A stretch of 32,000 nt of DNA from Vibrio alginolyticus NBRC 15630 = ATCC 17749 (GTDB taxonomy: Bacteria; Pseudomonadota; Gammaproteobacteria; Enterobacterales; Vibrionaceae). Positions 1 through 32,000 of the stretch are shown here, one piece after another. Within the stretch, counting starts at the first letter, position 1; the number at the start of each line of letters is the position of its first letter. A program made the translations under genes and the position numbers. The stretch is from contig NC_022349.1 of NCBI RefSeq assembly GCF_000354175.2, forward strand, positions 1,590,001 to 1,622,000, read 5' to 3'. The notes under the pieces are model-generated. The model did no database searches, had not been told where the DNA came from, and was given only the letters and a program-made list of their open reading frames with translations.

Positions 1-156
1 AAACATATCTCTAAAAAGACAAAAGGTATCCATCTACGGACTTTCTCCATTTCCCCTCTTTAAACTCCCGAACACTCTCTTTATGATGACTGACAACTTA
101 ATTATTTCTTGTCAGTGAACAGACGAGACACAAGACTCAACACATGGAGATCAACT

Positions 157-1188
157 ATGGCTTTCTTCTCTCTAGCCTTTGGTACGGCAACTAAAAACCG
201 CGACGGCAAAATCATCGAAGCGTTTTTCCCAAACCCAGTTCTTAACCCAAGCGAAGCGCTTGTTAACGCACTAGCAGCAGTAGCAGGTTACGAGCAAGGC
301 AACCAAGCTATCGAGATCTCTGCGGCACAAAGTGCAGAACTTGCGGCAGCATTCGAAGCAAACGGCGATGCAGCAAACGCATCTTTCGCAGCAAAAGCAG
401 CAGAATCAGCACAACCACTTGTACTGGTTATCCTTGCAACTGACGAACAGCCACAAAGCGTTGCTGAAGGCTTCCTAAAGCTTCAACTTATCTCTAACCG
501 ACTAGTTCAACCACACGGCACGGTACTAGACGGTATCTTCGGTCTACTACACAACATCGCATGGACTAACGAAGGTCCAATCGACCTACCTGAACTAGCA
601 GAGCGTCAAATCGAAGCTCGCCTAGCGGGTCGTGCACTAAGCGTTGATTGCGTAGACAAGTTCCCTAAAATGGTGGACTACGTGGTACCAACTGGCGTTC
701 GTATCGCTGACACTTCTCGCGTACGTCTTGGCGCACACGTTGGCGAAGGCACAACGGTAATGCACGAAGGCTTCATCAACTTCAACGCGGGTACAACAGG
801 CGTGAGCATGGTTGAAGGTCGTATCTCTGCTGGCGTAGTGGTTGGTAATGGCTCTGACATCGGCGGCGGCGCATCTATCATGGGCACACTATCTGGCGGC
901 GGTAAAGTTGTGGTTTCTATCGGTGAAAACTCTCTACTAGGCGCGAACGCAGGTCTTGGCTTCCCAATGGGTGACCGTTGTACTATCGAATCAGGTCTGT
1001 ACGTAACTGCTGGTTCTAAAGTACGCATGCTAGATTCTGACGGTCAAGAAGTCGAAGTGGTGAAAGCACGCGATCTTGCTGGTGTTTCTGACCTACTGTT
1101 CCGTCGTAACTCTATAACAGGTCAAATCGAGTGTCTTGCAAACAAGAGCGCGGTTGAACTGAACAGCGAACTGCATAAAAACAACTAA
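157..1188 (+). CDS. dapD: 2,3,4,5-tetrahydropyridine-2,6-dicarboxylate N-succinyltransferase (long-form DapD)
   Basis: The ORF track begins at a TTG at 109. I prefer the ATG at 157 (MAFFSLAFGT...), which is preceded by GGAGA at 146-150. The C-terminal half is a left-handed beta-helix hexapeptide region (GVVVGNGSDIGGGASIMGTLSGGGKVVVSIGENSLLGANAGLG). The 343-aa length fits long-form DapD. Confidence 0.88.
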   Translation: MAFFSLAFGTATKNRDGKIIEAFFPNPVLNPSEALVNALAAVAGYEQGNQAIEISAAQSAELAAAFEANGDAANASFAAKAAESAQPLVLVILATDEQPQSVAEGFLKLQLISNRLVQPHGTVLDGIFGLLHNIAWTNEGPIDLPELAERQIEARLAGRALSVDCVDKFPKMVDYVVPTGVRIADTSRVRLGAHVGEGTTVMHEGFINFNAGTTGVSMVEGRISAGVVVGNGSDIGGGASIMGTLSGGGKVVVSIGENSLLGANAGLGFPMGDRCTIESGLYVTAGSKVRMLDSDGQEVEVVKARDLAGVSDLLFRRNSITGQIECLANKSAVELNSELHKNN

Positions 1189-1200
1189 TAAATAGTTAAG

Positions 1201-1237
1201 AAAAATCCCCCAGCAGGAAACTGTTGGGGGACTTTTT
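1201..1237. terminator. Bidirectional rho-independent terminator between dapD (+) and glpQ (-)
   Basis: An 11-bp stem pairs tcccccagcag (1206-1216) with ctgttggggga (1221-1231), with one G-U pair and a GAAA loop. An A-run lies upstream (1201-1205) and a T-run downstream (1233-1237). Confidence 0.75.
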
Positions 1238-1265
1238 AGCTTAAAGCAAAATGCGTGAGTGCTGA

Positions 1266-2321
1266 TTACTGATTTAAAAAGCTGACCGCTTTATCTGGGA
1301 AATCAGTAAACAAACCATCCACTTTTACTTGGTTGTAGTACACATCCATCATGCCTTCAAAGCTGTCAGTGTACGCTGGAATGCGTCCTGGATCGGCGCG
1401 GAACGTGTATGGATGCACTTGCAAGCCAGCGTCTTTTGCAGCCTTCATCAACGGCTTGATGATGATATTGTCTTTGGTTGACTTATCATCTACCAGCATC
1501 GGCTTCCAAGGTCCAATTCCTTCCGCGTAACTCGCTACTTTCTTCATTCCGTCGGCTTCGAACATCCAGTCATAACTGTATGGTGTTGCCTTGTCGCCTT
1601 TGTACACCATAGTTTCGTTCCAGTCCGTGTAAGCCATAAGCTGAACGAGCTTTAAGTCCATGTCCATTGTAGGCATGAGTTCACTGTTGATGCGTTGAAG
1701 TTCATTCGCATCAAAACACTGAAGGTAGACTTTGTCGTCTTGAGAGCCGTAACCGTACTGCTTCAAGACTTTAAGTACTGCTTTAGAAATGTCCTTACCT
1801 TCATGACGATGGAACCAAGGCGCTTTAATTTCTGGGTAAATACCGATGTCATAACCCAGCGTTTTGTTTAAGCCTTGGATCAGCTCAATCTCTTCAGCAA
1901 ACGTCGGCACGGTGAAATCAGATTTCCACATAGGGAATCGGGTTGGATAGCCCGCTACTTTGTTGCCTTTCTCATCGATGTTGAACCCTTCGGTAACTCG
2001 CAAGGATTTGATTTCCGCCAGAGTGAAATCAATCGCGTAATAACGACCATCTTTACGTGCACGATCAGGAAAACGCTCCGCAACATCCGTTACGCGATCG
2101 AGATAATGGTCATGCAACACGACCAACTGGTCGTCTTTCGTCATTACCACATCTTGCTCTATGTAGTCAGGTTTCATTGCGTAAGCAAGTGCTTTGGCTT
2201 CTAGCGTGTGCTCAGGCAAGTAGCCCGATGCGCCACGGTGCGCAATGACAAGCGGCTTCGCAATCGCACCAGCAGAGAGGCTAAGTGCTAAAAAAGTAAG
2301 ACATACTGACTTTGTTTTCAT
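1266..2321 (-). CDS. glpQ: Periplasmic glycerophosphodiester phosphodiesterase
   Basis: It has an N-terminal signal peptide (MKTKSVCLTFLALSLSAGAIA) followed by the GDPD hallmark VIAHRGASGYLPEHT and EQDVVMTKDDQLVVLHD. It lies immediately downstream of glpT, as in glpTQ operons. Confidence 0.9.
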   Translation of the reverse strand: MKTKSVCLTFLALSLSAGAIAKPLVIAHRGASGYLPEHTLEAKALAYAMKPDYIEQDVVMTKDDQLVVLHDHYLDRVTDVAERFPDRARKDGRYYAIDFTLAEIKSLRVTEGFNIDEKGNKVAGYPTRFPMWKSDFTVPTFAEEIELIQGLNKTLGYDIGIYPEIKAPWFHRHEGKDISKAVLKVLKQYGYGSQDDKVYLQCFDANELQRINSELMPTMDMDLKLVQLMAYTDWNETMVYKGDKATPYSYDWMFEADGMKKVASYAEGIGPWKPMLVDDKSTKDNIIIKPLMKAAKDAGLQVHPYTFRADPGRIPAYTDSFEGMMDVYYNQVKVDGLFTDFPDKAVSFLNQ

Positions 2322-2342
2322 TGTTATTTCCTTGATAAAGCG

Positions 2343-2367
2343 AAGAGGCAGTATTCCACTGCCTCTT
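2343..2367 (-). other. Intercistronic stem-loop between glpT and glpQ
   Basis: A perfect 10-bp stem pairs aagaggcagt (2343-2352) with actgcctctt (2358-2367) around a 5-nt loop. On the minus strand only a short TTT follows, so this is more likely a partial terminator or mRNA-stabilising hairpin than a full stop. Confidence 0.5.
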
Positions 2368-2377
2368 TAAATAAATA

Positions 2378-3742
2378 TTACGCTAGCGCTTCCTTCTCGC
2401 GCTCTTTTTGCTCGTGGTGCGCACGTTCACCTAAGAAGGCGTACATCAAACACACGATAGAAGTAATACAAGAACCCACTAAGATGATAAAGCCACCATC
2501 CCAGCCAAAGTGGTCTACGGTGTAGCCCAAAATCGCGTTTGCGGCAACTGCCCCACCCAGGTATCCAAACAAACCAGTAAGACCAGCGGCAGTACCTGCG
2601 GCTTTCTTCGGAGCGAGTTCAAGTGCGTACAAACCGATCAGCATAACCGGACCATAGATTAGGAAGCCAATTGCAATAAGCGCCATCATATCTACTGTTG
2701 GGTTGCCTGCAGGGTTAAACCAATAAACCATCACTGCAACTGTCACTAACACCATAAATAAGATACCAGCAGGTGCACGACGACCTTTGAACAATTTGTC
2801 AGAGATCCAACCACACAATAGTGTTCCTGGAATGCCAGCCCATTCGTATAAGAAATAAGCCCATGACGATTTATCTACCGAGAAATCCTTCGCTTCTTTT
2901 AGGTAAACAGGTGCCCAGTCCAGTACGCCGTAACGAATTAGGTAAACAAATGCGTTTGCAATTGCAATCGACCAAAGAAGTTTGTTGTTGAAGACGTATT
3001 TGAAGAAGATTTCCTTCGCTGTCATTTCTTGTTCATGGGACTTGTCATAGTCATCTGGGTAATCGTCTTTGTATTCTTCAATAGGAGGCAGACCACAAGA
3101 CTGAGGGGTATCGCGAACCGTCATCCAAACAAACACAGCAACTAACGTGGCGAAAAATGCAGGAACATAAAATGCAGTGCGCCAATCATCATTAAATGCC
3201 CACAGGCCAAGAATAAATAGTGGACCAATCAAACCGCCACCCACGTTGTGCGCCACGTTCCAAACCGAAACGATCTCACCACGCTCTTTACGTGACCACC
3301 AGTGCACCATGGTTCGGCCACAAGCAGGCCACCCCATCCCTTGGAACCAACCGTTTAAGAAAAGCAAAATGAACATCGCAGTGACGCTACCAGTCGCCCA
3401 TGGCATAAAGCCAAAGCAAAACATCACTAATGCAGACATCAATAGGCCGCCACTAAGGAAATAGCGAGGGTTGGAGCGGTCTGAAACGCTGCCCATTAGA
3501 AACTTAGAGAGACCATATGCAATGGAAACAGCTGCCAAGGCGACACCTAAGTCTCCGCGGCTAAAGCCTTGCTCGATAAGATAAGGCATCGCCAAACTGA
3601 AGTTTTTACGAACTAGATAGTAACCGGCGTAGCCAACAAAGATACCGATAAAGAGTTGCCAACGGAGGCGAGAGTAGGTGCTATCGATGCTGCCAGGGGA
3701 CAGACGATCAATGTGCGCCTTAGGTTTGAATATTCCAAACAT
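2378..3742 (-). CDS. glpT: Glycerol-3-phosphate:phosphate antiporter (MFS, organophosphate:Pi antiporter family)
   Basis: The sequence [14 protein letters not shown]...YRRLRWQ-like...[20 protein letters not shown] is typical of GlpT. About 12 TM segments are visible. I moved the start from 3799 to the ATG at 3742, because the 19-codon extension ([19 protein letters not shown]) overlaps a candidate operator and is not GlpT-like. Confidence 0.9.
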
Positions 3743-3787
3743 AGGAACCTCATTATTTTGTATGCGATGGTAAAAACACAAAAGGAG

Positions 3788-3815
3788 CGAACGAAACAAA
3801 ATAAATCTTCGTTCG
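3788..3815. promoter_or_regulatory. Candidate GlpR operator (inverted repeat) in the glpT promoter
   Basis: cgaacgaa (3788-3795) and ttcgttcg (3808-3815) form a perfect 8-bp inverted repeat with a 12-nt spacer, 46-73 nt upstream of the glpT ATG. The TTCG core resembles the E. coli GlpR half-site (TGTTCGAT). Confidence 0.4.
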
Positions 3816-3852
3816 AAAGTTCATGAATTGTATGGAGTTAGGATTTTATTTC

Positions 3853-3868
3853 TGTGACAAATGTTGCA
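3853..3868. promoter_or_regulatory. Candidate CRP site upstream of glpT
   Basis: The sequence is TGTGAcaaatgTTGCA against the consensus TGTGA-N6-TCACA. The left half is perfect and the right half matches 3 of 5. glpT is CRP-dependent in E. coli. Confidence 0.3.
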
Positions 3869-3987
3869 CATGGATTAAATATAAGTAAATACAGTAAATT
3901 ATATGAGCATTAATTAGATCATCGTTCAACTTTACTCAAGATTCGTTAATATTAAACTGATGTTCAAACCTCTCACTTGAGCATTCC

Positions 3988-4019
3988 AATTCGAAACCTT
4001 TGAAACAAAGGCTCGAATT
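3988..4019. promoter_or_regulatory. Long imperfect palindrome carrying AATTCGA motifs (candidate GlpR site or RNA hairpin)
   Basis: aattcgaaacctttg (3988-4002), an aaa loop, then caaaggctcgaatt (4006-4019). This gives a stem of about 14 bp with one bulge. The outer arms AATTCGA / TCGAATT recur at 7162-7192 upstream of glpR. Confidence 0.35.
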
Positions 4020-4535
4020 AGAACATAAACTAACCGTAAAAAGGGCGATTTACGCCTGCCCTACTCGCTCCGAACCAACTAATAACTAAAAAGCTGAAAA
4101 ACGATCACGTTTAGCATCAAACGAAATAAAAAAAACAATTTTTATTTGAATACAAGCCGAAGCAATGATTCACAAACACAAGACATTAACAGCGTTTATT
4201 CTCTTATCAACTCATCCTATTGGTACCAATGGGATGACGATTTTTTCTAAAAGTCCAAACATGACAGCGTATTTTTTATATCACTGCTATCCCTTGATAC
4301 ATTTGACATTCCGCTACTCCTTTAGGGTTAATTGCTACACAAGTTCTGTGCAATAAGTCTCCAAGCACGTAGCAGCTTCACAAAACTCCTCTTACCAGTT
4401 GTGCATTCTTTTTCACATCGGTAATTTGAGCGCTCTCATCACTGGCCTCGTGACAAATAAATTATTTTCGTTGTGTTCTTTTCCGGTTAAAAGATGCGCC
4501 ATTTAACAAAAACGAAGACTTTGATTAACAAATTT

Positions 4536-4580
4536 ATGCTCAAACGCTCATTTTTAACGCTCGTTTGTTTTCGCAAACGT
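4536..4580. promoter_or_regulatory. Candidate tandem GlpR operators in the glpFK promoter
   Basis: The sequence atgctcaaacgctcatttttaacgctcgtttgttttcgcaaacg holds repeated (A)ACGCTC / TTCGC half-site-like units 60-100 nt upstream of the glpF ATG. The same ATGCTCG / AACGCTCA words occur upstream of glpD. Confidence 0.4.
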
Positions 4581-4638
4581 TTATATATGCACAATAGTAT
4601 CGTGCTAGACAGGCAAAAATGATCAAAGGACTTTTAAC

Positions 4639-5493
4639 ATGACAACGAACAAACACCCCTCTCTGCTCGGAGAATGTTTGGCCGAGTTTATCGGTACAGG
4701 ACTACTTATTTTCTTCGGCGTAGGCTGTGTTGCAGCCTTAGTTCTAACAGGCGCATCATTTGGACAATGGGAAATCAGTATTGTATGGGGCTTCGGTGTC
4801 GCCATCGCTATTTACTGTACGGCTGGCGTCTCTGGTGCACACATCAACCCTGCCGTTACCATCGCACTTGCTATGTTCCATGGTTTTGATAAGGCGAAAG
4901 TGGTGCCATACATTATCGCTCAAATGCTTGGGGCATTCTGTTCTGCTGCATTGGTATACAGCTTATACAGCAACCTTTTCACCGACTACGAAATCGCTCA
5001 TAACTTCGTTCGCAGCAGCCAAGATGCACTAGCAACTGCTGGTATCTTCTCAACCTATCCGCATGCCTCCCTCTCTTTCTTTGGTGCTTTTGCTGTGGAA
5101 TTCGTTATCACTGCTGTGCTGATGTTTGCGATTCTGGCTCTGGGCGATGAAAATAACGGCGCGGCACGTGGCGCAATGAACCCTCTATTAATCGGTATTT
5201 TGATTGCCGTCATCGGTGGTTCACTTGGTCCACTAACAGGCTTTGCGATGAACCCTGCTCGTGACTTTGGACCAAAGCTGTTCGCTTACTTCGCAGGTTG
5301 GGATTACGCTCTGACAGGTGCTAAAGACATTCCTTACTTTATCGTGCCTTTACTTGCTCCGATTGCAGGTGCGTGTTTTGGTGGTTGGTTGTATCCAAAA
5401 GCGATTGCCGCTTACCTTCCACAACAAGGCCACGGTTGTACGATTCCAAACCAATGTGAGACGGAAGAAGAAACAGAAGAAGCTAGAGCTTAA
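4639..5493 (+). CDS. glpF: Glycerol uptake facilitator (aquaglyceroporin, MIP family)
   Basis: It has two NPA boxes (SGAHINPAVT and GFAMNPARDFGPK) and six TM segments, and it is followed by glpK. Confidence 0.93.
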   Translation: MTTNKHPSLLGECLAEFIGTGLLIFFGVGCVAALVLTGASFGQWEISIVWGFGVAIAIYCTAGVSGAHINPAVTIALAMFHGFDKAKVVPYIIAQMLGAFCSAALVYSLYSNLFTDYEIAHNFVRSSQDALATAGIFSTYPHASLSFFGAFAVEFVITAVLMFAILALGDENNGAARGAMNPLLIGILIAVIGGSLGPLTGFAMNPARDFGPKLFAYFAGWDYALTGAKDIPYFIVPLLAPIAGACFGGWLYPKAIAAYLPQQGHGCTIPNQCETEEETEEARA

Positions 5494-5552
5494 AACTGAC
5501 GTAACTCGAACATTTACTAAAATATAAATAACGAAACAAAAGGATTCTTACC

Positions 5553-7070
5553 ATGACTGAGCAAAAATACATTGTTGCCCTAGACCAAGGTACAACAAGC
5601 TCTCGCGCAGTGATTCTTGATCATGATGCGAACATCGTAAGCGTCGCGCAACGCGAATTTACTCAGATTTATCCAGAAGCTGGTTGGGTTGAACATGATC
5701 CAATGGAGATCTGGGCAACACAAAGCTCTACCTTAGTAGAAGCTCTAGCTAAGTCTGGCATCCGTAGCGACCAATTAGCGGCTATCGGTATTACTAACCA
5801 GCGTGAAACGACCATCGTCTGGAATAAAGAAACAGGTAAACCCGTTTACAATGCGATCGTATGGCAATGTCGCCGTACTGCTGATATCTGTGAAGATTTA
5901 AAAGCACGCGGTCTCGAAAACTATGTACGTGACAACACTGGTTTGGTGCTTGACCCTTACTTCTCCGGTACCAAAGTTAAATGGATTCTGGACAATGTTG
6001 AAGGCGCACGAGAAGACGCAGAAGCAGGCAAGCTTTTGTTTGGTACTGTCGATACTTGGTTAGTTTGGAAGATGACTCAAGGTCGCGTTCACGTAACCGA
6101 CTACACTAACGCATCGCGTACCATGCTGTTTAACATCAACGATCTATGTTGGGATCAAAAAATGTTAGATGAGCTTGGCATCCCAGCATCTATGATGCCA
6201 GAAGTGAAGCGCTCATCGGAAATTTACGGTAAAACCAACATCGGTGGTAAAGGCGGTACTCGTATTCCTATTTCTGGAATCGCAGGTGACCAACAAGCGG
6301 CGCTTTACGGCCAAATGTGTGTTGAAGCGGGTCAAGCGAAAAACACTTACGGTACGGGTTGTTTCTTGCTAATGAATACTGGCCAAGAAAAAGTCACTTC
6401 GACACATGGCCTTCTAACTACTTTGGCTTGTGGTCCTGCAGGCGAACCAGCTTATGCACTTGAAGGCGCCGTATTCATGGGTGGAGCTTCTATCCAATGG
6501 CTACGCGATGAATTAAAAATCCTAAACGGTGCAGAAGACTCTGAATACTTCGCGACAAAAGTGGATACATCAAACGGCGTTTATGTCGTGCCTGCATTTA
6601 CTGGTTTAGGCGCACCATACTGGGATGCCTACGCACGTGGCACGATTGTCGGCCTTACTCGCGGCGTGAATTCAAACCATATCATCCGTGCAACATTGGA
6701 AGGCATCGCTTATCAAACTCGTGACGTACTGGATGCGATGCAAGCTGACTCAGGCATTAAGCTTGCGAACCTTCGCGTCGATGGTGGTGCAGTAGCGAAC
6801 AACTTCCTCATGCAATTCCAATCCGATGTATTGAACACAGAAGTACACCGCCCTCAAGTAACTGAGGTTACCGCTCTTGGTGCAGCCTACCTTGCCGGCC
6901 TTGCCGTTGGTTACTGGGATAGCATTGATGAGTTGCAGAATAAAGCGGTACTTGATCGCACCTTTGAGCCACACGATGATGAAGAAAAACGCAATCGTCG
7001 TTACAAGGGCTGGAAACGTGCAGTGAAATGTGCACAAACCTGGTCTGAACTTCACGACGAAGAAGATTAA
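5553..7070 (+). CDS. glpK: Glycerol kinase
   Basis: It carries FGGY-kinase signatures ([39 protein letters not shown]). It is 505 aa with an RBS aaaagga upstream. Confidence 0.95.
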
Positions 7071-7090
7071 TCTCATCTCCATAAGAAAAA

Positions 7091-7116
7091 AAGAGCGCCA
7101 TTTGTGCGCTCTTTTT
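7091..7116 (+). terminator. Rho-independent terminator after glpK
   Basis: The stem pairs aagagcgc (7091-7098) with gcgctctt (7106-7113). The T-run continues to 7116. Confidence 0.75.
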
Positions 7117-7161
7117 GCGCTTTATCCCCGATTCCTGAACTCGCTTACTTCTCACAACGAG

Positions 7162-7192
7162 CAAATTCGAGCACAATAGAGCTTCGAATTTG
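7162..7192. promoter_or_regulatory. Candidate autoregulatory GlpR operator upstream of glpR
   Basis: caaattcgagc (7162-7172) and gcttcgaatttg (7181-7192) form an inverted repeat with a 1-nt indel. It shares the AATTCGA word with 3988-4019 and lies 38-68 nt upstream of the glpR GTG. Confidence 0.4.
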
Positions 7193-7229
7193 AAGCATTG
7201 GCCGTTACCAATGCACAAGGGAGTGGTAA

Positions 7230-8021
7230 GTGAAGCAAATACCTCGACACCAGCAGATTGTTGAGCTGGTGAAAAAACAAGGCTATGTCAGCACGGATGA
7301 GTTGGTAGAAAGATTCAATGTCAGCCCACAAACCATCCGACGCGATCTCAATGAACTCGCCGATGACAACAAAATTCGTCGTTATCACGGTGGAGCCACT
7401 ATTCCTCTCAGTTCTGAAAACACATCTTACAACACGCGTAAAGCGCTCAACTTCAATGAAAAAGATGTCATTGCAGACGAGGTAGTCAAACACATTCCAG
7501 ATGGTGCCACACTATTCATCGATATTGGCACTACACCAGAAGCAGTTGCGCGAGCGCTCAATAAAAACCATAAACAGTTGCGTGTTGTCACCAACAACAT
7601 CAATGTTGCGACCATTCTTTTCCCTAACCCTGAAATCAAAGTCATCTTAGCGGGTGGAGAAGTCCGCAGCAGAGACGGCGGTATTGTTGGCGAGGCTACC
7701 CTCGATTTCGTTAAACAGTTCCGTCTCGACTTTGGTATTCTCGGCATTAGCGGTATCGACTTCGATGGCTCGCTATTAGACTTTGATTACCACGAAGTCC
7801 GGGTCAAACAAGCGATCATTGACAATAGCCGTAGTGTATTTCTTGCCGTAGACCACACCAAGTTCGGGCGCAATGCTATGGTGAAACTAGGCAATATTGC
7901 ACAGCTCAACATGATCTTTACCAATAAGCAGCCACCAGAAGAAATCTTGTCAATTTTGAAGGAAGCTTCTATCCCACTTGAAGTGGTTGAAGCTAACGAA
8001 TCAAACTCCGAAAACGAGTAA
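7230..8021 (+). CDS. glpR: DeoR-family repressor of the glycerol-3-phosphate regulon
   Basis: The GTG start is preceded by aagggag. It has an N-terminal DeoR HTH (RHQQIVELVKKQGYVSTDELVERFNVSPQTIRRDLNELA) and a C-terminal sugar-phosphate-binding domain. It is embedded between glpK and glpD. Confidence 0.85.
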   Translation: MKQIPRHQQIVELVKKQGYVSTDELVERFNVSPQTIRRDLNELADDNKIRRYHGGATIPLSSENTSYNTRKALNFNEKDVIADEVVKHIPDGATLFIDIGTTPEAVARALNKNHKQLRVVTNNINVATILFPNPEIKVILAGGEVRSRDGGIVGEATLDFVKQFRLDFGILGISGIDFDGSLLDFDYHEVRVKQAIIDNSRSVFLAVDHTKFGRNAMVKLGNIAQLNMIFTNKQPPEEILSILKEASIPLEVVEANESNSENE

Positions 8022-8050
8022 CGTCAATCGTATAACTCCCCCTCAAATGA

Positions 8051-8081
8051 CCTCTGTCTTAATTAGACAGAGGTTTTTTTT
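8051..8081 (+). terminator. Rho-independent terminator after glpR
   Basis: The stem pairs cctctgtct (8051-8059) with agacagagg (8065-8073), followed by eight T residues (8074-8081). Confidence 0.85.
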
Positions 8082-8096
8082 GTGTCTAAATCACAC

Positions 8097-8180
8097 AAAA
8101 CGCTCACAAACGAAAATAATAGATGATCACAAACGAAACCTGAGCTAGGATTACATTATGTTCTAAAATGCTCGTTCGCT
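8097..8180. promoter_or_regulatory. Candidate GlpR operator cluster in the glpD promoter
   Basis: The region holds aaacgctcacaaacgaaaat, gatcacaaacgaaacc and tatgttctaaaatgctcgttcgc. These contain ATG(T/C)TC and ACGAAA words related to the E. coli GlpR half-site. The last block ends 19 nt before the glpD ATG. Confidence 0.4.
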
Positions 8181-8198
8181 CACCAAGAGGTCAAATTT

Positions 8199-9758
8199 AT
8201 GAGTATACAAAATAATGCTTCCACTACTAGCTCATCCACTACCTTAGACTTGATCGTAATCGGTGGCGGCATTAACGGAGCTGGTATTGCAGCAGACGCA
8301 GCTGGCCGAGGTTTGAGTGTTGGCTTATATGAAGCACATGACTTCGCATCTGCGACTTCTTCAGCAAGTTCTAAACTGATACACGGCGGTTTACGCTACC
8401 TTGAACACTACGAGTTTCGTTTAGTTTCGGAAGCGCTCGCAGAGCGTGAGGTTATTCTTCGTAAAGCACCACACGTCGCATTACCAATGCGTTTCCGTTT
8501 ACCGCATCGCCCATTCCTACGCCCAGCTTGGATGATTCGTTGTGGCCTTTTCCTTTACGATAACTTGGGTAAACGTACGACGCTGCAAGGCAGTAAAACC
8601 GTCAACCTTGCGAAATCTGGCTTGCTAAAACCAGAGATGAAAACGGGTTTCGAATACTCTGACTGTTGGGTTGATGATGCACGTTTAGTATTACTGAACG
8701 TTCTTGCGGCTCGCGAAAACCATGCTGAAGTGCGTAACTACTGCCGCGTGGAAAAAGCACACCGTGAAGGTGGTATCTGGCATGTTACTATTCACGATGT
8801 GATGACAGACCAACGTTTCGAACGTAAAGCGAAAGCGTTAGTCAATGCTGCGGGGCCTTGGGTAAAACAGTTCTTTGATGATGGATTAGAGCAAGCCTCT
8901 CCTCGTAACATTCGCTTAATCAAAGGCTCGCACATCGTTGTTCCTCGTATCCACAACGAACCGCAAGCCTACATTCTTCAAAACAAAGACAATCGCATCG
9001 TATTTATGATTCCTTACTTAGATAAGTTCTCAATCATTGGTACAACAGATGTGGAATACAAAGGTGACCCACGTGAAGTGTCGATCTCAGATGACGAAGT
9101 CGATTACCTCATTGATATCGTAAACCAACACTTTGTCCACCAGTTGACTCGCGAAGATGTAGTTTGGACATACAGCGGTGTTCGTCCTTTATGTGACGAT
9201 GAATCTGACTCTCCGCAAGCAATCACACGAGACTACACGCTAGAGCTCGATGCGGAATACGACCATGCACCTCTGCTTTCTGTTTTTGGTGGTAAGTTAA
9301 CGACCTACCGTAAGTTAGGTGAAGCAGCAATGAAGAAACTTGCTCCGTTCCTACCTGAAATGGGTAAAGACTGGACGGCCAACCAAACCCTTCCTGGTGG
9401 TAACTTCAGCTGTAGTCGTGAACAATTAGCGAAACAAATTCATGCTAAATACACTTGGGCGCCAGAAGCATTGATTCTTCGTTATGTCACTCAGTTTGGT
9501 ACCCAAACGTGGAACTTAATGGAAGGTACAACAAGTGAAGCTGACTTAGGACAAACGTTCTCGACACAAGCCGGTGGTGTTTACCAACGTGAGATCGATT
9601 ACTTAATGAACCATGAAATGGCAATGACCGATGAAGACATTTTATGGCGCCGTACTAAGCTTGGTCTTTACATGAACGAGGAAGAAAAACAGGCCTTAAC
9701 GGACTATTTAAAGAAAAAGCTACAACAGAAAGTGGTTAATCTTTCTCAAGTTGGCTAA
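8199..9758 (+). CDS. glpD: Aerobic glycerol-3-phosphate dehydrogenase (FAD-dependent)
   Basis: It has an N-terminal FAD Rossmann motif (DLIVIGGGINGAGIAADAAGRG) and SSASSKLIHGGLRYLE. It is 519 aa. Confidence 0.93.
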   Translation: MSIQNNASTTSSSTTLDLIVIGGGINGAGIAADAAGRGLSVGLYEAHDFASATSSASSKLIHGGLRYLEHYEFRLVSEALAEREVILRKAPHVALPMRFRLPHRPFLRPAWMIRCGLFLYDNLGKRTTLQGSKTVNLAKSGLLKPEMKTGFEYSDCWVDDARLVLLNVLAARENHAEVRNYCRVEKAHREGGIWHVTIHDVMTDQRFERKAKALVNAAGPWVKQFFDDGLEQASPRNIRLIKGSHIVVPRIHNEPQAYILQNKDNRIVFMIPYLDKFSIIGTTDVEYKGDPREVSISDDEVDYLIDIVNQHFVHQLTREDVVWTYSGVRPLCDDESDSPQAITRDYTLELDAEYDHAPLLSVFGGKLTTYRKLGEAAMKKLAPFLPEMGKDWTANQTLPGGNFSCSREQLAKQIHAKYTWAPEALILRYVTQFGTQTWNLMEGTTSEADLGQTFSTQAGGVYQREIDYLMNHEMAMTDEDILWRRTKLGLYMNEEEKQALTDYLKKKLQQKVVNLSQVG

Positions 9759-9784
9759 CAGCTCCCCTCCCTCCCCCCACAATA

Positions 9785-9809
9785 AAGCCTGCTTAGTTGC
9801 AGGCTTTTT
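9785..9809 (+). terminator. Rho-independent terminator after glpD
   Basis: The stem pairs aagcctgc (9785-9792) with gcaggctt (9799-9806), followed by T-rich sequence. Confidence 0.75.
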
Positions 9810-10034
9810 GTTTTGTTGTTTAAGCACAACACCTTGGTGCGCTCCACTCGATTGCAAATAAGAACAACTATTCATAGACATTTGGCATTAAATACAATCA
9901 TACTCATTTGAAAAATAATGCATCAATGACTTCAGAGTACCGTACTCAGAGCATTGCCTCTGTATGGCAATGCAATTCTCGCGAAAGAAGTATCTTGAGG
10001 TTATTTTGGTATCGGCTCAAACAAGGAAAAGAAA

Positions 10035-10988
10035 ATGGGTTTTATGATTGAACATTGGGACTTCTCAACCCCAGAAGCAACTCAACAATCCACCACGGCA
10101 GAGCAAATTCAAGCTAAGCATTGGTACCATTGCGAACGGCTGCATCCTGATATTCGTGGTTGGCTGGAGCAAAACCAAGTACCTCGAGCTACGGTTGATC
10201 ATCTATTAGCCGACGAAAGTCGACCATCTTTCCATCCTTTGGATGACGAGAACTTCATGTTGATTTTACGAGGCGTCAATATGAACGGCAATGCATCACC
10301 AGAAGATATGCTTAGTATTCGAATTCTCTACTTTCAAGGCGCACTCATTTCAACTCGTAAAATTCCATCACGCGCGATCATGGAGATTCGCCAAGCATTA
10401 GCGGAACACAAAGGCCCAAAAAGTCTTGCCAGTTTACTTCATCAGATCATTGAAGGATTAAACAGTAAAATAGACATTTACCTTGATACGATTGAAGAAA
10501 CACTAAACCAGTTCGACGTGAATGATGAGTCGACGTACAAACATATGGCGACTCAAAAAGCACTGATTTCTATCAAGCGTTTTATTCGCCCTCAGCAGTA
10601 CGCTATCCGTGATCTTGTGGAGTCAGAATCAGAATTGATTGCTTTGAGACCTCATCAATATCGCTTCGCACACAATAATATTACGCGCATAAATGAAACA
10701 CTTGAGTTTTATCTTGGAGAAGTGGCGCTTTTCCAAGAAGAGATCAAACATCATCGTGATGAGAAAACCAATAAAAACAGTTACCTGTTTACTTTGGTAG
10801 CAACGATTTTTCTACCAACCAGCTTCTTAACAGGTTTACTCGGTATCAATGTTGGTGGAATGCCAGGCGTGGAATCCACCATGGCATTCACCTGGTTCTG
10901 CATCGCCTTAATTGTCATTTTTGGTCTAGAGTGGTGGCTATTTAAACGCTTGGGGCTCACGAATAAAGCGGACGACGAAGACGAGTAA
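10035..10988 (+). CDS. zntB: CorA-superfamily zinc transporter ZntB
   Basis: It has a soluble N-terminal domain followed by two C-terminal TM helices separated by the ZntB-type loop LLGINVGGMPG, which takes the place of the CorA GMN motif. It ends in an acidic tail. Confidence 0.8.
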   Translation: MGFMIEHWDFSTPEATQQSTTAEQIQAKHWYHCERLHPDIRGWLEQNQVPRATVDHLLADESRPSFHPLDDENFMLILRGVNMNGNASPEDMLSIRILYFQGALISTRKIPSRAIMEIRQALAEHKGPKSLASLLHQIIEGLNSKIDIYLDTIEETLNQFDVNDESTYKHMATQKALISIKRFIRPQQYAIRDLVESESELIALRPHQYRFAHNNITRINETLEFYLGEVALFQEEIKHHRDEKTNKNSYLFTLVATIFLPTSFLTGLLGINVGGMPGVESTMAFTWFCIALIVIFGLEWWLFKRLGLTNKADDEDE

Positions 10989-11019
10989 ACACTAAACCTA
11001 TAAAGAATAAAAGTAAATT

Positions 11020-11614
11020 ACCACCTTCTAAAGAAGGTGGCTTTGTGTGAGCCCCCTAAAAGGGGGCCTTTGTTTAGTCCAGCGCCAATTGCTGCTGCTC
11101 TACTCGCTCTTGCTTCTCTTGATGTCTTACATATCGGCGTATTATTTCTTCATTGATTCCAACACTATCGACAAAATAGCCTCTTTGCCAAAAGTGATTA
11201 CCCCAAAGCCTGTTCTTCCTAAGGTGAGGAAACTTGCTAAATAGCTTTAAGGCTATTTTGCCTTTCAATACCCCCATCAACTTGGATATCGAAAGCTTTG
11301 GTGGGACCTTTACAACTAAATGTACGTGGTCAACTTGTACGTTTAGCTCTACGACTTCACATCCAAGTTGATTACAGTAAACATAAATACATCGATAAAC
11401 TTCTTTACCTATATTGTTCTTCAAGATCCTAAATCGATACTTTGGCGTCCACACTATATGGTATTGACAACGCCAAAATACGTGGGAAGCTTGATTGTAT
11501 CTACTCATGTTATTTGTCCTCTTTGACTTCTGGAAAAATCAAAGACGCATTTAGCATGAGTAGTTTTACAGGCAAAGCCGAAACGGATGATAACCACCTA
11601 CTGAAGTAGGTGGT
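11020..11614 (-). mobile_element. IS200/IS605-family insertion sequence (IS200 / IS1004-like, tnpA only); ends approximate
   Basis: A single Y1-transposase gene is bracketed by two near-identical hairpins read on the same strand. These are a-ccaccttc-taaa-gaaggtgg-c (11020-11041) and a-ccacctac-tgaa-gtaggtgg-t (11593-11614). A third hairpin, gccccct-aaa-agggggc, lies at 11051-11067. Subterminal hairpins without terminal inverted repeats are the family hallmark. Confidence 0.7.
11074..11508 (-). CDS. tnpA: IS200/IS605-family Y1 (HUH) transposase TnpA
   Basis: It has the YHIVWTPKYR block, the HUH motif (VDHVHLVV) and the catalytic Tyr region (FWQRGYFVDSVG). It is 144 aa. Confidence 0.9.
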   Translation of the reverse strand: MSRYNQASHVFWRCQYHIVWTPKYRFRILKNNIGKEVYRCIYVYCNQLGCEVVELNVQVDHVHLVVKVPPKLSISKLMGVLKGKIALKLFSKFPHLRKNRLWGNHFWQRGYFVDSVGINEEIIRRYVRHQEKQERVEQQQLALD

Positions 11615-11624
11615 TTAGGGCTGA

Positions 11625-11656
11625 AAACCAAAAGAGGAGCACGCGGCTCCTCTTTT
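11625..11656. terminator. Rho-independent terminator downstream of nnrS (bidirectional geometry)
   Basis: The stem pairs aaagaggagc (11631-11640) with gctcctcttt (11646-11655). The minus-strand reading is followed by TTTT (complement of 11625-11628). Confidence 0.75.
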
Positions 11657-11675
11657 CTCTACTCACATTAGAATC

Positions 11676-12860
11676 TTATCCGGGGTGACCATCCACACGA
11701 GGGGTCACAAGCATCACACCAAAGCGCCACACAAATAGCCCAAACGCAACAATCCATAATCCGCCGCTGATATCAATCCACAGCATCATGTTCGCTGGGT
11801 CAAAGATCACGGCGAAACTGCGAACCAAAGCTGCCGCGGTAATCGCTGCAAACGCAAGGCTCATGTTTGGTCCTTTGTAGATCATGCGACCAGTATGTCC
11901 CATCGTCACCCGTGCAATCATCGCTAAAATCAAACCGCCTAACGCACCTATCGCAAACAGGTGAATGAGGTTATGGCTGGCAAATGCATCTCCCCAGACG
12001 CCTCGCAAAATTAAGCTTAGTGGTAAACACAAATACGCAGCATGCAGCGACCACACTAAAGGCTCGCTCAGGGTTAACCAAGGTTTCCAGCGAACAAAAC
12101 GCACCAACTGAGCAACACCTGCAAACAACATCAAAGGACTACCTAGTTCTGCAAACGTCACAGGGAAAAAGCTCAGCACAAATAGCATTACCAACGGCAA
12201 ATTCGCGAGCCACTCTAACCAAGCCAATGGTTGCGCTTTTTCGAAATTAAATCGACGCGCAGTAAAAAATGGAATCACACGTCCGCCCATCACTGACAAC
12301 AGCAAGGTAAACCACCACAGCATTGCTTGCCACACCGCTGAAGAGCTAAAGGGCGGCATACCTTTTATCGTTGCGTAGCTTGCAAAGTTCGCAAAGATGG
12401 CCAAAAGAAACAGTGGAACGAAAAACAAATTACGCCAACCTTTGGCTCGATACACACGAATGCCCACCTCATAGGCGACAAACAGTAAAAATACCGCTTC
12501 GATACTGCTGGTTAACCATAACGGTGCTGGTGTCCAAAGCAATATGCGGGGCACTAACCACAAGCCAAATAAAGCCAGAAGCATGTAATGCTTGGTACCA
12601 TTAATGCCAGTCCAGTTTTGTACCGCGGTCAGTACAAAGCCAACTACAATGGCCATTGAAAAACCGAACAACATTTCATGTACGTGCCACCACAATGCAG
12701 GCACGGCCAATGCGCTTGGCGGCCCACTTTGGAACATCCACACCCATAACGCAATCGCAACAATGGCGTAAATCGACCCAAACAGAAAAAACGGCCGAAA
12801 GCCTAATCGCAGCCATGCGGGGATTTTTTCTTCTACTTTTTTATCGGTGATATTCAGCAT
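11676..12860 (-). CDS. nnrS: NnrS-family membrane protein (NO-stress associated, haem/copper-binding family)
   Basis: It is a polytopic 394-aa protein with the NnrS-type N-terminus (LRLGFRPFFL.GS..A......W) and conserved His-containing helices. The RBS GAGGG lies 9 nt upstream of the ATG at 12860. Confidence 0.82.
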   Translation of the reverse strand: MLNITDKKVEEKIPAWLRLGFRPFFLFGSIYAIVAIALWVWMFQSGPPSALAVPALWWHVHEMLFGFSMAIVVGFVLTAVQNWTGINGTKHYMLLALFGLWLVPRILLWTPAPLWLTSSIEAVFLLFVAYEVGIRVYRAKGWRNLFFVPLFLLAIFANFASYATIKGMPPFSSSAVWQAMLWWFTLLLSVMGGRVIPFFTARRFNFEKAQPLAWLEWLANLPLVMLFVLSFFPVTFAELGSPLMLFAGVAQLVRFVRWKPWLTLSEPLVWSLHAAYLCLPLSLILRGVWGDAFASHNLIHLFAIGALGGLILAMIARVTMGHTGRMIYKGPNMSLAFAAITAAALVRSFAVIFDPANMMLWIDISGGLWIVAFGLFVWRFGVMLVTPRVDGHPG

Positions 12861-12920
12861 TATCTTGCCCTCAAGCGTCTCTCGATGCTGGTTAACTCAA
12901 CTACATATTGATGCTACCAT

Positions 12921-12945
12921 AAACATGTATAGAAAATACATGTTT
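12921..12945. promoter_or_regulatory. Candidate NsrR operator
   Basis: AAACATGTAT-agaaa-ATACATGTTT has perfect 10-bp arms and a 5-nt spacer. The geometry and about 7 of 9 positions per arm match the gamma-proteobacterial NsrR box AAGATGCAT-N5-ATGCATCTT. It lies 61-85 nt upstream of nnrS. Confidence 0.5.
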
Positions 12946-13042
12946 ATAATTAAGATTATACTTAAGAGGTAAAGTTGTGCTTCAGATGCGGGTTAGGTAT
13001 AAACATGAGAGGCACAACTATCAGTTAAGGGATGCAACGACA

Positions 13043-13594
13043 ATGTACATATTTGGCTATGGCAGTTTGATTAATTCTGCGTCGCGTAAGTTAACCGGAC
13101 AAACGGGAGAAGCCATTCCCGTCATAGCACATGGGTTGGTTCGCTACTGGGGGAAGATTGACGACAGCTACAGCCTCTCTCCATTAGTGGTGAACCAAGG
13201 CGATGGACAGGTTAATGGCGTTTTACTCGAAGTAAATGAAGAAGCGCTCGCAGAATTCGACCGCCGTGAGCGAGGTTATCATCGTATTCAACTTCAGCCA
13301 GATCAAATCGAAACAGATGCGAGTTTTAACCAAGAACATGACATTTGGGTTTACGTAAAAGACGAGCCACTACCACCATGCGCAAAGAGCCCAATCATGC
13401 AAAGTTATGTTGATACCGTGCTGGCAGGTTGCTTGGAAGTTTCCCACGCGTTTGCAGAGCATTTTGTGCGTCACACCATTGGCTGGCAACACGCGAAAGA
13501 AAATGACCGCCATCAACCCAAATATGGCAACCTTGCAGGCGTGCAAGAGCATCATTACGAGTTGATTGATAATCTAATAAAAAAAGGAGCCTAA
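13043..13594 (+). CDS. Gamma-glutamylcyclotransferase-fold (GGCT/AIG2/ChaC-like) protein
   Basis: I prefer the ATG at 13043 (MYIFGYGSLINS...), which has the RBS taaggga at 13026-13032. The YGSL N-terminal motif and GVLLEV...E...RE block are typical of the GGCT-like fold. The track start at 12977 adds 22 non-conserved-looking residues. Confidence 0.6.
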   Translation: MYIFGYGSLINSASRKLTGQTGEAIPVIAHGLVRYWGKIDDSYSLSPLVVNQGDGQVNGVLLEVNEEALAEFDRRERGYHRIQLQPDQIETDASFNQEHDIWVYVKDEPLPPCAKSPIMQSYVDTVLAGCLEVSHAFAEHFVRHTIGWQHAKENDRHQPKYGNLAGVQEHHYELIDNLIKKGA

Positions 13595-13606
13595 CGGCTC
13601 CTTTTT
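13581..13606. terminator. Bidirectional rho-independent terminator (GGCT-like gene / OM barrel gene)
   Basis: aaaaa-ggagcc-taac-ggctcc-ttttt. The TAA stop codon of the plus-strand gene sits in the loop. Confidence 0.8.
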
Positions 13607-13632
13607 AGTATCTATGTTTTGCTTACGCGAGC

Positions 13633-14220
13633 TTAAAACTTGTAATCAACACCAACGTACAGGCTGTCAAAATCAAAATCTTCGCTGCCACCGTTTTCGG
13701 CATCAATACTTACCGAAGAAGCACGGTAGCCACCAGATACAACCAAACCTGAAGCGAACTCATAACCAGCCTCAACACCGTAGTTAAAGCCTACATCACG
13801 ACCATCATCGGTAACAGTGCTAGATGATTTCACTTCATAAGAAACACTCATTACACCAAGGCCAGCAATCGCACCAACATAGAAGCCTGTACCTGCAAAT
13901 TGGTATTTAGGCTTCGCATTGAAATTGAACGCAGAAGCATCAACACTAAATTTAACCGGCCACCCCATGTAAGAAAATGTTTCTTCAAAGTCGCCAAAGT
14001 ATATGTACTCACCTTCAAAAGCTAGTTTGAAGTTTTCTGAATATTGAAGCTCTTTACCTACAGCAAGGCTAAGACCTGTCGCAGAAAGATCTTTTGACAA
14101 GCTTTTAACTTTAAGATCTGAATTTACCAAATCAGCACCAACATACCAGTTACCTTTTGCTTGAACTGATGCTGAAGCAACCACTGCACCTAAAGCCAAT
14201 AATGGCAATACTTTTTTCAT
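13633..14220 (-). CDS. Small outer-membrane beta-barrel protein (8-stranded OmpA/OmpX/OmpW-like class)
   Basis: It has a signal peptide (MKKVLPLLALGAVVASASVQA), alternating hydrophobic beta-strand patterning and a C-terminal ...YVGVDYKF ending in Phe. The RBS AGGAA lies upstream. Confidence 0.7.
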   Translation of the reverse strand: MKKVLPLLALGAVVASASVQAKGNWYVGADLVNSDLKVKSLSKDLSATGLSLAVGKELQYSENFKLAFEGEYIYFGDFEETFSYMGWPVKFSVDASAFNFNAKPKYQFAGTGFYVGAIAGLGVMSVSYEVKSSSTVTDDGRDVGFNYGVEAGYEFASGLVVSGGYRASSVSIDAENGGSEDFDFDSLYVGVDYKF

Positions 14221-14589
14221 TATAATTTCCTAATTTTTCATACTGTTAGACAGCTTTTAAAAGCGCGGAGATTATAAATAGAGTTGAATACTTTCCTATT
14301 GATTTGTTTATAAAATGAGACACAAAACATAAACATGAACAATAAAACGTTTGCTTGATTAAACTCTAAACAGCTCGAGTCCTATTAAGTACTAGAGTTA
14401 CCACAAGTAGCAAGTTTCCAAACCAGTCGCGTTTTTCAGTATTTTTACAGCAATATAATCCTTACGTTTACGGCTTTATTTATTACTCAATAGAGTCTAT
14501 TTCATGAAAACAATTTGGCTTGATATGATGATTTAAAGTGTTTAGGACTGTCTTACTAAAGGTTTGTGCATATCTAAGTAGCTGTTTAA

Positions 14590-15627
<1,038 letters not shown>

Positions 15628-15797
15628 TACCTTTTCCATTAATCTCTTTTATGAATTAAATCTGGAACATCCCCCCCTAACCCAAGATATTCATTTTGCA
15701 CAATCAGTACTGTTTCGGCGTAACGCCGATAACTCAGCGGGTAGTAAGAAGTTCAACAACAAATCACTCTAAGCACCATGAGTGCCCCAAATGTTTA

Positions 15798-16739
15798 TCA
15801 TTTAGAGGTGATGGTCGAAGAAACCAACTCGCGTAGCCAAATGCCTTTGTCTTCATTGTTTCGGCTGGAATGCCACAGCATGGCAATATCAAAATCCGCA
15901 ACGGCGATCGGCGGCTTAACAGTAATGAGATCGTCCGAAAAGCCCTCCGCCAACGCCATTTTTTCTGGCACGATGGCAATGAGATCGCGCTTTTTCAATA
16001 GATGCCGAATAGTGAGAAAGTTGCGCGACGCCACGGTGACTTTGCGGCTCAAGCCATGTTCTGCGAGCTTTTGGTCTACTTGTGTCTTTAAGCTCCCATC
16101 GGGACTTACCAGAGCTTGCTCGATGTTCGCGAACGCTTCCAGAGACAGCTGTGTTTCCCCTTTCAACACCTGTTTATCACACATGCACACGTGTTTTTCG
16201 GTGTACAAGTACAAGCTCTCAAAGTTGTCATCCAACACCGGCATGCTGCCAATAATGACATCGAGCTTTTCGTGCTCAGTTAATGCCACGTAGTTGCTAC
16301 GATTGACGTTAATAAAACTGATCTGCGCCTCTGGGGCGCGCTGGCGTATTTCGTCATAAAGCCGAGGAGCAAAGATAAACTCGGCATAATCCGTTAACCC
16401 GATGCGACATACACCCGCGTAATTTTCAGGTTGGAAGGCAGACTTAGTGAGCAAGTCTTTGGCGATAGAATCCAACAAGTGATGCACAGTTGGCGCGATG
16501 TGGTGAGCGTGCTCGGTGGGCTCCATATTGTGCCCTTTTCGCTCAAAAAGCGGGTCGTCAAACAACAACCTTAAACGAGACAAACTATGACTCATCGCCG
16601 ACTGGCTAACGTAACTTTTCTCTGCCGCGACGCTAACGCTTCGATAGCGATACAAGTAGGAAAACGTCACCAATAAGTTCAAGTCAATGTTGCGCCACTG
16701 AATGTCCTCTTTCACTCCAACATCCTCATCCCATTTCAT
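15798..16739 (-). CDS. LysR-family transcriptional regulator (divergent from chrA)
   Basis: It has the HTH region NIDLNLLVTFSYLYRYRSVSVAAEKSYVSQSAMSHSLSRLR and a LysR substrate-binding domain. Confidence 0.85.
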   Translation of the reverse strand: MKWDEDVGVKEDIQWRNIDLNLLVTFSYLYRYRSVSVAAEKSYVSQSAMSHSLSRLRLLFDDPLFERKGHNMEPTEHAHHIAPTVHHLLDSIAKDLLTKSAFQPENYAGVCRIGLTDYAEFIFAPRLYDEIRQRAPEAQISFINVNRSNYVALTEHEKLDVIIGSMPVLDDNFESLYLYTEKHVCMCDKQVLKGETQLSLEAFANIEQALVSPDGSLKTQVDQKLAEHGLSRKVTVASRNFLTIRHLLKKRDLIAIVPEKMALAEGFSDDLITVKPPIAVADFDIAMLWHSSRNNEDKGIWLRELVSSTITSK

Positions 16740-16827
16740 TCATAGATGAAATTAAAATCATCAATTTGAGTCATTTTAGAGCATTCGATAAATTAGCAAC
16801 AATGCTTTTTAGATAAACAGGCTCGAC

Positions 16828-17967
16828 ATGTTCACCATATTCAAAACTTTTTTCTGGCTGGGTTGGTTCAGCTTCGGCGGCCCGGCGGCTCATATTGGTT
16901 ATTTTCGCCAAACCTTTGTTGAGAAACTGAAATGGCTTGATGACAGCGAGTACGCGCAAATTGTCGCACTCAGTCAGTTTTTGCCGGGACCGGGCTCAAG
17001 CCAAGTTGGCTTTGCTTTAGGTTATAAACGCGGCGGTTTAGGTGGCGCATGCGCAGCATTTGTCGGATTCACTCTTCCTTCGGTGATCATCATGTTGGCG
17101 CTGGCGATGGTGAGCAGCCAAATCACCGACACCGCAGTGTTCCAAAACATCGTTCACGGCCTAAAACTGCTCGCAGTCGTCGTCGTGGCGGATGCGACTT
17201 GGGGCATGTACAAAAACTTCTGCCAAAGTAAACTGACCGCGGGTTTGTGCGTCGCGACTGCGATTGCGTTGCTGGTGGCACCAAGCATCATGACGCAAAT
17301 GTTCGTGTTGATCGCAGCAGGTTTTGTCGGTACGCGATATCTGAAGAAAGACTCCGCGTCATCAGCCGAGCCGTTTAAACCGTCTATCGCGCCATTGGCT
17401 CTATTTGCGGTGCTTTTACTCGGCTTACCATTAGTGGCTCATACGTTACCTTTGCTTGGGCTGTTTAGTGATTTTTTCCAAGCTGGTAGTTTAGTGTTTG
17501 GTGGCGGTCATGTGGTGCTGCCGCTTCTGCAAAACATTGTTGGCGACCAGCTCAGCCAAGATGCATTTTTAACAGGCTACGCCGCTGCACAAGCTGTACC
17601 GGGGCCAATGTTCACCTTTGCGACTTTTATCGGTTATGAGCTTTCGGATACGCCAATTTTAGGCGCTCTGATCGCAACGCTTGGCGTATTCCTCCCAGGG
17701 TTTCTTTTACTGCTTGGCGTTCTTAAAAACTGGCAAGCACTGGCAGGCAAACCGCTGGTCTCCGGCGCCATCAACGGTGTAAATGCCTCGGTAGTAGGGT
17801 TGCTACTCGCGGCACTTTACCAGCCAGTATTTAGCAGCGCAGTTGTTGCTCCCATCGACATGGCGTTAGTGATTGCGGGTTTCTATCTACACAAAAAGCT
17901 CAACCTTTCGGTACTATGGATGATCGTGTTTTTTGTGGCAGCAGGCCTTGTCACGGGCATGATGTAG
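16828..17967 (+). CDS. chrA: Chromate ion transporter (CHR family, ChrA)
   Basis: It contains the duplicated CHR signature FGGPAAHIGYF (N-terminal half) and FGGGHVVLPLL (C-terminal half). It is polytopic and 379 aa. Confidence 0.88.
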   Translation: MFTIFKTFFWLGWFSFGGPAAHIGYFRQTFVEKLKWLDDSEYAQIVALSQFLPGPGSSQVGFALGYKRGGLGGACAAFVGFTLPSVIIMLALAMVSSQITDTAVFQNIVHGLKLLAVVVVADATWGMYKNFCQSKLTAGLCVATAIALLVAPSIMTQMFVLIAAGFVGTRYLKKDSASSAEPFKPSIAPLALFAVLLLGLPLVAHTLPLLGLFSDFFQAGSLVFGGGHVVLPLLQNIVGDQLSQDAFLTGYAAAQAVPGPMFTFATFIGYELSDTPILGALIATLGVFLPGFLLLLGVLKNWQALAGKPLVSGAINGVNASVVGLLLAALYQPVFSSAVVAPIDMALVIAGFYLHKKLNLSVLWMIVFFVAAGLVTGMM

Positions 17968-18005
17968 CCTGCTGATACGCCAACTATTGAATCTAGATAA
18001 ACCAC

Positions 18006-18033
18006 GGGCACTCAAATACGAGTGCCCTTGCTT
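18006..18033 (+). terminator. Terminator-like hairpin after chrA
   Basis: The stem pairs gggcactc (18006-18013) with gagtgccc (18020-18027), followed by ttgctt, a weak U-tract. Confidence 0.55.
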
Positions 18034-18090
18034 AGATTAGATAGTGAAAACGGAACAGACCCCGATAAAAAGAGCATCACAAATTGTGAC

Positions 18091-18735
18091 TTAACTTCTC
18101 TCGGTTAAGCCATTGTTCATTCTTACCAACTTAACCGCATCATGACGAGAATGGACATCGAGTTTTTTGTACAACTTGTATATATGGCTTTTCACTGTAC
18201 TTTCAGATAAAAAAAGTCTTGAGGCAATTTGTTGATTTGAAATGCCGTACACAAGTAGCTCTAGAATCTGTTTTTCTCTGCATGTTAACTCATCATGCTG
18301 CTGTTCTTCGGACAAATTTGCATGCCGATAATTGAGGACTAACTTCTCTAGGTACATTCTTGGTAGCCACAACCCACCTTTCAGTACGTATTCCGCGCCA
18401 TCACATATATGTGTCACTGATGCACTTCGGAGCAAAATTCCTTTTAACAACTTCCAATGCAGTAAGTCCGTTTGTACTTTTTCACAAGGGACGTTGTGAA
18501 GCATAAAGGACCACCCAAATAGATCAAAATCTGGTAACTTTCCTTGTACTTCAAGCTGACGCATAAAATCGTAATCAATAAACATCAAATCGATACTGAG
18601 TGAGTGACTTCTGAACACCACTTCATCTGGTTGCATTATCTTTACATCGACATCATGAATGGAAGACAGCTGTTTTTTTATTAAGTTACTTTGTAAATTA
18701 CTCTCAGCTAGCAGTATCAAGTGCTTCTTTTCCAT
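18091..18735 (-). CDS. VpsT/CsgD-type LuxR-family regulator (receiver-like N-domain plus GerE HTH)
   Basis: The C-terminal HTH is LTCREKQILELLVYGISNQQIASRLFLSESTVKSHIYKLYKKL. The linker helix GGLWLPRMYLEKLVLNYR aligns from memory with VpsT MWLTRKLAQEYILHYR. The N-domain lacks the acidic pocket of true receivers. Confidence 0.8.
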   Translation of the reverse strand: MEKKHLILLAESNLQSNLIKKQLSSIHDVDVKIMQPDEVVFRSHSLSIDLMFIDYDFMRQLEVQGKLPDFDLFGWSFMLHNVPCEKVQTDLLHWKLLKGILLRSASVTHICDGAEYVLKGGLWLPRMYLEKLVLNYRHANLSEEQQHDELTCREKQILELLVYGISNQQIASRLFLSESTVKSHIYKLYKKLDVHSRHDAVKLVRMNNGLTERS

Positions 18736-19087
18736 AGTCCCACCACATTAACTTACCTGTTTCACCAACCCCCGTTAGAAAATTAATTGGGGATAGCAAA
18801 GAGAATTTATCTTCATTTTAAGTAGAAAATATAGCACTTCAGAATGATATCGCATTGCTTTTCAGCACCGAAAAAGACTTAAAAAGTATGAACATGTTAT
18901 ATTTTTATCCATACTTTTCAACCTGTGTTAGCATAAGGATATGATTTATAATATTAAATAATAAAGATAATAATTGGATAAAATACCATTTATAAAAAAT
19001 GGATGACTGCTCCGCTCAGTGCAATAGAACGAATTACTTCTTTATATTGGCTTCATTTCATACTTGATGAGTACTTAAAGTAAATAC

Positions 19088-19118
19088 AAAAAATAACATT
19101 ATGATTATGTTATTTTTT
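19088..19118. promoter_or_regulatory. Perfect 12-bp inverted repeat in the regulator/operon intergenic region
   Basis: aaaaaataacat (19088-19099), the spacer tatgatt, then atgttatttttt (19107-19118). It lies about 185 nt upstream of the first operon gene. The stem is all A/T, so an operator is more plausible than a terminator. Confidence 0.35.
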
Positions 19119-19303
19119 TCTTTAACACCTTAAAGAGACGCACCTAAATACTCCCTTCCAGCCTGAATCATTCTCAATAATGAGAACAGCTTTCACTGAT
19201 CCTTTCTTATAATTTCATCGCTTCCCACAACATTTGAAGGAAGCAGCAAGAAGTTAAGTGCAGTCATTTTTAATCAGGAATAACAGGAAATGGAGTAATC
19301 GTT

Positions 19304-20233
19304 ATGACTCTAAACAAAACAGGGCTTGCTTTAGCAATGTCAGCAATTTTATTTAGTGGCTCTCTAATCGCGAATGAGATCGATGATGGAGACGACAACA
19401 TGCAATGGACTGACAGCGCTAATACCGATATCGGTTTATCTGGCAGCTTCAATGATAACAGTGACAATAGCGCATCTCTCGGTGTTGGTGATAGCTTCAA
19501 CGACAACAGCGATAATAGTGCGTCACTAGGTATTGGTCATAGCTTCAACGACAACAGCGACACTGACAACAGTGCAACTCTTGGTGTTGATGACAGCTTT
19601 AATAACAACAGCGACAACTCAAACTCGAGCACTAACACAGCTCAAAGCCACAACGACAATAGTACGTCTAACGCTAACGACAACAGTACCAGTGCTGATC
19701 TTGATGTGAGCCTAAATAGTGATAGTAGTGATTCAAGTACTAACACAAATAGAAGCCACAACGACAACAGCGACTCTAGTACTACTGTAAGACGTAGCAA
19801 CAACGACAACAGTGACTCTAGTATCAACAGTAGCTTTAACGATAACAGCGATAATCGTAATCAAAGCGACAACCGTAACCAGAGTGATAACCGTAGCTAC
19901 GCTGATTCAAGCACAACAAACTCGAACAGCTTTAACGACAATAGTAACTATCAAAGTGACTCGAGCTCAACAAATGTTGATAGCTTCAATCAAGTCCATA
20001 TGGATACAGATATGGTTGTTGCGAGCTCAAGCCTAATGGGTGGTGTTACAGGTGCATCAGTTATTTATGCAACTAACGCGGATGATACTCGAGTTCGAGT
20101 TGAAAACATGAACACCCTTGGTGGTCTTGGTGGTGCGGCTGGTATTACTACCGTTGGTCAGAATGCTGGTTCAAATTCACTTGTACAACAATCTGTTACA
20201 ACTAATGCAAGTGTGTTTACTGGGGGTGAGTAA
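19304..20233 (+). CDS. Secreted N/D/S-rich repeat protein with Q/N/G-rich C-terminal motif (hypothetical; candidate fibre/matrix subunit)
   Basis: The RBS ggag lies 8 nt upstream. The signal peptide is MTLNKTGLALAMSAILFSGSLIA|NE. About 10 copies of S(F/H/N)N(D/N)NS(D) follow, then the C-terminal block LGGLGGAAGITTVGQNAGSNSLVQQSVTTNASV. Confidence 0.75.
   Translation: MTLNKTGLALAMSAILFSGSLIANEIDDGDDNMQWTDSANTDIGLSGSFNDNSDNSASLGVGDSFNDNSDNSASLGIGHSFNDNSDTDNSATLGVDDSFNNNSDNSNSSTNTAQSHNDNSTSNANDNSTSADLDVSLNSDSSDSSTNTNRSHNDNSDSSTTVRRSNNDNSDSSINSSFNDNSDNRNQSDNRNQSDNRSYADSSTTNSNSFNDNSNYQSDSSSTNVDSFNQVHMDTDMVVASSSLMGGVTGASVIYATNADDTRVRVENMNTLGGLGGAAGITTVGQNAGSNSLVQQSVTTNASVFTGGE
19445..19990 (+). 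repeat. In-frame degenerate tandem repeat array inside the 309-aa gene
   Basis: The first three units are clear at DNA level: 19445-19492 (48 nt), 19493-19540 (48 nt) and 19541-19594 (54 nt), each starting agcttcaa(t/c)ga(t/c)aacag(t/c)ga. Later units degenerate but keep the S-x-N-D-N-S core. Confidence 0.8.
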
Positions 20234-20253
20234 CCGACTAGTAGGAGAAAGCG

Positions 20254-20577
20254 ATGCGTTTGGCAATCTGTACTTTGAGTATGATAGTTGCCTGCACTGC
20301 ACTCGCTGATGACATTGCATTATCTGGCGGAGAAGTTAGCTTGGATATCATGAATGAATCAAGAGGTGGACAAAATGTTGAACTCGACTTGGTTTATGCA
20401 GAATCAGATATCAATGGTATTTCGTCAGATAATGTCGCGTCAAACACCGTGAGTGGTAACAATATACTATCAAGTGGAGCGTTCGCAGACAGTTCGGGTA
20501 TATCCAACGTAATTCAGAACAGCGGAAACAACGTTTTAATCCAGAACTCTACCGTCGTTAACCTGACACTCAAGTAA
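20254..20577 (+). CDS. Small secreted or lipidated protein ending in the shared Q/N/G motif (hypothetical; candidate nucleator/minor subunit)
   Basis: The RBS aggag lies 7 nt upstream. The N-terminus MRLAICTLSMIVAC fits a lipobox (I-V-A-C14), and an alternative SPase I site is TALA|DD. The C-terminus is SGISNVIQNSGNNVLIQNSTVVNLTLK. The gene starts 20 nt after the upstream gene. Confidence 0.65.
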   Translation: MRLAICTLSMIVACTALADDIALSGGEVSLDIMNESRGGQNVELDLVYAESDINGISSDNVASNTVSGNNILSSGAFADSSGISNVIQNSGNNVLIQNSTVVNLTLK

Positions 20578-20582
20578 ACAAT

Positions 20583-21260
20583 ATGAAAGTATTAAATAAC
20601 TTAATTTGGCTGATGCTCGTTTATTCAGCATCAGCCATTTCATTAGAACTGCTACCTTACCGAGCACATTACTCTGTTCCTGTTAAAAGCTACAAAGAAA
20701 TAGTGTTCGGTGATGTTTTTCGCCAACAGTATGACTTCAGCTGTGGCTCTGCCGCCCTGGCTTCTCTTCTCACTTTTCATTATGCAACAGAGTCATCTGA
20801 ACAAGATATCTTCAAAAGCATGTTTGAAAAAGGTGATAAAGAAAAAATCAAAGAGAAAGGTTTTTCTTTGTTGGATATGAAGTTTTACTTGGATTCCATA
20901 GGGTTACGTTCTGACGGCTTTCAAGTAGGACTGGAGAAAATTAAAGAAGTCGGCGTCCCTGGGATTACTCTCGTTAATTTCGACGGGTATATGCATTTTG
21001 TTGTCATCAGAGGTATAAACAATCACTCAGTTATTCTAGGAGACCCTTCTAGAGGAACCATGATAATGAAACTGGATGAGTTTGAAAAATATTACCAAGG
21101 AATTGTGTTACTGGTCCGTAACGAAGCGGAAATGGGAAGGTCTAGCTTTATAACCAATGATAATTTCACCGTATATCAAAGATCACCATTAAAAACAGGA
21201 GTGTCTAGAGATTCCTTAGGGGTATTTAGCATTACTCTCCCAGTTTCCGGTGAAAATTAA
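20583..21260 (+). CDS. Sec-exported stand-alone C39-family cysteine peptidase (FapD-like architecture)
   Basis: The signal peptide is MKVLNNLIWLMLVYSASA. The motifs are Q48-x5-C54 (QQYDFSCGSAALASLL), H138 (YMHFVVI) and D154 (ILGDPSRG). The H-to-D spacing of 16 and Q-to-C spacing of 6 match the ComA peptidase domain as I recall it. The gene starts 5 nt after the previous stop. No ABC-transporter domain is fused or adjacent. Confidence 0.85.
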   Translation: MKVLNNLIWLMLVYSASAISLELLPYRAHYSVPVKSYKEIVFGDVFRQQYDFSCGSAALASLLTFHYATESSEQDIFKSMFEKGDKEKIKEKGFSLLDMKFYLDSIGLRSDGFQVGLEKIKEVGVPGITLVNFDGYMHFVVIRGINNHSVILGDPSRGTMIMKLDEFEKYYQGIVLLVRNEAEMGRSSFITNDNFTVYQRSPLKTGVSRDSLGVFSITLPVSGEN

Positions 21261-21314
21261 TATAACATTGTTTTAAATAACTTTAAGAAATTAACAACCT
21301 GAAAGGCCTACATT

Positions 21315-21881
21315 ATGAACTACAATAAATTTTTGTTAGTGCTTTGTATGCTAATACCTCATTTTAATGTGAATGCTAAAGATGTTGGCCTGCAAGAACT
21401 TACTCCTCTTTCAAATTTATCTTTAGAAGAATATCGAGGTGGCTTCCAAATTACGGATGAGTATATTATTAATATTGGATTAAGCATTACTACGACTATA
21501 AATGGCGATGATATTTTGAACACAAACATTGCCAACTTAGTAATTGAAAATGGTAATTTAAAAAACATTAGCGCAAATAGTGAAAATCAAAGTGGAGATA
21601 TTTTCAACCAGGGTATTGTTAACATCATACAATTTGGTGAAGGAAATATTATTGGAGATGATTCTATAGATTCACCCAAAATGCCTTCGTCTCAAAATCC
21701 TAATATAATAAGTTCAGACTTTATAAATTCAAGTATTATCAATATTATTCAAAACACGAAAGATAACAGTATTATTGGACTTAGCACGCTCGTAGACATT
21801 GATGCTCAAGTAAATGGGGTAATACGGGAAATCAAAGCAAACCAACAATTAGAAGACGCCTTATTGAACCACCTTCAATGA
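21315..21881 (+). CDS. Secreted hypothetical protein with double-glycine-leader-like segment and two degenerate Q/N/G motifs
   Basis: The RBS aaagg is present. The signal peptide is MNYNKFLLVLCMLIPHFNVNA|KD, followed by LQELTPLSNLSLEEYRGG|F. It contains GIVNIIQFGEGNIIG and SIINIIQNTKDNSIIG. This is the most AT-rich gene of the operon. Confidence 0.62.
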   Translation: MNYNKFLLVLCMLIPHFNVNAKDVGLQELTPLSNLSLEEYRGGFQITDEYIINIGLSITTTINGDDILNTNIANLVIENGNLKNISANSENQSGDIFNQGIVNIIQFGEGNIIGDDSIDSPKMPSSQNPNIISSDFINSSIINIIQNTKDNSIIGLSTLVDIDAQVNGVIREIKANQQLEDALLNHLQ

Positions 21882-22064
21882 GCATTTCCATTTTTATCTG
21901 AAAAATTGTCACGTTAAGCTTCTTTGATATTAGAAACGACTGATATCTATGATTACATACCAAAAGAAAGGTAGATATATCAATAGGCCACCATCATTTT
22001 AAGAATATATACCTACTTTATCCAATATAATCCAATCAATTTATAATGCGAACACTAGGCGCTA

Positions 22065-22097
22065 ACGATAAATTAGGCCCAAGACTCAAGGGCCTAA
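22065..22097 (-). terminator. Rho-independent terminator downstream of the OM barrel gene
   Basis: The stem pairs ttaggccc (22073-22080) with gggcctaa (22090-22097). On the minus strand it is followed by TTTATCG. Confidence 0.6.
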
Positions 22098-22105
22098 TAT
22101 CCATT

Positions 22106-23101
22106 TTACAAATTAAAAGGTACTCGTACTGTTAATTGAAAGTCGGGAGTATCTTCTGTAAGACCAGCTTGAGCACTAACATTGATAGATGAGCGTTCAC
22201 TAAAGGCATAGTTTATACCAAAAGTTAATGCATCTAATTGAAGCAACTTAGCATCATCTGCCGATCTGCCATTTACTTTGCTTTTTAAAATAGTTTTATG
22301 GCTAAGTCCTAAAGAGAATGAAAGATCAGGATTCACCGCAAACCCCATTCCTCCTGAAAGAGAAATAGTGTCTCCAAGTTCAACATCAGCTTTTGTGTCG
22401 CCAACTGTAACAGTATCCTCTAAGTTATAAATATAACTTAGACTAGCGAACAAGACCGCAGGATCAACAGGGTGAATAAGAGATAAATTAGGCTCAAAAC
22501 TCCAAAAACCCGAACCTGTAGGGACATCACTAAATGAGTTGCTTCCATCTTCAATAGAAACATCATAAGGCGATCGTCCTGTATCCGACTTTACTCTAAG
22601 GCCACCTACCCAGTATGGCGCAGACTCAAAGTTAAACTGGTGCCTCAATGCGAACTCTACATCACCAAGCCCTCCGCCATCCACCGTTGTGTTTACTACT
22701 TCACTGTTTGAACCATCTTGAATGGGGCGCGTAGAAACTTGGTCATTACGATACACATACGGCACTCTAACTTCTAACTCTGTGGCGTTTGTTAAACCGT
22801 ACCGAGCAGTTAATCCAACGGTTACTGTAGTCCTATCCGAATCACTCACTTCAATTCGCCCAACAATCAGAGTTGGTAAGACTGTATACCCAACAACAGA
22901 TACTTTGTTTGAAGAGTTTTGTGTATAGCTTAAAGACGAATCAAATGACCATTTACCTTTAGGTGTGAGAACGCCTGGGCGCTCAATAACATCACCAACC
23001 GTTTGGGCGCGCTGAGGAATATCATCTCCTTCAGCACCATATGCATTCCCCGCAATGAATAAACTACAAAGATAGGTACCCAGTAAAGTCTTCCGTAACA
23101 T
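22106..23101 (-). CDS. Outer-membrane beta-barrel protein, 'transporter' / meta-pathway-phenol-degradation-like class (COG4313-like by appearance)
   Basis: I prefer the ATG at 23101 with the RBS AGGAAAG upstream; the track start at 23134 is a TTG. The signal peptide is MLRKTLLGTYLCSLFIAGNAYG|AEG. Amphipathic strands run throughout, with GGLGDVEFALRHQF and ELEVRVPYVYRND blocks that I associate with that barrel family. The family call needs HMM confirmation. Confidence 0.72.
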   Translation of the reverse strand: MLRKTLLGTYLCSLFIAGNAYGAEGDDIPQRAQTVGDVIERPGVLTPKGKWSFDSSLSYTQNSSNKVSVVGYTVLPTLIVGRIEVSDSDRTTVTVGLTARYGLTNATELEVRVPYVYRNDQVSTRPIQDGSNSEVVNTTVDGGGLGDVEFALRHQFNFESAPYWVGGLRVKSDTGRSPYDVSIEDGSNSFSDVPTGSGFWSFEPNLSLIHPVDPAVLFASLSYIYNLEDTVTVGDTKADVELGDTISLSGGMGFAVNPDLSFSLGLSHKTILKSKVNGRSADDAKLLQLDALTFGINYAFSERSSINVSAQAGLTEDTPDFQLTVRVPFNL

Positions 23102-23563
23102 CACATCTTTCCTTTTGCTGATGATCGTACCCAAGTAATCTCAGGCAATAGCTTGAGGTGAAGCTCCTAACTTTCCAAAGTAAGATTAGTATAGCTACTT
23201 CAAAACCACGACATACCTTTAAGTTTGGCGCTTTGAAGAAATTAGGAGACATTTATACTTATCTTCAACACTAAGCCACTAGTTAATAAATAATTAGGAT
23301 AGATTCTATGTTTTCGCAATATTATTAATAAAATAAATTGCTTACCTGTGCTCTTAGTATGAAGTCGATATGACATAACAGCTGAAAAGCCTGTTCTCTT
23401 TTGCGTAGCATCAATCACATTGCTTTTTTAGATCGAGTCGCTCCGACTTCAACCATAACTAACGCTATCTTCCCCACATATTTCATCAAAATGCATTCCC
23501 GTGTCGCGATTTAACATGCTAAAGTTAACAATGCGTTAACAATTATAAATACAATGAGAAGAC

Positions 23564-25270
23564 ATGGAGTCACTTAAAATGAATCAGCCGAATCTAAATA
23601 GCGCTGCTGGTTGCGCTCTCCCACCACCAAATGAAATGATCCTCAAATGGGCTCAAGAGCGTCCAAATGAGGTCTACCTAAAACAAATTATTAACCGACA
23701 ATTTGTTGAGTACACATTCTCTGATGTTGCAGATCAAGCCTTAAAACTTGTCAGCGCACTACGCTCACTTGGTGTAAAGCCTGGCGACAAAGTCGCATTA
23801 GTATCTAAAAACTGTGCAGAATGGTTTATTTGCGATCTTGCTATGATGCTTGGTGACTATGTCAGTGTGCCAATCTTTCCTACCGCCGGTGCAGACACCA
23901 TCGAATACTGTGTGACTCATAGTGAAAGTAAAGCGATCATTGGCGGAAAACTCGATGATCCCAAAGCAACTCAGCAAGTCATTGATGCTATGCCTGAACT
24001 CATTAGCATCGCTCTACCTTATGACACGGCACCAAAGTGTAAGCACGAATACCAAGCGCTCATTGCTGATGCAGTGCCAAGTAAAGAGCGTCCGCAGCAT
24101 TACGATGACAAGCTAATGTCGTTGGTGTATACCTCAGGCACATCAGGGTTACCGAAAGGCGCGATGCTAACTTACGGCGCATTCAGTTGGTCTGTTCAGC
24201 AACTGATCAATCATATTGGTATCCAAGAAAACGACCGATTGTTCTCTTATTTACCGCTCGCTCATATTACAGAGCGTGTTTATATCTTCGGTTCATCGAT
24301 TATGGGTGGCGTGCCAACAGCATTTCCAGAGTCACTGGACACTTTTATCGAAGATGTGAAGATGCACCGACCAACTCTGTTTATCTCCGTCCCACGATTA
24401 TGGACGCTATTCCAGCAACGTATTCAAGACAAACTTCCACAGAAGAAGCTCAATATTCTGTTGAAAATCCCATTCGTCAATTCTTTGATCAAGAAAAAGC
24501 TAGCAGATGGTCTAGGTTTAGATCAGGCTCGAGTATTAGGCTGTGGCTCTGCACCTGTCTCGCCAGCGCTGTTGGAATGGTACCACTCAGTGGGCCTTGA
24601 TATCACAGAGGCTTGGGGGATGACGGAATCATTTGCCTACTGCACGCTCAACTACCCATTTAGAGCTGACAAAATCGGTAGTGTCGGTAATGCAGGACCA
24701 GGCATTGAGTTAAAAATCGCAGCTGATGATGAAATCATGGTGCGTGGCAAAGGGCTATTTTCTGGCTACTACAAAAATGACATTGCCACCCAAGAGTCTT
24801 TTGATTCAGAGGGCTGGCTACACACAGGCGATATCGGCGCTATCGACTCAGATGGTTATCTAACGATTCAAGGCCGTAAAAAAGATAACTTCAAAACCGC
24901 CAAAGGTAAATTTGTCTCTCCGGTTCCTATCGAGAAAAAGCTTTTCGAGTACAGTCGCGTAGAGATGATGTGTCTCATCGGTTTAGGGCTACCCGCTCCG
25001 ATTCTTTTGGTTGTGCCACATGACTTCCCTAACTTTGATCGAGAGCGATACGCACGTACCACACGTAAAGTTATTGCCAGGATGAATCAAGAACTCGCCT
25101 CTCATGAGCAAATCAAAGGTGTGTTAATGATTAAAGAACCTTGGAGTATAGAAAATGGCGTACTGACGCCAACGCTTAAAATTAAACGTCATGTGCTCGA
25201 ACAAAAGTATCATGAGATAGGCCACAATTGGCCAAAAGATGAATTGGTCGTGTGGGAAGAAGACTTGTAA
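23564..25270 (+). CDS. AMP-dependent synthetase/ligase (long-chain acyl-CoA synthetase-like)
   Basis: It carries the adenylate-forming motifs YTSGTSGLPKGAMLTY, GWLHTGDIG and TPTLKIKR. An alternative start is the ATG at 23579 (MNQPNL). Confidence 0.88.
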   Translation: MESLKMNQPNLNSAAGCALPPPNEMILKWAQERPNEVYLKQIINRQFVEYTFSDVADQALKLVSALRSLGVKPGDKVALVSKNCAEWFICDLAMMLGDYVSVPIFPTAGADTIEYCVTHSESKAIIGGKLDDPKATQQVIDAMPELISIALPYDTAPKCKHEYQALIADAVPSKERPQHYDDKLMSLVYTSGTSGLPKGAMLTYGAFSWSVQQLINHIGIQENDRLFSYLPLAHITERVYIFGSSIMGGVPTAFPESLDTFIEDVKMHRPTLFISVPRLWTLFQQRIQDKLPQKKLNILLKIPFVNSLIKKKLADGLGLDQARVLGCGSAPVSPALLEWYHSVGLDITEAWGMTESFAYCTLNYPFRADKIGSVGNAGPGIELKIAADDEIMVRGKGLFSGYYKNDIATQESFDSEGWLHTGDIGAIDSDGYLTIQGRKKDNFKTAKGKFVSPVPIEKKLFEYSRVEMMCLIGLGLPAPILLVVPHDFPNFDRERYARTTRKVIARMNQELASHEQIKGVLMIKEPWSIENGVLTPTLKIKRHVLEQKYHEIGHNWPKDELVVWEEDL

Positions 25271-25338
25271 TTTTGCTTGCACTCCTCAACACCATTGGGG
25301 AGTGCAACTTAACTTTGAGCTTGAATCAAACTCATAAA

Positions 25339-25548
25339 CTACTCTCTCCAGAATGGCTTACTCACTTCACAACTAATCTCCCTTTCACCTAACCCAATAT
25401 CGTCCCAAAGGTGCTTTGGTAACTCTCTCAAGTGACGACGTGTCTTATAGTTCCTTCTCCAAGCCGCCAGTTTAGAATAAATTAACTGTAACCCGCTCTG
25501 ATGGGCAGTAGGTATAGTACGCTCACAAGTGTGTGTCATGTTTTCCAT
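25339..25548 (-). CDS. DUF1127-domain small protein
   Basis: It is 69 aa with the C-terminal pattern RRHLRELPKHLWDDIGLGEREI, typical of DUF1127 (L..L.D..L.DIGL.R.EI). Confidence 0.65.
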   Translation of the reverse strand: MENMTHTCERTIPTAHQSGLQLIYSKLAAWRRNYKTRRHLRELPKHLWDDIGLGEREISCEVSKPFWRE

Positions 25549-25645
25549 TTCAAAGATCCCTATACAATGTTGACCACTTAATAATCAGCGACTACGCTGA
25601 TATCCTCAAACGATAGAATCTGCCATAGAGTTAAGGAAAACTAAT

Positions 25646-26593
25646 GTGAAAGATCGAATGCCTCCCTTACAGGGCTTGTATTACTTTTTCGTTGCAGCAA
25701 AGGAAGGAAGCTTTAAAACGGCAGCAAAAGAACTGTTTGTTACGCCAGCGGCCATTAGTCAGCAAATTCGTCATTTAGAAGAGTTCTTAGGCACGGACCT
25801 ATTTGTTCGTCAGCACAGAAAAATCGTGCTCACACCTGAGGGAGAGCTACTGTTTAGTCAGGCAGAAAGAGGGTTTGCTCATTTGCAGCAAGGGGTTAGA
25901 TTAGTCAATCAAGATCCAAACCCGAACCACCTTTCGATATCAACACTCCCCTCTTTCGCTCATCATTGGTTAGTCCCGAAAATTACGGCTTTTCGTCAGC
26001 GTCACCCTGATATCGCCTTGCTATTAGAACCAACCAATGATTTGGTGTCTTTTCAAGATAGCCAGATAGATTTATGTGTTCGTTACGGTTTAGGAAAGTA
26101 CCCCAATTTAGAATCACAATGGCTAATGGACGAAGCTTTTTATCCAGCTTGTCATCCGGTGTACCAGAAAGAGCACGGGATCTATAACATCGAGGATTTA
26201 AGCAAAGCTGAGCTGATTGAAGATGTTTGGCCTGATCTTGATTGGAATATGTGGTTAGCAACCTTGGGTCACTGCGCAGCAAAGCCTACCTTAAAATACA
26301 GTGGATCACATCTCGTGCTTGAGGCTGCACTATCACTTCAAGGCGTGGCATTAGTAAAACACAGTTTAGCTCATCAATATTTTCGTTCTGGCAAATTGGT
26401 CCGAATTGGAGATATCGCTATCAAGCCCAACTTTGCGTATTACTTGTGTGCGCCAAAAGGCTACTTAAAAAGACCTAAAGCTCAATTGTTTGCGCAATGG
26501 TTGAAGGAAGAAATAGAAATATTTGAAAAGTCAGTGGTACCAGACTTTAAGACCATTGACCTAAAAGGCAACAGCACTAGAACGGCATCATAA
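25646..26593 (+). CDS. LysR-family transcriptional regulator (GcvA-like subgroup)
   Basis: It begins MPPLQGLYYFFVAAKEGSFKTAAKELFVTPAAISQQIRHLEE. The GTG at 25646 has the RBS aagga 8 nt upstream, and the ATG at 25658 is an alternative start. Confidence 0.85.
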   Translation: MKDRMPPLQGLYYFFVAAKEGSFKTAAKELFVTPAAISQQIRHLEEFLGTDLFVRQHRKIVLTPEGELLFSQAERGFAHLQQGVRLVNQDPNPNHLSISTLPSFAHHWLVPKITAFRQRHPDIALLLEPTNDLVSFQDSQIDLCVRYGLGKYPNLESQWLMDEAFYPACHPVYQKEHGIYNIEDLSKAELIEDVWPDLDWNMWLATLGHCAAKPTLKYSGSHLVLEAALSLQGVALVKHSLAHQYFRSGKLVRIGDIAIKPNFAYYLCAPKGYLKRPKAQLFAQWLKEEIEIFEKSVVPDFKTIDLKGNSTRTAS

Positions 26594-26660
26594 CAATCAT
26601 CAAAACAAACGCTAAATAGGAATAAAACAAACACGCTCTGCGTATAAGACTGCTAAATAC

Positions 26661-26688
26661 AAAAAGCCCCGCACTAAGCGGGGCTTTC
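26661..26688. terminator. Bidirectional rho-independent terminator (LysR gene / EF-G gene)
   Basis: aaaaagccccgc-actaa-gcggggcttt, with a perfect GC-rich stem flanked by an A-run and a T-run. Confidence 0.8.
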
Positions 26689-26711
26689 AAGTTATAGAGT
26701 TAACTTAAGAA

Positions 26712-28802
26712 TTACTTCTTAGCATTACGCTCTTTAACGTCAGCAATTACTTGCTCTGCAACGTTTGTTGGACATGGTGCGTAGTGTGAGAACTCCATAG
26801 AGAACTGACCACGACCAGAAGTCATAGTACGTAGAGTACCGATGTAACCAAACATTTCTGATAGAGGTACATCACCCTTGATACGTACGCCAGTAGAAGC
26901 TGCTTGTTGGTCTTTGATCATACCACGACGACGGTTAAGGTCACCGATTACGTCACCAACGTGATCTTCTGGAGTGAACACGTCAACTTTCATGATTGGC
27001 TCAAGAAGTTGCGCGCCAGCTTTAGGCATAGACTGACGGAATGCACCTTTCGCTGCGATTTCGTAAGCGATAGCTGAAGAGTCAACTGCGTGGAAACCAC
27101 CGTCGAATAGTTCAACTTCAACGTCTAGAGTAGGGAAGCCAGCTAGAACACCGTGCTCCATCATTGACGCAAAGCCTTTCTCAACTGCAGGCCAGAATTC
27201 TTTAGGTACGTTACCACCAACAACTGTTGATTTGAACGTGAAGCCAGAGTTTGGCTCACCTGGTTTGATGCGGTAGTCGATCTTACCGAACTGACCAGAA
27301 CCACCAGACTGTTTCTTGTGCGTGTAGCTATCTTCGATTGCTTGAGTGATAGTTTCACGGTAAGCAACCTGTGGAGCACCAACTTCTAGCTCAACGCCGT
27401 AAGTACGCTTAAGGATATCTACCTTGATGTCTAGGTGAAGTTCACCCATACCTTTCAGGATAGTTTCGCCTGAATCTTCATCAGTCTCAACTTGGAATGA
27501 TGGATCTTCTGCAACCATTTTACCGATCGCGATACCCATCTTCTCAGAACCGCCTTTATCTTTAGGCTTAACTGCGATAGAGATTACTGGATCTGGGAAG
27601 ATCATTGGCTCAAGAGTACATTCGTGCTTAGGATCACATAGAGTGTGACCAGTTTGAACGTTCTTCATACCAACTACAGCGATGATGTCACCAGCTTGTG
27701 CTGAATCGATTTCGTTACGCTCGTCCGCGTGCATCTCAACCATACGGCCGATACGCTCTGTTTTACCAGTTGCAGAGTTAAGGATTGTGTCACCTTTCTT
27801 CATCTTACCAGAGTAGATGCGGATAAAGGTTAGAGCACCGAAGCGGTCATCCATGATCTTAAATGCAAGAGCACGTAGTGGCTCGTCTGCAGATACAGTC
27901 GCAACTTCACCAGTTGGCTCACCAGTCTCTGAATCAGTTAGAGGCTGTGGATCAACTTCTGTTGGAGATGGTAGGTAATCAATTACCGCGTCAAGAATAA
28001 GTTGGATACCTTTGTTCTTGTACGCTGAACCACAGTAAGTTGGGAAGAATGCTAGATCACGAGTACCTTTACGGATACAACGTTTGATGTCTTCTAGAGA
28101 TGGCTCTTCGCCTTCTTCTAGGTAAGCCATCATTAGATCTTCGTCTTGCTCTAGAGCAGTTTCGATTAGCATTTCACGGTATTCAGCAGCTTTCTCTACC
28201 ATGTCTGCTGGAATATCTTGAACTTCGTAGTTCTCTGGTTGGCCAGACTCATCCCATACGTAAGCTTGTTGGCTTAGTACGTCTACAACACCTACGAAAT
28301 CTTCTTCGATACCGATAGGTAGAGTCATAACTAGAGGTGTAGCACCTAGTACGTTCTGTACTTGATCTACAACTTTGTAGAAATCTGCGCCCATACGGTC
28401 TAGTTTGTTAACGAAGATCAGACGTGATACGTGTGATTCGTCAGCGTAACGCCAGTTAGTTTCTGACTGAGGCTCAACACCACCAGAACCACAGAATACA
28501 CCGATACCACCGTCAAGTACTTTTAGAGAACGGTAAACTTCGATAGTGAAGTCAACGTGTCCAGGAGTATCGATGATGTTTAGACGGTGATCGTTCCAGA
28601 AACAAGTTGTTGCTGCAGACTGGATTGTGATACCACGCTCAGCTTCCTGCTCCATGAAGTCAGTAGTAGTTGAACCGTCGTGAGTGTCACCGATCTTATG
28701 GATCTTACCAGTTAGCTTTAGGATACGCTCTGTAGAGGTAGTTTTACCCGCGTCTACGTGAGCAAAAATACCAATGTTTCTGTATTTTGATAAATCAGTC
28801 AT
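26712..28802 (-). CDS. fusA: Elongation factor G, stand-alone paralog (not in an rpsL-rpsG-fusA-tuf context)
   Basis: It has the G1 motif [10 protein letters not shown]3 DTPGHVDF and G4 NKLD, plus all five EF-G domains. It is 696 aa. No ribosomal protein genes flank it. Confidence 0.92.
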
Positions 28803-29017
28803 TGTCTTACTCTGTTAATAAGGTATAAAGTGCGCGCAGAGTATATCACATTCTGTCAATACTGATACCCTTGCGTGCGGATGGAAGAAAAAAAATTTTA
28901 ACGTGAAATTTCCGTCCCCAAAGCATAGTCAAACACAGCAATTTATGTACTTTATTCGCATTTTATTGAGGACGGATAGAACAGTTTGTGATTGCACAAA
29001 TACCATTCTTATGAGCA

Positions 29018-30397
29018 TTACAGCTCGTCAAAAGCCTCTATCGCTTCCGACAATTTCTTAACGCCGTGAATTTGCATGCCAGGGATGCCACCTTTCGGCA
29101 TGTTGGCTGCTGGCACGATGGCTTTCTTGAAACCATGTTTGAACGCTTCATTCAAACGCTCTTGCCCACTTGGCACTGGACGGATTTCGCCCGCAAGCCC
29201 TACCTCACCAAAAATCACCACATCTTTAGGGAGTGGACGGTCACGAAAACTCGATAAAAGCGCCATAACTAAAGCAAGATCAGCGCTTGTCTCCGTCACC
29301 TTAACACCGCCAACCACATTAACAAAGACATCTTGGTCTGCCATTTGTAAGCCACCATGCTTATGCAACACAGCGAGCAAAAGTGATAGGCGGTTCTGCT
29401 CCAAGCCGACCGCAACACGACGAGGGTTGGCTAACTGCGAGTAATCCACCAGCGCTTGAATCTCTACTAGTAGAGGGCGCGTGCCTTCCCAAACCACCAT
29501 GACTGAAGAGCCTGATGTTTCTTCTTCACCACGAGAAAGGAAGATTGCTGATGGGTTACTCACTTCCTTCAACCCTTGGCCTGTCATTGCAAAGACACCA
29601 AGCTCATTCACAGCGCCAAAACGGTTTTTATGACTACGCAAAGTGCGGAATCGGCTATCCGTTCCACCATCGAGTAGTACCGAACAGTCGATAATGTGTT
29701 CAAGAACTTTGGGGCCCGCAAGGGTACCATCTTTTGTTACATGACCAACAATAAATACCGCAACATTATTCTGTTTTGCGTATCGTGTCAGAGCCGTCGC
29801 AGATTCACGTACCTGAGCAACACTGCCAGGCGACGATTGAACATCAGAAACGTGCATCACCTGAATCGAGTCTATTACCATTATACGAGGCTGCTCTTTT
29901 TCGGCGATTTGGCAAATTTTGTCGACGTTCGTTTCCGATAGCATTTTTAAATGATCTTTCGGCAAGCCTAATCGGGAAGCACGCATTGCCACCTGCTGTA
30001 ACGACTCTTCACCGGTTACGTAAAGCGTTGGCATTTGCGCAGATAAACTACACATGGTTTGCAACAGAAGGGTTGATTTACCAGCGCCAGGGTTACCACC
30101 AATCAAAATTGCGGCACCTGGCACAACACCACCACCCAATACGCGGTCAAGCTCTTTAAACCCACTGGTGAAGCGAGGTACTTCTTGCAGATCAATTTCG
30201 GATAGCGTTTGAACCGTTGCTTCTGTTGCGGAACCAGCGTAGCCACTTAAGCGTTCGTTGCGAGCAACGGTTGGCGATGCAGCGATACGTACTTCTGTTA
30301 TCGTATTCCATGCACCACATGCGTTACACTGCCCCTGCCAACGGGGAAAGTCCGCGCCACAATCATTACAAACATACGCTCGTTTTGCTTTCGCCAT
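29018..30397 (-). CDS. radA: DNA repair protein RadA/Sms
   Basis: It has an N-terminal C4 zinc finger (CNDCGADFPRWQGQCNACGAW), Walker A GNPGAGKST, the KNRFG motif and a Lon-protease-like C-terminal domain. Confidence 0.95.
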   Translation of the reverse strand: MAKAKRAYVCNDCGADFPRWQGQCNACGAWNTITEVRIAASPTVARNERLSGYAGSATEATVQTLSEIDLQEVPRFTSGFKELDRVLGGGVVPGAAILIGGNPGAGKSTLLLQTMCSLSAQMPTLYVTGEESLQQVAMRASRLGLPKDHLKMLSETNVDKICQIAEKEQPRIMVIDSIQVMHVSDVQSSPGSVAQVRESATALTRYAKQNNVAVFIVGHVTKDGTLAGPKVLEHIIDCSVLLDGGTDSRFRTLRSHKNRFGAVNELGVFAMTGQGLKEVSNPSAIFLSRGEEETSGSSVMVVWEGTRPLLVEIQALVDYSQLANPRRVAVGLEQNRLSLLLAVLHKHGGLQMADQDVFVNVVGGVKVTETSADLALVMALLSSFRDRPLPKDVVIFGEVGLAGEIRPVPSGQERLNEAFKHGFKKAIVPAANMPKGGIPGMQIHGVKKLSEAIEAFDEL

Positions 30398-30533
30398 GAT
30401 GCCTCAATTTTTTCTACAAATGTGACTAAGCACAGCCAAGTCAGACCTGAACTGAAATGAACTATTGATATACTTAAGTATTACTTCGCTTAGCCGATAC
30501 AATTTAAAGTAACGACATACTCTAACAGAAATA

Positions 30534-32000
30534 ATGCAGCAATCTGAAATTCTCTCGCTCGCAGAACGACTCATTCCCGTTTACGGTACGAATGACTTTG
30601 ACTTTGTCCTTGGCCAACTGACCGAGGAAGAGCCGCCTTCGGCCAAAATTTTGGTTAAAATGGAACTTAACCGCTTAATGGCTCCATGCAAAAAAAGTAT
30701 TGATTTGCGAGGTCGCGTTCAAGGCGAATGTCGCGAGTATATTTTGGATGGTATTCCACATTGGTTGGATGATGTTGCTTTCAACGCTTACCATAAAAAC
30801 ATCAAAAAGTTTGGCTGCTACACGGAAGGAATGTGGGAAGCATTGGTCAACACGCGAAATAACTTTCGCGTAATGAGCAAGCGCCTTACTCAGCAAAAAA
30901 CGCAATCGTTAACGGATCCTAAAAGCCCGTTCTTAGCAGAACCCGTTCACCTAGGCTACGATTTAAAGCGCCAAGAAAAACGCTTGAAAGTCCAATCTCA
31001 AGTTGAAATTTGCCGTTCTAAAGGACAGCTTCTTCATGGATTAAGCATTGATTTATCTAGCTCTGGCGCAAAGTTCAAAGTCCCTAGCGCATTTAAATAT
31101 AACCTTGGGGAAATTATTCAGGTCACGTTTACTGAATTTGCCAGCAAATCTAACGTTGCAGGTATAGAGAAACCGCTTGCATACCGCATACTCGCGGTTG
31201 ATGACTGTTACGAAAATGACTCAGTTCGATACCTCAGAACCATACGCTTAACTGATACCAATGTCGTCACCAGAGTGATAGATGAAGCGCTCAACAGTGC
31301 TGTTAAAAGGGCTCGTCACGACAATCAAGACAAGATTATTCGAGCTCGAACTCGCGGTTATGAGCACATCGCACTAAAGCACACCAGCAGCTTGCCTCTA
31401 TTCTTTGATGGTAGTGACCTAAAATTAGCAATGTTAACGCCAAACAATCAAAAGCTTTGGCAATACTGGCACGATGAGAGAAACCAGCAAATGTTTGGTT
31501 CCTTATTCAACGAGCAACGCATCGCGTCACTCATTAAGCCTGGTGTTAAAGGAACAACCAATGTCCTTTATTCATTTACTCACGAGCACGAGAATCGAAC
31601 CTATTTCTATTCGATGTTTCGCCCAGAAGCAACTCGCGAACAGCGCCAGCTATTTTGGCATTTAGGTGGCAAACGAGAGAGTTGGCGCGCCTTTAGAATT
31701 TCAATCTTTGAACTATCAGAGCAAGAACAGGAAGACCTAGCAGCATTCTCTCCAGAGTTGGCAGAAACGTCTCAATCACTGACCCATATTGGTATTTTGC
31801 AAGAAATTGCTGACGAAAAGTCAGGGCAGGATTACCTGCTAACTGAAAAGCCGCGCTTACCCGCTAATACATTAAACGCGTTTCGCCATCCGAGAAGAGT
31901 TATCGGCAATCCAAAGGGCATTTATTTTGATGCAAAGTCTCGTCGAAAAGAGCCTCGTTATCGTTTTAAAACACCTTTAGAGTTGTACTCAGGACAGACT
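30534..32000 (+). CDS. PilZ-domain protein (c-di-GMP receptor candidate), 3'-truncated by the window edge
   Basis: This ORF is not in the supplied track because no stop falls inside the window. My own translation from the ATG at 30534 (in-frame TAA at 30510-30512 upstream) stays open for 489 codons to position 32000. PilZ motifs are RQEKR (30969-30983) plus DLSSSG (31050-31067). A second RxxxR (RKEPR, 31944-31958) lies near the window edge. Confidence 0.75.
   Translation, partial: MQQSEILSLAERLIPVYGTNDFDFVLGQLTEEEPPSAKILVKMELNRLMAPCKKSIDLRGRVQGECREYILDGIPHWLDDVAFNAYHKNIKKFGCYTEGMWEALVNTRNNFRVMSKRLTQQKTQSLTDPKSPFLAEPVHLGYDLKRQEKRLKVQSQVEICRSKGQLLHGLSIDLSSSGAKFKVPSAFKYNLGEIIQVTFTEFASKSNVAGIEKPLAYRILAVDDCYENDSVRYLRTIRLTDTNVVTRVIDEALNSAVKRARHDNQDKIIRARTRGYEHIALKHTSSLPLFFDGSDLKLAMLTPNNQKLWQYWHDERNQQMFGSLFNEQRIASLIKPGVKGTTNVLYSFTHEHENRTYFYSMFRPEATREQRQLFWHLGGKRESWRAFRISIFELSEQEQEDLAAFSPELAETSQSLTHIGILQEIADEKSGQDYLLTEKPRLPANTLNAFRHPRRVIGNPKGIYFDAKSRRKEPRYRFKTPLELYSGQT

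What the first reader, a model, noticed from the sequence alone, without database searches (positions are those of the whole stretch)
18091..23101. Candidate Fap-like (non-curli) secreted fibre/matrix system: VpsT-type regulator, 4-gene secreted operon with periplasmic C39 peptidase, convergent OM barrel
Seen in sequence: four tightly spaced plus-strand genes (gaps of 20, 5 and 54 nt) all begin with Sec-type signal peptides. Three of them share a Q/N/G-rich motif and the fourth is a complete C39 peptidase. A CsgD/VpsT-type regulator lies divergently across a 570-bp AT-rich region. An OM beta-barrel gene converges on the operon end. Established knowledge: the Pseudomonas fapA-F amyloid operon combines repeat-bearing Q/N/G-rich subunits (FapB/C/E), a Sec-exported C39-like peptidase of about 226 aa (FapD; the gene here is 225 aa) and an OM barrel (FapF). 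Curli genes are controlled by the divergent regulator CsgD across an unusually long intergenic region. Vibrio matrix-protein loci sit next to VpsT-family regulators (brpT/cabABC and cpsQ/mfpABC, as I recall them). Inference: this is a divergent, compact Fap-like or novel extracellular fibre system. It differs from canonical fap in several ways. There is no obvious FapA. The subunits carry one motif copy instead of three. The major protein has a long D/N/S repeat spacer. The barrel lacks a coiled-coil N-domain and sits on the opposite strand.
Basis: partly seen in the sequence, partly recalled or inferred. Interest (0 to 1): 0.85.

Follow-up and report, generated by a model that had tools for sequence, protein, structure and literature searches.

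The report
Uncharacterised sister of Fap amyloid system
This Vibrio alginolyticus gene cluster encodes an unstudied sister of the Pseudomonas Fap amyloid-fibre export system (a regulator, three secreted Q/N-rich subunits, a periplasmic peptidase and an outer-membrane pore), and the same cluster occurs across many marine bacteria.

Summary
All six genes sit at the stated coordinates with the stated gaps, signal peptides and shared motif.

**Homology to Fap**
- The peptidase is FapD-like (NCBIfam E=2e-41).
- The barrel is FapF-like (E=3e-50). Its best solved structure is FapF 5O67, and it lacks the coiled-coil N-domain.
- D188 is a remote FapE relative.
- The motif ending A309 and B107 is a divergent Fap repeat. 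It aligns over all 39 columns of the published FapB/C repeat profile. No column-permuted control (0 of 150) reached that score. Multi-repeat alphaproteobacterial members bridge the two.

**Not canonical Fap**
- All scores fall well below family cut-offs.
- In two Halomonadaceae loci this cluster lies beside a true fap operon (fapF beyond the fetched DNA), so it is a paralogous system.

**Distribution**
- C39, D-like and barrel genes co-occur in 58 of 62 loci with complete flanks.
- The subunit family has about 1,500 clusters at 50% identity and is unannotated or misnamed.

**New point**
- The FapE-like protein carries a canonical double-glycine leader directly after its Sec signal. This points to the long-sought substrate of FapD-type peptidases.

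Fibre or amyloid formation is inferred, not shown. AlphaFold models were uninformative. Verdict: a new variant of a known kind.

The parts
18091..18735 (-). VpsT/CsgD-family regulator (non-canonical receiver domain plus LuxR-type HTH). It carries WLPR at residues 123-126 where VpsT has its c-di-GMP motif WLTR.
   Evidence: Pfam GerE 8e-20 and VpsT-like_REC 39 bits (cut-off 27). NCBIfam CsgD 102 bits, below the cut-off of 250. Best PDB hit is VpsT 3KLN, E=7e-20, full length, with WLPR aligned to WLTR. WLPR is conserved in all 8 Vibrio orthologues. The gene is divergent and adjacent in 8 of 8 Vibrio loci and absent in Photobacterium.
18736..19303 (.). 568-bp AT-rich divergent intergenic region, presumed to hold the promoters and control sites.
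   Evidence: GC 31% against 44.6% for the rest of the window. The sigma-70 consensus scan showed no enrichment over shuffles, so no promoter is assigned.
19304..20233 (+). A309, the FapC-like long subunit. It has a Sec signal (residues 1-23), a D/N/S-rich tandem-repeat spacer, and one C-terminal core domain that ends in a single Fap-type repeat (about residues 265-303, nt 20096-20212).
   Evidence: Composition S 21%, N 17%, D 13%. DNA tandem repeats of 48, 42 and 18 bp. The C-terminal domain is homologous to B107. No Pfam or NCBIfam family. Long homologues elsewhere have 1 to about 10 repeats.
20254..20577 (+). B107, the FapB-like minimal subunit. It has a Sec signal (1-18), a leader-like segment ending in SRGG (residues 19-39, nt 20308-20370), and a core domain with one Fap-type repeat (residues 67-105, nt 20452-20568).
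   Evidence: hhalign against the published FapB/C repeat profile aligns 39 of 39 columns, P=5.7e-4. None of 150 column-permuted controls reached that score. hhalign against alphaproteobacterial repeats gives P=5e-12. R37 and G38 are conserved in at least 90% of 71 homologues. The family has 1,501 clusters at 50% identity.
20583..21260 (+). Sec-exported (periplasmic) C39 cysteine peptidase, a paralogue of FapD.
   Evidence: Pfam Peptidase_C39 5e-21. NCBIfam FapD 141.6 bits against a cut-off of 330; FilB 101.5 bits. Canonical FapD in the same genomes scores 283-284 bits, while the local paralogue scores 131-135. Best PDB hits are double-glycine proteases 6MPZ and PCAT1. Cys54, His138 and Asp154 are invariant.
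21315..21881 (+). D188, the FapE-like subunit. It has a Sec signal (1-21), a canonical double-glycine leader (residues 22-43, nt 21378-21443, ending in YRGG|F), a beta-rich middle, and two Q/N motifs. The second motif (residues 139-166, nt 21729-21812) is homologous to the B107 repeat.
   Evidence: The D-family HMM hits canonical FapE at E=0.0016. hhalign against FapE gives P=5.6e-5. FapE is the only recurrent NCBIfam hit among 52 members. Leader conservation in 74 homologues: G-1 97%, G-2 95%, R-3 100%, hydrophobic at -4 84%, -7 99% and -12 93%. Motif shared with the B family at P=1.7e-12.
22106..23101 (-). FapF-like outer-membrane barrel without the N-terminal coiled-coil domain, convergent on the operon. 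An alternative TTG start lies at 23134.
   Evidence: NCBIfam FapF 2.8e-50, 171 bits (cut-off 700), aligned to model positions 89-418 of 420. PDB FapF 5O67 at E=3e-38, query residues 35-340 against chain residues 11-332. Pfam Phenol_MetA_deg 42 bits. A barrel gene lies within 6 kb of the C39 gene in 61 of 62 loci with complete flanks.

Best explanation
The cluster encodes a Fap-type, two-step secretion and assembly system for extracellular Q/N-rich repeat proteins. It is a paralogous sister of the Pseudomonas fapABCDEF functional-amyloid system.

Shown by homology:
- A Sec-exported C39 peptidase related to FapD.
- An outer-membrane barrel related to the FapF membrane domain.
- A FapE-like protein (D188).
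- Two subunits (A309, B107) whose shared C-terminal domain ends in one divergent Fap repeat.
- A divergent VpsT/CsgD-family regulator.

Inferred mechanism:
1. All five structural proteins cross the inner membrane through Sec.
2. In the periplasm the subunits stay unfolded.
3. The C39 peptidase recognises the amphipathic double-glycine leader that follows the signal peptide of D188, and probably the weaker one of B107. It cuts after Gly-Gly.
4. This licenses or primes export through the FapF-like pore.
5. Outside the cell the repeat domains stack as cross-beta layers. Each A309 or B107 molecule contributes one layer of about 65-70 residues, instead of the three layers per FapC molecule.
6. B107 and/or D188 act as nucleator or tip.
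7. The acidic D/N/S spacer of A309 is displayed on the fibre surface.
8. The VpsT-like regulator couples expression to the biofilm programme.
For: Component homology:
- FapD and FapF are the best NCBIfam families for the peptidase and the barrel.
- FapF is the barrel's best solved structure, with end-to-end coverage of the crystallised membrane domain.
- The peptidase has an intact catalytic triad, a signal peptide and no ABC transporter fusion.
- D188 is linked to FapE three ways: HMM E=0.0016, hhalign P=5.6e-5, and FapE as the only recurrent weak NCBIfam hit. A full-length alignment shows the same motif order.

Repeat homology:
- B family against the published FapB/C profile: 39 of 39 columns, P=5.7e-4.
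- Alphaproteobacterial multi-repeat members of the same clusters against that profile: P=2.5e-6, probability 89%. The same members against the B family: P=5e-12, probability 97.5%. All three alignments are in one register.
- No column-permuted profile (0 of 150) reached either real score.

Double-glycine leader:
- The D family shows hydrophobic residues at -4, -7 and -12, Glu at -8 and GG at -2/-1. From my own knowledge this matches the bacteriocin leader consensus.
- Rouse et al. 2017 (PMC5557850) showed that FapD activity is needed for FapC secretion. They also found that FapE alone loses its N-terminus.

Co-occurrence and context:
- All five genes are present in 21 of 21 Vibrionaceae loci.
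- C39, D-like and barrel genes occur together in 58 of 62 loci with complete flanks, across Gamma- and Alphaproteobacteria and Desulfobacterota.
- Six complete chromosomes show identical organisation.
- VpsT-family regulators are also linked to the cluster in Halomonadaceae.
- One FapC layer spans 62-72 residues (PMC12459412), similar to the shared A309/B107 core.
Against: - No experiment exists for any member. I found no paper on this cluster type.
- The three subunits hit no Pfam family and no NCBIfam FapB, FapC or FapE model.
- The published FapB/C repeat HMM scores them at about 0 bits, and one of its four invariant positions (N21) is not kept.
- The direct profile-profile link is modest: probability 29% for B against the Fap repeat, and 66% for D against FapE.
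- AlphaFold2 gave low-confidence, mostly unstructured models: B107 pLDDT 55, D188 pLDDT 39. No beta-solenoid is predicted.
- A309 has no double-glycine leader.
- The B family lacks the hydrophobic -4 residue, and its second Gly is variable.
- The barrel lacks the coiled coil that Rouse et al. suggested recruits substrates in FapF.
- The regulator has WLPR instead of W[F/L/M][T/S]R, so c-di-GMP control is uncertain.
Confidence: 0.62

Rival explanations
1. The Fap-type export machinery is real, but the products are not amyloid fibres. The subunits would be soluble or surface-attached matrix or adhesin proteins exported through the FapF-like pore. A309 would be a highly acidic D/N/S-rich cation- or surface-binding protein, and the Q/N motif would serve only as an export or anchoring tag.
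For: AlphaFold predicts no stable beta-solenoid. Each subunit has only one repeat. The low-complexity acidic spacer dominates A309. The conserved C-terminal position of the motif fits a secretion or anchor signal.
Against: The motif is homologous, and in the same register, to the amyloid-core repeat of FapB/C. Related members carry up to about 10 tandem copies, as structural amyloids do. B107 is little more than leader plus repeat domain, which leaves no passenger to display.
Confidence: 0.22
2. The cluster is a microcin- or bacteriocin-like peptide export locus. Small Gly/Ser/Asn-rich peptides with double-glycine leaders would be matured by the C39 peptidase and released through the barrel as antagonistic or signalling peptides.
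For: The C39 domain is closest in the PDB to double-glycine bacteriocin proteases. D188 has a canonical GG leader and B107 a partial one. Several database entries call the peptidase 'bacteriocin resistance protein'. Single D-like members hit GG-leader RiPP or bacteriocin models very weakly.
Against: There is no ABC transporter, immunity gene or modification enzyme in the cluster. The precursors carry Sec signals and the peptidase is periplasmic, as in Fap. Long multi-repeat subunits of 300-870 aa are unlike microcins. The barrel is FapF-like. The linked regulator is of the biofilm VpsT/CsgD type.
Confidence: 0.07
3. The genes are functionally unrelated neighbours. The barrel would be a COG4313/MetA-type uptake channel for hydrophobic compounds, which happens to lie next to an acyl-CoA synthetase gene. 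B107 would be a 'carbon storage regulator', as NCBI names it.
For: Pfam places the barrel in Phenol_MetA_deg. It is on the opposite strand and adjacent to an AMP-binding acyl-CoA ligase gene. NCBI and UniRef name B107 homologues 'carbon storage regulator'.
Against: A barrel gene lies within 6 kb of the C39 gene in 61 of 62 loci with complete flanks, despite changing strand and side. It scores far better on FapF (171 bits; PDB E=3e-38) than on the generic family (42 bits). B107 has a signal peptide and no CsrA domain.
Confidence: 0.03

Closest known systems
Pseudomonas Fap functional amyloid system (fapABCDEF; Dueholm 2010/2013, Rouse 2017)
   Same: Sec-dependent export. A periplasmic C39 peptidase (FapD-like). 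A FapF-type outer-membrane barrel. A FapE-like protein with a processed-looking N-terminus. Q/N/G-rich subunits built on a 39-residue repeat that aligns in register. No ATPase or other energiser in the cluster.
   Different: It is a paralogous clade. FapD scores are 131-142 bits against about 284 for true FapD in the same genomes. The major subunits have one repeat instead of three. There is no FapA. The long subunit gene comes before the short one. The barrel has no coiled-coil domain and is transcribed convergently. The FapE-like and B subunits have an explicit double-glycine leader. The linked regulator is VpsT/CsgD-type. It coexists beside a canonical fap operon (fapA-E seen; fapF lies beyond the fetched DNA) in two Halomonadaceae.
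Vibrio brasiliensis LMG 20546 'Fap' variant (Dueholm et al. 2013, PMC3792158, Table S1)
   Same: The only Vibrio Fap-like operon in the literature. It has no FapA, a one-repeat 'FapB' and a many-repeat 'FapC' (16). This resembles the range of 1 to about 10 repeats seen in this clade.
   Different: I could not fetch that locus, so whether it belongs to the same clade is untested. V. campbellii ATCC BAA-1116 carries a B107 homologue (VIBHAR_03495), yet neither it nor V. alginolyticus appears in that survey's table. The authors treated non-Fap hits of their FapD and FapF HMMs as false positives from larger families.
Curli (csgBAC / csgDEFG)
   Same: Extracellular Q/N-rich repeat fibre subunits exported unfolded after Sec. 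A nucleator plus a major subunit. A divergent CsgD-family regulator across a long AT-rich intergenic region.
   Different: There are no CsgG, CsgE or CsgF homologues. The pore is a FapF-type barrel, and a C39 peptidase is present. I found no sequence relation of the subunits to CsgA or CsgB (no Pfam curlin hit).
Acinetobacter baumannii Fil 'putative pilus' operon (NCBIfam FilB, FilC)
   Same: Another uncharacterised cluster that pairs a C39 peptidase with a FapF-related barrel. Both window proteins hit these models second best.
   Different: The scores are much lower than for FapD and FapF (101 against 142 bits; 56 against 171 bits) and far below the cut-offs of 475 and 630. At E<=1, NCBIfam returned no Fil family for A309, B107 or D188. 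Whether that library holds models for the other Fil proteins was not checked.
Double-glycine leader peptide exporters (PCAT/AMS ABC transporters with an N-terminal C39 domain)
   Same: The same peptidase fold and catalytic residues. The D188 leader matches the consensus: L at -12, S/D at -11, E at -8, L at -7, hydrophobic at -4, GG at -2/-1.
   Different: The peptidase is free-standing and Sec-exported, not fused to a cytoplasmic-face ABC transporter. The leader sits behind a Sec signal peptide, so processing would occur in the periplasm.
VpsT / Scr (CpsQ, CpsS, ScrO, ScrP) / BrpT regulators of Vibrio matrix loci
   Same: The same two-domain architecture. Best PDB hit is VpsT.
   Different: The motif is WLPR instead of W[F/L/M][T/S]R. 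The controlled locus is Fap-like rather than a type I secreted calcium-binding protein. It is probably not the ScrP orthologue, because VP2710 neighbours galU.

Membership tests
Fap system (fapABCDEF) | FapF: trimeric outer-membrane barrel with plug helix, preceded by a periplasmic coiled-coil domain. | tested here: inconclusive
   The membrane domain is clearly homologous (NCBIfam FapF E=2.8e-50; PDB 5O67 E=3e-38). The score of 171 bits is below the equivalog cut-off of 700. Model positions 1-88 (coiled coil and linker) have no counterpart. Trimer formation cannot be tested here.
Fap system (fapABCDEF) | FapD: Sec-exported C39 cysteine peptidase with catalytic Cys and His. | tested here: inconclusive
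   The domain, signal peptide and Cys54/His138/Asp154 are all present. The score of 141.6 bits is below the cut-off of 330 and covers only model positions 3-178 of 224. True FapD in L062 and L048 scores 283-284 bits over the full length. The window protein is therefore a paralogue, not an orthologue.
Fap system (fapABCDEF) | FapB and FapC: subunits with three imperfect 39-residue repeats that match the FapB/C repeat HMM. | tested here: not met
   The published FapBCrep HMM scores about 0 bits on A309, B107 and D188. NCBIfam FapB and FapC give no hit. Each subunit has one repeat. Remote homology of that one repeat is supported only by profile-profile comparison.
Fap system (fapABCDEF) | FapE: minor fibre subunit with a processed N-terminus and a Q/N-rich C-terminal part. 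| tested here: inconclusive
   D188 gives no NCBIfam FapE hit. The family HMM reaches canonical FapE at E=0.0016. hhalign gives P=5.6e-5, probability 66%. Three of 52 family members hit the FapE model. Motif order and gene position (directly after the peptidase) are the same.
Fap system (fapABCDEF) | FapA chaperone-like protein as the first gene. | tested here: not met
   There is no further ORF of 50 aa or more between the regulator and A309. Dueholm 2013 reports that fapA is often deleted in accepted Fap systems, so this feature is weakly diagnostic.
Fap system (fapABCDEF) | Products form SDS-insoluble, ThT-binding cross-beta fibrils. | not testable with these tools
   This needs experiment. 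AlphaFold models had too low confidence to inform on it.
Curli (Csg) | CsgG secretion channel with CsgE and CsgF, and curlin-repeat subunits CsgA and CsgB. | tested here: not met
   No Pfam or NCBIfam hit to any Csg structural protein. Only the regulator resembles CsgD (102 bits, cut-off 250).
VpsT/CsgD-family c-di-GMP-responsive regulators | VpsT-like receiver domain plus GerE HTH. | tested here: met
   Pfam VpsT-like_REC 39.1 bits (cut-off 27) and GerE 70.7 bits. VpsT 3KLN at E=7e-20 over the full length.
VpsT/CsgD-family c-di-GMP-responsive regulators | c-di-GMP binding motif W[F/L/M][T/S]R. | tested here: not met
   WLPR at residues 123-126 aligns to VpsT WLTR. Pro is conserved in all Vibrio orthologues. 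Cluster-linked regulators in Halomonadaceae have WMSR. Actual binding cannot be tested here.
Acinetobacter Fil putative pilus system | FilB peptidase and FilC barrel at NCBIfam thresholds. | tested here: not met
   FilB 101.5 bits (cut-off 475) and FilC 55.8 bits (cut-off 630). Both are second to the Fap models.
Double-glycine leader / C39 processing systems | Substrate leader with hydrophobic residues at -4, -7 and -12 and Gly-Gly at -2/-1, plus a C39 peptidase. | tested here: met
   D family (74 sequences): GG 95-97%, hydrophobic at -4 84%, at -7 99%, at -12 93%, Glu at -8 54%. The B family matches only partly. Cleavage itself is untested. There is no fused ABC transporter.
CsrA (carbon storage regulator), the database name of B107 homologues | CsrA RNA-binding domain in a cytoplasmic protein of about 60 aa. 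| tested here: not met
   No CsrA hit in Pfam or NCBIfam. B107 has a signal peptide and a Fap-type repeat.

The most novel reading that the evidence does not exclude
This would be a distinct, widespread class of bacterial functional amyloid with two unusual features. First, each fibre layer would be a separate polypeptide: one Fap-type repeat domain per subunit, with A309 adding a long acidic surface brush. Second, export would be licensed by a tandem 'Sec signal plus double-glycine leader', with the leader removed in the periplasm by a free-standing C39 peptidase. That would identify the long-unknown substrate and recognition rule of FapD-type peptidases. It would also add a protein fibre to the Vibrio biofilm matrix, possibly under VpsT-family control.
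Probability: 0.35. Interest if true: 0.8.

Novelty: new variant of a known kind. Interest (0 to 1): 0.62.

Why it matters
**Vibrio biofilm matrix.** From my own knowledge, Vibrio matrices are described in terms of polysaccharide plus RbmA/Bap1/RbmC or CabA/MfpA-type proteins. A Fap-type fibre would be a new matrix component in V. alginolyticus, V. campbellii, V. owensii, V. fluvialis, strains labelled V. parahaemolyticus, Photobacterium, and many Halomonas, Marinobacter and alphaproteobacterial lineages.

**Gap in the Fap model.** Rouse et al. 2017 showed that FapD proteolysis is essential for secretion but could not name its target or motif. Here the FapE-like protein carries a textbook double-glycine leader that is 95-100% conserved at the RGG. 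This makes the hypothesis 'FapD-type peptidases remove a GG leader from FapE-type proteins' directly testable.

**Repeat number.** One-repeat subunits and relatives with about 10 repeats sit in the same gene context. They offer a natural series for asking how repeat number sets nucleation and stability of functional amyloids.

**Annotation.** The family (about 1,500 clusters at 50% identity) has no Pfam or NCBIfam model. It is currently labelled 'hypothetical protein', 'transporter', 'bacteriocin resistance protein' or, wrongly, 'carbon storage regulator'.

Tried and rejected
**Structure prediction**
- AlphaFold2 with alignments gave B107 pLDDT 55 and D188 pLDDT 39.
- Both models are too poor for fold comparison, so I ran no fold search. 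The result neither supports nor refutes a beta-solenoid.

**Direct family searches**
- Pfam and NCBIfam on A309, B107 and D188 returned nothing meaningful.
- Pfam on eight long A-like homologues returned nothing.
- The FapB/C repeat HMM from Dueholm 2013, rebuilt from the paper's supplement, scores about 0 bits on the window proteins.

**Promoter and terminator scan**
- The scan of 18000-23600 found no more promoter-like or terminator-like sites than in shuffled sequence, so no site is claimed.

**Literature**
- Searches on FapF/FapD with Vibrio, Fil, Fap-like, VIBHAR_03492-97, VP2706-12 and 'regulator of csgAB operon' found no paper on this cluster type.
- Kimbrough 2020 (PMC7043675) is not held.

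**Is the regulator ScrP (VP2710)?**
- Probably not. VP2711 is annotated as UTP-glucose-1-phosphate uridylyltransferase (galU), and no such gene was called in the ±7 kb around the regulator.
- The question is left open.

**Is A309 hypervariable?**
- Rejected for this lineage. The protein is identical in six complete chromosomes.

**Not done**

Full report

Yes. The ORF list gives these genes:
- a 214-aa regulator at 18091-18735(-);
- four plus-strand genes at 19304-20233 (A309), 20254-20577 (B107), 20583-21260 (C39 peptidase, 225 aa) and 21315-21881 (D188), separated by 20, 5 and 54 nt;
- a convergent barrel gene at 22106-23101(-), or 23134 if the upstream TTG is used.

The divergent intergenic region is 568 bp at 31% GC. 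The whole cluster is 38.0% GC, against 44.6% for the rest of the window.

Each of the five non-regulator proteins begins with a basic residue, a hydrophobic core and an AXA-like site. No signal-peptide predictor was available, so this is read from the sequence.

Public gene calls on six complete ~3.3-Mb chromosomes show the same six genes, the same lengths and 99.4-99.8% nucleotide identity. The organism is Vibrio alginolyticus or a very close relative (99% identical peptidase).

**2. The shared motif is not chance.**
- A309 and B107 align at BLASTP E=0.001 over their last 32 residues.
- Iterated HMMs started from the A309 tail and from B107 converge on the same 82 ORFs in 80 related loci.
- Profile-profile comparison of the B and D families gives P=1.7e-12 (probability 97.7%). 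It aligns B107 residues 81-107 with D188 residues 139-166.

Alignments show that A309 and B107 share a core domain of about 65-70 residues. It ends in ...F..(A/S)SGI(S/T).V.QN(A/S)G.N.L(I/V)Q(Q/N)S... In A309 this core follows a ~210-residue D/N/S-rich spacer built from 48-, 42- and 18-bp tandem repeats.

**3. What the recognisable proteins are.**

*Peptidase.*
- Pfam assigns Peptidase_C39 (E=5e-21).
- The best NCBIfam model is FapD: 141.6 bits, E=2e-41, model positions 3-178 of 224, cut-off 330. The Acinetobacter FilB model is second at 101.5 bits.
- Cys54, His138 and Asp154 are invariant in 30 homologues.
- The nearest solved structures are double-glycine leader proteases, LahT150 (6MPZ) and PCAT1.

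*Barrel.*
- Pfam assigns Phenol_MetA_deg (42 bits).
- NCBIfam FapF fits much better: 171 bits, E=3e-50, model positions 89-418 of 420.
- The only PDB matches are the FapF membrane-domain crystal structures (5O67, E=3e-38; query residues 35-340 against chain residues 11-332).

*Regulator.*
- It has a GerE HTH and a VpsT-like receiver domain.
- Its best NCBIfam hit is CsgD, at 102 bits, below the cut-off of 250.
- It aligns over its full length with VpsT 3KLN at E=7e-20.
- Its WLPR aligns with VpsT's c-di-GMP motif WLTR. The proline is conserved in all Vibrio orthologues.

**4. Are the three motif proteins Fap subunits?**

By direct HMM tests, no.
- None hits Pfam or the NCBIfam FapB, FapC or FapE models.
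- I rebuilt the FapB/C repeat HMM published by Dueholm et al. 2013 from the paper's supplement. It scores the window proteins at about 0 bits.
- The same HMM scores true FapB and FapC in two fetched Halomonadaceae loci at 85-108 bits.

By profile-profile comparison, remote homology is supported.
- The B family aligns with the published repeat profile over all 39 columns, exactly at the C-terminal motif (B107 residues 67-105), with P=5.7e-4.
- Alphaproteobacterial members of the same gene clusters provide a bridge. L071 (876 aa) and L027 (674 aa) carry 9-10 tandem repeats of the form F.G..GI..VQQNNG..NA.
- Those repeats match the canonical Fap profile at P=2.5e-6 (probability 89%) and the Vibrio B family at P=5e-12 (probability 97.5%), always in the same register.
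- As a control for Q/N/G-rich composition, I permuted the columns of the Fap profile 150 times. No permutation reached the real score. The real scores were 18.1 and 23.6, against 8.2 ± 1.8 for permutations.

D188 is linked to FapE.
- The family HMM finds the canonical FapE of L062 at E=0.0016 among 7,110 ORFs.
- hhalign gives P=5.6e-5 (probability 66%) on the N-terminal motif.
- FapE is the only NCBIfam family hit by more than two of 52 D-like proteins.
- A full-length alignment shows the same order of motifs.

**5. It is a paralogous system, not a diverged fap operon.**

In L062 (Aidingimonas) and L048 (Billgrantia), a cluster of this type lies about 2-5 kb from a canonical fap operon. The cluster comprises a long G-rich subunit, a short subunit, a C39 peptidase, a D-like gene and a convergent barrel. 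The fetched DNA shows fapA-E, or at least fapB-D; fapF lies beyond it. A sigma-54-type activator and VpsT-like regulators sit between the two.

In those genomes the true FapD scores 283-284 bits over the whole model. The peptidase of the second cluster scores 131-135 bits, like the window protein. The two systems therefore coexist and presumably do different jobs.

**6. Distribution.**
- phmmer finds all five structural genes in 21 of 21 Vibrionaceae loci. The regulator is found in Vibrio only. Photobacterium has the barrel upstream and usually three subunit genes.
- Of 62 loci with at least 3.5 kb on both sides, 58 have C39, D-like and barrel genes together. A barrel gene lies within 6 kb in 61.
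- Hosts include Halomonas, Marinobacter, Thioalkalivibrio, Rhodospirillales, Paracoccaceae, Desulfopila and Geomesophilobacter.
- A profile of the B family finds 1,501 clusters at 50% identity with E<=1e-3, and 1,101 with E<=1e-10, among 1.84 billion representatives. Most are proteins of 100-170 aa. A few have 7-11 repeats.
- Sources name these proteins 'hypothetical protein', 'transporter', 'bacteriocin resistance protein' or 'carbon storage regulator'. The last name has no support.

**7. A double-glycine leader.**

The most conserved feature of the D family is ...(L/V)(S/D)..E(L/M)..(L/M)RGG|F, directly after the Sec signal peptide. In D188 this spans residues 22-43. Counting from the Gly-Gly across 74 homologues:

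| Position | Residue | Frequency |
|---|---|---|
| -1 | G | 97% |
| -2 | G | 95% |
| -3 | R | 100% |
| -4 | hydrophobic | 84% |
| -7 | hydrophobic | 99% |
| -8 | E | 54% |
| -12 | hydrophobic | 93% |

From my own knowledge, this is the consensus of the double-glycine leaders cut by C39 domains of bacteriocin exporters.

B107 has a weaker version. R37 and G38 are conserved in at least 90% of homologues, with hydrophobic residues at -7 and -12 but not at -4. A309 has none.

Rouse et al. 2017 (PMC5557850) reported four relevant points:
- FapD's catalytic cysteine is required for FapC secretion.
- Its substrate is unknown.
- Fap proteins lack a canonical C39 site.
- FapE alone loses its N-terminal ~70 residues.

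The present family makes that link explicit.

**8. Proposed mechanism (inferred).**
1. Sec exports all components.
2. The periplasmic peptidase removes the GG leader of D188, and perhaps of B107.
3. The subunits pass unfolded through the FapF-like pore.
4. Outside, the repeat domains stack as cross-beta layers.

[quoted passage not shown] The shared A309/B107 core is about one layer long, so each molecule would supply one layer. A309 would decorate the fibre with its acidic spacer. The VpsT-like regulator would tie expression to the biofilm programme. Its WLPR motif leaves c-di-GMP dependence open.

**9. Weaknesses.**
- No member has been studied, and all my literature searches for this cluster type were empty.
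- AlphaFold2 models were of low confidence, so I did not use fold searches.
- The direct links to the FapB/C repeat and to FapE are statistically modest. They gain weight only through the bridging repeats, the common register, the permutation control and the gene context.

Alternatives: non-amyloid matrix or adhesin proteins exported by the same machinery, which I rate about 0.2, or microcin-like peptides, about 0.07. Chance adjacency of unrelated genes is essentially excluded by the co-occurrence data.

**10. Novelty.**

Dueholm et al. 2013 listed a single Vibrio Fap system (V. brasiliensis), with a one-repeat FapB, a 16-repeat FapC and no FapA. They treated the many extra FapD and FapF HMM hits as false positives from larger families.

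V. campbellii ATCC BAA-1116 carries a B107 homologue (VIBHAR_03495) but is not in their table. The cluster type was therefore not recognised there.

I rate it a new variant of a known kind: a Fap-paralogous system with one-repeat subunits, an explicit GG leader, a truncated pore and a VpsT-type regulator.

Noticed in passing
window 20254-20577 (B107) and its homologues P0175-P0259: NCBI and UniRef name most Vibrio and Photobacterium homologues 'carbon storage regulator'. The protein has a signal peptide, no CsrA domain and a Fap-type repeat, so this looks like a propagated misannotation.
   Followed up: yes
L062:6260-16423 and L048:6079-15811: In two Halomonadaceae the query-type cluster lies 2-5 kb from a canonical fapABCDE operon. 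A sigma-54-type activator and VpsT-like regulators (WMSR motif) sit between the two. These are two paralogous fibre systems side by side.
   Followed up: partly
L071:4733-7363 and L027:5438-7462: The alphaproteobacterial 'A-like' subunits are proteins of 674-876 aa with 9-10 tandem repeats (F.G..GI..VQQNNG..NA). They bridge the Vibrio one-repeat motif and the canonical Fap repeat.
   Followed up: yes
L007-L019 (Photobacterium loci), subunit genes upstream of the C39 gene: Photobacterium clusters carry up to three subunit genes. Their variable loop holds a conserved YGGACC motif with two adjacent cysteines, which is absent from the Vibrio proteins. The barrel gene lies upstream on the opposite strand, and no VpsT-like regulator is adjacent.
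   Followed up: no
window 18091-23134: The cluster is 38.0% GC against 44.6% for the rest of the window. D188 and both intergenic regions are at 31-32%. This may reflect horizontal acquisition or simply the N/I/K-rich coding content.
   Followed up: partly
window 18091-18735 (regulator): The c-di-GMP motif position reads WLPR, not W[F/L/M][T/S]R, in every Vibrio orthologue. I could not settle whether this gene corresponds to V. parahaemolyticus ScrP (VP2710). Synteny argues against it, because VP2711 is annotated as UTP-glucose-1-phosphate uridylyltransferase (galU).
   Followed up: partly
protein clusters of the barrel and the regulator: Short fragments of these Vibrio proteins (64 and 76 aa, on contigs of 231-253 bp) are deposited under Escherichia coli. 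This is probably contamination in those assemblies. Many members are labelled V. parahaemolyticus, so the cluster may occur in some strains of that species.
   Followed up: no
window 19304-20233 (A309): The exact A309 sequence was reported as absent from the 15-billion-protein collection. Yet six complete chromosomes encode an identical 309-aa protein. The look-up table seems incomplete for this low-complexity protein.
   Followed up: partly
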